NCBI GenBank assembly: GCA_025558095.1
Contig: JAIVFI010000006.1
Location: 806,001-870,000 of the forward strand
From: Hyaloraphidium curvatum SAG 235-1
Lineage: Eukaryota > Fungi > Monoblepharomycota
Direction of reading: 5' to 3'
DNA length: 64,000 nt
A program made the translations under genes and the position numbers. This document shows positions 1 to 64,000 of this stretch, one piece after another. Below the pieces are notes generated by a model. That model saw nothing but the letters and a program-made list of their open reading frames with translations. It did not search any database and was not told the DNA's origin. How positions within the stretch are numbered: position 1 is the first letter of the stretch; each line of letters begins with the position of its first letter.

Positions 1-11
1 CTGGCCAAAGA

Positions 12-2236
12 TCATTCCGCCTCGTTGCTCTCGAAGAACCGCCTCATGTCGGCCTCGGGCAGAAGAAGTGCCGCAGCGATCGCCTCTGCCGGATCCGCCG
101 CGGCCTCGATGTTGCCAGAGACCGTCCTCCCCAACTGCAGGCTGACTGTCGGTGCCCCGTCTGTCATGGGAGCGGGGCTGTCGGGCCGCACGCCCGACGC
201 TGCCATGGCCTCCCGGAAGTTGGCCGCGATCTGCCGCATAAGGGGCCCGAACCGCTTCGCGAGCCAGTCCAGCGTCCGTGCCGCGACCTTTGCGTCCTGC
301 TCGAGCGCGTCCGCCACGGCTGGATCCCCTCCCGACCCGCGGACCAGCGCCGCCGCGGCGAGCCCCAGCGATCCGAGGCGCAGCGCCGGGTTCACCGGAA
401 CAGAATGGGCCAGCTCGCACGCCGGATCCTCAGCCATCATCCCCGCCAGGGTCCGCGAAAGCAGGAGAGCCCTTTCGATCAGCTGGACCAGCGAGGGCGA
501 AGCCACAAGCGACGAGCCGCCGCTGCCGGGGAGCTCAGGGAGGAGGTGGTGCTCCATCATCATGCCCTGCAGGGAGGCAGCGACCCCGGCGACGGCGACC
601 GCGTGCGCCCGGTCGGCGAAAAAGTCGCGAGACTGCGAAAACAGTGGCCCCGTGACGCCCTCGGCGAGGGCAACCCCAATCCCAGATGGCATTGAGGTAA
701 AGAAGGCGTTCAACACAGCTGTGGAGACATCCACAAGGTCCACATAAAGTCTCTGAACGGGAGTGAGCTCCGAATCGGGCCGCCCGAGAATCTCGGCGGG
801 CTGGATGCTCTCGGCGGCGGCAAATGCCCGAATGCGGATGCGCAGACAGCGAAGGAGGTTGCCCACATGGTAGATGGACAGCTGGCTCGCACGGCAGGCA
901 AAGACGGGTTCCACCAGATCTTGGACAGCGCGCGCGGCGTTCTCGGGCGTCAGGCTCCGAGCGTAGGCGGAAAAGTCAACCGAGGCAGCCGGCGCAGCAC
1001 GACCCTCCTGCGTCGAAACAAGGAGCCGGAATGCTTCCTCGGGGTCGGGATGCTGGAAAAACACTTCGGGCGCCGGCAGGGGCAGGCAATGCGGTCCGAA
1101 GAAGTCGACCATGGGCTCCCTATGAACCACGTACGCGTGCGACCCTTCGATGCTGGCCAGCACGATCCACGCGCGCAGCACCATCTCGTTCCGGAGCCAT
1201 TCGTTGACGTCGGCGGGTGGTTGTGACCCGATGAAGCTCCCATCAGGAAGGATCGCCATCCGCCTCAGGAGTTCTAGACACGGCTGTATCAGCGGGCTGG
1301 CCTTGGGGATCTGCCCCAGCGGCAGAGCGACATTCCAGACCAGCAGCATGGTCTGCAGCGCTTCGAGGTCCGTCATCTGCGCGGAACCGGGTGCGCAGTC
1401 CAGGTACCCTGCGCAGACGAGCTCGGTCGCGGCGGCGAACAGGGCACGAGCAGAGGAGAGCCGAGTCATCTCGTCCAGGAAAGAAACCTCGGGGCCCGCG
1501 TCAATCAAGCCCCAGGCAGCGGCGGCGTAGGCCAGGGCGGCCGGGCGTTCGCGTCCGTAGAGTGGACCTCCGGGGGTAACAAAGGCGGCCTCGAAGACCT
1601 GTCGATGGAGGAGCGGGACCTTGCGATTGCGTCCCGAGAAAAAAGAAGAAAGAGCTGGATGCAGAAAGTCGCCGATGGTGAGGTCCGCGCCAGCCGGTGG
1701 TGGGGACGGTATCGAGTCGCCTGGGGATGGGAGTTTGGGGAGGAAAGTGTCCTCTGCGGGAACAAAGATGACCTGGGGCTGGTCAAAGCCGGCAAAAAGG
1801 ACCCGGAGGTCCGCCTGGCTCGAGTGCGAAGCGCTGGAGATCGACCGCGTATCCGTGGGGCTGGCGAGGCGACTCTCGGGACCGTCGCGAGTCCCAACCG
1901 GGGCGGGCTTGCGCCATTTCGCTTTCCTCGCGGCAAAAGCGTTGAGCCCGCGCCCGCCCGACCGAATGAGCGCTTCACGCTTTCGTCGCGAGATGCTGTA
2001 GTCCTGTTCGGTGCAGGGTTCGTTCCCGGCGACGCAGCGGAGGCAGCGCTCGCCAGCCGCCGGTCGCTCGCATTTTTTCTTTATCGTGGAGCACTCCAGG
2101 CTGAGAGAAGTGGTGGTGGTGAGCGGCCGGGCCAGCGAAGTCCACGAGAAAGAGCCCACCAGCTCGGCCGCTTGGGCGGGGGCTCCGCGTCATCGCGCCC
2201 CGAGACCTCCGGGTCGGACGCGGACGCGCTGGACAT
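12..2236 (-). CDS. Zn(II)2Cys6 fungal transcription factor (2 exons; intron 2101-2159)
   Basis: ATG at 2236. Removing the GT..CAG intron 2101-2159 restores C-LE-C-STIKKK-C-ERPAAGER-C-LR-C-VAGNEP-C, the binuclear Zn cluster. A fungal TF middle-homology-like region follows (PLLHRQVF; NEMVLRAWIVL). Confidence 0.88.
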
Positions 2237-2796
2237 GGCGCACTTGGCGCGCCAGGTGCAGGGAGATCGGGGGAAGGGAAGTTGTTGTGGTTTGTGAAGT
2301 CGAGCGGCGGCCGGAGCGAACGCCCGCAGATCGGGCCAAAGGTCAAGCCCCAGGTCCGCAACCAGAAGACGCAGAGGGCGGATACGATCGGAGGGCGGGA
2401 TCTGTCCGACATGAACCTGGAACTATACCGTGCTGCTGTTGGCTATGGAGCCCGGCGACACCATTCAGAAAACCGCGAATTGCCTTGGGGCACTCGACCG
2501 GCCTGGACCGCGCCAGCCAGGAGGACCGCAGTGCCGACACACATCCCAACGGAGACGACCGACGCGACACGATGTGAAACGAACCTCGGGGATCGGATGC
2601 AAACGCTTGAAACTCGGCTTATCGAACCCGACATGGTGGCTGTTCGCTTCCGTGCAAGCTTTCGGCCGCCCCGACTACTTTCGCGATATCTTTCTGCCGG
2701 CGGTGCCCGTGCGGCGCGCCGATAGGAGACTCATTTCGATTCCAGCAATCCAACTCACATAGCTGTGAAAATGATTGGATATGGCTGAAGCAAAGT

Positions 2797-3965
2797 CTAC
2801 GCCGCGGTCCACCGCTCAAACTCAGCGGAGTCGACCACGCACGAGCTGGCGTTCGCGTGCCCCCCGCCGCCAAACATCTGGCTCACGGCCGTCGTGTCCT
2901 CCTTCCCAATCGATCGGAAGGACACCTTGGTCTTACCCGGCTCCACAAAGTAGGCCACCACCCCGATCGCGGGCAGCCCCATGCCCCGCGACATCTCGGC
3001 AAGCTCGTTGCCGAGCTGCGACCGATGCTTCGCGAACGCGTCCGCCTCCTCCGCCGTGTCCATGCGGACCGCCATGCACTCCTTCGGGGGCTGGGCGGGG
3101 AGCCGCACCAGGAAAGCCTTGGCCAGGGCCGAGTCCACGAGCTTCTTGATGGCCGCCATCTCCTCCTTCCCCTGGGCCATCAGCGCGTCCGGATCGAGGG
3201 CAAGCAGGGCGTCAAAGATGCCCGGGTTGGTCTCGGTGGACAGGTCCAAGTCCAGCTTGCCGAAGCCCGCAGAGAACTCCTTGCTCCCCTCGAGCTTCCA
3301 GTTCCACAGGTCCGCGTCCTCGATATGGCACACGATCCGCGCCGTCGCTTCGGACATGGCGGGGCGGAAGTAGTCCCGGGCCATGGTCGCGCCCGACCTC
3401 AGCATGTCGATGTTGAGCTCCACGTTGGCCGGGGCAAGGCTCGCGTAACGGCCCGCCTCGACGGTTCCCTGTGGCACAGCCGGGCCCGATGGGCCGAACG
3501 AGCCCTTCAGTGCCGCCAGCTCCGCGCCCTCCGAGACGAGGTTTTCCATCGCCGTTTTGTGGTGGTCGAGCACGACGACCTTCCCCCGCGGCACCGCGGC
3601 GGCGACAGCCTCGACGAAGCCCTTGGGCCCCGTGAAGTCGACAAAGTACACCGTCTCATCGCCGGAGAGGGCGAGCTTGCCGGGTTCCGGGCGCGCGGTT
3701 ACGGCGAGCGGCTGGAACCGCGCCGAGGGGAGCGCAAGGCGGACCGAGAGCGCGGCGAAGATGCCGTCCGGGCAGGGCCAATCTGGCAGTCGCCAGCAAA
3801 AGGAAAGGGAAAAGGCGCCGAATGCCGTTGCAGGGCAACAGAACGTCCGCCAGAGGCGGCGGGACCGGGCAGACGCGTCGCGCAAACAAAGTGGCGTCAG
3901 GCACGTCGGGCAGGGGAATCGCGCGGCGGGGACCCACGGTAGACGCAGACGGCCTTGTGTGACAT
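2797..3965 (-). CDS. DHH/DHHA1-family phosphoesterase (one intron ~3784-3937)
   Basis: Spliced N-terminus MSHKAVCVYHWPCPDGIFAAL, then YFVDF, VVVLDHHKT (DHH), HIEDADLW and C-terminal GGGGHANAS (DHHA1). Confidence 0.85.
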
Positions 3966-4540
3966 TGTTCTGAAGATCTGCCCCACTGCGTTCCGTCTGC
4001 AGAGTTGCTTTGGCGGTCGAGCGAACCGGAGAACTCGAAGCATCAACGCGGGTCCCTGCCGCGGCCCAGCGCCCGATGCGAGTGCTCCCAAAACAGAACT
4101 GGAATCGCAATTTTAGGATACTAGGAAGAAAGAAGCTTGATTGATTCTATTGCGCTCTAGTTGTTCGGGACCGGGAGGTTGGAGTTGTGCTTCCTCGGGT
4201 CACCGGCTACTACTGTGCGACCCGCGCCTAGTCCCGCCGACAACGCGAGGCAAGCCGCACGGGAAAGTGAAGAGCGTGCTGCGTCTCATACACTCGAGTG
4301 AAAAGCCATTTGAGAAGTTTCGGGGAAAGCGAGGTGTGGCGAACGACGTAGTTTTCGGATGGCTGAACTGGATCCTCGGCTTCCGAGAAGGTTCCCCAAG
4401 TTTTTCCCGTGGAACACGACCCCTGCGCACGACCGCACCCTCCCATCCGGGGGACTTCCGATTATCGCAACCTGTGGGGAAAGACCTCGTGCTTGCCCAA
4501 CCGCTCCCGCGCACGGACCGGATCTGCAGGTTCCGAGAAG

Positions 4541-6157
4541 ATGGAGCCGCCCAGCGTGCCGCCCGCCTCTGCACCCCTTTCGCCCTCGGACACGCACCCC
4601 GGAGACCGCTTCAGCGAGCGGCAGAAAGCTGGCATCCTCGCCCTGACCTCCCTACTCTCCGTCCTCGCCCTGTTCGAGGGCGCGATCTTCACCCCCTGCC
4701 TCCTGGCCGTGCAAAAGGCTTTCGGCGTCTCCCCCGAGGTGGCCAACATGAGCATTACCTCGTATCTCGTCGCCACTGCCCTGGCCCCGCTCCTCTGGGG
4801 CACCCTCTCTGAGCGGCTGGGACGCAAGCCCATTTACGTCGTATCAATGGCGATCTGCCTCGTGTCCAGCGTCGCGCTGGTGTTTTCGCCCAAGTTCAAC
4901 ATCGGCTGGCTCATTGGATGGAGGGCCGTTCAGGGCTGTGGAGCGTGCGCGGCCTTTTCGGTTGGCGCAGGCACGATTGCGGTGGGTGGACGGTGCGGCG
5001 GCCACCGCAATGGGCACTTCACTGACGCCCATCGTCCCCTCGCAGGACATCTATCGCATCGAGCAACGCGGGCGCGCCATCGGCATCTGGACCATCGGCC
5101 CCCTCCTCGGCGCCATCATCGGGCCTGTCATCGGCGGGCCCGTTTCCGAGAGCTGGGGCTGGGAATACGTCTTCGCCGTCGTCGCCGTCCTCACCTTCGT
5201 CCTCCTGGCGGCCATCGTACTCTTCATGCCCGAGACGCTACCGTCGCTCGCCGAGGGTCAGGCAAGGCCAAAGATCAACCCCTTCTCCGCCTTCCCGGCG
5301 CTCCGCCACCTCTTTGTCGACATCCCGATCTACGCTCAAAGCCTGGCTCTGGGCGCGATGTACAGCTTCATCAGCATGATTGCGCGACAGCTGTACGAGG
5401 TCTATGGCTACACCGAGACGGCCACGGGCGTGTACGCCCTCGCACTCGGGATCGGTCAGCTCTTCGGATCGCTTGCGGGAGGCGTCATCGTGAGTTTGCA
5501 GGCAATCCAAGGCACACCCGGTGACTGACCGCGCATCTGGATCCGCAGGCGGACTTCCTCTTCAACCGCGCCCAGGTCAAGGTCAGCGAGACCCGCCTGC
5601 GGGCCTGCTACATCGGCTGCGTCGCGACCGGCACATCCTACATCGCCTGGGCATGGCTCACCTACTACGGCGTGCACGTTGCCCCGGGCCTGGTCTTCCA
5701 GTTCATCATCGGGTTCGCGTCGTGCCTCATTTTCACCCCGACCAGTGAGCCGCCGATTAGGCATGCAGACGGGCCAGAGACTGACCGCGATCCACCCGCT
5801 TAAGTGACCTACCTGATCGACATCTACATCATGGAAGCCGCCTCCATCTCCGCCATCTCCAACCTCTTCCGCCTCGCCGCCTCGGCCATCACCCCGCTCT
5901 TCTCCCCCGCCATGGAAGCCGCCCTCGGCATCGGCTGGATGTACACCGTCTGGGGACTCCTCATCGCCTTCACCATCCTGCCGCTGATCTGGCTGCAGGA
6001 GAAGGTGCTCTGGAAGACGAGGCTGCGCACGGCGCCGTGGTCCGAGGGCGCCGACGCGGGGTTGGGGAAGGTGGTGGACGAGGAGGTGCAGGTCGAAGGC
6101 AAGGTGATCACCGAGCGGGACTCGGGGGTCTCGGTGGAGAAGGAGGTGAAGGAGTGA
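4541..6157 (+). CDS. MFS transporter, DHA1 drug:H+ antiporter-like (introns 4982-5045, 5490-5548, 5745-5804)
   Basis: Motif A (GTLSERLGRKP), WRAVQGCG, GPLLGAIIGPVIGG, MPETLP and many TM segments. Three GT-AG introns join the frames cleanly. Confidence 0.9.
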
Positions 6158-6446
6158 ATGCGGAGAAGCACACGTCGAGTGACTTGGAGGAGAGAGGAGC
6201 GAACTATATCATGTTGGGCACAATCCATCGCATACGCTCAGTCTCCTCCTCTTCCCTGCGCCATTTTCAAGGTTACATCTCCAGCAGCCGGGCATTTGTT
6301 GACCCAGGTGGTTTTGGAACAGGATTGATACCGGGCGCTTGACGCATGCATGTGCTGACAAAGCGCAGCTTCGGGGAGCTCCGCCTCCCCAGCGCACAGG
6401 AAACAGCACACTCCCCGCGCGGCCCGCCGCCGGAAACCCAAAGAAG

Positions 6447-6781
6447 ATGGCCTGACTGATAATTGACGGTGCGCTACCCTGCTACCCGGGCCCGCCGCCC
6501 CCCACCTGACCTCCCCTTCTCCGCCCGACTCGCAATTCTCGCCGACCGCAACAGCCTGCGCGTGGGTCTACGCAAAGGCGACCAAGACCGAGTTCCGGTC
6601 GTGCGTGCTCGGGCCGCCGCCGGAGGAGGAGGAGATGCCGCGGAAGAGGGTGCTGCCGGCGGAGCAGGCTCGGCCGGCTGTGGAGGGCAAGCCCGCCGCG
6701 TCGCCCTCCCCGCCTGTCGGGCATAAGCTGCCCACGGGTCCCACGAAGCCGCCGGCCAGCGGCGTGGTGCGGCAGCAATAG
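6447..6781 (+). CDS. Candidate selenoprotein, 82 aa, Sec (TGA) at codon 3; exons 6447-6468 and 6555-6781
   Basis: aagATGg start, then GCC TGA CTG ATA ATT GAC G|GTGCGC donor. Branch CCTGAC, pyrimidine tract, first AG at 6554. Spliced length is 249 nt ending in TAG: MAULIIDACAWVYAKATKTEFRSCVLGPPPEEEEMPRKRVLPAEQARPAVEGKPAASPSPPVGHKLPTGPTKPPASGVVRQQ. A SECIS lies directly downstream. Confidence 0.72.
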
Positions 6782-6804
6782 GACTCCGGAACGGGGCCGA
6801 GGCG

Positions 6805-6890
6805 GGCCCGCCGCGCGCATGATCCCGCGCTCGGAAACCCTCCCACTGGGACCAAGGGCGGGGCGCGGGGGAACAACAGCGGGGCGGGAC
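6805..6890 (+). promoter_or_regulatory. Eukaryotic type-II SECIS element in the 3' UTR
   Basis: Helix I CCCGCCGC (6807-6814) / GCGGGGCGGG (6879-6888). Core ATGAT (6819-6823) / GGAA (6870-6873). Helix II CCCGCGCTCGG (6824-6834) / CGGGGCGCGGG (6859-6869), 10 of 11 paired. Unpaired AAA (6835-6837). Apical mini-stem CCCT/AGGG. Confidence 0.78.
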
Positions 6891-7520
6891 TGGTCGAGGG
6901 CCACGAAACCTTGATCTTTTGCCTGGATTGCGCGAATGATTTCGATGTATAGAATGACGGACACGGAGTTGTCGAGACTTCGGGTCGAGTCCGAGCGCGG
7001 AGGAAAGGCGTCCGTGCTGCCGTCCTGGGCCGGTGGAGCATTGGGGACGGATTGAGATGGCGCCAATCGCATTTCGAACACTCCTGGGGCAGTGTTGGTC
7101 CGCTTGCCTGCGGTTCGTCCGTGCTGGGTTGGAGGCGTTGCGCCCGAGCGGTGCACCAGGAACTGCCGCGCCATGGACGCCGATTCCGGCCAGACGGCCA
7201 TTTTCGTTCATGTTTCTCGATGCAAGCATTCGGATGGCGACCAGAATCTGCGGGTCGATGTACGCCGATTGGGATGGGGACGGCTCAAGGGTCCAAAAGG
7301 CTCCGCGGGCTGTGCCTCGAACGACGTCGGGGCAGCACCAGGGCCGGACTATAACAAGGGAGAGCACAGAAGCCATGGCCGCCCCGCCCGCCGTCGCCGC
7401 GGGGAGGGCCTACCCAGCACCGGGGATGTGGAGTTTCCGCGCCCTGACGAATGCATACACGGTGGCTGGAGGGGGAGCTGCTGTGCGGCATCCCCCCCAC
7501 TCAGAGAAAATGGACCGACA

Positions 7521-9467
7521 ATGACCCGGGAAAGGCGACGGGCGCCCGCGGGGCGGCGCGATCGGACATTTTGGGGCGGCCCGCGGTCGGCGGTGGCGGC
7601 GGCGTGGGCGCTGCTGGCGGCGCTGCTGCTCGGCGGCGCGGCCCCGCTGCCGCTCCGCCCCGCGGAGGTTGGCCCGACGGATCCCGGGGAATCCGGGCTT
7701 AGGCCGCGGGAATACCTTTTGCGGGACGCTTTAAGCCTTGCGCCCGGCGCGGAGGGGCGGGACAGACGGGCGTGGCCGGTGGGCCCGGCCGGGGCTTCCG
7801 CACAGCCAGTGCTCAAGATGCCCGACCGGCCGCGGACGTCGTCGACGCGGGCGACGACGCGGACGACCACCAGCAGGACGCGGCTGCTGGCGCTCGGCAC
7901 GAGGCTGTTCGACGAGGCGTCAAAGTCGACGTCCAAAACCGCCAGGTCGACGCCAACGGTGACGCGGACATCGACCTCCCGCTCGGAGACCCGCACGAGC
8001 ACTTCCTCTTCGCGGACACGCACCGCGACACGGACGTCGACGTCGCTGTCTGCCACCCGGACGGGCACGCAGACATCCTCTTCCCTCACCAAAACGTCTT
8101 CCTCGCGCTCGGCGACGCCGAGCTCCACCACCCGGACATCGACCTCCCGGACGCAGACCTCGAGCTCGCGGACGGCGAGCTCGACCTCCAGGCGGCAACC
8201 TTCGAGCTCGCGGACGTTGAGCTCCACCTCTCGCACACCAACCTCGAGCTCGCGGACTCTGAGCTCCACGTCCCGCACGCGAACCTCGAGCTCGCAGACG
8301 CGGAGCTCCACCTCCCGCACGCAAACCTCGAGCTCCCGGACAGCGAGCTCGACTTCTAGGACACAAACGTCGAGCTCGCGGACGCTGAGCTCCACCTCCC
8401 GGACGCAAACTTCGAGCTCGCGGACGCTGAGTTCTACCTCCGTCACCCGCACCCAGACCTCATCGACCACCACGCGCACTGCTACGACCACCGTGCCGAT
8501 CACCCAGGTCACCGTGCTAGACTCGCGGTGCTCATACATCCCCGGCGACATCCCGGGTTTCGCGCGCACGGAGCGGTACAACATCGACCTGCTCGTGTGC
8601 GGCGACCGCGCCGAGGACGGGAGCTTCCCGTACGACGGCGTGTTCGCCGAGGCGGCGCGGCGGTGGATGTCGGTCGTGGTGGGCGACGTGCCCACGCTCA
8701 CCCGGACGCAGCCGATCGAGGTCGAGGGGCACGACGGCGAAACCTGGGCCACGGTCAAGGCCGTCGACGACCTGCTCGTTGTGTGCACGGTGGACGACTT
8801 CGACGACGACACGCTCGGAGAGGGGGGCGTGTGGTGGACGCGGCCGCGGTTCCCGTTCCTGAGCAAGGTGCGGCTGAACGCCGCGCATGCCCAGAACCTG
8901 GCGGACCAGGGGCTGCTCCAGGATGTGGTGGGTATCGCCGGAATGCATGGAGAACCGGATGCAGTCGAGCTGATGCATTTTCCTGCGCAGGTGATGCACG
9001 AGATGGGCCACGCCCTCGGTTTCGGCATGGTCTGGGACCGTCCCGCGCTCAACCTCCTCAGCCCCCCGGACTGCTTCGACCGCGCCTCGCGCGGCGACTC
9101 CTTTTCCGCCTCCTTCACGGGCACCCGCGCGTGCGCCGCCAACAACAACATGGGCCTCGCGGGGGCGCCCAAGGTTCAGTCCGCCGCCGGCGAGGCGGGC
9201 GCGTGCGCGCACTGGGACGAGGGCACCTACGGCGCGGAGCTGATGACGTCGTACATCGCCGCGGGGGGCAGCCCGCTGTCGCTGCTGACGGTGGCGTCGC
9301 TCGAGGACATGGGGTACGTCGTCAACAGGTCGAGCGAGTGGGTGACGGGGAACTGGCGCCCGTCGAGGCTGGCGATGCTGGGCGGCGGGGGGAGCAAGGC
9401 GACGGCGAAGCTGGGGGATTGCCTGGCGCACGCGAGGGCCGAGGGGATCAACGTGGTGGAGGGGTGA
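7521..9467 (+). CDS. Secreted/anchored leishmanolysin-like (peptidase M8-like) zinc metalloprotease with Ser/Thr-rich stalk
   Basis: Hydrophobic signal-like segment (AVAAAWALLAALLLGGA), mucin-like S/T repeat, HEMGHALGFG zincin motif, AHWDE, ELMTSY (Met-turn) and LTVASLEDMGY. In-frame intron 8928-8990; a further 5' intron is possible. Confidence 0.82.
   Translation: MTRERRRAPAGRRDRTFWGGPRSAVAAAWALLAALLLGGAAPLPLRPAEVGPTDPGESGLRPREYLLRDALSLAPGAEGRDRRAWPVGPAGASAQPVLKMPDRPRTSSTRATTRTTTSRTRLLALGTRLFDEASKSTSKTARSTPTVTRTSTSRSETRTSTSSSRTRTATRTSTSLSATRTGTQTSSSLTKTSSSRSATPSSTTRTSTSRTQTSSSRTASSTSRRQPSSSRTLSSTSRTPTSSSRTLSSTSRTRTSSSQTRSSTSRTQTSSSRTASSTSRTQTSSSRTLSSTSRTQTSSSRTLSSTSVTRTQTSSTTTRTATTTVPITQVTVLDSRCSYIPGDIPGFARTERYNIDLLVCGDRAEDGSFPYDGVFAEAARRWMSVVVGDVPTLTRTQPIEVEGHDGETWATVKAVDDLLVVCTVDDFDDDTLGEGGVWWTRPRFPFLSKVRLNAAHAQNLADQGLLQDVVGIAGMHGEPDAVELMHFPAQVMHEMGHALGFGMVWDRPALNLLSPPDCFDRASRGDSFSASFTGTRACAANNNMGLAGAPKVQSAAGEAGACAHWDEGTYGAELMTSYIAAGGSPLSLLTVASLEDMGYVVNRSSEWVTGNWRPSRLAMLGGGGSKATAKLGDCLAHARAEGINVVEG
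8157..8450 (+). repeat. Coding tandem repeat, ~7 x 42 bp (14-aa unit TSSSRTLSSTSRTQ)
   Basis: Directly visible degenerate units such as acctcgagctcgcggacgctgagctccacctcccggacgcaa. Confidence 0.9.
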
Positions 9468-9594
9468 GGGCCAGCGGGGCCCGCTTGAGCATGGTTGTGC
9501 TGATTCAATTTGACAACTATCTATGTCTTTTGATCTCCCTCGTCCCCGAGCGCTCGCCGGAGGTTGTTTTCCCCACGATACATAAGAAGAGCTT

Positions 9595-11843
9595 CTACGC
9601 GGCCCACCGCGATCTCTTCCTCTTCCTCTCTCTCCTTCGCTCGTCGTAGTCCTCAGGTGGAGGCTGGTTCTTGGGGCCCCTCCCCGGGCTCCGCGGGGGC
9701 GGGATCACTTCGGGATCGATGTCGTCGGGGCTGCCCAAGCCGTCGTCCTCGCCCGTGGAGCCGTCGTCCTCGCCCGTGGACCCGTCGTCGTCGCCCTCGG
9801 ATCCATCCTCATCGCCTCCGAGGGTTCCGTCGTCTTCTCCCGTATCCTCGTCGCCTCCGTCGCCGTCCGTCCCGCCCGTCGCCGTCACCGGGAGCTTCGC
9901 CTTCTTGGGCGGCGGGAGCTTGTCCCTGGCTCCCGGCACGAGCTTGTCCAGATCCGGGAGGAACAGCTCCTCCAGGTCGTCCTTGACGGGCATGTTCTTG
10001 GACTGCAGCCCGGGCAGGTTGGCCCCCGGCCCGTCGGCGTCGTCGGCGAAGTTGAGCAGCTCGGCGATCTCCTCGTCCGTCATGCCCGCGAGCAGCTTGT
10101 CGACCTCCTTGCCGATGTCGTACTTGAACACCTGCGTGGGCTTCTGCGGCGCCACGGGCGCCTCGGTGATGGCCGTCAGCTCCGTGTTGTCGTTGTCAAC
10201 GGCCTTGAAGCCGCCCTCCATGATGCTGTCCAGCGTGATGCCCATGCTGGTGAAGAAAGGCAGGGCCAAGATGTCGTTGACGTTGTCCAGGCGCTTGTTG
10301 GTCCCGGTCAGATCCTTGGATGTCAGCTTCTGGATCAGCTGCTTGGTCTGCTGCAGAGCGGTCGCATCCGTGATCCACCTGTCGAGCTCGGCGTAGTTGT
10401 AGGGCTGCGACACCCAGTCAGCGCGGCCCGCTGCGGATCGACGGCGGCCCACCTTTGTGAAATCGGCCCGGAACGTGTCCATACCCCCGGCCTTGAAAAC
10501 GGGGCCGCGGTACGGCGAATCTTCGTTGCCGTTCCCCGTGAAGAGATCCCAGATTGCCATCCCGAGCGGGTACCAGTCGGATGCGGCACCGTAGATGAGC
10601 CGGGACTTGAGGGCCTCCAGCTGCTTCGAATACTCGTTGAGGCGAACGAGCGCATTCGCCTTGGCGACCTCCCAAACTTGCGTCTTGAAGTCGATCTTTT
10701 TCAGGTAGGCCTTGACGGTCTTGCTGTCCGTGTTCTTGCCCTTTGCCTCGAACTCCTTCAGCTTGGCCTCGATCGGAGCCATGACGGCGTCGAAATCCTC
10801 CTCGACGATCTGCTTCCTGCGCGCGATGATGGTTTCGTAGACGAACATTTCGGGGGCTCGGCGCTTGACGTCGTCGGTCCCTGGCGGGCGGCGCGCGGGT
10901 CAGCGGCCGCCGCGCGGAAGCTCCCGGCGGCGCTCCCACAGATGGCGGCACCGTTCGGGTCGTCCCCGTAGGGATACAGGCTGATCCATTTGCCCATCCA
11001 CTTGCGCCTGATGTGCAACCCGGCGAGCTGGCCTTGCAGCTCGGACCAGATCAGGGGGGGGGAGTTGAGGATCGCCGTGCCGAAATCCGCGAGGCGCACG
11101 TGGCCGTCCCGACCGACGAGGAAGTTGCCGGCCTGAAAGATCGGCCGGCGAGTTATCAGGTGGATATCCAGAAAACACCCGTAATTCCCCACCTTGATGT
11201 CGCGGTGGAGGTACCCTTTCCAGTGCAGCACGGCGACGGCAGCCACCATCTCGGCCACCATCTTGCGGGTGTCGGGCAGCGTGGGGTCCATGGCTATGGG
11301 GTTTCCCTGGTGGTCCTTCAGGTAGTTCGTCATCGCACCGCGATGGGCGGTCGTGAGGAAGAGGTTCTGCTCCAGCCCGACTTCCTGGTGGCCGAGGTAG
11401 TGCACCATGAACGGCAGCCCGTTGACGTCCTGGAGCACCGCGACCTCGACGTCGAACGCGTCCTTCTGGTCCCTGGTCCGCGTGTCGAGCCGGTCTTCGC
11501 CCTGGGACACCTTGAGGATGCAGCTCTGCTCGCGGGCGTTGCCGAGCCTGCCGCGCGAGTTGCCCGCCTTGAGCACGAGCTTGTACACCTGGCCCTGGGC
11601 GCCGAACGCGATCTGCGTCGAGGTCCACTTGGAGAGGTCCAGGAACTCGCGCTTCAGGACCTTTGCCGCGCCCTGCTTGAAGCGGGCCTTGTACGCCGAG
11701 ATGGGATCCGACGGGCCCTTTGCGGGGACAAAGTTCTTGGTCCTGTCCACGTTGTTGGGCTTCGGCTTGCGCTCCGTGGCCAGCGCGGCGTGGGCGAGCA
11801 GCACGAGCAGGAGGACGGCGAGGAGCGCCGCGCGCGGCGCCAT
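9595..11843 (-). CDS. Signal-peptide-containing Ser/Thr protein kinase with acidic/Pro-rich C-terminal tail (introns 11133-11192, 10881-10939, 10405-10452)
   Basis: N-terminal MAPRAALLAVLLLVLLAHAALA; GAQGQVY, ILK, DVE; after splicing HRDIKAGN, DFG, APE and SDWYPLG. Confidence 0.8.
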
Positions 11844-12225
11844 CGCGAGGCGTGTCCCGCGAGAGGCACGGCCGCACGCACTCGGGGTACTCGGTGCGGT
11901 GCTTTCGCCGGCGCGACCCGGCTAGGGCGATCCACCGAGGGCCGGGGGCAGGATGGGTCGGAGGTCCGGTGGGGGCCTGCACCCGTTTTCCCGCCACCGA
12001 CAGGACGAGGTCCAACAGAGGCGGGCGACACTGACGCTACGCAGGTCAATAGTTTCACCGCGGAGCACGGCCCGCGATGGATGGTGATTGGCCGGACCAT
12101 TCGCCATCGGATTGACACGCTGCTTTCGTTCGTCTTCCTTGATCCCCATCGGCTTGTCGAGCTCGCACCGCCGACGTCCTCGTCGCTCGCCTTCACCGGT
12201 CCTCCACACACGTCCCTTCCCGGCA

Positions 12226-12897
12226 TCACGCATCGGGCGGGGTCTCGTAGCTCGCCAGCAGCATGCTCTCCGGCTCGGCCAGCGCCTCCCTGTACCACCG
12301 GTCGACCAGCGGGTGCGCGCGCACCGCGGCCACGTACTTGCGGCTGGTGTCCGAAAGCTCCGGCTGCCATGTGATGAACCTCCCGACGACGGGCGCGTAC
12401 ATGGCGTCCGCCAGCCCGAAACTGCCGCCGAAGAGGAACGGCCCGCCGTGCTCGGCGAGGCACTCCTCCCAGATCCTTTCAACCCGCGCGATGTCCGCCA
12501 GCGCGGCCGGCGTCCGCCCGAGCCCGGCGAAATCGCGGCCGGCGTTGAACCACATGTTCTGCCTGAGGCCGCGGAAGCCGGTCGCCATCTCGGCCGAAAT
12601 CGAACGCGCCACGGCGCGGGCGGCGGGGTTGGCGGGCCACAGCCCCGGCTTCTGCTCCGCGCAGTACTCGCAGATCGACAGGCTCTCCCACACGCGCACC
12701 CCCTTGTGCTCCAGGTAGGGCACCAGGCCCGCCGGCGTGCGGGACTTGATGTCGGGGGTGCTCGCGGCGCCGTCGGTCCGCACGAACGGGATCACCGCCT
12801 CCTCGACGTCCAGGCCCGCGAGGTGCACGGCCAGCCAGCCGCGCATGGACCACGAGGAGTAGCGCTTGTTGCCGAGCAGCAGGCGGCCGTCGGGCAT
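12226..12897 (-). CDS. Glutathione S-transferase, bacterial-type, intronless
   Basis: MPDGRLLLGNKRYSSWSMRGWL, GLVPYL, VWESLSICEY, GPFLFG and ADAMYAPVV. Confidence 0.9.
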   Translation of the reverse strand: MPDGRLLLGNKRYSSWSMRGWLAVHLAGLDVEEAVIPFVRTDGAASTPDIKSRTPAGLVPYLEHKGVRVWESLSICEYCAEQKPGLWPANPAARAVARSISAEMATGFRGLRQNMWFNAGRDFAGLGRTPAALADIARVERIWEECLAEHGGPFLFGGSFGLADAMYAPVVGRFITWQPELSDTSRKYVAAVRAHPLVDRWYREALAEPESMLLASYETPPDA

Positions 12898-12982
12898 CGC
12901 GGCGACGGGGCAATCGCGGGACAAGGGAATCCTTTGCCCGACGCTGCAAGCGAGAGAGTGCTTCCGCCGCGTTCGCGTCGCC

Positions 12983-13521
12983 ATGTCGGCGTTGGAACGG
13001 GAGAAAAACGCGTCTTCCGGAGCAGAGAACCACGCATCGGAGCTGGCTGGCCGGATTCCGCGATACCGGGCCTCCCCCGGGAAATCGCCCTCCTAGTCCT
13101 CGACTTGGTCCTGACGGACGATCCCGCCTCGGACGACCGGGACGACGCCGCAGAATTCGCCCTCGCCGGCAGGGCGTGCAGCGGGCTGGCGCTGCCTCTC
13201 GTCGCCCGAGAGCTCTGGCTGGGCCTCATGACGGACGACCGGAGCGGTGCGCGCGGTCGTGCGGGATCCGGCGCGGTACGGCCGCGTCGGCTGTTTTGGA
13301 ACAGGAATTTCGGCGGAAAGCACAAGGATGATGCTTGTTGGGCCGCGTATTCGGATATGTGGCGCCTGCTCGCCGGGACCGAGGAGCACGGTGGAGGTCA
13401 CGAGGCACGAGTACGAATAGGACGCGGCTGTCGGCTGCAGGTGCGGGGTCCCGCGCAAAGGGGGGCAAGATCGCGATCTAGTAGCCAGCTCATGTGGAGC
13501 AGAATAGTGATGAAGCTATAA
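12983..13521 (+). pseudogene. Truncated F-box-like paralog of the 28251-29330 gene
   Basis: SAIPGLPREIALLVLDLVL...FALAGRACSGLALPLVARELWL aligns with AAIPGLPLEIALIILERVL...FALAIRACSEIALPLLSRDLWL. The ATG reaches this frame only via a frameshift or a 35-nt intron (12991-13025), and the reading ends after ~165 aa. Confidence 0.55.
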
Positions 13522-13544
13522 TACCTGAAGAACGAGGGCATCCA

Positions 13545-14552
13545 TCACGCCCCCTCGCATGGCCCCCCGCGGCCACCGCCCTTCATGTGCCACGCCAATG
13601 CCGTCCGAACGATCGTATCCAGGTCCGAACACCTGGGCTCCCACCCCAGCAGCTCCCCCGCCCTCCCCGGCGCAGCCACCAGCGCCGGGGGATCCCCCGC
13701 CCGCCGGGGTGCGTCGACGCACGGCACCGGCCTCCCCGCCGCGCGCTCGACCGCCGCGACGACCTCGCGGACGGATCGGCCTCGGCCCGTGCCGAGGTTC
13801 AGGCAGGTTGGTGGGCCGCCGGAGAAGAGGTACCCCAGCGCGCGGACGTGCGCGTCCGCGAGGTCCGCCACGTGCACGTAGTCCCTGACCGCGGTCCCGT
13901 CCGGCGTGGGGTAGTCTGTCCCCAGCACCTGCAACGCGGGCCCGCCCAGCGCCGCGGCTACGGCGAGCGGGACTAGGTGGGTCTCGGGGTCGTGCCGCTC
14001 GCCGAGCTCCCCGTCCGGGTCGGCGCCGGCGGCGTTGAAATACCGCAGGGCAACGTATTTGAGGCCGTGGGCGAGGGAGTGCCAGTGCAGCGCGCGCTCG
14101 AGAAATAGCTTGGACTCGCCGTAAGGATTCACAGGCCGCTGGATGGCGTCTTCGTGGATGGGCACGGCGTCGGGCGCGCCGTAGGTGGCGCACGACGAGG
14201 AGAAGACGATTGTGCGGACGCCGGCGGATCGCATGGCCTCGAGGAGCTCCAGCGAGTTGGCGACGTTGTTGGAGAAGTACTTTCCCGGGTCGGCCATGCT
14301 CTCGCCCACGTAGGCGTGCGCGGCAAAGTGCACGACGGCCGAGATGGCGTGCTCGCGCAGGGCGCGCTCCACGGCGGCGCGGTCGCCCACGCACGCCCGC
14401 ACCAGCGGGCCCCAGCGCACGTCCTCGGCGTGGCCGCCGCCGAGGGTGTCGAGCACCACGGGGACGTAGCCCGCCGCCGCGAGCGCCTTGCACGTGTGCG
14501 ATCCGATGTATCCGGCGCCGCCCGTGACCAGGACGCGCGGCGCGCTCCTCAT
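13545..14552 (-). CDS. galE: UDP-glucose 4-epimerase, intronless, bacterial-like
   Basis: VTGGAGYIGSH, HFAAHAYVGES, FSSSCATYG, YGESK (YxxxK), LRYFNAAGA, DGTAVRDYVHV. Confidence 0.93.
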   Translation of the reverse strand: MRSAPRVLVTGGAGYIGSHTCKALAAAGYVPVVLDTLGGGHAEDVRWGPLVRACVGDRAAVERALREHAISAVVHFAAHAYVGESMADPGKYFSNNVANSLELLEAMRSAGVRTIVFSSSCATYGAPDAVPIHEDAIQRPVNPYGESKLFLERALHWHSLAHGLKYVALRYFNAAGADPDGELGERHDPETHLVPLAVAAALGGPALQVLGTDYPTPDGTAVRDYVHVADLADAHVRALGYLFSGGPPTCLNLGTGRGRSVREVVAAVERAAGRPVPCVDAPRRAGDPPALVAAPGRAGELLGWEPRCSDLDTIVRTALAWHMKGGGRGGPCEGA

Positions 14553-14597
14553 TTCGGGCCGGCGCGGCCCTTGTTTGTGCAAGGGCACAGCGGGTTT

Positions 14598-14825
14598 AGG
14601 GGGGGTTGCCCGGGCTGGTGAGTGACTCGCGATTGATTGAGGGACGCGCGGCGCGGCATGAGTCGCGGCGATCCGCCCCCGTAGCTAACGCCGTCGGCTA
14701 GAGAGCATCTGCAAATTGTGCCGCGCTGGATCCCCGCGGCCCTGCTCGAGCTGGGCTTCGCAGTCGGCACGTCTCTGCCCCGCGGCGGCGGGACCCGTTG
14801 CCCGCCCGCCTCCGCCCGCCGCCTC
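14598..14825 (+). repeat. Degenerate direct duplicate of the promoter and 5' end of the 15321 gene (partner ~15221-15425)
   Basis: gagagcatctgcaaattgtgccgcgctggatccccgcggccctgctcgagctgggcttcgcagtcggc vs gagagcatctgcgaattatgccgcgctgggtccccgccgcgctgctcgcgctgggcttcgccgtcggc. The ATG is changed to GTG in the copy. Confidence 0.85.
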
Positions 14826-15320
14826 GCCCCAAAACCGTTCTAACGGGGCCGAAGTGCGCCTGCTTCTGCTACGCGGGAGTTTCAACGCCGAGCCGTACCT
14901 CCGGCTGCAATACGTGGAAGCCGTCCGGATGACTGAACCTTCGACCTTTGATTCCGCAGTACCCCGTCCAATTTATCGAAGCTGGAGGCTCTACGGCGAC
15001 TCTAACTCTCCCTACCTAACCCGTCCTCCCATCTCAAAGTCTCCCTCGTTCCCCCCTTCTCCCGTTTCGCCTGATCGAAGCGGACTACGGGTAAGTTTGC
15101 AGGAACGGAGATGGTGGGCCGTGCTTTCCGCCGTGGGGACCTCACTGTCTAGTACTGCGACCAATACTGCCCAACAGGACCTTATTTCGGCCAACGCGGG
15201 CCTGCGAGGAACTAGGGATACAGGGGGTTGGGTGGGCTGGTCTGGACCCAAGGACCCGATGCCTGAGTCGTCGCGGGCGATTCGGCCGCGATTGGGACCG
15301 ACCGAGAGCATCTGCGAATT

Positions 15321-17294
15321 ATGCCGCGCTGGGTCCCCGCCGCGCTGCTCGCGCTGGGCTTCGCCGTCGGCGCGTCTGTGTCCCGCCGCGGGTCCTGCCC
15401 GCCGCCCGCCGTCGCCGCCGCACCGCCGCCGCCGCGCACGCTACGCTTCTCCGTATGCGACGGCATGGCGCACCAGCGCATCGCTCTCGCGTATGGCCTG
15501 CAGCTGGCGCGCGATGCCGGCCGCGCGGCCGTGCTGCCGCTGCTGCTCGCCGACGGGACGCCGGAGACTGACGACGGCGTGGAGCGCAGCGGGGTGCCCT
15601 TCTCCGACTTCTACGACGAGGAGCAGTTCCTGCGGACCATGGCGGCCATCGGCTTGCGTGTGCTGCTCCGCCCCGATGCGCCTCCGGCCGTGGCGTCCGA
15701 CCCGCGCCGACTGTGGAGCCCCGAGTCGCCCGCCCATGCCGAGATCGGCTGTCCGATCTTCATCAAAGGCGCAAAACTGGACGCCGAGCTCGCTGCTACC
15801 GTCTTTGCCGCGCTGATGCCGGCCGAGCCCATCAGGCGGGCTGTAGAGGCCGCCGACGCCGCCATGCGGCGGCTCTCTCCCACCCACTCCTACTCGGTGC
15901 TGCACCTGCGGGCCGAGGCGGACTGGGTGGCTCACTGCGCGCGGTGGGCGGCCATCCGCGACGGCAGGGCGCGGGACAACTGCCTCAACGGGACCGAAAC
16001 CGTCGGCGCCGAGCTGGCAGCGCGCTTCTACCCCGCGGATCACCCCGTGCTGGTCGTCACGCGGAAGGCCGAGGTCGATCCCGCTACCCTCAAGTCAGCG
16101 ATCGGGTCGCTCGAGGCGCACGGTTACCGCCCCGTCTTCCGCGAGGACCTCGGGCTCAGGAAGCCCGAGGGTCGCGAGCACGCGGCGCTCGTCGACTTTG
16201 AGCTGGCGCTCAAGGCCGAGGCCTTTGCCGGTAACAGCGTCTCTTTCTTGTCCTCCCTGATCATCGTCGCCCGCCGTCGTGCCCGCCGCTACGCGACATG
16301 GTACAACTCGGGCTCCATGCCTCTCCTGCATTCCACCACCCCGGACCTGCTCCAGCTGCCCGTGCTCCTGACGTGGTACTGCGGCGACAGCAACGGCGAC
16401 AATTCGACCTGGGCCCGCATGGCCGCCGACGCCGTCACCTCGGCGATCGACCCCGGGGGCGCGCGCGTGTACGTCCTCTGGGCCGGCCGCCCGGCGGCGG
16501 GCAACCCCCTCGCCGCCACCTTCCGCTCCCTCGGTGCCACAATCGTCCAACACACCCCCACATGGGGCGAGGAAATGTACCAGGAGGCCCAGCGCCGCCG
16601 CGAGGTGGCCGACCGGTATTCCCCCCTGTACGCCTCCCGCGCATCCGTCATCTCGACCTACCTCCGCATCGACGGGCCCCTGCTGCGCGAGCTGGGACAG
16701 TACAACTACGTTCTGTACATGGACGGCGACGCCGTCGTCCTGCGTCGCCTCGCGCTCTCCCTCTTCCCGGACCCGCTTCCTCGCGCACACCTCATGGGGT
16801 ACGAGATGGTCGAGACCTTCCCCTACAACGCCGGCGTCTCGCTGATGAACCTCCCCCGCCTCCGCACATCTCGCGACGCCTTCCTCGCGTGGATCCTCTC
16901 CCGCAAGAACGGCCTGCTCTACGACCAACCGGCCATGTACGGCGTCGTGGACCAGGGCGCCATCAACCAGTTCTACGAAGCCGACGTGCGCCCGCTGCTG
17001 CTGCCCGCGCGGTTCAACGCAAAGCCGTACCTCGGGCCGGTCCAGGATGCGGCGGTGGCGCATTTCCATGGGCCCAAGGCCGCCGATTTCGTGCGGTTCG
17101 TGGAGACGGGGTCCTGCGGGAGGTTCAAGGGGATGTGCAGGATGGCGATGGCGGGCGCGGCGTGCGGGTATGCCGAGGAGGCGGTGAGGGCGGTGCCGAG
17201 GTTGGCGACCGCGTCGGATCTCAGGGCGCTGGCGAGGGCATGCGAGAGGATCGGGCTGAGGGTGAAGGCGCAGAAGGGAGACGGGGAGGCGTAG
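15321..17294 (+). CDS. Two-domain glycosyltransferase: O-fucosyltransferase-like (GT-B) plus GT8-like (GT-A), intronless
   Basis: N-terminal signal/anchor. O-FucT-like: DGMAHQRIAL, LHLRAEADW, ALVDFELALKAEAFAGNSVS. GT8-like: YLRID, VLYMDGD (DxD), NAGVSLMNL, DQGAIN, HFHGPK. Confidence 0.82.
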   Translation: MPRWVPAALLALGFAVGASVSRRGSCPPPAVAAAPPPPRTLRFSVCDGMAHQRIALAYGLQLARDAGRAAVLPLLLADGTPETDDGVERSGVPFSDFYDEEQFLRTMAAIGLRVLLRPDAPPAVASDPRRLWSPESPAHAEIGCPIFIKGAKLDAELAATVFAALMPAEPIRRAVEAADAAMRRLSPTHSYSVLHLRAEADWVAHCARWAAIRDGRARDNCLNGTETVGAELAARFYPADHPVLVVTRKAEVDPATLKSAIGSLEAHGYRPVFREDLGLRKPEGREHAALVDFELALKAEAFAGNSVSFLSSLIIVARRRARRYATWYNSGSMPLLHSTTPDLLQLPVLLTWYCGDSNGDNSTWARMAADAVTSAIDPGGARVYVLWAGRPAAGNPLAATFRSLGATIVQHTPTWGEEMYQEAQRRREVADRYSPLYASRASVISTYLRIDGPLLRELGQYNYVLYMDGDAVVLRRLALSLFPDPLPRAHLMGYEMVETFPYNAGVSLMNLPRLRTSRDAFLAWILSRKNGLLYDQPAMYGVVDQGAINQFYEADVRPLLLPARFNAKPYLGPVQDAAVAHFHGPKAADFVRFVETGSCGRFKGMCRMAMAGAACGYAEEAVRAVPRLATASDLRALARACERIGLRVKAQKGDGEA

Positions 17295-17571
17295 CAGTCA
17301 GTGGCGGCGCGGGGCGCCAAACGATAATTGCGGACGACTTCGGTAGCCGTTGGAGATTCGGGCCGATGGCGCATCCATTGAGCAGAGCTGGAGGAGATTC
17401 TCCCGGCGGTCGGTGACGGATTCCCGACCACCCTCGAGATCAGACCAGACCAGAAGCCGCCCTCCATTTCTCCACCCGGCAAACCGACCGAACGGCCCAT
17501 CCGAGCGCTCTCCATATCCTACCGATGTCCCAAATAGCACCCCACGCGCGCCGGCGGTGACTTTTCCCGCG

Positions 17572-18948
17572 ATGGACGGCCCCCCGCCGCGCACGACCTC
17601 CCTCGCGCCGGACGTCCGCCCGCTCCGCCGCGCCAAGCCGTGGCACCGCGAGCTGCGCGAGTACCTCTTCGGGCGGCCGCGGCGGCCCAAAAGCCTTGGC
17701 GGGGCGGCCGACGGGGGCGAAGAAGGGCTGGCGGACGCGCTCGGCTGCGGGACCGCGCGGAGCAGGCGGACGGTGCTGGCATTCGCCGTCGCCGCGCTGC
17801 TGTCGTACTTCGTTTCTTCGTACGCGATTCGGGCGGTGGACTGGGTTTTCGGCGGTGAAAAGCCGTCGCTGGACCTGGTGCGGACCGTGGTGACGACGGA
17901 CGCGGCGGGCAGGCGGGTGTCGGTGCAGCTGCCGCTGGGGACGGCCGCGAAGATCGCGGCGAGGGCGGCAGCAAAGGGACAAACCGATAACGGGGCGGCG
18001 GCCTCGGAGTTCCGCGAGCCCGCTTTCCGGATCCTCTACATCGGCGCCCGGGCCGACGACCAGCCCCAGCCGGCTCCCCCGTGCTTCCCGCGGATCATCC
18101 ACCAGACCTGGAAGGACCGCACCTCGGTCCCCGCCAAGTTCAAGGCGTGGTCTGACACGTGGAAGGCCCATCACCCCGGCTGGACGCACTATCTGTGGAC
18201 CGACGACGCCAACCGCGGCCTCGTGGCCTCGCACTACCCCTGGTTCCTGTACACGTACGACCGCCTCCCCCACGCCATCCAGCGGGTCGACGCGGCCCGG
18301 TTGTTCTACATGCACCGGTACGGCGGCGTCTACGCGGACCTGGACGTCGAGTGTTTGCGCCCGCTCGACCCCCTCGCCGAACGCTTGCGCGGCCGCGCCG
18401 CCGTGTTTTCCATGGGCAACCGCTGGGAATCCGGCGGCGACCCACGGCACGACCACGACCTGCCCAACGCGTTCATGGCCTCGGGCGCGCCGGGCCACCC
18501 GTTCTGGCTGCTGTGCGCGGGCATGGTGGCCGACTCTGCCGCGCGGTTCCGCGAGGCGCCGGAGCTGCTCGTCGACCCGGGCCGGATCGACGTGACCGAG
18601 GCCGTGGCGGGCCCCGTGCTCCTCCGGCGGTGCGTGCTCGAATGGCGCCGCCTCACCGCCGCGGGTGCGTCGGGCGGGGACGTGCTGGCGGTGGTCCCCG
18701 CGCCGCTGGTGTTCCCGTACGACTGGGCGTTCCCCACGGGGGGCGAGCAGGAGTGGAAGCTGTGCTGGACCAACTCGGACGCGTTCGACCGCGAGGCGTG
18801 CCTGCGGCTGCAGAGGGGCAAGGGGATCGACGGCGGGCGCGGGCCGTTCGCCATCACGTACTGGAGCAAGACGTGGTGGGTTTGGCCGGCCGGGGACGGT
18901 TTCATCCCGCCGCGAAGCATGCTGATCGGATCCCGGTCCCGTGTTTAG
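17572..18948 (+). CDS. GT32-family (Och1/Sur1-like) glycosyltransferase, type II membrane, intronless
   Basis: TM anchor, PRIIHQTWK, LWTD, DAARLFYMHRYGGVYADLD (DxD), NAFMAS..GHPFW, GPVLL. Confidence 0.88.
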   Translation: MDGPPPRTTSLAPDVRPLRRAKPWHRELREYLFGRPRRPKSLGGAADGGEEGLADALGCGTARSRRTVLAFAVAALLSYFVSSYAIRAVDWVFGGEKPSLDLVRTVVTTDAAGRRVSVQLPLGTAAKIAARAAAKGQTDNGAAASEFREPAFRILYIGARADDQPQPAPPCFPRIIHQTWKDRTSVPAKFKAWSDTWKAHHPGWTHYLWTDDANRGLVASHYPWFLYTYDRLPHAIQRVDAARLFYMHRYGGVYADLDVECLRPLDPLAERLRGRAAVFSMGNRWESGGDPRHDHDLPNAFMASGAPGHPFWLLCAGMVADSAARFREAPELLVDPGRIDVTEAVAGPVLLRRCVLEWRRLTAAGASGGDVLAVVPAPLVFPYDWAFPTGGEQEWKLCWTNSDAFDREACLRLQRGKGIDGGRGPFAITYWSKTWWVWPAGDGFIPPRSMLIGSRSRV

Positions 18949-19234
18949 GGCGCAAGGGACGGGCAGGGTCGAGTGAGGGCGGGGAGGCGGAGATAGCTGC
19001 TCTGGGCGGACCTGGATGACCGCGCCGATACCCCGTAAGCGGCAGCACAATGCCACGATACCCAGATGGACTAGAGGCAGCTATGGATCGGAAAAAGTGG
19101 TCCCGGGGCGGCATCCTTATCCGGTGATCGAGGACATCGCGGATGGGTCGTGACCCGTTTGGCGGGCTGGCGGACTCCCCATTTGGGTCCCCACCGGGTG
19201 TGCCCGCAGCGCGCGGGCGCCGCTCCAGCGCGCC

Positions 19235-20831
19235 ATGGGCGGCGCCGACGACGCGGCGGCGGGCGGCCGCGGGACGGCGGCGGACCGTGCGGACGGCGGC
19301 GGCGTGCTGGTCGCGGCCGCCGCGCAACCGCTGCCCGCGGAGGTGCCCGCCGCCGAGGCCGCGGACCGTGCGGAATCGCAGGCGACGGATTCGGACGGTG
19401 CCGAGACGGCGGCCGCCGCGGAGGAGGAGGCGGGGCCGGCGGACTGCGTGGGGGACGCCGGCGCGGACTCCGCGGTGACCAACGCCACGCCGACGCTGCG
19501 GCAAATCGTCACCGAGACGATCGTGATCAATCCGGACATGACGCTGGTCGAGCTGCCGGCCTACTCGGACGCGGACGACACGGTGTTGAAGGGGTCGAGA
19601 CCGGCCGTGACCGCCGTTGTGCTGCTCTTTGGGTGGTGGGTGTCGCCGAAAGCGGGGCCAAATTCCGGCTCTCCGATTGTTTTTGCCGGTGTCTGTTGTG
19701 CTGGAATTGCCAATTGGTCGCGGGACTTTCGGTATTTTCGCTCGGGTTCGGCGCTGAGTCGAATCATCTCCCACGCAGGACCGGGTCGACGCTCCGGCAC
19801 GTCTCCAAGTACCGCCAACTCTACCACGAGCTGTCCCCCCTGCACCGCACCGCCGTCATCTCCCACGTGGCGTCGTATGCGGCCGGCACGGCTTCGCCCG
19901 CGGGCCTCGAGGCCTTCTTCCGCCCCCTCATCGACCTCCTCCTCGCGCACTACCCCTCCGTCTTTGACCTCTCCCTCCCCGACCCGCCGCAAAGGCCGCA
20001 CCTCATCGTGCACGCCTTCTCCAACGGCGGCTCGCACCAGCTGCACCACTTTTTCCGGTGCCTCAGGCTGCGCTTCCCCTCCCCCGCGCGGCACCTCCCC
20101 CTGACCTCGCTCATCGTCGACTCGGCCCCGGGCCGCAACACCGTCCGCGGGTTCGCCGAGTTCCTCCTCGTCGTGCTGCGCCTGCGGCGCACCGCGCTCT
20201 CGGTCGCCGCGTGCCACGCGCTCTCGTTCGTCGTGCAGTCGGCCGCCCTTTTCGTGCGCACGGCGTGGGCGCTGCTGCTGGGGCGGAAGAGGGACGGGCA
20301 CAAATGGGGGGTGCCGGACGATTTCTCGGAGCAGATCTTCGAGACGTACGGGTGCGGGCCGCCGCGGAGGGTGCCCGGGCTCGGGGGATCCGAGTGGACG
20401 CAGCGGTGCGGGAAGCTGCTCATCTACTCCGAGGTGGGGCCTCCGCTGAAGGTGCCGCGGGGACCGTTTGCTGACCCGGAGAGCAGATCGACCAGCTGAT
20501 CGACCACCGCGGCGTGCACGAGGTCGCCGACACGCTCCGCATCCGCGCCGCCGAGCGCGAGGCCCGCGGCGAGGCGGACGCGCACGGCTGGGTGGAGGAG
20601 ATGAAGTTCCTCGTGGGTCCCACCCCGTTCCGCCGCAAATCGGGCGCTGACCCCCGCGACCAGGACACGGACCACGTGGCGCACTACCTCGCCTACCCCG
20701 ACGCGTACCGGGACCGGCTGCGGAGCTTCCTGCAGCGGTGCGGGGTCGAGTGCATCGGGACGTTCGGGGACGGGGGCGCGGCGGCACGGCGCGCGGCGAA
20801 GGAGGCGGCGAGCAGGGCGGAGCGGGGCTGA
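19235..20831 (+). CDS. DUF829/TMEM53-like alpha/beta-hydrolase-fold protein (introns 19636-19778, 20434-20486)
   Basis: Spliced VVLLFGW-TGSTLRHVSKY, HAFSNGG, IVDSAPG, LIYSE-IDQLID, HVAHY. Confidence 0.82.
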
Positions 20832-21008
20832 TGTTCTTGTATATTGGTTCTTTAGGTGATCAATCGATTCTTGCTTTCCGCAGCACGTTCGAACCCGAAT
20901 CCGGAGTTCAATGCATGACGGATCTAGTGCGCGCTAGCGGCGAATCCGGAGTTCCGTCCAAACAAACAACTCAAAGGTGCCGGGGGCCGGAGCCCGGAGC
21001 ACACCGCA

Positions 21009-21890
21009 ATGACCTCGCCCCCCGGCATCCGAACCTGCCTCGCGGTGCTGGCGTGCCTTGCGGTGCCGCTCCTGGTCCCCTGGGGGCCCCTTGTCCCTGC
21101 GCCGGCAAGTGCGCCGGACGTTCCGCCGCCGGTCCCGCAGCCGGCCGTGCCGCCCGAGGCCGTCGACGGCTGGCTGCTCGAGCTCCCGGTGGACCCCGAC
21201 GGCGACGGCCGCGCTGACCGCGTGCCGCTCTCCGGCGTGCTGCTTGCGGGGCACCCGCCGTGGTTCGTCCCCGGCCCCGCGGGGTTCGTGCTGCGGTCGC
21301 CCGTGCACGGCGCGCGGTCGCGCACGTCTAAGTTCGTGCGCTGCGAGCTGCGCGAGAGCGGCGCCCCGGAGCGCAACGGCTCGCGGCGCCGCGCCCCCGA
21401 CTGGCCGTGCATGTCGACAGCCCGCGGGATTGTCGCCGAGCTCGCCGTGCTCGCCGCCCCGCCGAAGCGGCCGCGGGTCATCATCGCGCAGCTGCACGAG
21501 AAAATGCACGACCTCGCGTACGCCGCCTACGTCGGACAGCAGACAGGGGGGCCCGGGGAGCTGGTGCTCCGCGCAAACGACGCCCGCAACCGCACCACGC
21601 TGGACGCCGCCTACTCGCTCGGCGACACGCTGCGGTTGGAGATCGCCGTGGAGAACGGCACGCTGACCGTGGGATACCTCAACCGGCGGACGGGCGCCTC
21701 GGCCGCCGCGCGCTTCCGCATCGACCCGGGCCTGGTCAGCGGCGGCTGCTTCTTCAAGACGGGCGCCTACCCGCAGGCGTACAGCGCCACGCAGGCGTAC
21801 CCGGCGCGGTGGAACGTCTCGGGGCCGTTCGACGAGCCGGACGCGTACGGCGAGGTGCTGGTCCGCAGCGTGCGGCTCTTCGGTTCCTAG
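21009..21890 (+). CDS. Polysaccharide lyase family 7 (alginate/glucuronan lyase-like), secreted, intronless
   Basis: Signal peptide plus the three PL7 motifs RCELRE, IAQLH and FFKTGAYPQ. Confidence 0.85.
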   Translation: MTSPPGIRTCLAVLACLAVPLLVPWGPLVPAPASAPDVPPPVPQPAVPPEAVDGWLLELPVDPDGDGRADRVPLSGVLLAGHPPWFVPGPAGFVLRSPVHGARSRTSKFVRCELRESGAPERNGSRRRAPDWPCMSTARGIVAELAVLAAPPKRPRVIIAQLHEKMHDLAYAAYVGQQTGGPGELVLRANDARNRTTLDAAYSLGDTLRLEIAVENGTLTVGYLNRRTGASAAARFRIDPGLVSGGCFFKTGAYPQAYSATQAYPARWNVSGPFDEPDAYGEVLVRSVRLFGS

Positions 21891-21946
21891 CAATCCAGGC
21901 CGGTGTCCACCCCGAGGCGAAAAGACAGGAGCCCAGTGCAGTTGTG

Positions 21947-24067
21947 TCACACCAGCTCCAACCGCCCGTGCACGCCGCCCCTCTTCCTCTCCTCGACCAA
22001 CCACCTCCCCCCCACGGCCTGCGCCATCTCCTCCATCGCCCGCACCACCCTCCCCATCGCCTCGACCTTCCACCCCACCCCCGTGCCCTTGTGCCCCCTC
22101 TTGACCCTGAACGCCACCCGCCCCCCGTCAGCGCGCACGAACAGCGTGCACGGCGGCGCGGGCGGCCACGGCTGCCCGCGGCTGGGGATCTTCCCGGACC
22201 AGGTGCACATGCCGTGCAGCAGGGCGCGCAGGAGGACGTAGTCCGTCCGCAGCGCGACGCCGCCCCACGGGTCCGCCGCCGTGGCGTTTGGCCGCCCCCG
22301 GGGGCCCTCGGGCACCACCCTCACGCGGTCCGCCCAACCGCGGTGCTGCGCCGCCATCACCCCGCTCAGGTCCTCCAGCAGCTCCCACAGCGCGAACCGT
22401 TCCTCCACCAGCGCGGACTTGGCATCGTGCGGCGCGAGCGGCATCCCCACGAACCGCGCGTGCTCCGCGCGGGCGGCGGCGATCCACGCCGGGACGGAGC
22501 CGAGCCGCCGCGCAAGCTGGTGCTCGTACAGCGATTCCGGGCGCACGGGGCGGCCCGGATTGACGTTTGCGAGCACCGTGCGCGGGTCGACAGCAAGGGG
22601 GTCGCCGTGCAGCCCGACGAAGAGGGGCCGCGCGATGCGGGGGAGGTTGGCCCGGCGCGGGCCCCAGAAGTCCACTTCCCCTTCCGGGGTCTGATCGCGG
22701 TGGAGGGTGTTCCAGTGCACGAGGCCGAACGCGTGGTGCGGGTACGCCCGCTCGGGGCCGAAGCTCGCGGCCACGGAGCCGCCGGCCGCCGCGTCGACGA
22801 GGGTGGCGTAGGGCAGGTTGCCGTGGAAATCAAAGGCCTGCGAGGGCGCGAGGGACCAGCGCCAGGCGACGGTGCCGCACGCCGAGTTGCCGACGCTCGC
22901 GGCGTGCAGCTGGCCCCCCGGGGTCTCGTCGTCCGAGAGCGCGAGGAGGGTGAAGGAGGAGGAGCGCACGGCGGCGTTGAAGTGCGAGGGGTTGCCGACG
23001 AAGCGGAGGTGCGAGGCGGTGCAGCCCAGGGCGCGGCGGAAGACGAGCGCGGTGTTGCAGCTGGCAAAGACGAGGCGGCGCGCGAAGCAGCCGGCGACCT
23101 CGTCGAACGCCACAGCGTCCCAGCCCTCGTCGTCGAGGATGGAGCGGTGGTGCGCAAAGGCCGTGCGCATGGCGCCGTGGAAGGCGATGTCCTCGATGCC
23201 GACGTTTTCCAGCACGTCCGCCATGCGGCACACGGAAGCGCCGGCGTCAAAGTCGACGAGCACGGGTTCGTGCAGGAGGAGTTCCCAGTGGGGTCTGCCC
23301 GACGAGTCCGAAGTCCGCCGCACCTCGGCCACGCGGTGCCGCTCCTCGACGAACGCCTCCCCCCCGGCGACGCGGGTCCACGCCGGGTCGGGTTCCAGCC
23401 CGGCAAGCAGGGTGTCCCGCATCGCGCCCCGCGCGTTCGCCTTGATCCGGATCACGTCGCCCCTGCGGAACGCCCCCGCATCGAGGACGTGCACGGCAAA
23501 GCCCCCGCGCCGCGCCCGCACCGCCAGCCCCGTGAGCGCGGCGGGCTCGGCCGGCCCCGGCCCAAACACAAACACCGCCGGGATGGCGTTGAAGTCCGCT
23601 GCCGCCTTCGGCATCGGGAACGGTTCCCGCGGGCCGGCGTGGACGATGCGCACGACGGTGCCGCCCGCTCCCGCCCCCGCGCCGCGCACGACGATGTTCG
23701 AGCCGTTGACTCTGATGGGCCGCGAGGCGCCGCGCACCGTCCACACCAGCAGGCGGCCGGCGGGCAGCTCGACGACGCCGCCGCCCGCGCGCTCGGCGGC
23801 CGCCACGGCGGCGCGGATGGCGGCCTCGTCGGACCGATCGTCGTCGGCGACCGCGCCAAAGTCGGCCGCGCGGAACACGGGGCGGCCGGCGACGACGGCC
23901 GCGGCATCGGGCACGCCGCGCTCGCCCCGGTCGAAGCCGGCGTACGAAAAGTCGGTGCCGACGAGCGATAAGGCGTCGGGCGGGGCCGTCGTCCGAAAAG
24001 CAAACAGCGCGCATAATGCCGCGAGCACCGCCGCCGCCGCCCACCGGGGCAGCCGCGCGGGCTGCAT
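21947..24067 (-). CDS. Pectate_lyase_3/DUF4955-like beta-helix carbohydrate-active protein, intronless
   Basis: Signal/anchor, DFSYAGF, FGAVADDDRSDEAAIRAA, GGVVELPAG, NIVVRGAG, ENVGIED, DFHGNLPYATL and PESLYEHQLARRLG. These resemble bacterial (Bacteroidota-type) DUF4955 proteins. Confidence 0.7.
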   Translation of the reverse strand: MQPARLPRWAAAAVLAALCALFAFRTTAPPDALSLVGTDFSYAGFDRGERGVPDAAAVVAGRPVFRAADFGAVADDDRSDEAAIRAAVAAAERAGGGVVELPAGRLLVWTVRGASRPIRVNGSNIVVRGAGAGAGGTVVRIVHAGPREPFPMPKAAADFNAIPAVFVFGPGPAEPAALTGLAVRARRGGFAVHVLDAGAFRRGDVIRIKANARGAMRDTLLAGLEPDPAWTRVAGGEAFVEERHRVAEVRRTSDSSGRPHWELLLHEPVLVDFDAGASVCRMADVLENVGIEDIAFHGAMRTAFAHHRSILDDEGWDAVAFDEVAGCFARRLVFASCNTALVFRRALGCTASHLRFVGNPSHFNAAVRSSSFTLLALSDDETPGGQLHAASVGNSACGTVAWRWSLAPSQAFDFHGNLPYATLVDAAAGGSVAASFGPERAYPHHAFGLVHWNTLHRDQTPEGEVDFWGPRRANLPRIARPLFVGLHGDPLAVDPRTVLANVNPGRPVRPESLYEHQLARRLGSVPAWIAAARAEHARFVGMPLAPHDAKSALVEERFALWELLEDLSGVMAAQHRGWADRVRVVPEGPRGRPNATAADPWGGVALRTDYVLLRALLHGMCTWSGKIPSRGQPWPPAPPCTLFVRADGGRVAFRVKRGHKGTGVGWKVEAMGRVVRAMEEMAQAVGGRWLVEERKRGGVHGRLELV

Positions 24068-24190
24068 GTCAGCGCATGCTGCCTGTTGTGGTTGCTGCGG
24101 GCGGCGTGCGATCCCCCTCGGCCCCTCGGCTGGACCCATCAACATGCCGTCCGCAGCAAAACCGACCGCAGCAGTCCACCAGCGTCGAAC

Positions 24191-25601
24191 ATGGGGGGCA
24201 GCAGCCGGCCGCTGAAGGCGCTCGCGCTCGCCGTCGTCGGCGTGGCGGCGCTCGGGTGGGCGGCGCCGTGGCAGGCCGGGCTGCCGCCGCATCCCCCGCC
24301 CCCTCCCGGCACCCTCGCCGCGCTGCCGCGGAAAATGACCATCGCCGTGAGCCGGACCGCGTGTCTGCCTTGAAACGATCTCACTGTGCTCGTTGCGTCA
24401 GGTGGTCAACGGCAACAAGTCGCACCAGAACGGGTACGCCGCCGTGCTCTACGCGCTGTCGCGCATGTGGCCTGCGCCGGACGTGACGCTATTCCGCGCG
24501 CCACCGTCGTTCGGCATCGCGTCCGTGACCGCGGCCTTCTTCTCCGGGCCGACGAAACCCTTCGAGGACTTTTTCGCGGACCCGTGCGCGTTCGACGCCG
24601 TCGTCTTTGCGACCGCCCCCTTCGACCGCATGCACCCGGCCGTGCCCGACAACCTCACCGCCAGGCTGATTGCGTGCCGATCACCATCCTCAGGACACGC
24701 GGGCCTGGGTCTTGAACATGCAGGCCGACCAGCCAGCCCCCGCCTCGTGTTCCAGCTGCACAACGCCGACTCGTTCGACGCGCACCCGCCGTCGCTGGAC
24801 CTCCTGCGCGCCCTGCAGCCCGGCGCCGTGCTCGCCGTGGCCCCGCACACGGCGGCGCACATCCGAGCTTCCCTCGCTCGGCACTCCCTGGACGCCGCGG
24901 TGGCGGGCCCGGTGGACTACCTCGTCACCGCCGCCCCGGCCGTGTGCCCCGGCCTGGAGCTGGCGCACCGCAGCGGGCTCGTCGTGCAGGGCAAGATCTC
25001 CCGGGTGCGGCGCAACCTCACCGCCGTGTGGTCCGCCGCGCGCGACCTCCCCGCCGGCTCGCCGCTGCTCCCGATCCGCCTCGTGGGGATGATGGACACG
25101 ACCCCCCGCGGCCGCCCCGCGCTGCCCGCGGACCTGCTCGGGGGCGCAAGGCTGCAGGTGCCGTTCCGCAAGCAGCCGGGCGAGTTCCCGGAGTACTACG
25201 GCGCCGTCGCCCGCGGCGTCGCCCTGCTCCCCGCGCTGCCGGACCCCGGCACGGCGGACGGGTACGACTACTTCTCCAGCAAATCCACGTCGACCGTGCC
25301 CGTCTCGCTGATTGCCCTGACGCCGCTCGTCTCCACCCCCAGGCTGCTCGAGGCCTACGCCTACCTCCCGCCGGAAGCCACGCTGCGCGCCGCGGACGGC
25401 ACCGTCGGCGCCGCCGCGCGCGCGCTGGCCGAGGCGGACTACGGCGGCGTGCTGGCGGCCCTGGGGAGGGCGAGGGACTGCGTGATGGCGAGGAACGCCG
25501 AGGTGCTGGCGAGGGCGGTGGCGGGGAGGACGGAAGGCGGGCCGCTGCCGGATCGGTACTGCGGCGAAGGAGGGGCGGGCGAGCCCGGAGCCGGGCGGTG
25601 A
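24191..25601 (+). CDS. Putative GT-B-like glycosyltransferase with N-terminal anchor (intron 24347-24401)
   Basis: TM/signal LALAVVGVAALGWA; C-terminal LVVQGKISRVRRN, YYGAVARGVALLPAL, YFSSKSTSTVPVSL..TPLV resemble a GT-B donor-binding lobe. The family is uncertain. Confidence 0.5.
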
Positions 25602-25927
25602 ACCGGGAGGGGAGGGGGTGCCGGTGCGCATTTTGGGCCCGCGGATCCGCTCCCGGACCCGACGGAGACGGCCGGTCCGATCGAGCCTGTCTTCGGGGTG
25701 CGGACCGCCTCGCCGGGCAGCCGTCGGCGGGAAACGAGGGGGAGGCGGCAAAACAGTGCAGGACTAATGTGTTGTCCCTGATTTAGTTCGATGCCGATTT
25801 AGTTCGATGCCCATGGGCTGTGTCGAGAGTTGGGGTGTTGGTGCGACCATTGCAGATCTGGGAGGTTCGCGGCGTACACCTCATTGGAACGCGCTCCCCC
25901 TCATCCGTTCCCCCGCCACACACCGCC

Positions 25928-27166
25928 ATGATGAGGGGCCGCATTGTCTTCGACGAGGACGACGACCGCGACGAACTCATGAGCACCGGGTGGGGCTCGG
26001 CGCCGCCCTCGCCCCCGTCGGACGCGGGCCGCATGGACGACCCGGACGCGTTCCACGGCGGCCCGCCGCACCCGCACGGAGCCTTTCCGATCATTTTCGA
26101 CCACCTCGCGGCGAACGGGCTGAACAAGACGCTGCTCCGCTGCGCCCTCGCGTGCCGCGGCCTCCACGAGATCTGCATGCCGCTGCTCCTCCGCCGCCTG
26201 GCGCCGCTGCACGGCGTGCTGTTCCCGCCCAAAAAGGTCACCTCGGCGTGGCTCCGCTTCGCCGACGCGGCGACGGCCGACGGCCGCCTCGCCGGCGTGG
26301 CCGCGCTGGACATGTCGCACGCCTCGCGGTGGTACTCGCGCAACGCGTCGGCGGCCGCGGCGTGCCGCAGGATCCTGCGGGGGTGCACCAATATGGCGGA
26401 GCTCGCGATCCACATCACGCCGAGGAACGTGGAGGACCTCGGGCCGATCCTGTCCGCGTGCGGCTCGGTGCGCAGGCTGCGGCTCGCGCTGCCGTACGAG
26501 ATCGCGAGGACGGGGATGCACCCGCTGCCCAGGTACACCGAAGAGGTCCACATCACAATCTCGAGCGATCCCGCGGTCAAGATCCGGGGCGACCTCTCCC
26601 CGCTGTGGCACGCCCTCGACCAGCTCGAGCACCTCGAGTCGTGGACCCTCGCCGGCGGCCCCGACGCCTCCCTCGCGCAGTACGAGAACCTCGTCTACCT
26701 GCTGTCCTCCCTCGACGCCGGCGACGCCGCCCTCCCGGCCGAGCTCCTCCGCGCAAGGTACTTGCGCCCCCTCGACCTGGCGTTTGCCCCCCCGCGCGAC
26801 CCCGCCGCCTGGCCCGCGGTCGCCAGGCTGCGCATCGAGGGCACGCTCGTCCTGCACGGGCCCGAGACGAGGATGTTCCTCCGCGGGTGCCCCGAGGCGG
26901 GTGAGCTCCGCATCGTGCGGCCGGTGCCGACGATGTTGGCGGCGGACGCGAGCAGCCTCGGCCACGAGGGGCGGATGGCGGCGGTCCGCACCGTGTTGAG
27001 GAGGAGGGTGGGGAGGCTTGCGGTGCAAGCGTACCCGCCCGATGCGGACGCCAAGATGCAGGCGCGCGGGTGGTTCACGGCCAAGGAGAAGAGGTTCTGG
27101 CGCGAGGTGGCCGACGAGTGGCTCGCGCAGGGGATCGAGCGTGACCCGAGGAAGAGGCTTTGGTGA
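25928..27166 (+). CDS. F-box-like / LRR-like hypothetical protein
   Basis: FPIIFDHL...TLLRCALACRGLHEICMPLL (F-box-like) followed by LxxLxL-type segments. Confidence 0.55.
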   Translation: MMRGRIVFDEDDDRDELMSTGWGSAPPSPPSDAGRMDDPDAFHGGPPHPHGAFPIIFDHLAANGLNKTLLRCALACRGLHEICMPLLLRRLAPLHGVLFPPKKVTSAWLRFADAATADGRLAGVAALDMSHASRWYSRNASAAAACRRILRGCTNMAELAIHITPRNVEDLGPILSACGSVRRLRLALPYEIARTGMHPLPRYTEEVHITISSDPAVKIRGDLSPLWHALDQLEHLESWTLAGGPDASLAQYENLVYLLSSLDAGDAALPAELLRARYLRPLDLAFAPPRDPAAWPAVARLRIEGTLVLHGPETRMFLRGCPEAGELRIVRPVPTMLAADASSLGHEGRMAAVRTVLRRRVGRLAVQAYPPDADAKMQARGWFTAKEKRFWREVADEWLAQGIERDPRKRLW

Positions 27167-27232
27167 GGGTGGGTGGCCGTCGCGTGCAGAGAGGTTGCGG
27201 CCGGTCGGCGGGCCGTTGGAGAATGGAGGTGT

Positions 27233-28173
27233 TCATGCGTTGTTGAGCTTGAGCACGTAGTCGACGACCTGGGATAGCGAAGAGATCTGGCCGGGGCCGT
27301 CGATCGGCTTGCCGCGCTTCAGGAGCAGCGCATGCCAACCGGCTTTTGTGGCCGATTCGTAGTCCCTGTCCGGGGGCGTAGTGTCAGGGCGTCGAGCCGG
27401 GCCCTCCTTGGCTGCCCGCCCCGCGACCCACTTTTCCAGGTCATCCCCGACGTGCAGGCACTCCCCCGGCGCCATCCCCTCACCCTCCTTCACCATCCCG
27501 CTCGCCTCCCCCCGCACCCTCTCCCAGACCCGCGGATCCGGCTTCTCGGCGCCCATCTCGTAGCTCCCCAGCGCAAAGTCCGCGGAGATCCCCAGCGTCC
27601 GCAGCACGGCGCCGAGCCGGTCGTCCATGTTCGACGTGCAGCATATGATAGGGCGGGAAGGAAGCGCGCGGAGGGCGTCGAGGGCCGGGAGGGCGTCGGG
27701 GTAGACCTGTCACTGCCGGTGAGCCATGTTCCCGCGCCCTCGAGAGACAACCCACCGTGTACCGCCCCGGATCCCGCGCGAACCCGTCGTACAGCTCCGC
27801 GATCACCGCCTCCCTCCCCGCCGGATCGCGCGCCAGGTCCACCCCGGCCCGCGCGAACGCGTCGCCGATCACCGCCTCCCACCACCCCCGCACGCCCAGC
27901 GAGCCCCGCCCGAAGTTCGGGTGCGAACGCGAGAAGGCCGCGCGCGCGGCGGAGAACGACGCGTCGAGGCGGGATTCCGGGGACGGGAGGGCGGCGAGGG
28001 GGGCGAGGAGGGACGGCGGGAGGTGCGTGCGGGCCGCGGCGAGCTGCCGATCCCGGCGGTCAGGGGCCGCATCGCGGGGCGAACAGGGCGCCGATCCCCA
28101 CGTACTGCGCGCCGACGGAGCCGCGCGGGCTGAAGAGGGTGCCGAACGCGTCGAACGACACGAGGCGGATCAT
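27233..28173 (-). CDS. HAD-superfamily hydrolase, HDHD3-like (multi-exon)
   Basis: MIRLVSFDAFGTLF (motif I), TSNMDDRL (II), AEKPDPRVW (III), LHVGDDLEK-DY..A.KAGW (IV). Three short introns. Confidence 0.88.
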
Positions 28174-28250
28174 GTTTGTCGTCTCCGGATGCAACGACTC
28201 TACAACTCACGAGTTGGTTGACGCAGATGCGGTGCCTACATGATGGCAAA

Positions 28251-29330
28251 TCAACTAAACTGCTTTCCGTCCCGCCGTAGCTTTGCTACGCGCGAACAAC
28301 CGCCAGAAATCCGCACACGGTTCGCCGCGCGCAACGAGACTTCCAGGACCGTCCCCTGCCCCAGCCTCTCCAGGGCGGCGGCGATAGCTTCCTGTTGCAT
28401 ATCTGTGATCATCCTGTGGCGCCAGCTGATTTGGATACGGATCCGGGGGATCCCCGGGCGCAGCACGCGAAGCATGGCGACGGCGTCCGAGGGTGGCACA
28501 TCCCGGAGGCTCAGGCTCTCCGTTATCGACATCGTGGCAAGGATGGGCAGGTGGTAGCTAAAGAGCTTCGGGGGATCAGAGAGGGAGAGTCTGAGGTGCT
28601 GGATCCGTATGTCCTGGATATGCGCAAAGTCCACCAGGTACTCGGTCGTGATCCCGAGCTCGGTGATCCTCGTTGCCAGGCGAGGACAGCGCGAAAAGGA
28701 GGCCCCTTGAGGACAGGAAACAGCCTCGAGATTGGGGAGCTGTTCGAAATGCCGCATGAGGCGATTGAAACCGAACCCCAACACATTAATCTTGCGCAGG
28801 TTCGGCATCGTTTCCGAAAGGGGCCGAGGTCCGAAGGCAAACAGTTCCTCGACGTGTGTGTCGCCGACCCCTAACTCCTCCACTTCGGGCGCACCCAGGG
28901 TGCCCAACACCGCCCAGACAGCGTCCAATCCGACGCGGGGCACGATCTGGAACTCGATGGCCTTGACGGTCGCGGCGCAGCGGCGAAACAGCTCCAAGAG
29001 CGCGTCCCAATAGTCCGCATTCATCTCCACTTGGTTGCCTCCTTTGTTCCACGTGATGCGGCTGACGCGGGTGTAGCGCGCCGGGTCCCTGGCGACGGCG
29101 CCCAACGCCGCCGCCGACATGAACTCGAGCCACAGATCGCGGGATAGCAGCGGCAGGGCAATCTCGCTGCAGGCCCGGATGGCGAGGGCGAAATGCAGCA
29201 CGTTGGAACGAGCCCGGCGGCCGGGCCGGCGGCCCAAGACGCGTTCCAGGATGATGAGCGCGATCTCGAGCGGCAGGCCCGGGATGGCGGCATCGGCGTA
29301 CGCGTCCGCAGCGGCGGGAGGATCGCTCAT
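28251..29330 (-). CDS. F-box-like / LRR-like hypothetical protein
   Basis: N-terminal GLPLEIALIILE (F-box-like) and MPNLRKI, LPNLEAV repeats. Lower GC than neighbouring genes. Confidence 0.6.
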   Translation of the reverse strand: MSDPPAAADAYADAAIPGLPLEIALIILERVLGRRPGRRARSNVLHFALAIRACSEIALPLLSRDLWLEFMSAAALGAVARDPARYTRVSRITWNKGGNQVEMNADYWDALLELFRRCAATVKAIEFQIVPRVGLDAVWAVLGTLGAPEVEELGVGDTHVEELFAFGPRPLSETMPNLRKINVLGFGFNRLMRHFEQLPNLEAVSCPQGASFSRCPRLATRITELGITTEYLVDFAHIQDIRIQHLRLSLSDPPKLFSYHLPILATMSITESLSLRDVPPSDAVAMLRVLRPGIPRIRIQISWRHRMITDMQQEAIAAALERLGQGTVLEVSLRAANRVRISGGCSRVAKLRRDGKQFS

Positions 29331-29493
29331 CGCGTGCGGTCGAGGTCGAATTCTCACACCAATCCCTTGAGCGTCGGAAACCCCGGTCTCGGCCACTTCG
29401 CTCCCGGCATTCAGGCTCCGAGAGCACTTCGGTTGTGCCGTTCGCTGCTCTTCTTGTGCGGAACCTCGTTTTGGAAGCTTCTCCCGGCCCGCA

Positions 29494-30915
29494 ATGCCGC
29501 GGACCAAGCAGATCACGAACTACTTCAAGCCCGGCCCGGCCCCGGCTCCGGAACCCGAGGAGCGCTATTCGGACGACTACGAGCTGGACTCATTCATTGC
29601 CAGCGACGACGAAATCGAAGTCTTGGACTCGGACAGCTCGCCGGCGGAGGAAGCGGAAGGCGGGCGCGGGAAGCGGCGGCGGCTGGTCCGCCGCGAAAAG
29701 GGCGCCGCGCGGTCCGGGTCTTCGGAAGAGGAGGAGGAGGCGACGAGCACGCCACCGGAGCCGAAGAAGAAGAAGGAGAAGGAGGAGCCGAAGCCGCTGG
29801 ACGTCTTTGCCATTTCCGACACGTCTTCCGAAGACGAGGACGGAGCTTCGTCGTCAAAGACCCCGGCCAAACGCTCTGGCTCGGGCAAGAGCAGCGCCAA
29901 AAATGCCCACTCGACGCGCAAGATCAAGAAATCCCCCTCCCCCGAGGCCGAGGAGTTCGTTGCGGCAGTCCTGGAGGAGTTCGACGAGGCGCAGCAGTCC
30001 CGCCCCGTGAACCTCTTGGACGACCGGCAGCACTGGGAGTTTGTCACGCGCACCCAGTCAGGGAACGTGTACCGCTACCGGGACCGCCGGGATCTGGCGC
30101 CCAAGTTCAAGTCGGGGCGGACCAAGGGGCTGGTGCGGGAGGACGTGGCGGATGAGGAGGACGAGAGCGGGGACGAGGATCTGGAGGACTTTATCGTGGG
30201 TGACGACGAGGTCGACGAGGAAGAGTCTTCGGACGAGGAGGAGAGCGGGTCGGATCGGAAGAAGGGCAGGCGCAAATCGGCTTCCAAGGGCAAGGCAAAG
30301 GGCAAGGGGAAGGCCAAGGAGAAGGCCTCCAGCAATGGCCGGCGGAAGCGGGATCCCACGCCCTCGGAATCTGAGGAGGACAGCGCCAGCTCCTCGGAAT
30401 CGGACCGCAAGCGGACATCGTCGCGGAAACGCGGACGAAGCTCCGGCGGGAACTCGGCCTCGAAGCCCGCCAAGCGCCGGCTCGCGAACCGGCGGCGATC
30501 CCCCACCCCCGAAACGGAACGCGATTCCGACGGCAGCTCGTCGTCATCCTCGGATCTCGAACCCCCGGAGAGCCTGGCCAAGCCTAAGCCGAGCAACCCG
30601 CCGTCCTCCGGCAAGAGGAAGCTCGTGCGGCGGCCGCGCAGCCCCGAGCCGGAGCCGGACAGCGAGCCCGAGCCCGTCAAGCCTGCCGCACGGGGAAGCA
30701 AGCGCGCCCGCTCGCCCTCACTCGAGCCCGAACCCGCGCTGCGGAACGAGTCCTCCTCCTCGGATCTGGAACCCCCGCAGCATCTCGCCCGCAGCGCGCG
30801 CAAGCCCGCGCCGGCTCCGAAACCGGCGCCGATCGTGGTGGACTTGGACAACGACGAGGGCGAGGCGAAGCCAAAGAGGAGGCTGATCAGGCACAAGCGG
30901 AGCGACAGTGGGTGA
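29494..30915 (+). CDS. Low-complexity acidic/basic, probably nuclear, disordered protein
   Basis: 473-aa ORF with codon-like composition, DSFIASDDE and EDFIVGDDE motifs, K/R clusters and a PIP-box-like N-terminus (KQITNYF). Confidence 0.65.
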   Translation: MPRTKQITNYFKPGPAPAPEPEERYSDDYELDSFIASDDEIEVLDSDSSPAEEAEGGRGKRRRLVRREKGAARSGSSEEEEEATSTPPEPKKKKEKEEPKPLDVFAISDTSSEDEDGASSSKTPAKRSGSGKSSAKNAHSTRKIKKSPSPEAEEFVAAVLEEFDEAQQSRPVNLLDDRQHWEFVTRTQSGNVYRYRDRRDLAPKFKSGRTKGLVREDVADEEDESGDEDLEDFIVGDDEVDEEESSDEEESGSDRKKGRRKSASKGKAKGKGKAKEKASSNGRRKRDPTPSESEEDSASSSESDRKRTSSRKRGRSSGGNSASKPAKRRLANRRRSPTPETERDSDGSSSSSSDLEPPESLAKPKPSNPPSSGKRKLVRRPRSPEPEPDSEPEPVKPAARGSKRARSPSLEPEPALRNESSSSDLEPPQHLARSARKPAPAPKPAPIVVDLDNDEGEAKPKRRLIRHKRSDSG

Positions 30916-30939
30916 TCTTGACTTTTTGGTGAATTACAG

Positions 30940-32595
30940 TCACCGACGATCGCGGTCGCGGTCCCGATCCCTGCTGTCCCGCCTCCGTTCCAGCGAGCCG
31001 CGGTCGCGCCTGTCGGGCGAACGCTCGCGGCGGGACGGCGAACGGTCGCGGGAATGGCCGCCTCGGCGGTGCTCCCCGTCCCGCCGATCCCTGTCGCGAT
31101 CCGCGTCCTCCTTCCTCCTTCCATTATCCCGGTCCCTGGCTCTGTGAGCATCAGGGGTGCGGCTCCGCCGCCGCGGGGAGCCGTCCCGTCTGGGGGAGCG
31201 GTCCCGCCTGGGAGACCTGTCGCGGCCGTGGTCCTTGCTTTCGCGCCGAGGGGGTGACCGTCGCGGCGGGGAAGGAGATCGACGGCGGGGTGGGGAGCGC
31301 CGCGGTGGGGAGGGAGAGCGGCGGCGTACCGGGGAGCGTTCAGCGCGAGGGGGGGAGCGGTCGCGGCGGGCTGGTGACCGGTCGCGGCGGGCGGGGGAGC
31401 GCGGCTTTTCCCTGTCGTCGCGGTTGCGTGAAGGAGACGGAGAGAGCTTGCGCGCGGGGGAGCGCCGCCGGTTTGGAGATGGAGATCTCCTCTTCGGCGA
31501 CCGGTCGCCCTTTGACTTCTTATCCTTGCGCTTCCTCCGATCCCGCTCCGAGTCCGAGCTAGACGACGATGACGAGGCCTTCCTCTTCTTGGCCTCCTTC
31601 TTCTCCTTGCGCTTCTTCTTCTTGAGCAGCAGCAGCGCCTCGTCCATGTCGGCCGGCTCGACCTTTTCGCCCCGTTCGAGCTTCTCCAGCAGGCGACGCT
31701 TGCGCTCCTTGTCCTCCTTCTTCTTCCGCGCCCGTTCGATCGCCTGCTGCGCCGCGACGTCGGCCTCGTCGTCCGACGCCACCAGATCGTACTGCTTGTA
31801 CCCCGGCTTGGGTGCCGGCGCCGGCCGCATCTCGACGCCGCCGCCCATCTCGCTCCCCGACCCCGCGTCCTGCTCCTCGGCCTGTTGCGGCCTATCCAGC
31901 TGCGAGAAGCACTCGGTCGCGATGTGACCCTTGCCCCCGCACCGCCTGCAAGTGGCATTGCGCATCGCGTCCTCGGCCCGCATCGGCTCGGGCTCCCAGG
32001 GGCCTTTGTTCCCGCCCGCCCGCCGGGCCAGGTCCGAGGCCATCTGAGCGCCGTTGGGGTCCAGGTCCGTGCCCTTGCTCTGGTCGGCGTACTTGAGCGA
32101 CAGTGCGACCTTGGTCCGCCCCGAGTCGTCCTTGTCCAGCGAGACGACCTTGGCAAAGACGGGGTCGCCAATGTCCAGCACGTCCGAGGGGCGGTCGACC
32201 TTGTACTTGCTAAGCTGCGACTTGTGGATCATCCCGTGCCGCCGCGGAAAGTCCTGCAGCTCCACGAACGCGCCGTACTCCTCCAGCCGCACGACCTTGC
32301 CCCTCTGGATCGAGTTGAGCGGGGGCACCGGGCCGTCGTCCCCACGCCTCGGGCCCCCGCCGCCGCCGCCGCCCCTGCCCTCCCTGCCCGGGCCAAAGTC
32401 CTTCGTGCGGTCCATCTCGTTGTACTGCGCGATGCGGTCGCCGTAGCCGCGGTCCTTCCGCACGATGCCCGACGGGTCGGGGCGGTCGATGCCTCCCGAC
32501 GCAAAGTCCAGCGACCGCCCGCCGGTGCCGAATCCGCGCAGCCCGGACCCGCGGTCGCGCGGGTAAAAGTCGTCGTCCTCGCCGCCCGAGTCCAT
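30940..32595 (-). CDS. S1 RNA-binding + CCHC zinc-knuckle protein with RS/RD tail (ZCCHC17/pNO40-like)
   Basis: S1 domain (GKVVRLEEYGAFVEL..GMIHKSQLS...VALSLKYADQSKGTDLDP), CRRCGGKGHIATEC, Lys-rich stretch and RSP repeats. Confidence 0.85.
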   Translation of the reverse strand: MDSGGEDDDFYPRDRGSGLRGFGTGGRSLDFASGGIDRPDPSGIVRKDRGYGDRIAQYNEMDRTKDFGPGREGRGGGGGGGPRRGDDGPVPPLNSIQRGKVVRLEEYGAFVELQDFPRRHGMIHKSQLSKYKVDRPSDVLDIGDPVFAKVVSLDKDDSGRTKVALSLKYADQSKGTDLDPNGAQMASDLARRAGGNKGPWEPEPMRAEDAMRNATCRRCGGKGHIATECFSQLDRPQQAEEQDAGSGSEMGGGVEMRPAPAPKPGYKQYDLVASDDEADVAAQQAIERARKKKEDKERKRRLLEKLERGEKVEPADMDEALLLLKKKKRKEKKEAKKRKASSSSSSSDSERDRRKRKDKKSKGDRSPKRRSPSPNRRRSPARKLSPSPSRNRDDREKPRSPARRDRSPARRDRSPPRAERSPVRRRSPSPPRRSPPRRRSPSPPRRSPPRRESKDHGRDRSPRRDRSPRRDGSPRRRSRTPDAHRARDRDNGRRKEDADRDRDRRDGEHRRGGHSRDRSPSRRERSPDRRDRGSLERRRDSRDRDRDRDRR

Positions 32596-32732
32596 CGCGG
32601 AAACGGCCAAGGAACGCGTCGGACAAAGGGACTTCCTGTGTTTGACCTGCTCAACCCTCGGCCCGCACAGGCTGCCGAGCCGCTTCCTGTTGCGGCTGAG
32701 GCGATTGGGTTCTCCGCGTATTGAAACCCACA

Positions 32733-33761
32733 ATGCGGTACCCGCCGATGCCCGGCGTCTCCCAGCGCCGCGTCGCTCTCCCGACCGGTGTCTCCCTCGA
32801 CCTCCTCGAATCCGGCCCTTCCGACGGCCCCGCGCTCGTGTTCCTCCACGGCTTCCCCGAGCTCTCCTACTCATGGAGGCACCAACTCGTCGCCTTTGCC
32901 CGCGAGGGGTTCCACTGCCTCGCCCCGGACCAGCGCGGCTATGGCGGATCGTCGCGCCCCGCTAAAGTTGAGGACTACGGCACCGACAGCCTGTGCGCGG
33001 ACGCAATCGCGCTGCTGGACGCCGTCAAGGGCAAGGGCTCCAAGGCCGTGTTCGTGGGGCACGACTGGGGTGCCTGGATCGTGCAGGACCTCACCCGGCT
33101 GTACCCGGAGCGCTGCCGTGCCGCGGTCTACGTCTCTGTCCCCTTTTCCAACTGGAAGGCACCGCCCACCGAGGTGTTCAGGAAGCTCTACGGCGACAAG
33201 TTCTTCTATATCATCTACTTCAACGACTTCATCGGACCCCCCGAGCGGGAATTCGAGGCCGACCCGCGGGAGACCATGCGGAGGATGCTCTGGTCCGTCG
33301 CCGGCGAGAACGCCGACGCCGCAGCTAGCATGTACCCCGACCGCCCGGCCGAGGGCGGCACCTACTACGGGAAGGACGATAAGACCCCGCCGGGACTCCC
33401 GCCGTGGTGCACCGAGGCCGACCTGGACGTGTACGCGGCCGCGTTCAGGGAGAGCGGGTTCTTCGGGCCCGTGAGCTACTACCGCAACCTGGACGCCAAC
33501 TACAAGCGCCTGCTCGCGTACCCCCCTTCGCGCGTCACATTCCCGGTCTTCTTCATCGGGGGCTCGAGGGACCCGGTGATTTCTGTCAGGCTGGACAGCG
33601 TCGACGGGGCGCACAAGCACATCCCTGGGTACAAGGGGTCCGCGGTGATCAAGGGGCCGGGGCACTGGACGCAGCAGGAGGCGCCGGAGGAGTTCAACGC
33701 GGCGCTGCTGGGGTTCCTCAGGGGGCTGGAGGGGGACACGGGCAGCAAGCCGTCGTTGTGA
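32733..33761 (+). CDS. Epoxide hydrolase (alpha/beta hydrolase), intronless
   Basis: FLHGFPE, APDQRGYG, VGHDWGA nucleophile, YYRN and GHWTQQEAPEEFN. Confidence 0.92.
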   Translation: MRYPPMPGVSQRRVALPTGVSLDLLESGPSDGPALVFLHGFPELSYSWRHQLVAFAREGFHCLAPDQRGYGGSSRPAKVEDYGTDSLCADAIALLDAVKGKGSKAVFVGHDWGAWIVQDLTRLYPERCRAAVYVSVPFSNWKAPPTEVFRKLYGDKFFYIIYFNDFIGPPEREFEADPRETMRRMLWSVAGENADAAASMYPDRPAEGGTYYGKDDKTPPGLPPWCTEADLDVYAAAFRESGFFGPVSYYRNLDANYKRLLAYPPSRVTFPVFFIGGSRDPVISVRLDSVDGAHKHIPGYKGSAVIKGPGHWTQQEAPEEFNAALLGFLRGLEGDTGSKPSL

Positions 33762-33880
33762 GCTTGGAAGATGGTCCATCCCGGACGGCAGATGCAGTAG
33801 TTGGCGCAGAGAAGGAGCGAAAAGGGCATTCAATTGTCAATCATCATCAAGAGACAAAGTCATCCAGAAGGCCAAGACCA

Positions 33881-35748
33881 TCAGAACATCTTCTTCCACC
33901 TCGCGATCCCAAAGGCCACGCAGCCCACGACTACGCACAGCATGCAGAAACCAAAGAACGGCCAGTAGCTCTCGTCCGTTGGGTCGCCGTCGGTTTGCCA
34001 GGGAACGCGGACTGTGGGTCAAGACACAGCACCAGTCCGTCAGCCCGTGACCAGGCTCACCGAGAGTCAATCCGACCCACCGTTGACGGACCACAGGCCC
34101 AGGATCAGGTTCAGCGGCACGATCACGGATGCGATCAGCGTCAGCTTCGCCGACATGTTGTTGCTCTCGCTGCTCGCTTCCTGGATCTCGATGTTGACCC
34201 TGTTCAAGCACGTGGCATCCGCGTGAACTTAGAGCAGGATCCACGTCGCGCAATGTCGCACCTCGCGAGGTAGGTCCCGTGCGCCCGGGCCAGCGTCTGC
34301 TCCTGGAACTGCAGGTTTGAGAGAAGCCCCGCCACCGAGTCGCCGATGTCCGAAAGGTACAGCGCCAGCTCCGAGATCCCCCTCTCCGAGTAGAACGGGA
34401 GCAGCCTCCTCCGCGCGTGCTTGAGCGCCGACGGCTTCCCCGCCAGCAGGCGCAGCAGCGACATGACCCTCTTCTTGGTGCGGATGATACTCCTCAGCAG
34501 CTCCTCCTGGCTCTGCCGGCGCAGCTCCACCACGAGGTCGTCGATCGACGTCGACTCGGCGTCCGTGGCCTGCACTTGCGGCGCGAACCCGTCGCACACG
34601 GCGTGCAGCAGCGCGTAGGCGAGCCAGTGCGTGCCCGTGGACATGCCGTAGCCTTCGAGAGAGGAGAGGCGCGAGTAGACCTGCGAGATCACGGGGAGCG
34701 GGCGCGAGTGGAAGGTGAGGATCCACTGCGGGCCAGCCGCGGCGCCCGACCGGGTCCCGGCGCGGTCAGCGCCGACGACGGCGTGCAGGCTGACGCCGCG
34801 AAGCTCGTCCTCGGGTTCTTGTGCCGTTTCGTCGGGGGGTTCCAGGGCACGCACAAGGATCAGATAGTAGCCCGGGAAGCTCTCGAACTTTTCGCGGCCC
34901 TCGGTGGCCCCTGAGCCTGAGCGGATGCGCCCCTCGATGATGTCCTCGGCGGTGAGCGGGTGCAGCCCAAAGACGCGGCTGAACATGAACATCTCCGAGT
35001 CGGTGACGTTGAGGATGTCGATCCAGAACCATGGCTGCGCGGCGAGCAGGGCGGGCGAGAAGCTGAAGGTCGTCGAGGTCTCGGGCGAGCTCAGGTTGGG
35101 GGAGTGCAGGACGAAGCGGATGCGAGGGAGGCCCGGCCGGCGCTGGAACTTGGTCTTGGCGCGAAAGTAGCTCACGTCCGTGGGGCTCTTGCTCGAGTCG
35201 TCCGGCGACGGCAGCCCGCCTTTCAGGTTACTCCTCTGCCACTGCTCCAGGAACTCCAAGTCCAGGCCTTTGCGTGTGTGGGCCTCCTGTTCGCGCTTCT
35301 TGGCCCTTTCCTTGTCGATGGCCATGAACACGGCCTGGCGGAGCCGGCTTCCAGGCTGCCCGCCCTGTCCCGCATCCGATGAAAACCGGCGCGGGTGGTC
35401 CCTGTAGTTTGCCAGCATCTCGTCGGCTTCGGCGGTGCCAATGACCGATTCCCCGTCGCTGTCGTCGTCCTCCGAGTCTCCCGAGCCAAACGACGTGCTC
35501 TTCTCGATGTTGCCCACCACCGTCGCCCGCCGCACCGGGCCGTCGCCCACATTTACGGAGCGGTGGCGGTGCAGGATGAACTGGTCGTGCAGCGCGTGCG
35601 GGGTGCTCCCGGGCTCGCGCGTGCCGAGGAGGAAGTCCTCGGCGTCCGACAATTCCGGCGGCGCCGGTTCCATCTCGACCACCGTCGCGTCCGCGGGCGC
35701 GCCGCCGGGCTCGATGTACATCGTTTGCAGGTGCGTATCTGAAGCCAT
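33881..35748 (-). CDS. CorA/Alr1/Mnr2-family divalent cation transporter, paralog A (GMN replaced by SVN)
   Basis: WFWIDI, FGLHPLTAEDI, REKFE, ILTFH, YALLHAVCDGFAP, LYLSDIGD. Spliced C-terminus PLNLILGLWSVNVRVPW plus TM2. Confidence 0.88.
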
Positions 35749-36720
35749 CGCGATTGTCTGGGTGTCTCTTTGATTCCGGACGAGGCGAGTCACCGGTGGG
35801 CAAAGCCAGGCACGGATTTTCCGCACGGTCGACGTGTCCCTTTCACCCTTCCCGAACAGACAAGATGGATCGAATAGCTGCGTAGAAACACGGATGGATT
35901 TCAAGTGTCTGCGAGGTCGTCTCTGCCGGCCTTTGATGCCCGCCGCAGTCAAAGTTCGCGGGCCTGGCTTCCACCTGCCGCAAAGTACCCTTCGCATCTT
36001 CCACCACTACGTCACCACTGCAGCATTATGCACTCCGACGGGCACCCATCCCGGCCCCAGATTGCTGCCCGCACGAGGGGCTGCTCTTGGTCGCTCGGAT
36101 CCAGCTCGACGTCGTGCACTGCGGCCTTTCCCTGGTCGTCCAGATAGTAGACCTCTGCTGCCTCCCCGGCACAGCAACCGCACCCTGGTCGCAATGTCAA
36201 GCGGCATGGTAATGAGATGGGGACTGGGGACGAGGGAACGCACCGACGCAGTTCTCGCGGTCAATGACGATGAGTTCGCGCGCGCTGGGCATTCCGGGCG
36301 CCGTAATCGCGCGCCTGCGACAAGGGAGGAGCAGACGATGGTTTCCAAAGACCACCCGGTCCGGAGAGACCGCGGAATTGTCGCGATGGTGTACCCTCGA
36401 TTTTGGGCGACGAGCGCGAGCACCCGTCGATCCCGCGCCGCGAGTCAAATGTACTTGGTCGATTTGGCATCGTATTCATCCCATCGTCTGGATTCATCGA
36501 CGTTGCTCAGGCTCTGGCGCGTTTCGCGTGGCAGGGCAATCGCGTGACGCGTCGCCACACCTCGCAAAGAAACTCCGAAACTCCGGGCGCGCTCTCCAGC
36601 GATTAACGCGGAGCGGCGCCTTTATTGTGCGTTTGGATCTCCTCGGCATCGCCTTGACGCCTGGTTTCGAGGCCGATAGCCTCGCGTCCCCGTCCCCGTC
36701 TCCCACGGAACCTGGACAAA

Positions 36721-38411
36721 ATGCCTCCCGCCGACGATTACGTCGACCCGCCGAACAAGGTCGCCCTCGTCATCGGCGGCAACGGCGTCACGGGCAGCTA
36801 CATCGTCGAGTACCTCCTATCCCTGCCTTCGGCGTCGTGGGCCAGGGTCATCGCGATCAGCCGGAAGCCCCCGTTCGCCCCATGGCTGCGCGAGATGAGG
36901 GACATTGCCGGCTCGGGCGTGGCCGAAGCGGACGTCGAGGCCGTGGCCAAGGCGGGCGGGACGACGGGGAGGCTGAGCTGGGTGTGCAGCGACCTGCTCG
37001 AGGATTCGCATGAGGTCGTGGAGGAGAAGCTGAAGGCCGTGGGCGGGGATGGGATCACGCACGTGTTTTACGCCGGCTACGTCGTGGTGGATGGGTGGAT
37101 GGGGCCCAAGGAGCGGGCGGCGAACGCCAAGCTGTTTGACGTCGGGGTGGGGGCGGCGGCCAAAGTCGCTGCAAAGGCGATGAGGAGGATCGTCCTTCAG
37201 GTGAGTCCGAGGCGTTCAAGCGGGCTCAGGGGGCACTCAGATCATTCCGCTTCACCGACAGGTCGGCGCCAAGTGGTACGGCTTCCACACCAAGTATACG
37301 GTTTGCCCGTTGACAGAGGAGGACGAACCCGACCCGAAGGGCGCCGACTTCTACCTGTTGGTCATCCAACTGTTGCCCATTCACACACTTGCCTTATCTG
37401 CTCATTGCCAGCGACCAATGGGCCTCGGCCAAGCGCCTCTCCGAAGCCTCGGGCGGCCAGTTCGACTGGACCGTCACCATCCCGACCGGCATCTACGGGT
37501 TCGCGAGGTCCTCCTACATGAACTCGGCCACAACGTTTGCGCTCTATGCCGCCGTGCAGGCCTTCAGGGGCGAGCCGCTCGAGTTCCCCGGGAGCAAGGA
37601 GAGGTGGATCGTCGGCAACGATTTCATCGATTCGATGTTGCTCGCCAAGTTCGACGTCTGGGCGGGGACGACCGGCAAGTGCGGCGGGGAGTGCTTCAAC
37701 GTCTCCAACGGGTCGGTTCTCCCGCGAACAAGACCAGGGATTATGAATTCTCAATGCTCACTCTTTAGCTCCGTCTTCACCCACGAATGGCTCTGGCCTT
37801 GGCTGTGCAAGCAGTTCGGCTGTAAGATGCCCGACCTGGACCGTGAGCTGCAACAGCTTTACATTTGCTGATTTCCGAGCCTGACGACGTCTTCTTAGCT
37901 ACGACGCACGCTCCGACCAAGTCGGTCTCGGTCCAGGAGCTCATGACTGGGCGCGTGCTTCCCACTCCGGCGAGCAGCACCACCCTGGACGCAGACCTCG
38001 CCAAGGTTGTCCCCGTCGACAGCAAGGAGAACTTTGCCGAAAGGGCTTGGCGGGAGATGTGCGAGAAGTACCCCGGCATGGATCCGGAGGCCATCAAGTG
38101 GGCGACGTGGTGGTGGGTGTTGGTCTTTCAGCTGGCATTGGAGATGTCTGTTGACGGTGCGACCATTCAGGTTCATCGAGTTTGGACAGACACCTGGCGT
38201 CTACAAGGTCGGCATCCCCGTGCTGGTTGCCCGATCTCGCAATCTCATCCACTACATCTTGCAGATGATCCTGCTCAACTCGGACAAGGGCAGGCGCTTC
38301 GGCTTCAAGGAGTACACGGACCCCAGGGCGTCCTTCGCAGACACGTTCGAGCGGATGAAGCGGGCGGGCGCCCTTCCTCCTTTTGTCGGGACGGGAAAGG
38401 GCCCGCAGTAG
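36721..38411 (+). CDS. Atypical SDR / NAD(P)-dependent reductase (PRISE/SirQ-like), multi-exon
   Basis: VALVIGGNGVTGSYIV, ITHVFYAGY, spliced LQ-VGAKWYG, DFY, FNVSNG and KGRRFGF. Confidence 0.8.
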
Positions 38412-38548
38412 GAGCTTGAGAGACGATGAGATTAGACGACTCTTCCTCCTCGACCTCTGTTTGCGGGTGCAGGCGTGACTTTAGTCCCATCGCTCCAGGC
38501 ACCTCCCTTCGCCCCCTCGACGCCGGTCGCCCGAGCTGGGGACCCGCC

Positions 38549-40627
38549 ATGGCGGGCGGCGCCGACGGCCGGCTCATCCTGGCCATCGACCTCGACTACT
38601 TCTACGCGGCGTGCGAGATCATCGCGGACCCGACCCTGACGCGCGACATGCCCGTCGGCGTGCAGCAGAAGCAGATCATCGTGACGTGCAACTACCCCGC
38701 ACGCGAACGGGGCGTCAAGAAGCTGCAGCTGCTGAAGGACTCGCTGGCCGCCTGCCCGGACCTGGTCGTGCGGGACGGGTCCGACATCCAGAAGTACCGG
38801 CGCGCAAGCACGCGAATCTGGGAGGTCCTGGCGCGTGCCATCGGGGTCTGGGGCACCATTTGGCAAGAGGCTGGCCTACCGGAGCCGCGGTTGGTGACCT
38901 CCGAGGTCAGCTGGCCGGAAGACGAACCGCCTTTGGACCCGGCTGTTGTCGACGCGCTCGCAACCAAGCTGGAACGGCTGGGCCTCGACGAGTTCTTTCT
39001 CGACGTAACTGCTCTCGTGGACCATCATTTGAGCGAGGCCGAGCTGGTGGCAGAGGACGAAGAGCAGGGCGAAGGCTGCTGGTTTGCTCTTCCTCTGTTT
39101 CGCGATCCCGTGAACCCGTCCTTCGTCTCCACCGGCTTTCGCTACCACCCGTTTAACCTTCCGAGGGACACCCAGCTGATTGGCGACTCCTCATCTGGAC
39201 TTCCGCGTCGGCTCCTTGCCGCTGCCCACCTCGCTCGGCACCTACGAGAGCTCCTCAGAAAGCTCACGCGCTTCACCACCTCGTGCGGCATCTCCTCCTC
39301 GAAGGTGCTTGCCAAGCTCGCCAGCGACGTACGTAAACCGGACGGGCAGTCGATCCTGCCCGACGCAGCGAGGGAGGGGTTCATTTCGACGATTGAGATC
39401 GGACGTTTCCAAGGAATTGGTTGGAAGATGCGCCGGGACCTGGAGGAGTGGCTGGGTGGCCGCTCGGTGAATGCCGATGGGACTCATAACGCGTCCGTAC
39501 CCTGGCCGGCACCGGAAGACGTGTCAAAGAAGCGAAAGCGTCCCGTCGGCGTGGAGGTGGATATTGACGAGCTTCCCGACGACGCCCCATATCTGGAAGG
39601 CGGCGACATGGACTCGAACGGGTTCGACGCCGGGGACGATGCCCAAATGGCCTTGCTGAATCCGGCCAACTGGCATTCTGACGGCTCGCCTCGCCTCCCC
39701 ACGCACTCCAAGCTGACTCCCTCGCACCTGCTCCCCATCCTCACGAAGTCGAATCCCCCTCCCTCCCTCACGGCCCTCTTGGACCGCCATCCCTCCTTGC
39801 TCCCGCTGCTGAACGGGATCGACGAGACCCCGGTCAAGATGACCACGCTCCCCATCTCGATCTCGATAGAAGACTCGTTCCGCTGCCATGGCACCGCCGA
39901 CGCGTGGCGTCGCCTGGCGGATCTGGTGACCTGGCTCATCGAACGGCTAGAGGAGGAGGAGATGACGGAACCGAACTCGCCCGAGGGGCTCAAGAGGAAG
40001 TGGCGGCGCTTCCCGCGCACGCTGCGGCTTTCCCTGCGGAGGCGGTCCCTGCCCTACCACGCCTCCCGCGAATCCAAGACCATCGCGACGCCATACTCCC
40101 TCCTGGACACCGCCACGGACATGGACGCCCGCGTTGCCAAGACGGTTCGCGCGATCGAGGGCCCTTTCCGCGCGCTGCTCCTCGCCCATCCCTACCCCGG
40201 CTCGACGGAAGCGGAACGGCTGGATGCGGCGGCCAAGGACATGGTCATACTCAACCTCGCTGTGACGGGCTTCCAGAAGGAGTGGGCGCAGGGAAGCGCG
40301 GACATTGGCAAGTTCCTCGTGCGGAAGGAGCCCGGCGCCGCGGAGCCAGCACCCGAGGGCGGGCAGCAGCAGGCCAAGGACGCCCCGCCCGCGAAGCCGT
40401 TCTTTGCAGACCGCCCCGAGGCCGTGCCGAAGGATAAGCCGGTACCGGCGGCGGTGCTGGAGAAGCTCGGGATCGACCCGAAGACGTTCGCGGAGCTGCC
40501 GCCCGAGATTCGCGCCGAGATCCTCCGCAACGGCACGCCGCAGGACGGGACCGCGCGGCCGCTGCCACCTCCTCGGCCCGAGAAGAGGAAAGGAGGGCCG
40601 ATGGACCGGTTCCTGCGCCAAGGTTGA
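38549..40627 (+). CDS. Y-family DNA polymerase, iota-like, with C-terminal UBM
   Basis: IDLDYFYAACE, GVQQKQIIVTCNYPAR, LGLDEFFLD, KVLAKLASDVRKPDGQ, GIG, UBM-like IDPKTFAELPPEIRAEIL. Confidence 0.88.
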   Translation: MAGGADGRLILAIDLDYFYAACEIIADPTLTRDMPVGVQQKQIIVTCNYPARERGVKKLQLLKDSLAACPDLVVRDGSDIQKYRRASTRIWEVLARAIGVWGTIWQEAGLPEPRLVTSEVSWPEDEPPLDPAVVDALATKLERLGLDEFFLDVTALVDHHLSEAELVAEDEEQGEGCWFALPLFRDPVNPSFVSTGFRYHPFNLPRDTQLIGDSSSGLPRRLLAAAHLARHLRELLRKLTRFTTSCGISSSKVLAKLASDVRKPDGQSILPDAAREGFISTIEIGRFQGIGWKMRRDLEEWLGGRSVNADGTHNASVPWPAPEDVSKKRKRPVGVEVDIDELPDDAPYLEGGDMDSNGFDAGDDAQMALLNPANWHSDGSPRLPTHSKLTPSHLLPILTKSNPPPSLTALLDRHPSLLPLLNGIDETPVKMTTLPISISIEDSFRCHGTADAWRRLADLVTWLIERLEEEEMTEPNSPEGLKRKWRRFPRTLRLSLRRRSLPYHASRESKTIATPYSLLDTATDMDARVAKTVRAIEGPFRALLLAHPYPGSTEAERLDAAAKDMVILNLAVTGFQKEWAQGSADIGKFLVRKEPGAAEPAPEGGQQQAKDAPPAKPFFADRPEAVPKDKPVPAAVLEKLGIDPKTFAELPPEIRAEILRNGTPQDGTARPLPPPRPEKRKGGPMDRFLRQG

Positions 40628-40690
40628 GGTCGGGAAACGGTGTACTGAGGCAGCCCAACACGAGAGAGCATCCTAGCCCGATTCAACACG

Positions 40691-42627
40691 TCAGAGCATC
40701 CCCTTGAGGTACGCCCACGTGAGCACCGTGACGATGATGGCCGCCACGATGCAGGCGAAGGTGATGAAGGGGATCAGGTTGTCCTGGTCCGGGTTTCCGT
40801 CCGACTGCCAGGGAACCCGCATGTTCATGCCTGGCGGAGCGGCGTGAGACCAGGGCGCGCAACAGAGGCAACCAGGTGAAACCTACCCCACATGCCGGTC
40901 AGCAGATTGAACGGCACGATGATACTGGCGAGCAACGTGACTGCGGGAAAGCTCAGCACGAGGATTGACGTGCTCAGCCGCAATGAGGTGCCCACCTCGA
41001 TTCGTCATGTCGTTCGAGTTGGCCGTCGACGCCGAGATCTCGATTTGGATCCTGAAAGGCATGGTTACCTGGGGATGTTAGTCGACGAGACTATTGGAGC
41101 CCACCTTGCCAGGTACGAGTTGTGCGCCCGAGCCAACGTCTGCTCCTGGAATTGAAGGTTGCTCATCATGCCCGTAACGTTGTCCCCGACGTCCGACAGG
41201 TACAGCGCCAGCTCCGAGATCCCGAGTTCGTTGAACCGGCTCTGCAGCCTCCGCTTCATGCTCTTCAGGGTCACGGGCTTGCCCGACAGCAGCCGCATCA
41301 GCCCCATCACCCGCTTCTTGCTCTCGTTGATCCGCGCCACCATCTCCTCCTGGCTCTCCTTGCGCAGCATCCCCACGAGCTCCTCGATGCTCGCGGCCTC
41401 CATCTCGGTCGACCGCACCTGCGGCGCGAACCCGTCGCAGACGGCGTCCAGCAGCGCGTAGCAGATCCAGTCCGGGCCCGCCGACATGTCGTACGTCTGC
41501 AGCATCTGGTGCCGCCTGTGCACGGCGGCGACGGCGGGGAGCGGGCGGCTGTGGAAGGAGAGGATCCACGGCGGGGCCGATTTGCTGCTCCCCATGGAGA
41601 CGGCGATGTTGAGGTTCAGCCCGCGGATCTCGTCCGCGTCCTCGCCGTCCTCGTCGTCCATGGGGTCGATGGCCCGAAAGAGCACGAAGAAGTAGCCCGG
41701 GTAGAGCTGCAGCTTCTCCCGGCCCTCGTAGCCAAAGTCGCCCGAGCGGATCCTGCCCTCGATGATGTCCTCGGCCGTGAGCGGGTGCAGGCCAAACACC
41801 TTGGAGAACATGACCATCTCCGAGTCGGTCACGTCCAGCACGTCGATCCAGAACCACGGCTGGGCCGCGAGCAGGGCGGGGGAGAAGCTGAAGTTGGGGG
41901 AGTGGACGGGGTTCGCGAGGTCCGGGGAGTGGAGGACGAAGCGCGTGACCTGCGGCACGCCGTTGAGTTCATATGACGAGGAGGTGGAGCCGGACTGCAG
42001 GAGCAGGCAAGTCAGACGGGGCCAAGCCGGCGCCAACGTTGGTTCCGTCACCTTGAAGGGGCCCGAGATGCCGTTGGAATCCTTCTTCTCCGCGAACCTG
42101 ACAGCCGACTCCTGCCACTTGGCCAAAAACTCCAAATCCAGCCCGCCCGTCTCGATGTGTTTCGGAGAGTCTTTTGGCTTGCCGCCCGTCAACGAAGCCC
42201 GGGGCTCCCTTATCCGCTCCGCGGGAACCACGTCGTCCCCGTCGTCCAGGTCCAGCGAGTCCAGATCCCCCTCCTCGTCGCTCTCGTGACCGGCGTCGTC
42301 CATGTAGTCGTAGCCGGGCAGGCTCCCGACCACAGACCGCCGCCTGCCGCGGACGTTTGCCGCCGTCCGCACCGGCGACACCGGCGACACCAGCGGCGGG
42401 CCGAGGCCGCCATCGCCCTCGCCGTCCATTCCCTGTTGCCGCATGAGCAGGAAAAAGTCCGAGGTCGGGCCCTGCGCCTCCGGGGTGCCGAGCAGGTTGC
42501 GCGGCGACATGGGCACCATGTTGGGCGACGCCGGCCCGAGGCCCGTGCTGCTCGCCGTCCGCGTGGGGAGCAGCGGCGACGGCGGCGCAGCATTGGCCTC
42601 CAAACGCGCGGATCCGGAGGCCGACAT
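40691..42627 (-). CDS. CorA/Alr1/Mnr2-family Mg2+ transporter, paralog B (canonical GMN)
   Basis: FGLHPLTAEDI, WICYALLDAVCDGFAP, LYLSDVGD. Spliced LLTGMWGMNMRVPW plus TM2. Confidence 0.9.
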
Positions 42628-43023
42628 GGCGTCCCGAAGGGCCCGGGGATCCGCGAGAAATCGAGCTTCTGCGGGTGGCGGAGCACGTGGACAGGCCACG
42701 ACGCCGAGTCGTCAACACCGACGATCTCCCGTGAAAGCTCCTTCCTGCTACTCTACAGGAGATGCAATGATAGTGCGGGCGCTAACTGTCGAAGATTCCT
42801 GGGAGAATGATGGGGAAAAGCTCGACCAACCGTCGACTTCGCGGAAGCGACGACCTCGGACTTGACGGGGCACGATGCGAGGTATCGGGAACCGTAGATG
42901 CTCAAGCGACCTTGGTATCTGACTAGCAAATGCAGTAAGTGCTATACATCTCGGCGCTGTGAAGCGCAAGAACCCCGCTACATGCTCCCTGGTCACACCG
43001 ATCTAGCGAAGCCTGCTCGCCGC

Positions 43024-43848
43024 TCAGTCGCTGCCGCACCACTTCCACTGGATGTGCCACTTCTTCTCCACCTTGAAGTCGGTCGAGTCGGTCGTCAGCA
43101 GGGCCTTCTTGTGCGCGTCGCCGCCCCTGTGACGAACAGCAAATCAGCGATCGGCCGGGGAATCGTGCGGCGAGAGAAGCCCACCAGACCGAGACCTCCT
43201 CCTTGATCTGCAGGTTGCGCTTGGCGCCGCACGGGCACCACACGAGCTGGGCGCTTTCGGCGTGGTCGCTGAAGAGGTAGTCGTCGTTGAAGGGGCCGGC
43301 GAAGTTGGTGGTGAAGGTGGCCTGGTCGGTCTCGCCTAAGGGGGAGGTCCGGAATCAGATCGCGGCGCACGAACGAAAGCGAACGATGAGACCGACCCTG
43401 GAAGTACAGCGTCGTCCTCTGCCTCCCATTGGTCCCCGCGTCCAGAGCCGCGAACCCTCTGGTGTCGACCTGGTACACCGCGAACGAGAGGCCCTGCGGG
43501 TACTTGAGCTTCACGCTGAGCTGGCAGAACTCGCGGCCCTGGGCGGGGGTGCCGGGGCTCTGGGCGGCGAAGTCGTCGTAGAGGACTGCAGAGAGAGAGA
43601 GAGAGAGGATGGTGAGCAGGCGATCGGGGGGAAGCGAGAAGAGGAGTACCGGTGAGGGCCTGCTTGTCGTCCGAGATGGAGACCGCGGCGGAGCCCCCGG
43701 GGCAGCCGCTGCCGCCGTAGGTCACGTCTTCGATGGAGATCTGATCGTAGGGGATAGCGGGCTGACGCTTGTCGAGCCCGACGACGGGCGAGGCGAGCGC
43801 GGAAGCGGCGAGCGCCAGGAGCGCGAGGGCAAGGGCGACGGGCTTCAT
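43024..43848 (-). CDS. Secreted DUF4360-like protein (multi-exon)
   Basis: Signal peptide plus KR site, VTYGGSGCPGGS, CQLSVKLKYPQG, VWCPCG and C-terminal HIQWKWC. Confidence 0.82.
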
Positions 43849-44395
43849 GGCGGGCGGTGACGTGGAAAGGAGCGCGGGTGCCGATGTTCGGAGCTTAATG
43901 GCGGGGCGAACGTCGTTGGCCTGTTCCCTTTTATTCAGAACGCGAACGCAGCGGCGATGCCAGCGCATGCATCTGGGATTTCGGGGAAGCACAGCCGACG
44001 CGGGATGCTGCACAACCGCAGCGTGCAGCATGTCATCACATCACATGGCATTCGGGGTTACGTGCATCTTTTGTTGCGCCATGCTGCTTGTCGACGGCCA
44101 CCTGCCGATGGCCCCGGTCCCATAGCAGGTAGACAATTGGGGCGATCGGCCGCCGGCCCGTACTAAGGCGATGAGCTGGGGCACGGCGCGGTCAACCCCG
44201 GTCAACGACGGATCGCTCAAAGAAGCGCCAAAAGAATAATGGAAGACGATTATTCTACATATCCGTGTGACCGCCAGCTTGCTGCCTTTGCATCCGTGCG
44301 TCAGGGTTGGCCGGTGGGTGGGGGACGGAATCTCGGGGTCCTCCGCCTGTCCGACTCCCGACCGCCTCCCGCTGCCCGACCGCATCGCGGCGCCG

Positions 44396-46336
44396 ATGTG
44401 GAAGTCCAAATCGACGCCGTCGTCCGACGCCACGCCGGCGCAGCGGCTCGAGATGGAGATGCTCGCGGCGGTCAAGGCGGCCAACGCCGACATCCTGCGC
44501 GGCTACGCGCTGCGGTTCGACGCGCCGCTCGACCACGCCGACCCCGACGACGGCCAGACGCTGCTGATCAAGGCGGCGATCCACGAGAAGGGGCTGGAGC
44601 ACCGCGTCTCCCTCTGCCGCATCCTGCTCGAGAAGGGCGCGAACCCCGACGGCAAGGCAAAGAACAAGAACGCGCAGACGCCGCTCATGTACGCCGCCTC
44701 GATGCCCGCCTACAACGTGCCCGTGCTGCGGCTGCTGCTCGACTACGGCGCGGACATCGACGCCCTGTCGGGCCAGGGCCACACGGCCATCTCGGTCGCC
44801 GCCTACCTGGGCCACGAGTCCAACGTGCGCTTCCTGCTGCGCGAGGGCGCCGACATCGCCGTCAAGGACGGCCAGGGGAAGACCGCCACGGACTGGGCCC
44901 GCGACAAGGAGCGGCACAAGATCGTGTCGATCATCGAGAAGAGCGAGCAGACCCGGTTCGCCAACATCGAGCGGCGCCTGCGGTCGCTCGAGACCAGCCT
45001 GGGCCGCTCCTCCTCCACCACGCCGGCCACCCTCTCCTCGGGACCCTACGCCATCCAGGCGGAGAAGGAGGGCGTCGACGGCGAGGGCGGCCCCGGCGAG
45101 GCCCCCGCCAACTACTCCCCCATCCCCACCAACATCTCCAGCATCGCCCAGATCCCCGAGCTGATCCTCATGGAGGCCCGCATCGAGGAGCTCGAGCGCC
45201 GCGTCGCGCAGCTGATGACGCAGGACTTTACCAAGGCCCCCAACACCTCGGCCGAGCTGTCTGGCCTGTTCACGGGGATCGTGGGGCTGGAGAACGTCAA
45301 GAAGCAGCTCGAGACGTTCCTCCGCAGCGTCAAGATGGACGTGCAGCGCAAGAAGGAAGGGTTCAAGACAAAGGAGGACAAGTCGGTCCACATGGTGTTC
45401 ATGGGCAACCCGGGGACGGGCAAGACCACCGTCGCGAGGTTGGCGAGCTCCCTCTTCCATCCCCGGGATCGGCTGACCCCGTCATTCACAGAGTCGTCGT
45501 CGAGGGCCTCAAGAAGATTGGGATCCTAAAGCCTACCGCCCCCTTCCTCGAGCTTCAGCGCGAGGACCTCGTCGCCTCGTACATGGGCCAGACCGGCGCC
45601 AAGGTCAAGGCGCACTTCGACGGCGCCAAGGGCGGCGTGATCTTTATCGACGAGGCGTACCGCCTGTGGCGCGGCGAGGGCGGCGGGGGCGGGGACACGG
45701 GAGGAGGGGACTATGGCCGCGAGGCGCTCGAGGCGATCATGGCGCAGATGACGAGCCAGAACAACAGCATCGTGTTCATCTTTGCGGGGTACCCGGCGGA
45801 GATGCAGGTGGGTTGGAGCCGGGCTTGGGAGGTGTCGGGTCGAGATCACTGATTGATCTCCGCAGCGCTTCCTCGACGCCAACCCCGGTCTGCGGCGGCG
45901 GATCCCCTACGTCTTCAGTCTGTAGCCACTCCCCGCGGTTTCTACCGCTCGGCTGACCCATGTGCCGCCCGCAGCCTTCGACGACTACCGCCCCATCGAC
46001 CTCGCCGAGATCTTCATCCGCTGCGCGGCCAAGAACGGCTTCAAGGTCGCCCCCGAGCTGCGCGAAGCGCTCCCGGACATCTTCGAACACTCGTTCAGCA
46101 AGGAGCAGCGGTCCCGCGCCAACGGCGGGCTGTCGGAGCGGCTGTTCAGCTACGCGAAGCAGGACCTCGACCAGGTGGGCGGCATCTGGCGGATCGGGAG
46201 GGGACGGAGCTGACCGGATTGCTGTCGCGCGCCTCAGAACCTGGATGAGGAGGCGACGGGGGAGCAGCTGGTTACGATCGGCAAGGAGAACGTCGAGAAG
46301 GCGGTGGAGGTGATGAACGAGCTCGGGGCGCTCTAG
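44396..46336 (+). CDS. Ankyrin-repeat + CbbX/SpoVK-like AAA+ ATPase (multi-exon)
   Basis: Ankyrin repeats (GQTLLIKAA, QTPLMYAA, GHTAISVAA), coiled coil, IVGLENVK, HMVFMGNPGTGKT, FIDEAY, FAGYP and NPGLRRRIP. Confidence 0.88.
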
Positions 46337-46568
46337 TGGCTGGTTGCGGCCGGGCGCCGACCGCCACGGTACCAGAAGCGGATAAGGTGAGAGTGCTCCG
46401 GTGTGGCCGAGGCGCCGCCGAGGCTGACTTTCCGACCTCTCGGCCGGCATCGCTTGAACCCGTCCGGACAAGGCCAAGCAGAACATTCGCCCTCGACGGC
46501 GCTGCTCGACCGCGTCTGAATCAGTCCTTTGGAGACTTCTGACCTGAAACCGGCTGCGGACCGCCGAC

Positions 46569-48291
46569 ATGTCTCTCGCCATCGCCACCGCGACGGTGGG
46601 CGGAGAGCTCCGGCAGCACTTTGATGGCTGGGGCACCACCATGTGCTGGTGGGCCGGCCAGGTCGGCTCGTGGTCGCCGGCAAAGATGAAGGAGATCCTC
46701 GACCTCTGCTTCTCCAAGAACGGGCTCAACCTGAGCATCGTGAGGTTCAACATCGGCGGCGGCGAGAACCCGCAGTGCCCGTTCGGGGCCGGGCACATGT
46801 TCGAGGCCAGAGACATGCCCGGGTACGCTTCGGCCATGACCAAGACCAAGTCGGGGGCGGACTTCACCTGGACGTTCGACAGGGACAAGGCGCAGCAGAA
46901 CGTGCTCCTCTACCTTCTGAAGGAGACCGCGGCCGGAAACTACCGCGTCAACTACCTCGAGGCCTTCAACAACTCGCCGCCCTACTTCATGACCAAATCG
47001 CAGTGCGCGTCCGGGTCCAAGAACGGGGACAGCGACAACCTGCCGGACGACAACTACGCCGCGTTCGCGGACTACGTCGTGGGGGTTCTCAAGTGGTTCC
47101 GCGACACGCACAAGGTCGAGTTCAACTCGCTCTCGCCCTTCAACGAGCCGTCGAGCTGGTGGTGGAAGGCCGGCGGATCCCAGGAGGGCTGCGCCATGTC
47201 GATCAAGGCCCAGGAAAAGATCTTGCCGCTCTTGGACCAGAAGCTGCACGAGGCCGGGCTGACCAAGACAGAGCTGATTGCCAGCGACGATAACTGTGTC
47301 GATGATTGCTATGGTTGGCCAACGTTCCGCGGCTGCTCTAGCCGAATTGACTGACGTGATACCCTCCGTTTGCCAGACACTTACTTCCGCGGCGCCGAGC
47401 TCGATTTCAAGACCAAATCCGGCGGGGGCCTCAAGCGCATCAACACCCACACCTACGCCGGCGAAAGCATCCCCGCCAAGGACCGCATCGAGCTCTTCCT
47501 GGACAACAAGATCCAGGGGCGCAAGCTATGGATGAGCGAGTACTCGTCGGGTGGCCTGGGACAGCACCACGGCACGTCGATGGACGGCGCGATCCCGCTG
47601 GCAAAGACCATCATGCAGGACCTGAAGTACCTGGGCGTGGAGGCGTGGATCGTCTGGCAGGTGATCGAGGGGTGGAAGGAGAACGTACGGATCAACCAAA
47701 ACGTAGGTTTCCGGCGGGCGGGCTTTGATCCCCCGCCGACTTCCTTCGATCCAGTGGGGCTGCATCTGGGCCGTCTACTCGGACTTCCCGGTTGGCAACG
47801 AGGTCTACCAGCGTGAACGTTACCACGCCTCGAAGCAGTACTGGGTGCTCAAGCAGTACGCCCACTTCATCCAGCCGGGCTCGACCATCATCACGGTCCC
47901 CATCCAGCCCGACCCCAACAACGAGGAGATCTCGGCCATCGGCGCCGTCAATCCCGACGGCACCGTCATCGTGGTCGCGCACAACCTGACTGGAGCGGAC
48001 TTCCCGGTCATTTTCGACCTCGGACCGCGGTTCCAGGTCGCGGACAAGAACGTCGAGCGGTTCCGCACCGGCGACGAGGAGTACTGCCAGGCCGTGCCCG
48101 GCGTCGTGATCCAGGGGACATCGTTCATGGACTCGCTTCCGAAGCGGACGGTGACGACGTACCGGATCCGGGCAACCCCGGTGCAGGGTCAGATCCCGGC
48201 GTTCAACCCGGAGCTGAGCAAGTCGCAGCGGAAGGAGCTGAAGAGGCAGGAGAAGAAGCAGAAGAAGGCGCAGGAGAAGAACAGGCAGTGA
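46569..48291 (+). CDS. Glycoside hydrolase family 30 (endo-beta-1,6-galactanase-like), no signal peptide
   Basis: FDGWGTTMCWWA, LSIVRFNIGGG, EAFNNSPPYFMT, PFNEP (acid/base), INTHTY, WMSEY (nucleophile), QYAHFIQPG. Two introns. Confidence 0.85.
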
Positions 48292-48332
48292 TGCAGTTAT
48301 GAATGACCGCGATGTTGAACGGAAGAAGTCGC

Positions 48333-49754
48333 TCATGCTCCATGCCCGTTCGCCGAGCCCGCGAGCCCCTCCGCGATCCCATCGATGACCGGCAGCACCG
48401 CCCGCACGTCCTCCTCCGTGGTCCTGTAGTTGACGAAGCACACCCGCATGCACGTCGCCCCGTCCACCACTGCGGGGGCGAGGAACACCCTCCCGTCCAC
48501 CTGAACCGCTGTCGCCAGGCGGGCGTTGAACGAATCGACGTCGCCGCTGCCTGCGCATATGTGGCGGAAGCAGATGGTGGAGAGCTGCGGCTCGTGCAAC
48601 AGCTCGAAGGACGGATGCGCGCGCACGGAATCGGCAAACAGCCTCGCGTTGTCGAGGGTGCGGTCGATCCATCGCCTGTACTGGTCGGCACCGTACAACC
48701 TTAAGGCCAGCCACAGCTTGAGTGCGCGGAAGGGCCGCGAGTACTCGAGCGTGCGGTCCACGGCGTTGACGGTGTCGGGCTTGTGCAGCATGTACTTCTC
48801 GTCGTGGGCGAATGCGCGGAGGAGGGAGGACGCGTCGCGGACCATGACGAGGCTGCAGCTCTTTTGCAGGCCCATCCACTTGTGCAGGTCCACGGTGACG
48901 GAGTCGGCGCGGTCGAGCCCGCGGAAGAGGGGAGCGGCGCGCTTGGTGGCAGCTGCTGGCAGGCCGTAGGCGCCGTCGACGTGCAGCCAGACCCCGAACT
49001 CGGCGCACACGTCGGCGATGGCGTTCAGCGGGTCGACGGCGCCGGTGAGGGTGGTGCCCGACGTAGCGATCACGGCGACCGGAGTGATCCCGGAGGCCAC
49101 GTCTCTCGCGAGAGCTTTCTTCAGCTTCGCGACGTCCATGCGGCGGGAGCCGTCGATCGGGATGCGGCGCACGGCGTTACGTCCAAGGCCAGCGGTCTCG
49201 ACAGCGCGAACGTTCGAGTGGTGGGCCTCGTCAGAGCAGTACACGGCGGCCTTTGAGCCTCCGACACCGTCAATCCGCGATCCCGGAATCGCCCGTTCCC
49301 TCGCCGCGAGCACGGCGGTCAGGTTCGACGTCTGCCCGCCGCTTGTAAAGTGCCCGTCGGCCGCGGGGTACCCGATGAACTCGGCCATCCACCGCACGGC
49401 CTGCGCGTCGAGCTTCTCGGCGGTGCCCGCGGCGGTGGCGAGGTTCACGTCGTACACGGCCCCCAGCGCTGCGGCGAGCACGCCGGCCTCGAGCCCCGAG
49501 GAGCCGATGTACGCCAAATAGAGCGGGCGCGACGGCGACACCGACGCCTCGAGCGCGGCCACCGCGTCGCGCAAGGCCGCGTGGCTGTCCCCCGGCGCCT
49601 CCGGCAATGGGTCCGAGAAGTGCGCGACCAGCGCTCCTTCGGGCGTCGGCTCGGCCGGCCGCGGGTGGTTGAACGACGCCCACGCGCCCTCAATGTAGCG
49701 CTCGAGCTCATCGAGGAGCGTTGCACGACCGTCCAAGTGCTCGCTCGTCGCCAT
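48333..49754 (-). CDS. Group II PLP-dependent (aromatic) amino-acid decarboxylase, intronless, bacterial-like
   Basis: FTSGGQTSN, AHHS, GTTLTGAVDPL, WLHVDGAYG, DLHKW (PLP lysine), SRPFRALKLW. Confidence 0.92.
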   Translation of the reverse strand: MATSEHLDGRATLLDELERYIEGAWASFNHPRPAEPTPEGALVAHFSDPLPEAPGDSHAALRDAVAALEASVSPSRPLYLAYIGSSGLEAGVLAAALGAVYDVNLATAAGTAEKLDAQAVRWMAEFIGYPAADGHFTSGGQTSNLTAVLAARERAIPGSRIDGVGGSKAAVYCSDEAHHSNVRAVETAGLGRNAVRRIPIDGSRRMDVAKLKKALARDVASGITPVAVIATSGTTLTGAVDPLNAIADVCAEFGVWLHVDGAYGLPAAATKRAAPLFRGLDRADSVTVDLHKWMGLQKSCSLVMVRDASSLLRAFAHDEKYMLHKPDTVNAVDRTLEYSRPFRALKLWLALRLYGADQYRRWIDRTLDNARLFADSVRAHPSFELLHEPQLSTICFRHICAGSGDVDSFNARLATAVQVDGRVFLAPAVVDGATCMRVCFVNYRTTEEDVRAVLPVIDGIAEGLAGSANGHGA

Positions 49755-50213
49755 CGCTCTTGGCGCCGGAAGGAAGGCTGGGTTGCTGGACCCCGGAATT
49801 GTGGCAAGGAGGTGCGCGGTGCAGGCGAGTCATCCGTCGATCAAATGAAATCGGACGAGCACTTGCATTCTTGAGCTTTCGAACGGATGCTCTCTGCCGG
49901 TCATGATGATAGCCGGCAGGACTGCTCTTTGGCCGCCGGGAGGAGTGAGAAACTTTGCCTTCATTCGCGACTTTCACCGCGGCAGCCCGAAACCGTATCA
50001 AGGAACATGGGCACATAAACAAGGGAGAAGAGCATGAAGTAGATGGTTTCGCTGCCTACGAATCGGGGGCCGCGAAGGCGTTGGCTCTGAGTATGATCGT
50101 CGCCAGGTTCTGTAGGTTGACCCGTCCTCTATTCCCTCGCGTCTCCTGATAGAGAAGCGCAAGCCGGCACCTCGTCGGAGGACGGCCACGCGTCCGGCCT
50201 TCCCGGATCGCCG

Positions 50214-51500
50214 ATGTTGGCCTTCCTGTCCCGCCCGGGCGGCGTCAAGGACAACCCGCAGCCGCTGCTCCCCGCGCCGGTTAGCGCGGAAACACGCCGC
50301 CGCCGCCGCGTCCGACCCGCGTTTGTCGCGTTCCTCGTGCTCTCCTTTTTCCTGGCGACGGTATACTACCGCTCGATGGAGTCCCCGTTGCCGGTGGACG
50401 TCGCGGACAACGCGTCGGCCCCCGCCCGACTGGACCCGGAGCTCGCCAAGTACCCGGTGGACTACCGCGCCCACGTGTTCTATTACTCGTGGTACGGCAA
50501 CCCCGAGAACAACGGCAAGTGGGTACACTGGAACCACCGCGTGCTGGTGGACAACGGCACGTCCTACGAGCCGCCCGGCGCCATCGGCTCGACCTTCTGG
50601 CCCGCGCTGGGGCCCTACTCGTCGACGTCGCCTTCCACCGTGAAGGAGCACTTTCGCGCGATCAGGAAGGCGGGGATCGGGACGGTGTGCCTGACGTGGT
50701 GGGGCCGCGGCGAGTCGGACGAGAACGGGGAGAGGGGCATGACGGACGCCGTGCTCCCGCTGCTGTTCCGCACGGCCAAGGAAACCGGGCTGCGGATCTC
50801 GTTCCACGTGGAGCCGTACCCGGGGCGGACCGCCAAGTCGGTCGAGCAGGACGTGGCTGACCTGCTGTCCCGGTTCGCGGAATGGGGCAGCGTGCTGGAG
50901 CCCGTGTTCTTTGTCTACGACAGCTACCTCATCTCCAAGGAGAACTGGGCGGCGGTGCTCGCGCCGGGCACCCCGCTCCGCCGCCACCCGCGGAAACCGG
51001 TGCTCCTCGGCCTCGTGGTGAACCAGCCGGACCTCGCAGCCATCGAGCAGGCCGGGTGGGACGGCGCCTACACCTACTTCGCCTCCCACACCTTTGTTTG
51101 GGGCTCCAACCCCCAGAACTGGGCCGCCATCGCCTCCTGGGCCTCCCGCGCGGGCCGCATCTTCGTGCCCAGCGTCGGACCGGGGTACGACGACGAGCGC
51201 GTCAGGCCGTGGAACTCGCGCAACACGCGGCCGCGCGAGGGCGGGGCGTACTACGACCGCGGGTGGGAGGCGGTGCTTGCCCTGGACCCGCTGCCCAAGG
51301 TGGTCTCGGTGACGTCGTGGAACGAGTGGCACGAGGGGACGCAGATCGAGCCGGCGGTGCCGCACGTGGGGGGGAACGGGTACAGGTACGAGGACTACGA
51401 GAAGGACGGGGACGGGAAGGGGGAGGCAGGGGAGGTGTACCTGCGGAGGACGAGGAAGTGGATCGAAAAGTGGAGCAGGGCGGTCGGGCCAGCGAGCTAG
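50214..51500 (+). CDS. GH99 glycoprotein endo-alpha-1,2-mannosidase-like, type II membrane, intronless
   Basis: TM anchor, HVFYYSWYGNP, WNH, PALGPYSS, FHVEPY, YDSY, YTYFA, PSVGPGYDDERVRPWN, TSWNEWHEGTQIEPA. Confidence 0.92.
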   Translation: MLAFLSRPGGVKDNPQPLLPAPVSAETRRRRRVRPAFVAFLVLSFFLATVYYRSMESPLPVDVADNASAPARLDPELAKYPVDYRAHVFYYSWYGNPENNGKWVHWNHRVLVDNGTSYEPPGAIGSTFWPALGPYSSTSPSTVKEHFRAIRKAGIGTVCLTWWGRGESDENGERGMTDAVLPLLFRTAKETGLRISFHVEPYPGRTAKSVEQDVADLLSRFAEWGSVLEPVFFVYDSYLISKENWAAVLAPGTPLRRHPRKPVLLGLVVNQPDLAAIEQAGWDGAYTYFASHTFVWGSNPQNWAAIASWASRAGRIFVPSVGPGYDDERVRPWNSRNTRPREGGAYYDRGWEAVLALDPLPKVVSVTSWNEWHEGTQIEPAVPHVGGNGYRYEDYEKDGDGKGEAGEVYLRRTRKWIEKWSRAVGPAS

Positions 51501-51585
51501 GTGATCTCCGTTGTGTTCTTTGTAGTCTGGCTGCCCACAGAGCGCAACGGCAGACGGTGACTAATGGTCCGCCGTGTGAACAACG

Positions 51586-52482
51586 TCAGCTCGGGTTGCG
51601 GACGATATCCGCGACGACGGCAAAGTGGTCCGACCGCGGCATCGGCGTGCCGTCCGCGAGGCCGACGTCGACGGGATCCATCATGGCCGGCGCAGCCCGC
51701 TCAATCGACAGCCCGGGTCCGGCAAACACGTGGTCCAGCGAGTTCTCGCCGTCCTCTGCATTCACCCACTTGTTCTTTGACGGCGAGCAGGTAGCAAACA
51801 AGCCCGTATCCGGGGCGCAAGAAAAGCCAGGTAGCGCGGCCAGCAATGCCCCCCAAATCTCGGCGTCGTGCCCATGGCCCGCTCCCGCACGGGGCGGACC
51901 GACATTAAGGTCCCCCGCGAGCACGACCGGCGCCCTCGGCAGGCCGCACGCGAACGCGCCCAGCTCCCTGATCTGCGACAGCCGCACCGCGCGGTTGTCG
52001 TTCCACGCGTAGGACGAGCACAGGTGCGTGTCGACCACCCACACGGGGCCGAAAGAGGGCACCTCGACCAGCGCGGCGACGGCAGATTTCCGCGCCGCGG
52101 CCTCGCCCTCCCTGAACACCTCCTTCCAGCTGCCGCGCGAGGAATACATCTTCCGGCGGACCTCCTTCACGGGGTGCTTCGACAAAACGAGCAGCCCCGA
52201 GTCCAGCGTCATGTGCCCGGCGCCGACGGTCTCCAGCGGTTTCCCAATCCAGTTGAGCCAGTGGCCCGCGAAGCTGTCCGCGTCTCCGACATGCGGCCAT
52301 CCCAGCGATTTGAACGCCGCCCTGCGACGCGACGGCCAGAGCTCCTGGAGCAGCACGACGTCGGGCCCGTCGGGGTCGCGTGCGAGGGCGGCGAGCGCGT
52401 CGGCGACGGCGTCGAGCCGCTTGGGACCACTCTTGACGCCGGGGACGTCCCAGACGTTCCAGGTCATTAGCTTTAGAGGCAT
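51586..52482 (-). CDS. Endonuclease/exonuclease/phosphatase (sphingomyelinase-like), intronless
   Basis: LMTWNV, VVLLQE, SGLLVLSKHP, THL, LAGDLN, LDHVF, SDHFAV. Confidence 0.88.
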   Translation of the reverse strand: MPLKLMTWNVWDVPGVKSGPKRLDAVADALAALARDPDGPDVVLLQELWPSRRRAAFKSLGWPHVGDADSFAGHWLNWIGKPLETVGAGHMTLDSGLLVLSKHPVKEVRRKMYSSRGSWKEVFREGEAAARKSAVAALVEVPSFGPVWVVDTHLCSSYAWNDNRAVRLSQIRELGAFACGLPRAPVVLAGDLNVGPPRAGAGHGHDAEIWGALLAALPGFSCAPDTGLFATCSPSKNKWVNAEDGENSLDHVFAGPGLSIERAAPAMMDPVDVGLADGTPMPRSDHFAVVADIVRNPS

Positions 52483-52639
52483 GCCGGGCCGGAATCGTGC
52501 CGAGCCGGCGTGGGGTTCCCACGCTCGATACACGTCCTGACGCCCACACTTCCTCCTGACGGCATATAATGTCTAGGGTATAATTTCGATCGCGGAAAAT
52601 GGTGATCAGTCCATGTAGTGGGTCCGGTGCACTTCGTCA

Positions 52640-54431
52640 CGCTGACGGCTTCGTCATCGCGTCCAGCTGCTCCGCACGAAGATGAACTGCGCGTAGTTGC
52701 ACATCGCATCCAGCTGGAACCTCAGAGACGCCTTGCCATGCGCGCCTCCCTATGGCCCCCGATCCACTAAGCGTCGCAATACCTCGCGATCCCGCACCGC
52801 TTGCGCGCCCGGAGCATGTCCTCGCACCGGCGGGCATGCGCATCACGTCTCGCACTGGTTCGCGACGTAGCCGAACATGGTGGCGTACATCGCCTTTAAC
52901 TGCTCCATCTCTTCACGTCTGAACCTCATCCGCTAGGATCGTTGGTTTCTCGAGCATGTTGCAGCTGGCCAGGTCCGTGCCCACCTCGTAGTAGACCCTA
53001 CTGGCAAACTGCTCGCCGACGGGAGTCGTGCACCACCGTTTGTGCACGAACAGGCGCTGCATGAGAAGACCGGCCCAGCCTCCGATGCTAGTGCCCGAGC
53101 CGCCGGCCTTCCGGCCTTGGTGCCACAAGACGTCGCAGGCCATCGCTTGCGATCCGATGGTGCTCAAGGCGTACCGGAGCTAGTCCAGGTTCGCGTCTAG
53201 CAGGATCGCCTCGAATGGTCTTTTAGCAGTGGTCCCCGTGGACCCGAATGGGGCCTGATCGATGGCAAGGAGGGCGCCCACCAACGGATGCGGATCCGGT
53301 GCCGACGCCAAAGACCGGAACTGACGACGAGTGCTCGCGGCGCAGGTAGCCCTCGTGGCAACGGTCGAAGAGGAGACGTGGTTCGGGTTCACGGCCGCAA
53401 CCAGAGGCATGAGATGTACGGGGTTGGGGTTTGGACGATGGGGCCGGTGAGAGCTAGGCGCTCTTTGGGAGCCCTAATTGGATAAGGTCTTGTCCGTTAG
53501 CAGGTGAGCTCCTTGATTCACGATGTCGGATCGGGGACGTGTCCATACCAGTCCATGTCCAACGCTCCGGCACCAGACCGGCCCCGGCCATTTTTGATCT
53601 GATCGAGCACGACGTCGATGCTTCCATTGTACTGATCAACAGTTGACAAAGATTGAAACGGACATCAAGACCATGAAAAGGACCAGCCATGAGAAACGTC
53701 CCTCATCCTCCAGCGCATCGTCCTCGGCAGTAGAAACCTTGAAGAGGCCATCAGCAAGCCAAACCATTGACCTGGTGAAGGAAGGGCCTACCTCACAGCT
53801 TGCGCTCGACAGTGCGCCCCGGCAAACCCTCCCGGAACTCGTCCCACTCAGAACCAAACTTCAGCTTCAGGACCTCCTCCAGGACACGTGTCTGGGCCTC
53901 GGCCTGTGCCCTCCTGACTGCCTCGTCCGCGCGGAGCTGTTCTGCCTTGACAGCCTGGTCAACACGGCGAGTTTCCGCCTTGGTGGCGCGTTAGCCCCAG
54001 AAGTTGCTAATGGGGGAATGCCGGTACTCACCTCCCGAAGCTCCGTCTCCTTGACGAGCCCCAAATGCTCTTCCCGGTCCGCGGCTTCACGCTGCAGTCT
54101 CTCTTCTCTTACAGCACTTTGGCGCTCCATTCGCTCTTCCCTCAATGAGGCAAGCAGGCCCGTAGACAGAGTACCTGGTGAACGCGTCGGTTCCAGATGC
54201 GACCAAGCGACCAGGCACCGAAGTGTCACCTGCGGCAAAAGTAACGCCAAGCAACGCAACCAAAAGCGTGCCACTCGAGAAGAAAGAATTTCGGAAACGC
54301 CGAGGCTCCTCGGCGCCTGCAGTTCCACCGGAAGGAACGGCCGAGCCCGCCGCGCGCTGCGAGCGGCGAAAGGTGCCACGGACTCGGGCGGTGGGGCTCA
54401 CGCGGCTCAGACGCGCGGCGTAGCGCGCCAT
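52640..54431 (-). pseudogene. Decayed coiled-coil-containing gene remnant in a lower-GC segment
   Basis: Intact-looking intron (GTGAGT..GCTAAC..AAG, ~53979-54031) joins E/R-rich coiled-coil exons. A long protein-like frame follows, broken by several TGA/TAG stops and at least one frameshift. Confidence 0.45.
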
Positions 54432-54586
54432 GGATGATGCCGTAGCCTCGGCGGAGGACAGGCAAGGTTGGCAGTTTCCGGCGTTTCGCCGTGTGGACGG
54501 TGACAAGTTGTTTTGTTGTCACTGGTGTCACCGGACACCGGTCGTGTAATGATCAAGCACAACGCGAATGAGGTTGAAGACTTTAG

Positions 54587-56885
54587 CTAATGCGTATGCG
54601 ACTTCTCGGCCTCCGGCGGCGCGCTCCTCGGCGACGGATCCGCCGCGACCGGCGACGGCTCCGTCATCACTGGGGACCCCAGCTGCAGCCCCGACGCCAT
54701 CGACCCCGACGACATCGACCGCCCCACCACGATCCCAGATCCGCCGTACGACCCCGCCCGGTTCACCGCCAGGAAATCCGGGTGGAGCCCCCTCGCCTCC
54801 TCCGCCGCGATGACCGCATGCCCGTGCGGCACCGCGATCTCGATCCCGTCCACCCGCACGATCGACGCCGGCTTCCTCCCGCGCACCCGCGGGCTGAGGT
54901 TCCCCGACGCCCCGCGCATGCCGTCGATCGCCCCCGACGGCGCGCGGAGGCTCCCCGACGCCATCCGCGCGACGTCCGGGGACAGCGAGAACGAAATGGC
55001 GCCGCTGGCCACCCGCGACAGGTCCCCGCTGGCCATCCCCGTTGGATCGGCGGCGGAAAGCGCGCTCGCGGCACGCAGCAGGGCTTCCCGCCGGGCGAGA
55101 TCCTCCATCTCCTCCCTCGCCTTGGCCAGGTCCTCGTCCAGGCTCCTCCGGTCCATCTGCTCCCTCTCCCCCTCCCCTGCCTCGCCCTCGGCCCGCTCAT
55201 CCCCAATCACGTGGATCTTGAGCGCGCGGAACACCCTGTCCGTCGTGCTGATGACGAAATCGTGCGCCTTCCTCCTGAAGCTCCCGGGCTTGCCGATGTC
55301 GATCTGGCCCGCGAGGTACTCCCCCGTCGCCTCCAGCTTCTCCCTCCCGTAGGCGGACTTTTCGAGCTGCGTCCGCACCGAGTACCTTTTCCCGACGTAG
55401 TACGCCATCAGCCAGAGGTTCGCGACGAGGAGCAGCGCAATGAGCAGGCCGCAGGCCAACCAGAGCCACTCGAACGTGCCCTCGGGGAGCTGCACGAGGA
55501 TGGCGATGTTGAAGAGGATCCAGAAAGGGAGGATAAAGCGGCGGCAGAACATGTCCAGCTCGTGGGCTGCGGGGCCGCGTGAGCGGGGCAGGGCCGGCAG
55601 GGGCGCGGGGATCGACCCACCGACGATGTGGTTGTTCTCCCGCTGGACGAGGTGGTGGATGATGGCGACCTCGAGGAGGGAGAAGAAGGCGACGATGAAG
55701 GAGATGAAGACGTACCAGTCGACTTGGGTCTGCGGCGCGGGTGAGCACAGGCTTGGACCTCGAACCGGACGCACGTACCGCATAGTTGACGAGAGGCAAG
55801 CCCGCCGTCACGGAGTTGTAGAAGCTGATGATGGTGAGCACGAGCGTGATGCACAGCCCCAGCCGCTCGGGCACGGCCTCGACGCTGAACCAGTAGCTGA
55901 CGGCGGTCAGGGCGACGAGCAGCCCCAGCGGGAGGAAGCTCTTGAGGTAGTACGATCCCGTCTTGCGAGACATGCGGATGTCGAAGAGGAGCATCTCGAA
56001 CGCCGGCACACCCTCGCGCGCCTCGTAGCGGATCTTGTCCGTGGTGTACGAGAGGTAGTCCCACGTGACGGACGAGAACATGGCCGCGTTGATGCGCGGG
56101 AACACGGGCTCGGACCGCCACTCGAGCGCGAGCTCGAGTTCATTGTAGCTGTAGCTCGTCACGGGCAGCTGCAGCGTCTGCGAGTCGAAGGGAAACTGCG
56201 CCAGCTCGAACTGGTTCCGCAGCTCGACGCGGAACTGCCGCGACCAGAATATGTCGCCCGTGTAGGGGGTCAGCTTGACGACCTCGTTGAGCATCTCGCC
56301 GCCGACTTCGGTGCCGAAGTAGATGTCCGGGGACCAGATGTCGTGCGTGGGGCCCTGTCCGTTGCCCAGGCTCGTCGAGCCCTGGTAGCGCCAGTCCGAG
56401 CCATTGGAGGGCGGGATGTCCTCCTGGGTCACGCGCAGCCGGGGGTCGTTCCAGTACAGGCGGAGGAACACGTCGATGTTGAAGGTCGAGGCGACGGGGT
56501 CTATAGAGTAGAGGCGATTGACGCGCAGCTGGGCCCGCACCAGCACGGGCGGGCCGAGGAATCCGGGCCGCGTCATTGCGTCGTACCCGGTGCCCTCGCC
56601 CACGGTGTTGGAGACCAGGACTTGGGTCGCATTGTCCGCGGAGAACCCTTCGAAGAGCCGCGGCGCGAGCCGGCGGCCGTCCGCGGCATCCCCGCAGTTT
56701 TGAGGCTCCGGCCGGGTCGGGTCGATCGCCGTCACTTTCAGAGAGCGTGGCCGGTGGCCCCTGGAGCCCGGCTGGCCGGCCAGCAGCGGGGCGGAAGTGG
56801 CCGACCGGGCAGCGTCCCCGGGCGTCCCCAGCGCCGCCAGCACCGCGAGCAGCAGCGCGGCCGCGGCGGTGGCGAGTCCGCGCAT
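54587..56885 (-). CDS. Cys-less (Pro-loop) pentameric ligand-gated ion channel subunit A (introns 55730-55778, 55567-55620)
   Basis: Signal peptide; YWNDPRL, IWSPDIYF, FPFDSQTL, SYSY; M1 YYLKSFLP, M2 PERLGLCITLVLT, LPLVNY-A-TQVDWY M3, M4, an extra TM and a long tail. Confidence 0.9.
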
Positions 56886-57089
56886 CGTCCTCAACAGAGT
56901 ATTATGTTTTCCGGGCGGGAGACGGCGGCAGTCAGGTGTCGGCCGCGGGCTCCAAGGTGCGTCACGCCCGCCATCCCGAAATCAGGGACGCGCAATGGCA
57001 TCCTCCGTCGACGCCTCCGAGCACCTGCGGTCCCGCATCTGAGCTTTCTGAGTTCCCGCTGAGTGACTGCCCACCGGCCGGCGCCCGGA

Positions 57090-58687
57090 ATGGTGTCGCG
57101 GCAGTGTCTCCCGGCCGCGGGTTTCCTTGCCGCCCTCGCCCTTCTCGGGGTGGCGGTTCTGCCCCGCCCCGTCTCCGCGGTCGTGGACGGGTGGGCGGCC
57201 GAGAATGCTACGGCACGCATCTTCGCGGACATCGCCGGGGCCGGCTACGACGCCCGCACCCGACCTGGGTTCTCGCGCGCACCGACAAACATCTCGGCGC
57301 AGTTCAGGCTCAACAGCCTGTTTGCCGTGGACCCCGTGGCGACCAGCTTCACCCTGGACGTCGGGCTGCTGCTGCAGTGGACCGACCCGCGGCTGCTCCT
57401 CGACGTGCCGGGCTCGTACCCGCTCCCGCCGACGCAGGACATCCGCGTGGTGGGCTCCGTGGACCTGGGCAACGGCCATGGACCCCCGCACTTTGTCTGG
57501 ACCCCGGACGTCTACTTCGAGAACCAGATCTCCCGCACCGTGCTCTCGGAGATCGCCAAGTTCAACCCCGCCACGGGCGGCGTGCTCCTCCGCCGGCACT
57601 TCCTCGTCGAGCTCAAGGGCGACTTTGACTTCCACTCGTACCCGTTCGACAGGCAGTGGCTGCCCGTGTGGCTCACGCCGTGGTCGTACAACTCGGACGA
57701 GGTCACGATGTACTGGGCGCCCAGCCCAGTGTGGCCGGTGGTCAACGGATCGACGTTCAAGCACACCGTCTGGGACTTTGAGACCTACACCATCGAGCGC
57801 GAGGTGTTCTACTCGCGGGAAAACCTGCCCCCGTACGACCGGCTCAAGATGAACATCCTCATCTCGCGGCGGTCGACTTCCTACATCATCAAGGTCATCC
57901 TGCCCATCATCCTGCTCGTCTCCCTGACGGCGGTCAACTTCTGGCTGTCCGTCGACGCCGTCACGGACCGGCTCGCGCTCGTCATCACCCTCATCCTCAC
58001 CATCGTGTCCTTCTACAACTCGGTCTCGCAGGAGCTGCCCTTGGTCAACTACCCCGTGGGTCCCGACGCGCTTTACCCAGATACTGCGCTCACCCGGCCC
58101 CGTTCCAGACGACGGTCGACTACTACGTCGTCGCCGCCTTCCTGGTCGTCTTCCTCTCCCTCATCGAGGTCGCCACCGTGCACCACCACGTGCAGCGCGA
58201 GGGCGACGTCGTCCTCGCCACCGAGCTCGACTACTTCTCCCGCAGGACGATGCTCCCCGTGTGGGCCGCGTTCCAGCTCGTCCTCGTGCAGACGGGGCAG
58301 TGGCTCGGGATTTTGACTGGGGTGATCATCTTTTCGATCATCATATTCAATGCATGGATCATGAAGTACCGCATCGTGCGGCGTCGCCAGCCCCGGGGCG
58401 GGGGCGGCCCGCCACCGTGGCCCGCGTGGGTTGAGCGTCTGGGCAAGGCGACGGATGCGGGGTACGCGTTCTTGGGGATGAAGCCGCCCGTGAGCGACGA
58501 GGAGAGCGCGGTGCGGGTGCTGCGGGAGCAGGCGGACGCGATCAGGGTGCGGGTGGAGGAGGCGGAGAGGAGGGCGGCGGGGTGGGATGGGTTGGATGCG
58601 GTGAGGGTGGACGATGCGGGGTGGGTGTCTGGTGCGGAAGGGGAAGGTGGCGGTCGAGACCGGGGGCTGTGGGACGAGAAGGGGTAG
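57090..58687 (+). CDS. Cys-less (Pro-loop) pentameric ligand-gated ion channel subunit B (intron 58056-58108)
   Basis: Signal peptide; YDARTRP, WTDPRL, VWTPDVYFEN, YPFDRQ, WSY; M1 YIIKVILP, M2 TDRLALVITLILT, LPLVNY-P-TTVDYY M3, M4 and an extra TM. Confidence 0.9.
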
Positions 58688-58855
58688 ATGCGGGGGGTGA
58701 TTGTCGCATCCATTCCGCTGCACCGAATAGCCACGGCGTTGACTTCGAGCCTCGGATGTTTTCGGGCGAGCAGCACCTGGAAAGCAAGCGGAGATTCGAG
58801 CACGCTTCGGGCTGTTGGGCCGCGCGTGCCGATGCGCGCAGCCGTCCGCGCAAAC

Positions 58856-59809
58856 ATGCTCTCCCGCATTCCCCCTCGCACCGTCGTCTGCACCGTTTTC
58901 GACCCGTTCGCCTCCTCTCCGCGCGATGCGATGCCCGAACGCCGCACCGTGCGGCTGCCGCCCCCGCCTTCGCCTTCCTTGGCCCCCGCCGACGCGCCGA
59001 GTGAATCCTCACCCCGAACGTTTCTGGCCTACTTCCCGGGCTTCATGTCGCTCCGCAACTCCGTCAAACCCGAATTCCTGCTCTCGAAGTGCCGCGAGCT
59101 CACCGCGATGGGACGCCCTTTGGGCTTCTTCGCGCCGGACTGGTCCGGCACCGGCGACTCCGCCTGCGCAGCAACCGCCTCCCACCACGACCACCCACCC
59201 TTGGACTTCAAGGACTGCGGCATCGACACCTGGCTCTCCGACGCCGTCAGCACCCTCCTCTCCGCCCTCCGCCCGTCCCCCTCTTCACCCGCGGACGTGT
59301 TCCTCGCCGGCGCCAGCATGGGCGCCTGGCTCGCCCCCCTGACCGCCGCCGAGCTGCGCAGTACCCCCGGATTGAACATCAGGGGGTTGATGCTGCTCTG
59401 CCCGGGGTTCGATTTCGCTTCGCTGCTGTTCCGCGGGGACCCGGCCGTCGGCGCCGCCAGGAGGGCCGAGCTGGACGAGAAGGGCAAGTTCGTGGTGCCG
59501 AGCGAGTACCAGCCGGGTGGGTACGTGATCAGCAGGCGGCTTGTGGAGTCGGCGGAGGAGCTGGCGCTGCTGGACGGATCGGACTACGCGGCGGGGGTGC
59601 GCGAGGCGGTGAGGGGGATCCCGGTTTCGGTGCTCTACGCCAAGGACGACCAGAACGTGCCGCCGGAGCACATGGCGAGGGCCGCGGCGTGGTTCGATGC
59701 GGGGGATGTGAGGGAGGTGGTGGCGCTGGAGGAGGGAGGGCACAGGCTGAGCGGGGAGGGGGAGCTGCAAGTGATCTGGGAGTGCTTTGGGAGGCTTGCC
59801 TCGCTGTAG
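58856..59809 (+). CDS. Alpha/beta hydrolase, ABHD10-like
   Basis: FPGFMS, DWSGTGDS, GASMG nucleophile, DQNVP, GGHRLS. The start could instead be 58931. Confidence 0.82.
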   Translation: MLSRIPPRTVVCTVFDPFASSPRDAMPERRTVRLPPPPSPSLAPADAPSESSPRTFLAYFPGFMSLRNSVKPEFLLSKCRELTAMGRPLGFFAPDWSGTGDSACAATASHHDHPPLDFKDCGIDTWLSDAVSTLLSALRPSPSSPADVFLAGASMGAWLAPLTAAELRSTPGLNIRGLMLLCPGFDFASLLFRGDPAVGAARRAELDEKGKFVVPSEYQPGGYVISRRLVESAEELALLDGSDYAAGVREAVRGIPVSVLYAKDDQNVPPEHMARAAAWFDAGDVREVVALEEGGHRLSGEGELQVIWECFGRLASL

Positions 59810-59887
59810 TCATGCGGCGGGGAACGATTCAATACTTCCATAGCAACGATATTCCCAAACAGTATCCGAAATCCAGCCCGAATCGGC

Positions 59888-62096
59888 TCACAAGTTATCT
59901 AAGATCCCCTTCAGCTCGTCTGCGACGTCCCCGAACGACGGCCTCGTAGCGGCATCCATCGCCCAGCACCTCTGCATCAGCGCCCACGTGGCATCCGGGG
60001 TCCCGCGCGGCCGCGGGGGCCTGAAAGGAGGGTCGTTTTGCAGCCGCGCACCGAGCGCCTGAAGGTCAATTTGCCGCAGGGCGGGAATCCACATCCCCTC
60101 GTCCTGGATCTCGTCCCAGAGGGGGATGTCGCCCTCGGAAAGGAGCTCCCACATGGTCATTGCGAAGGCGTACACGTCCGTGGCTGTACCCGGTTTCGCC
60201 CGGGCGGAGAACACTGTGCAGCGAAGCACGCAGGTCAGCAGACGCTAGAGTCCCTACGCGTGCATGGGGACAGACTTTCTGGCGCCATATAGTTCGGCGT
60301 TCCCCCACCGCGGTCCGTGGACTGCAGCGCCGCGGTCGTCCGTATCTTGGACATGCCGAAGTCGGAGACCTTGGCGACGCCGTTCGCGTCCACGAGGATG
60401 TTGCCGCCCTTGAGGTCCAGATGCAGGATCGGCGTCGGCCTCGAATGGAGGTGGTTCATCCCGAGCGCGACCTGAAAGAGGAGGTGGTGCACCACGCGTG
60501 GCTCGTATGCCTTTGGCCGCAGCTTGTCGAGGTAATCCGTGGCGGTGCCACCGGCCATGAAAAGCGTGACGAGGCAAAGGGGCTCGCGGCACCATCCCAT
60601 GAGGGGCAAAACTGTGCGTGAGGCGCGGTGGTTCAATCTAGGATGGTTGCAAACGAGCAACAGCCGATCTCACCGTTCTCGTGGTACGGCAGCCGGGACC
60701 ACAGCTCCATCTCCTGCTCGAGCCCCGCGATGGCATTTTCGAGCTGCCTGCCCTTGAGGTTCGAGCCGCGGATCATCTTGATCGCGACCTTGGTATACTT
60801 CTGGTACGTCCCTTCGATCACCGTGCCGAAGCCGCCCTGGCCGAGATAGCGCCCCTGCTCGAGGTGCTTGCCTTCGATTTCGTAGCTGCTCTTGGAGCTT
60901 CGTTGCTTGTCTGCGGGAGGGGAAGGCTCCGTCCGGGATCGCGGCGCGATAGCGGGGTCGTACACGCTGTCCCCGCGCGCCTGCTTGGCCATCTCCTGTG
61001 CCTCGGCGATTTTGCGCTCGGCTTCCTGCTCCCGCAATTTGACCTCTTCCAGGCGTTGTGCGAGCTCGGCCTCGCGCTCCCGGGCCTGCCGATCCCGGGC
61101 TTCGTTCTCGAGCTGCTGCTGCTTCCGGAGGGCTTCCGCCTCGCCGGCTTCCCGCTGTCGTTGCCGCGTGGCCTGCTGTTCGGCTTCGATGATCCTCCGC
61201 CGCACGGCCTCTGCGGCCCGTTGCCGCTCCGACTCCCGCAAACGCTCCGCCTCCCGCAAACGCTCGACCTCCAGTAGTAGCTCGGCCTCCCGCGCTCGCT
61301 CCGCGTCTCCGCGGCGCTCGGCCTCGAGTTCCCTCTGCTTCTGCAGTGCCCTTTCCTTCCTTCCCGGATCTTTGAGGGTATCCTTGATTTGTTCGAGCAG
61401 GATAAAGGAGACTTGGTTGTCCGTAGCAAAGGCAAGGGGGTGGGTTTCTCCAGGAAACTTCAGGTCGAGATTGGTCAGGAAAGGATTGAGTTCGACCGCG
61501 GAAAGGAGGGCACGGGCGCCCTCGTCCCCGATCGAGTTGTTCCACAGCTGCAGCTCCCTCAGCACAGTGTTCCACTTCAGCATCTCGGCGAGCGCGCGGG
61601 CGCCGTCGTCCCCGATGGAGTTGCGGTGCAGGTCCAGGTTGGTCAGCGCCAAGTTGGCCTTCAGTGCCTCTGCTAGCGCGCGGGCTCCCTCGTTCCCGAT
61701 GTGGTTGTTGCTCAGGTCCAGAGTGTCCAGCGCCGAGTTCCCCTTCAGCGCCTCGGCCAGCGCGCGAACACCGTCGTCGCCAATGGAATTGTTTCGCAGC
61801 TTCAGTGCTGTAATTGACGCGTGCTCTTTCAGCGCCTCCGCAAGCGCGATGGCCTCCATGTCGCCGAGGGACTCTCCGCAGGCGCTGAAGTCCCACCCCA
61901 GCCCCGCGAGCCATGGGGACCGGTACTTCGCATGGCCCGCGAGCCGTGCGCGCCAGTACTCCGCATCGCCCTTTGTCGGCTCGGCGGCCCCTAGCGCCGG
62001 CGGTGGGGGGGAGGGTTGCGCAGAGGCCTGCTGCGGGGGCGGCCGCGCATCGCTGTCCTCCTTCCCCCCCCCGCCGATGCCGAAGAGCTTCTTCAT
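59888..62096 (-). CDS. RI-type LRR + coiled-coil + TKL-type protein kinase (multi-exon)
   Basis: 28-aa LRRs (LxLxxNxIGDxGARALAEAL), E/R/Q coiled coil, GQGGFG, VAIK, HLDLKGGN, DFG, GTPNYMAPE, DVYAF. Confidence 0.9.
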
Positions 62097-62455
62097 CGCG
62101 CCACCCTCGCCGACCCGCGGCGCTCCGCAGAGGCCCGCGAGGTAGCGTGGGTTGACTGACTGACTGACAACGGGGCAAGGGATTCGCTCGCCCCGCCAAG
62201 CTCGTTCCGACGCCGCCCTCCTCCCCGCCGCCGGTCTGCCCGGAGCGCGAGGGATTGGTTCCGTGCCTGTGACGGACAGCGGGGGACGGCCGGACGGATA
62301 TCAACGCCGTCCTTCCCGAGCCGTGCACCCCAACGGGAGACAGTCGGCGCCTTGCGGCCACATCAAACCCCACTCCTCGGCGTCTGAGCTCCATCCAACG
62401 CGCCCTCCCCGCGCCCCACTCTTCATTCTCTCCCCGCCGCTGCCGGCCCACCGCG

Positions 62456-62749
62456 ATGCCCAACCTCGTGCTCCTCGTGGAGCTCGAAATCGCCCCTGGC
62501 AACGAATCCGCCTGCACTGCCGCGATGCTCAAGAACGCCGCCGCCAGCCGCGAGGAACCGGGCTGCCTGCAATTCGACGTCCTCGTGGACCCCGAGAACG
62601 TGCGCAAGGTGCGGTTCTACGAGGTCTACAAGGACGCCGACGCGCTGGGGGAGCACCAGAAGACGGAGCACTTCAAGGAGTGGTTGGAGAAGGGGGTGCC
62701 GCTGTTGGCGTCGAGGCAGAGGACCACGTGGACTAGGATCGCTCCGTGA
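62456..62749 (+). CDS. ABM-domain (LsrG/YgiN-like) small protein, intronless
   Basis: SREEPGCLQFDVL, FYEVYKD, EHQKTEHFKEW. Confidence 0.85.
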   Translation: MPNLVLLVELEIAPGNESACTAAMLKNAAASREEPGCLQFDVLVDPENVRKVRFYEVYKDADALGEHQKTEHFKEWLEKGVPLLASRQRTTWTRIAP

Positions 62750-62959
62750 TGACGGTAGTGGGGGGAACGGACGCGTTTCGGGCATTGGGGGACAGTCGCG
62801 TCCCGATTTGCCGATTTGGACGCGCTACCGGGCTGCCGTGACCAATGAGCCAGTTAGGAAAGGGGAGCGGACGCTCTGGGACAACCTGGAGTGGGACTAG
62901 ACGACGAGCTATTGAGCCGGCCTCACGACCGTGCTATGTACATCAGATTCCTTCTTGGC

Positions 62960-64000
62960 TCAATCCGACACGTCGAACATGACCTTGAGCACCCCCTTCC
63001 CCTGCGGATCCTCCCCCTTCTCGCACCACTGGTACCCCTCCTGCGCCTGCCCCATCCCAATATGGTGCGACGCCAGCGGCTTCAGGTTGACGGTGCCGTC
63101 GGTGATCATGCGGAGCGCGGTGGGGTAGTCCGGGCCGTAGAACCACGACTGGCCGCACGGAGCGAGCTTCAGATTGTGCCATGCTCCGGCAAGAGCGGTC
63201 AACCCACCCCTCGGATCTCGAGCTCTCGGGGCAGCAGCTGCCACAGGTTCAACTTGACGTGCACCGTCGCGATCCCGACCATCTGCACCACCCCACCCTC
63301 CTTGACCGCCAGGCACCCCGTCTCGAGCGTCGCCTCGTGCCCTGCCGCGTCCACGACCACGTCGATCTCCTCCCCCGCGAACGCCTCCTTAGCCTTCTCC
63401 GCGGCCTGCTTCGGGTCCAGCCCCGCGACGTCCACCGCCGCATCGGCGCCGAACGCCTTCACCGCCTCGAGCCTCTTGGCCTTGACGTCCGCCACTACCA
63501 CCCTCCCCGCGCCCTCGCCCTTGGCCGCGATCAGCGCCAGCTGCCCGATCGGCCCGGCGCCGAGCACCAGCACGCGATCGCCCTTCTTCACCTTCGCGCG
63601 GCGCACGGCGTGCAGCGAGATGGCGAACGGCTCGCACATCGCGGCCTCCTCGAACGTCACGTGGTCCGCGAGCTTGTGGCACTTGTCGGCGCGGTGCACG
63701 TGGTATTCGGCCAGCATAGTCAGGCCCTCGTACTTGCCCGACTTGTGCGTGGGTTCCAGAGCGACGCGGTCGCCGACCTTGAGGTTCGTCACGCCGGGGC
63801 CGAGCTCCGCTACGACCCCGCTGCCTTCGTGGCCCAAAATAAGTGGGTCCTTGGATTCGGTGCCGGGGGCGGCGCCTTCCCAGTGCGAGGCAAACATGTG
63901 CACGTCGCTGGGGAGGTGGAGCGCATGAGTGGACGATAATGGAGCCCATTGCCGAAACACTGAAGCCAGGAACGGCCTGACACAAGTTTCCGGCGCTGGA
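62960..64000 (-). CDS. Zn-dependent polyol/sorbitol dehydrogenase-like MDR (5' end probably beyond the window)
   Basis: SDVH, ILGHEGSG, GDRVALEP, AAMCEP, VLGAGPIG, C-terminal VLKVM. Introns near 63145-63200 and 63910 onward. Confidence 0.85.

Follow-up and report, generated by a model that had tools for sequence, protein, structure and literature searches.

Can a TGA at the third codon of a small fungal ORF be read as selenocysteine (Sec)? This question is raised by a locus within a window of 64,000 nucleotides (the whole stretch of DNA analyzed) from Hyaloraphidium curvatum, an aquatic early-branching fungus. The first-pass annotation, made from the sequence alone, proposed that an ATG at position 6447, an in-frame TGA at codon 3, an 86-nt intron and a type II SECIS downstream of the stop codon may define an undescribed selenoprotein family with an N-terminal Sec.

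A spliced, polyadenylated mRNA with TGA at codon 3

To check whether this gene is expressed, we examined the one public run that contains this stretch (Logan contigs). The run is only presumed to be RNA, but three introns of neighboring genes are spliced in it, so that it behaves as RNA. One contig covers 6397–6467 and 6554–6977, skips 86 nt with GT..AG ends, contains the hairpin and carries about 7 A after position 6977, where the genome reads CTTCGG. In this mRNA, the ATG at 6447 (aagATGg) is the first ATG and the only one in exon 1, and the next in-frame ATG is codon 35. The product comprises 82 codons with U3 (inferred), C9 and C24. The features on the plus strand are as follows.

6397–6446 (+), 5′ UTR seen in the RNA contig, 50 nt without ATG; as a contig end is not proof of the transcription start, the true start may lie further upstream
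6447–6468 (+), coding part of exon 1, codons 1–7 plus one base; start ATG (6447–6449) with a purine at −3 and G at +4
6453–6455 (+), in-frame TGA at codon 3, followed by C, inferred selenocysteine
6469–6554 (+), 86-nt GT-AG intron, phase 1, donor GTGCGC at 6469 and acceptor AG ending at 6554
6555–6634 (+), exon 2, codons 8–34; Cys9...Cys24 segment predicted as a beta hairpin, then a Pro/Glu run, with strong coding-type codon bias
6635–6781 (+), internal Met35 to TAG (6779–6781); 48-residue Pro/Glu/Lys/Arg-rich tail, predicted disordered (GC3 0.875), possible re-initiation product
6807–6888 (+), type II SECIS-like element with helix I, core ATGAT 6819–6823 / GGAA 6870–6873, helix II, AAA 6835–6837 and an apical stem; the core lies 37 nt after the stop and 277 nt after the TGA in the mRNA
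6977 (+), poly(A) addition site

The observation made in the first-pass annotation is therefore confirmed. We also considered whether the SECIS could serve the gene upstream, a multi-exon MFS transporter (4409–6157, plus) that also ends in TGA (6155–6157), 290 nt upstream of the candidate. This was rejected, because the RNA contig of the MFS gene ends at 6103 and nothing covers 6104–6396.

To determine whether the frame is translated past the TGA, we scored it with a synonymous codon model trained on 1123 codons of conserved genes. Codons 9–34 score +7.1 bits (GC3 0.96), while the other two frames score −11 and −18. The median for coding windows is 9.7 and the maximum among 2152 overlapping non-coding windows is 6.6. 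These codons lie upstream of Met35, so a start at this position does not explain their bias, and translation should pass the TGA. A start at the CTG of codon 4 is possible but has a poor context.

Sec machinery and SECIS-like elements of the genome

The genome (31.9 Mb, 55 contigs) has one tRNA-Sec (78 bits), SecS (over the cut-off) and an SPS with an in-frame TGA at the usual place. PSTK gave one weak match (E 6e-4), and the SelB model used to look for eEFSec matched many GTPases. The first-pass annotation had named a lack of Sec machinery, and transcripts left unspliced at 6469–6554 or ending before the hairpin, as findings that would speak against it; none of these was observed.

Besides SPS, we identified at least 11 TGA-containing genes of known families, assigned by motif: DI-like, SelK-like, SelH-like, two SelW-like, an AhpC/PRXL2C-like, four SelU-like and a thioredoxin reductase ending G-C-U-G. 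With SPS this makes at least 12, a large set for a fungus. The DI-like, SelK-like, two SelW-like, SelH-like, SPS, thioredoxin reductase and AhpC-like genes lie in the loci that we number L002, L003, L004/L018, L005/L019, L014, L069, L091 and L103; the L004 gene has Lys in place of the first Cys of CxxU. The four SelU-like paralogues (contig positions C43:323300, C20:265700, C23:427500 and C27:502300) have TGA at the R-R-P-G-U position, two of them with an intron just before it, and are followed by SECIS-like hairpins, of which the one at C23 is enlarged. This gene set resembles the one reported for Gonapodya (10.1101/314781). No paper in the literature searched joins this species with selenocysteine.

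We then asked whether the hairpin is a SECIS. It folds as described in the first-pass annotation (z = −3.15), with helix II made of 10 stacked pairs, including one U.G, plus one more pair. Rfam SECIS_1 does not find it. However, this model found only five elements in the genome and missed those of SPS, SelU, AhpC and TR, and Mariotti et al. also found a SECIS for only 5 of 16 fungal genes (10.1101/314781). A pattern shared by six of the genome's elements and the candidate had 88 hits genome-wide and, after scoring of helix II and the 3′ GA, the candidate ranked third. Of the 11 best-scoring hits, eight lie behind selenoprotein genes of known families, one is a false hit inside a RecQ coding region, and the other two both follow a gene with TGA at codon 3. 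As the pattern was written with the candidate in view, only the helix score is an independent filter. A looser, generic descriptor at a score of 22 or more gave 3 false hits in 666 kb of both strands, or about 0.001 for a 196-nt 3′ UTR.

Covariance models built from the genome's own SECIS were too weak to discriminate: they give the candidate 16.8 and 12 bits, inside the range of held-out true elements (11–22 bits) but also inside the noise. In addition, the apical part is longer than in most SECIS of this genome, and the U.G next to the core with a C-G closing pair is unlike the other elements seen here. Further SECIS-like elements were found at C29:443687–443753 (minus; 27.5 bits with one of these models, R2) and, judged by eye, at C12:512083–512130 (plus) and C18:24527–24573 (minus).

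The arrangement of a codon-3 TGA with a SECIS seems to recur in an unrelated gene, which the first-pass annotation missed. The best Rfam SECIS of the genome (36.2 bits, C30:527668–527729, minus) lies about 35 nt after the stop of a SelU/PRXL2-like gene (locus L017, positions 1063–170, minus; about 527770–528662 of contig C30). Its catalytic position reads R-R-A-G-C-C-L-C-R-E-D where the paralogues read R-R-P-G-U-x-x-C-R-E-E, and a late exon aligns with the paralogues at E 0.007 and 0.03. The only in-frame ATG ahead of the domain is ATG GTC TGA, the 53 codons after this TGA have GC3 1.0 (+19.6 bits), and no other TGA lies in the predicted exons. This gene is a lead of moderate strength only: it is read from sequence without RNA support here, it has a weaker start context (C at −3), and database searches returned no homologue.

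Searches for relatives and predicted structure

To identify homologues, we searched with exon 2 alone, exon 1 being too short to search. A word-index search returned none, and searches of the Atlas by features, of metagenomes by tblastn, of Pfam and of PDB sequences gave no relative. A search of the fungus's own genome gave a pyruvate-kinase-like chance hit, a search of 1.84 billion representatives gave two spurious repeat proteins, a degenerate exon 2 motif gave only chance hits in metagenomes, and comparison with Atlas shapes gave TM values of 0.37 or less. These searches are weak for a conserved part of some 20 residues and covered no eukaryotic genome other than this one, and a TGA at codon 3 would keep orthologues out of protein databases, so that the blank shows neither novelty nor absence. 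As N-terminal Met-x-Cys motifs suggested C18orf32 (DUF4512), we searched for PF14975 and found no match in exon 2 or in the genome, although the control gave no signal anywhere either and the N-terminus is split by the intron.

A Met-Ser-TGA-Leu-Ile-Val-Asp hit on contig C28 looked like a paralogue. However, it has no donor at the same position, no exact C-x-W-[VI]-Y motif and no SECIS pattern hit nearby in the complete lists, and about one such hit is expected by chance; it was not accepted. Short look-alikes of exon 1 (Met-x-TGA or Cys followed by hydrophobic residues) at C28:128797–128817 (minus), C10:419961 (minus), C27:261396 (plus), C7:439916 (plus) and C31:236946 (plus) could not be tied to a SECIS or an intron and are probably due to chance.

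AlphaFold2, run on exon 2 alone and without an alignment, predicts a confident two-strand hairpin over its first 20 residues (pLDDT 87–95) and low confidence after that. In our reading of the strand boundaries, Cys9 and Cys24 face each other at the base of this hairpin. The thioredoxin fold with UxxC or CxxU of the SelW/H/T, SelU, AhpC and DI-like selenoproteins is not found: the motif is absent, Pfam gives no match and the model is a hairpin plus disorder. Exon 2 has no transmembrane stretch (maximum hydropathy 0.25).

Inferred Sec at codon 3 and its possible role

Taken together, these data suggest that this is very probably a genuine selenoprotein gene outside the known fungal families. The interpretation given in the first-pass annotation is only partly supported: the spliced mRNA with its SECIS-like element, the Sec machinery, the coding bias and the lack of a match to any family agree with it, but no homologue with Sec or Cys at position 3, the usual proof, was found, and both a "family" and a function remain unproven. 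The transcript, its splicing and poly(A), the SECIS-like fold, the machinery and the coding bias rest on direct analysis, whereas Sec insertion at codon 3, although highly likely, and any redox role are inferences, the redox role being much the less certain.

In the explanation that we tentatively favor, the ribosome starts at ATG 6447 and the SECIS, with the fungus's own machinery, recodes the TGA. The initiator Met is expected to be removed before Ala, which would leave Sec as residue 2. Sec would then act as an exposed, mobile redox group that forms and resolves a Se-S or S-S bond with Cys9/Cys24 on a small beta-sheet head, followed by a disordered tail for binding or localization. This would be a mirror image of the terminal Sec of SelK, SelS and thioredoxin reductase. 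Sec is typically catalytic in oxidoreductases (10.1101/314781), and terminal Sec arms occur at C-termini. On the other hand, the RNA evidence comes from contigs of a single run, no thioredoxin fold or UxxC motif is present, and the second codon-3 gene has no nearby Cys partner, which fits a gate better than a catalyst.

A selenium gate on translation is the closest alternative, possible but less likely. In this view, Sec is inserted at codon 3 but its job is regulatory: with selenium the full protein is made, and without it the ribosome stops after two residues and at most the 48-residue tail is made, by re-initiation or leaky scanning at Met35. The residue may be dispensable or even clipped off. 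The same start (Met-x-TGA-hydrophobic) heads the unrelated SelU-like gene, whose catalytic position is Cys and which yet keeps the genome's best Rfam SECIS. Similarly, the first UGA of SELENOP acts as a bottleneck sensitive to selenium (PMC5727441), and AUG-stop minimal ORFs sense boron in Arabidopsis NIP5;1 (PMC11915504). In both, a stop codon near the start could tie translation to a trace element, whereas here the stop is in frame with the main ORF and would be recoded. However, two cases do not make a rule, and the candidate has two Cys that could partner Sec.

It is unlikely that no Sec is inserted, with the hairpin being a chance G+C-rich structure or a relic and the protein starting at the CTG of codon 4 or at Met35, the TGA-C being read through by a near-cognate tRNA, or the RNA representing a young or decaying gene with no function. 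Rfam and covariance models are not discriminating, several chance hairpins are expected in the 3′ UTRs of some ten thousand or more transcripts, ATG-NNN-TGA is common by chance, and no conservation was found. But this reading needs a first-ATG TGA, a coding-biased continuation in the same frame and a top-ranked SECIS in the same 196-nt UTR to coincide. Least likely, Sec3 could be a membrane-anchoring residue, acylated like N-terminal Met-x-Cys motifs, or, with C9 and C24, a ligand for a soft metal, a reading that rests only on the hydrophobic residues after the TGA and on three thiol/selenol groups in 24 residues, and exon 2 shows no transmembrane stretch.

The fungal selenoproteins of Mariotti et al. 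(SPS, SelenoH, SelenoU, AhpC, MsrA, DI-like and TR; 10.1101/314781) also rely on UGA recoding by a canonical eukaryotic SECIS, 40–420 nt after the stop, in early-branching fungi, and most of these families are present in this genome. All are known oxidoreductase families with Sec at a known catalytic position, and the search of that study for new families left none standing, whereas the present ORF has no fold or family match and has its inferred Sec at codon 3. Like the predicted product, SELENOK and SELENOS are small, largely disordered and Pro-rich, without a thioredoxin fold and with a single Sec within a few residues of a chain end. Their Sec is C-terminal and they have a transmembrane helix, while here Sec would be N-terminal and no such helix is seen in exon 2; the genome has its own SelK-like gene. 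Lineage-restricted orphan selenoproteins (Ostreococcus hypothetical proteins 1–3 and MSP, PMC2375036; SymSEP, PMC7539508) were found from a SECIS and have a narrow distribution and no assigned function; the likeness to them is by analogy only, and the descriptions consulted do not mention a codon-3 Sec.

An expressed orphan with Sec at codon 3 would be a fungal selenoprotein outside the surveyed families, and we found no report of Sec this close to a start codon in the limited set of papers searched. A TGA at codon 3 looks like a two-codon upstream ORF, so gene callers drop it and protein databases lack it, and such genes could be missed widely. The short mRNA also offers a direct test of whether recoding works two codons after initiation and whether Sec can serve as a selenium gate and not only as a catalyst. 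A broader reading, possible but held with less than even confidence, is that this fungus uses an undescribed class of selenoprotein start, Met-x-Sec, on several unrelated genes, including this orphan and the Cys-type SelU-like gene. It would act as an N-terminal redox arm or as a selenium-dependent switch on translation, and such genes would be invisible to gene callers and to homology-based selenoprotein searches across eukaryotes.

Elsewhere in the window, positions 7495–9467 (plus) encode an expressed leishmanolysin-like (M8) protease on a Ser/Thr/Arg-rich repeat stalk. Its intron in the region 8927–8989 is spliced in RNA, and RNA contigs with loose ends at 7659, 7867 and 9361 suggest paralogues. 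Two long intron-free ORFs lie on the minus strand, one for a DHH/DHHA1 family protein (2797–4110) and one for a putative GST-like protein (12226–12984).

What the first reader, a model, noticed from the sequence alone, without database searches (positions are those of the whole stretch)
54587..58687. Divergent pair of Cys-less pentameric ligand-gated ion channel subunits in a fungus
Seen: two paralogous pLGIC genes head-to-head with only 204 bp between start codons. Both have signal peptides, WxDPRL, WxPD and the F/Y-P-F-D Pro-loop without flanking cysteines, and both have an intron at the same position (after LPLVNYx). Known: pLGICs are the neurotransmitter-receptor superfamily; Cys-less members occur in bacteria and protists, and the family is absent from model yeasts and moulds. 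Inference: the shared intron shows a duplication inside this eukaryotic lineage rather than contamination, and a bidirectional promoter suggests co-expression as a heteropentameric chemosensory channel, possibly for zoospore or environmental sensing.
Basis: partly seen in the sequence, partly recalled or inferred. Interest (0 to 1): 0.82.

Follow-up and report, generated by a model that had tools for sequence, protein, structure and literature searches.

The report
Fungal neurotransmitter-receptor-type channel gene pair
The aquatic fungus Hyaloraphidium curvatum expresses two back-to-back genes for channel subunits of the animal glycine/GABA-receptor superfamily, a family a 2016 survey reported absent from fungi, and they carry an extra fifth membrane helix not mentioned in the papers I could search.

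Summary
Two paralogous genes (44% identical) for pentameric ligand-gated ion channels lie head-to-head, with 204 bp between their ATGs (56885 and 57090). Both pass the Pfam cut-offs and both lack the Cys-loop cysteines. The AlphaFold model of gene A superposes on GABA-A/glycine receptor subunits (Z 31, rmsd 1.9 Å).

Spliced transcript contigs confirm the shared intron after LPLVNY[A/P] in both genes. They also reveal a second 54-nt intron in gene A.

The organism is Hyaloraphidium curvatum. It has nine such genes, which form one clade. Six of them sit in three head-to-head pairs.

Relatives occur in at least seven other chytrid genera. GenBank names several of them automatically, for example "Glycine receptor subunit alpha-3". 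I found no paper describing them, and Jaiteh et al. 2016 reported none in Fungi.

- A fifth transmembrane helix follows M4, with an inferred cytosolic C-terminal tail. It is present in every complete chytrid homologue examined.
- The pore motif is PAR (anion type) in other chytrids but PER/TDR in H. curvatum.
- The B-type genes have lost the loop-D Phe/Arg that their A-type partners keep.

The heteromer idea is plausible but untested. The zoospore idea is unlikely, because as far as I know this species has no zoospores.

The parts
55779..56885 (-). Gene A (KAI9029513.1), exon 1. It encodes the signal-peptide-like N-terminus, the extracellular ligand-binding domain, M1, M2 and the M2-M3 linker up to LPLVNYA.
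   Evidence: ORF and Pfam LBD/memb hits. PDB best match is glycine receptor alpha, E 1e-30. RNA contigs cover it without joints.
55730..55778 (-). Gene A intron 1: 49 nt, GTACGT..CAG, phase 0, after LPLVNYA.
   Evidence: Read from the sequence. Skipped in a transcript contig with CT..AC ends on the plus strand.
55621..55729 (-). Gene A exon 2: M3 and the start of the short M3-M4 loop.
   Evidence: Weak Neur_chan_memb hit to profile positions 57-88.
55567..55620 (-). Gene A intron 2: 54 nt, GTGGGT..CAG, in frame. It is retained as 18 extra residues in the GenBank model.
   Evidence: Skipped in the transcript contig. Sequence read. It coincides with the 18-residue gap in the A-versus-B alignment.
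54587..55566 (-). Gene A exon 3 (stop included). It holds M4 (about 55493-55564), the extra M5 helix (about 55385-55471), and a cytosolic tail of about 265 residues. The tail has a segment conserved among A-type paralogues and Ser/Gly-rich repeats.
   Evidence: The PDB superposition ends at model residue about 380, which is the end of M4.
56886..57089 (.). 204-bp divergent intergenic region between the two ATGs. It presumably holds both promoters and 5' UTRs.
   Evidence: One RNA-derived contig runs across it from gene A into gene B. No sequence is conserved with the intergenic regions of the other two head-to-head pairs.
57090..58055 (+). Gene B, exon 1: signal-peptide-like N-terminus, ligand-binding domain, M1, M2, up to LPLVNYP.
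   Evidence: Covered by a transcript contig.
58056..58108 (+). Gene B intron: 53 nt, GTGGGT..CAG, phase 0, at the same codon position as gene A intron 1.
   Evidence: Skipped with GT..AG ends in a transcript contig.
58109..58687 (+). Gene B exon 2 (stop included): M3, short loop, M4 (about 58241-58291), the extra M5 (about 58301-58369), and a tail of about 105 residues that starts with a basic cluster.
   Evidence: RNA contig support reaches only to 58318.

Best explanation

They belong to a family found across chytrid fungi. Its nearest solved relatives are animal glycine and GABA-A receptors.

Each subunit has the usual extracellular beta-sandwich and helices M1-M4, with only a very short M3-M4 loop. 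A fifth transmembrane helix then follows. By inference this returns the chain to the cytoplasm, so the cytosolic domain sits at the C-terminus instead of between M3 and M4.

Inferred function: a plasma-membrane channel opened by an extracellular small molecule. In subunit A the ligand is probably a carboxylate-bearing amine or amino acid, because the loop-D Phe/Arg and loop-E Ser of the glycine receptor site are kept.

Inferred selectivity: cations rather than anions. The ancestral Pro-Ala-Arg pore entrance of other chytrids is Pro-Glu-Arg in eight H. curvatum genes and Thr-Asp-Arg in gene B.

The A/B pair was probably duplicated as a unit. A second A-type/B-type head-to-head pair lies on contig C37. 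Subunit B may therefore work as a partner that offers only its principal face to an A subunit. This last step is a hypothesis (about one chance in three).
For: Family and fold:
- Pfam hits are above the cut-offs. Glycine receptor alpha matches at E 1e-30 for A and 8e-21 for B.
- The AlphaFold model has pLDDT 84.3 and pTM 0.76. Foldseek gives TM 0.89 on the glycine receptor alpha-3 chain.
- VIA-align gives Z 31.2, rmsd 1.9 Å over 326 of 333 residues, spanning model residues 9-380.

Expression and splicing: contigs skip all three introns with GT..AG ends.

Organism and spread:
- Gene A is KAI9029513.1 of Hyaloraphidium curvatum.
- The genome has nine genes.
- Relatives are found in Blyttiomyces, Globomyces, Boothiomyces, Terramyces, Podochytrium and Zopfochytrium. 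They sit among ordinary eukaryotic genes.

Fifth helix:
- A hydrophobic segment after M4 is present in every complete chytrid homologue in the alignment and in a choanoflagellate.
- It is modelled as a helix in both H. curvatum A (382-419) and Blyttiomyces (374-424).
- The M4-M5 loop has no basic residues, and a Lys/Arg cluster follows M5 (sequences).

Pore and binding-site residues: alignment.

Pair duplication:
- B and C37-plus are sisters with 96/89 and 94/87 support.
- A is most similar to C37-minus (61-63% identity).
- Collinear homology between the two loci is limited to the two genes.
- The ATG-to-ATG gaps are 204 and 207 bp.
Against: - No functional data exist. Ligand, selectivity, stoichiometry and membrane location are all inferred from residues and from mutagenesis of animal receptors that I recall from memory.
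- The tree does not resolve A plus C37-minus as a clade (AU p 0.09 and 0.41: neither rejected nor shown).
- The C1 head-to-head pair contains two close relatives of one type, so this arrangement can arise without any heteromer logic.
- The two chytrid homologues whose loci I examined are solitary genes.
- The M5 helix has only moderate model confidence (pLDDT about 77-81 in A, 68-79 in Blyttiomyces). Its membrane orientation could not be checked from coordinates.
- The modelled protein is the GenBank model, which carries 18 intron-encoded residues in the M3-M4 loop.
Confidence: 0.75

Rival explanations
1. A and B are independent homopentameric channels. The head-to-head layout is only the footprint of local inverted duplication and says nothing about co-assembly.
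For: - The family grows by local duplication. The C6 tandem pair is nearly identical, and the C1 head-to-head pair has both members in one subclade.
- The three intergenic regions share no sequence.
- The Blyttiomyces and Globomyces genes examined are solitary.
- Many pLGICs with intact interfaces are homomers (general knowledge).
Against: - Both B-type genes lost the loop-D Phe/Arg and have a non-Ser residue at the loop-E position. They keep the loop-B aromatic residues and the loop-C Arg motif. That pattern fits a subunit needing a partner for its complementary face.
- The A-type/B-type adjacency is found twice, with the B genes as sisters.
Confidence: 0.45
2. Gene B is a decaying or non-channel copy, for example a silent or regulatory relic of the duplication.
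For: B has the longest branch in the clade (0.72-0.77). It differs at the otherwise uniform pore entrance (TDR versus PER) and at loop D.
Against: - The reading frame is intact over about 514 codons, and the transcript is present and correctly spliced.
- All superfamily-invariant residues are kept: the Pro-loop Pro and Asp, the WxDPRL and WxPD motifs, the 0' Arg and the 9' Leu.
- Its sister, C37-plus, is also intact over the stretches I translated.
Confidence: 0.07
3. The genes are contamination or a recent transfer from an animal or bacterium, not native fungal genes.
For: Best solved matches are animal receptors. Jaiteh et al. 2016 found none in Fungi.
Against: - The genes have spliceosomal introns with the same GT..GCTCAC..CAG pattern.
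- Their G+C of about 66% matches the rest of the window.
- They lie on a 910-kb contig among ordinary genes.
- There are nine paralogues on four contigs.
- The nearest relatives are other chytrids, forming one clade with 96-97% support.
Confidence: 0.02

Closest known systems
Animal glycine and GABA-A receptor subunits (anion-selective Cys-loop receptors)
   Same: - Best sequence and structure matches: E 1e-30, about 24-26% identity, Z 31, rmsd 1.9-2.1 Å over the whole four-helix subunit.
- Subunit A keeps the loop-D Phe-Leu-Arg, the loop-E Ser and the loop-B aromatic residues.
- The M4 motif is of the GABA/Gly type (my own recollection of that motif). M2 has 0' Arg, 2' Gly, 6' Thr and 9' Leu.
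- Other chytrid members even keep the Pro-Ala-Arg pore entrance.
   Different: - No Cys-loop disulfide and no loop-C cysteines.
- The M3-M4 loop is about 15-20 residues instead of a large intracellular domain.
- There is an extra fifth transmembrane helix and a C-terminal tail.
- H. curvatum has Glu/Asp at -1' (PER, TDR).
- A lineage-specific insertion of about 15 residues, with an NGS site, follows the WxDPRL motif.
Cys-less 'Pro-loop' receptors of unicellular eukaryotes (Jaiteh et al. 2016, PMC4795631), e.g. in Monosiga and Capsaspora
   Same: - Cys-less, from unicellular opisthokonts, with sparse distribution and lineage-specific expansions.
- A choanoflagellate (Mylnosiga) protein is among the nearest non-fungal relatives. 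It also has a hydrophobic segment after M4.
   Different: - That survey explicitly found none in Fungi.
- It does not use the terms I searched for a fifth helix or a C-terminal domain.
Bacterial GLIC and ELIC
   Same: Cys-less, with a very short M3-M4 loop.
   Different: - Among the 60 best PDB rows, GLIC appears only as chimeras carrying animal glycine or GABA receptor parts.
- GLIC and ELIC have four helices (general knowledge).
- The fungal genes have introns, signal peptides and long tails.
Heteromeric animal receptors encoded by clustered genes (e.g. GABA-A receptor gene clusters)
   Same: Paralogous subunit genes are kept adjacent, some head-to-head. One subunit type lacks agonist-site residues on one face.
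   Different: Co-assembly here is only inferred. The pair is 4 kb long with 204 bp between start codons, and this organism has no nervous system.

Membership tests
Pentameric ligand-gated ion channel (Pro-loop receptor) superfamily | Sequence match to the ligand-binding-domain and transmembrane profiles above the curated cut-offs | tested here: met
   PF02931 scores 78.7 bits (A) and 68.5 bits (B) against a cut-off of 26. PF02932 scores 33.4 and 34.7 bits against 28.1.
Pentameric ligand-gated ion channel (Pro-loop receptor) superfamily | Subunit fold: extracellular beta-sandwich followed by the four helices M1-M4 | tested here: met
   AlphaFold model of A has pLDDT 84.3. Foldseek TM is 0.89 on the target. 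VIA-align gives Z 31.2 with 326/333 residues at 1.9 Å. B was not folded, because no unspliced reference covers it whole.
Pentameric ligand-gated ion channel (Pro-loop receptor) superfamily | Conserved Pro-loop proline/aspartate and the residues at the interface of the two domains | tested here: met
   FPFD (A) and YPFD (B). The columns invariant across 101 homologues (Pro, Pro, Asp, Arg, Pro) are all present.
Pentameric ligand-gated ion channel (Pro-loop receptor) superfamily | Assembly as a pentamer around an M2-lined pore, with opening by a ligand | not testable with these tools
   Only single chains can be folded here, and there is no electrophysiology. The M2 pattern (0' Arg, 6' Thr, 9' Leu) is present.
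Cys-loop receptors in the strict sense | Disulfide-forming cysteine pair 13 residues apart flanking the Pro-loop | tested here: not met
   The positions aligned with glycine receptor Cys138 and Cys152 are Asn/Leu in A and Gly/Leu in B. They are non-Cys in all nine paralogues and in the other chytrids.
Anion-selective glycine/GABA-A-type subfamily | Pro-Ala-Arg at positions -2' to 0' of M2 | tested here: not met
   A has Pro-Glu-Arg and B has Thr-Asp-Arg. The other chytrid homologues and Mylnosiga do have Pro-Ala-Arg.
Anion-selective glycine/GABA-A-type subfamily | Loop-D arginine that binds the agonist carboxylate (glycine receptor Arg65) | tested here: inconclusive
   Present in A, in C37-minus and in most other chytrids (Phe-Leu-Arg). 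Absent in B (Gly-Leu-Leu) and C37-plus (Glu-Leu-Thr). The residue's role here is inferred, not shown.
Obligate heteromeric receptor | Two subunit types that co-assemble and are co-expressed | tested here: inconclusive
   Two types exist, and each B is paired with an A. Both are present in one RNA run. Co-assembly and correlated expression were not testable.

The most novel reading that the evidence does not exclude
Chytrid fungi retain a sister lineage of the animal glycine/GABA-A receptor branch. That would place this 'inhibitory receptor' lineage before the animal-fungal split.

This lineage rebuilt the subunit as a five-helix protein whose intracellular domain hangs from the C-terminus.

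In H. curvatum it switched from anion to cation selectivity. It also split into an agonist-binding A subunit and an accessory B subunit, kept together as a divergently transcribed unit encoding an obligate heteromeric amino-acid or amine sensor.
Probability: 0.2. Interest if true: 0.8.

Novelty: new variant of a known kind. Interest (0 to 1): 0.62.

Why it matters
These channels are the fast neurotransmitter receptors of animals, and their origin before nervous systems is an open question. The main survey (Jaiteh et al. 2016) listed Fungi as lacking them.

A fungal clade whose closest solved relatives are glycine and GABA-A receptors offers three things:
- An outgroup for dating that branch.
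- A natural example of a charge change at the -1' pore position within one family.
- A subunit architecture with a fifth helix and a C-terminal intracellular domain, which could show how the intracellular domain can be relocated.

The genes are short and nearly intron-free, and the organism grows in culture. They are therefore practical targets for expression, electrophysiology and cryo-EM.

Tried and rejected
- **Word-index protein search, gene B exon 1**. It returned only the window's own ORF, because the 8000-candidate limit was swamped. This blank is uninformative. The exhaustive HMMER search found 3841 relatives.
- **Pair duplicated as a unit.** The tree on a 160-column single-exon block, and the one on 267 columns, resolved B plus C37-plus but not A plus C37-minus. 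The AU test did not reject that clade (p 0.09 and 0.41), so the point rests on identity and collinearity.
- **Shared promoter element.** Alignment of the three divergent intergenic regions showed nothing conserved.
- **Segmental duplication beyond the pair.** tblastx of 16 kb of the window against the C37 locus showed homology only over the two genes.
- **Nearby PLP decarboxylase as ligand source** (48336-49754). It is a group II enzyme nearest to bacterial diaminobutyrate, DesA and DOPA decarboxylases, but far below every equivalog cut-off. It lies 5 kb away with a GH99 gene in between. Linkage to the channel is unsupported.
- **Protein Atlas search**. It only repeated the family name.
- **Literature searches** for Cys-loop or pLGIC together with chytrid genera, Hyaloraphidium, or a fifth transmembrane helix found nothing relevant.
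- **Joined exons.** Exons were searched one at a time by reference. The only full-length protein used is GenBank's own model of gene A, which retains intron 2. Gene B was therefore never folded or searched as a whole.
Full report
**What is in the sequence**

The stretch 54587-58687 holds two divergently oriented genes.
- Gene A runs on the minus strand from the ATG at 56885 to the stop at 54587.
- Gene B runs on the plus strand from the ATG at 57090 to the stop at 58687.
- Exactly 204 bp lie between the two start codons.

The first exon of each gene matches Pfam Neur_chan_LBD (78.7 and 68.5 bits, cut-off 26). Each also matches the start of Neur_chan_memb (33.4 and 34.7 bits, cut-off 28.1). The two first exons are 44% identical (E 2e-90). 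The downstream exons are 38% identical over M3-M5.

The two positions aligned with the glycine receptor Cys-loop cysteines are Asn/Leu in A and Gly/Leu in B.

**Gene structure and expression**

Reading the DNA gave a phase-0 intron directly after LPLVNYA in A (55730-55778, 49 nt). It gave one after LPLVNYP in B (58056-58108, 53 nt).

One public run holds 81% of the sampled words of the stretch. Laid on the window, its contigs skip exactly these two introns with GT..AG ends. They also skip a third stretch, 55567-55620 in gene A (54 nt, in frame). The run's type is only guessed as RNA, but contigs that lack introns must derive from spliced RNA.

Both genes are therefore transcribed and spliced as modelled. 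All three introns carry a GCTCAC element upstream of the CAG acceptor.

One contig runs from inside gene A, across the intergenic 204 bp, into gene B. In an unstranded assembly this means only that transcribed sequence covers the whole spacer. No contig covers 58319-58687, so the 3' end of B rests on the open reading frame alone.

GenBank's model of gene A (KAI9029513.1, 749 aa, "hypothetical protein") retains the second intron as 18 extra residues.

Exons were searched singly by reference. The only full-length protein used is that GenBank model.

**Organism and family size**

Gene A is identical to a protein of Hyaloraphidium curvatum. This agrees with the name given in earlier notes of this scan.

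A six-frame search of the genome with PF02931 found ten matches, which belong to nine genes:
- the window pair;
- a second head-to-head pair on contig C37 (207 bp between ATGs);
- a third head-to-head pair on C1 (308 bp);
- a same-strand, nearly identical tandem pair on C6 near 45-47 kb;
- a single gene on C39.

Seven of the nine genes have the LPLVNY intron. The two C37 genes lack it and have other introns instead.

**Relatives**

An exhaustive HMMER search of 1.84 billion representative proteins gave 3841 hits at E ≤ 0.001.

After the H. curvatum paralogues, the nearest named proteins are from other chytrids:
- Blyttiomyces (42% identity);
- Globomyces pollinis-pini and Globomyces sp. (at least five genes);
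- three Boothiomyces strains or species;
- Terramyces, Podochytrium and Zopfochytrium.

After these come a choanoflagellate (Mylnosiga) and animal GABA/glycine-type subunits.

Several of the chytrid proteins already carry automatic names, such as [quoted passage not shown] or "Glycine receptor subunit alpha-3". The Blyttiomyces and Globomyces genes lie singly among ordinary eukaryotic genes such as threonine synthase, a tRNA synthetase and TFIIE.

In trees of a single-exon block (160 columns) and of a longer set (267 columns):
- the nine H. curvatum genes form one clade (100/100);
- that clade sits with the other chytrid sequences (97/95), or as sister to them.

Contamination or recent transfer can be set aside.

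The Blyttiomyces gene has an intron 5 nt away from the H. curvatum LPLVNY intron, in phase 1 within the Tyr codon. This hints at an old intron, but it is not the same position.

**Fold**

The AlphaFold model used residues 75-560 of the GenBank protein with a 101-sequence alignment. It has mean pLDDT 84.3 and pTM 0.76.
- Foldseek puts human glycine receptor alpha-3 first (E 4e-28, TM 0.89 normalised on the target).
- VIA-align gives Z 31.2, rmsd 1.9 Å over 326 of 333 residues of a GABA-A beta-3 chain. The match spans model residues 9 to about 380, that is, the beta-sandwich plus M1-M4.

**A fifth helix**

The superposition ends at M4, but the protein goes on.
- After a loop of about six residues without Lys or Arg comes a 25-residue hydrophobic segment. 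It is modelled as helix 382-419 with pLDDT about 77-81.
- Directly after that helix comes a cluster of Lys/Arg.
- Gene B has the same layout.

By the positive-inside rule (general knowledge), this segment crosses the membrane from outside to inside. That would place the C-terminal tail in the cytoplasm: about 265 residues in A and about 105 in B.

The M3-M4 loop, which forms the large intracellular domain in animal receptors, is only about 15-20 residues here.

A hydrophobic segment after M4 (Kyte-Doolittle mean above 1.6 over 19 residues) is present in every complete chytrid homologue in the alignment. It is also in Mylnosiga and in several unnamed environmental proteins: 20 of 101 aligned sequences in all. 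It is absent from the animal sequences examined.

A second model, of the Blyttiomyces protein, again shows five helices (M5 at 374-424).

I could not inspect coordinates, so the packing and orientation of M5 are inferred.

Jaiteh et al. 2016 does not contain the terms I searched for such a feature. No paper in the library combines pentameric channels with a fifth transmembrane segment.

**Pore and binding-site residues (alignment)**

At the cytoplasmic mouth of M2:
- the other chytrids, Mylnosiga and the two animal glycine-receptor-like sequences in the alignment have Pro-Ala-Arg;
- eight H. curvatum genes have Pro-Glu-Arg;
- gene B has Thr-Asp-Arg.

From what I recall of glycine receptor mutagenesis, a Glu at -1' is the main determinant that turns anion channels into cation channels. 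I therefore infer a lineage-specific switch to cation permeability.

In loop D, the Phe-Leu-Arg of glycine receptors (Phe63/Arg65, mapped through the alignment) is kept in gene A, in C37-minus and in most other chytrids. It is Gly-Leu-Leu in gene B and Glu-Leu-Thr in C37-plus.

The loop-E Ser (Ser129) is kept in A and is Arg in B. The loop-B aromatic residues and a loop-C Arg-Glu/Gln-Gly-x-Pro motif are kept in both.

A thus looks able to supply a complementary face of the amino-acid-binding type. B looks able to supply only a principal face.

**Is the pair a functional unit?**

In favour:
- The two B-type genes (window B and C37-plus) are sisters (96/89 and 94/87).
- Each lies head-to-head with an A-type gene that keeps Phe-Leu-Arg.
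- Those two A-type genes are each other's most similar paralogues (61-63% identity).
- The homology between the two loci is collinear and confined to the two genes.
- Both window genes are in one RNA run.

Against or neutral:
- The A plus C37-minus clade is neither recovered nor rejected (AU p 0.09 and 0.41).
- The C1 head-to-head pair consists of two members of one subclade, and the C6 pair is a plain tandem.
- The three spacers share no sequence.
- The two chytrid homologues whose loci I examined are solitary genes.

I rate the heteromer at roughly one in three. Independent homomers are somewhat more likely on present evidence.

General environmental chemosensing remains open.

**Comparison with what is known, and novelty**

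The proteins meet every testable criterion of the pentameric ligand-gated channel superfamily. They fail the Cys-loop criterion, so they belong with the Cys-less Pro-loop receptors.

Jaiteh et al. 2016 (PMC4795631) surveyed all kingdoms and stated that none were detected in Fungi. Seven further literature searches found no description of them in chytrids.

The presence of the domain in chytrid proteomes is nevertheless visible in GenBank product names. The bare occurrence is therefore unreported in papers rather than unknown to databases.

I did not find the following described:
- the five-helix topology with a C-terminal tail;
- the Pro-Ala-Arg to Pro-Glu-Arg change within the fungal family;
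- the A/B specialisation in paired genes.

I class the finding as a new variant of a known kind.

Noticed in passing
window 48336-49754 (-): An intronless 473-residue group II PLP-dependent decarboxylase (PF00282, 212 bits). Its nearest matches are bacterial diaminobutyrate, DesA and DOPA decarboxylases, all far below the NCBIfam equivalog cut-offs, so the substrate is unknown. It lies 5 kb from gene A with a GH99 gene in between. Any link to the channel's ligand is speculative.
   Followed up: partly
window 50214-51497 (+): Open reading frame with a full-length match to glycosyl hydrolase family 99 (endo-alpha-mannosidase type), 346 bits.
   Followed up: no
window 58688-59806 (+): An ORF starting directly after the stop codon of gene B, with weak alpha/beta-hydrolase matches (PF12697, 35 bits) in its second half. 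A separate RNA contig begins at 58854, so the true start is probably further downstream.
   Followed up: no
window, left of 54400: The RNA-derived contig that covers gene A continues for 4121 further letters to the left of 54400. Transcribed sequence is therefore continuous into the neighbouring gene or genes. This suggests overlapping or abutting 3' ends.
   Followed up: no
G000 C37:166-169 kb (L014), C1:279-283 kb (L013), C6:45-49 kb (L011), C39:459-461 kb (L012): Seven further pLGIC genes. Several GenBank models look truncated or misjoined. KAI9005000.1 stops inside M2. KAI9034082.1 runs out of frame after the LPLVNY intron. KAI9029513.1 retains an intron.
   Followed up: partly
L015:8001-9994 (Blyttiomyces sp. 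JEL0837, KAJ3331454.1): This distant chytrid homologue has about seven introns. One lies within the Tyr codon of LPKVNY, 5 nt from the H. curvatum intron position. This could be an old intron that slid, or an independent gain. The Globomyces homologue in L016 is intronless.
   Followed up: partly
P0015 / P0162 (Boothiomyces): Two Boothiomyces homologues carry an extra N-terminal region of about 150 residues. The precomputed Pfam list adds PF07986 to the two channel domains. This may be an N-terminal add-on domain or a gene-model fusion.
   Followed up: no
window 54587-55300 (-), tail of gene A: The C-terminal tail contains a segment conserved among the A-type paralogues just after M5. This is followed by Ser/Gly-rich repeats of the form (M/V)ASG..., which look like phosphorylation-prone low-complexity sequence. 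No Pfam domain was found there.
   Followed up: partly
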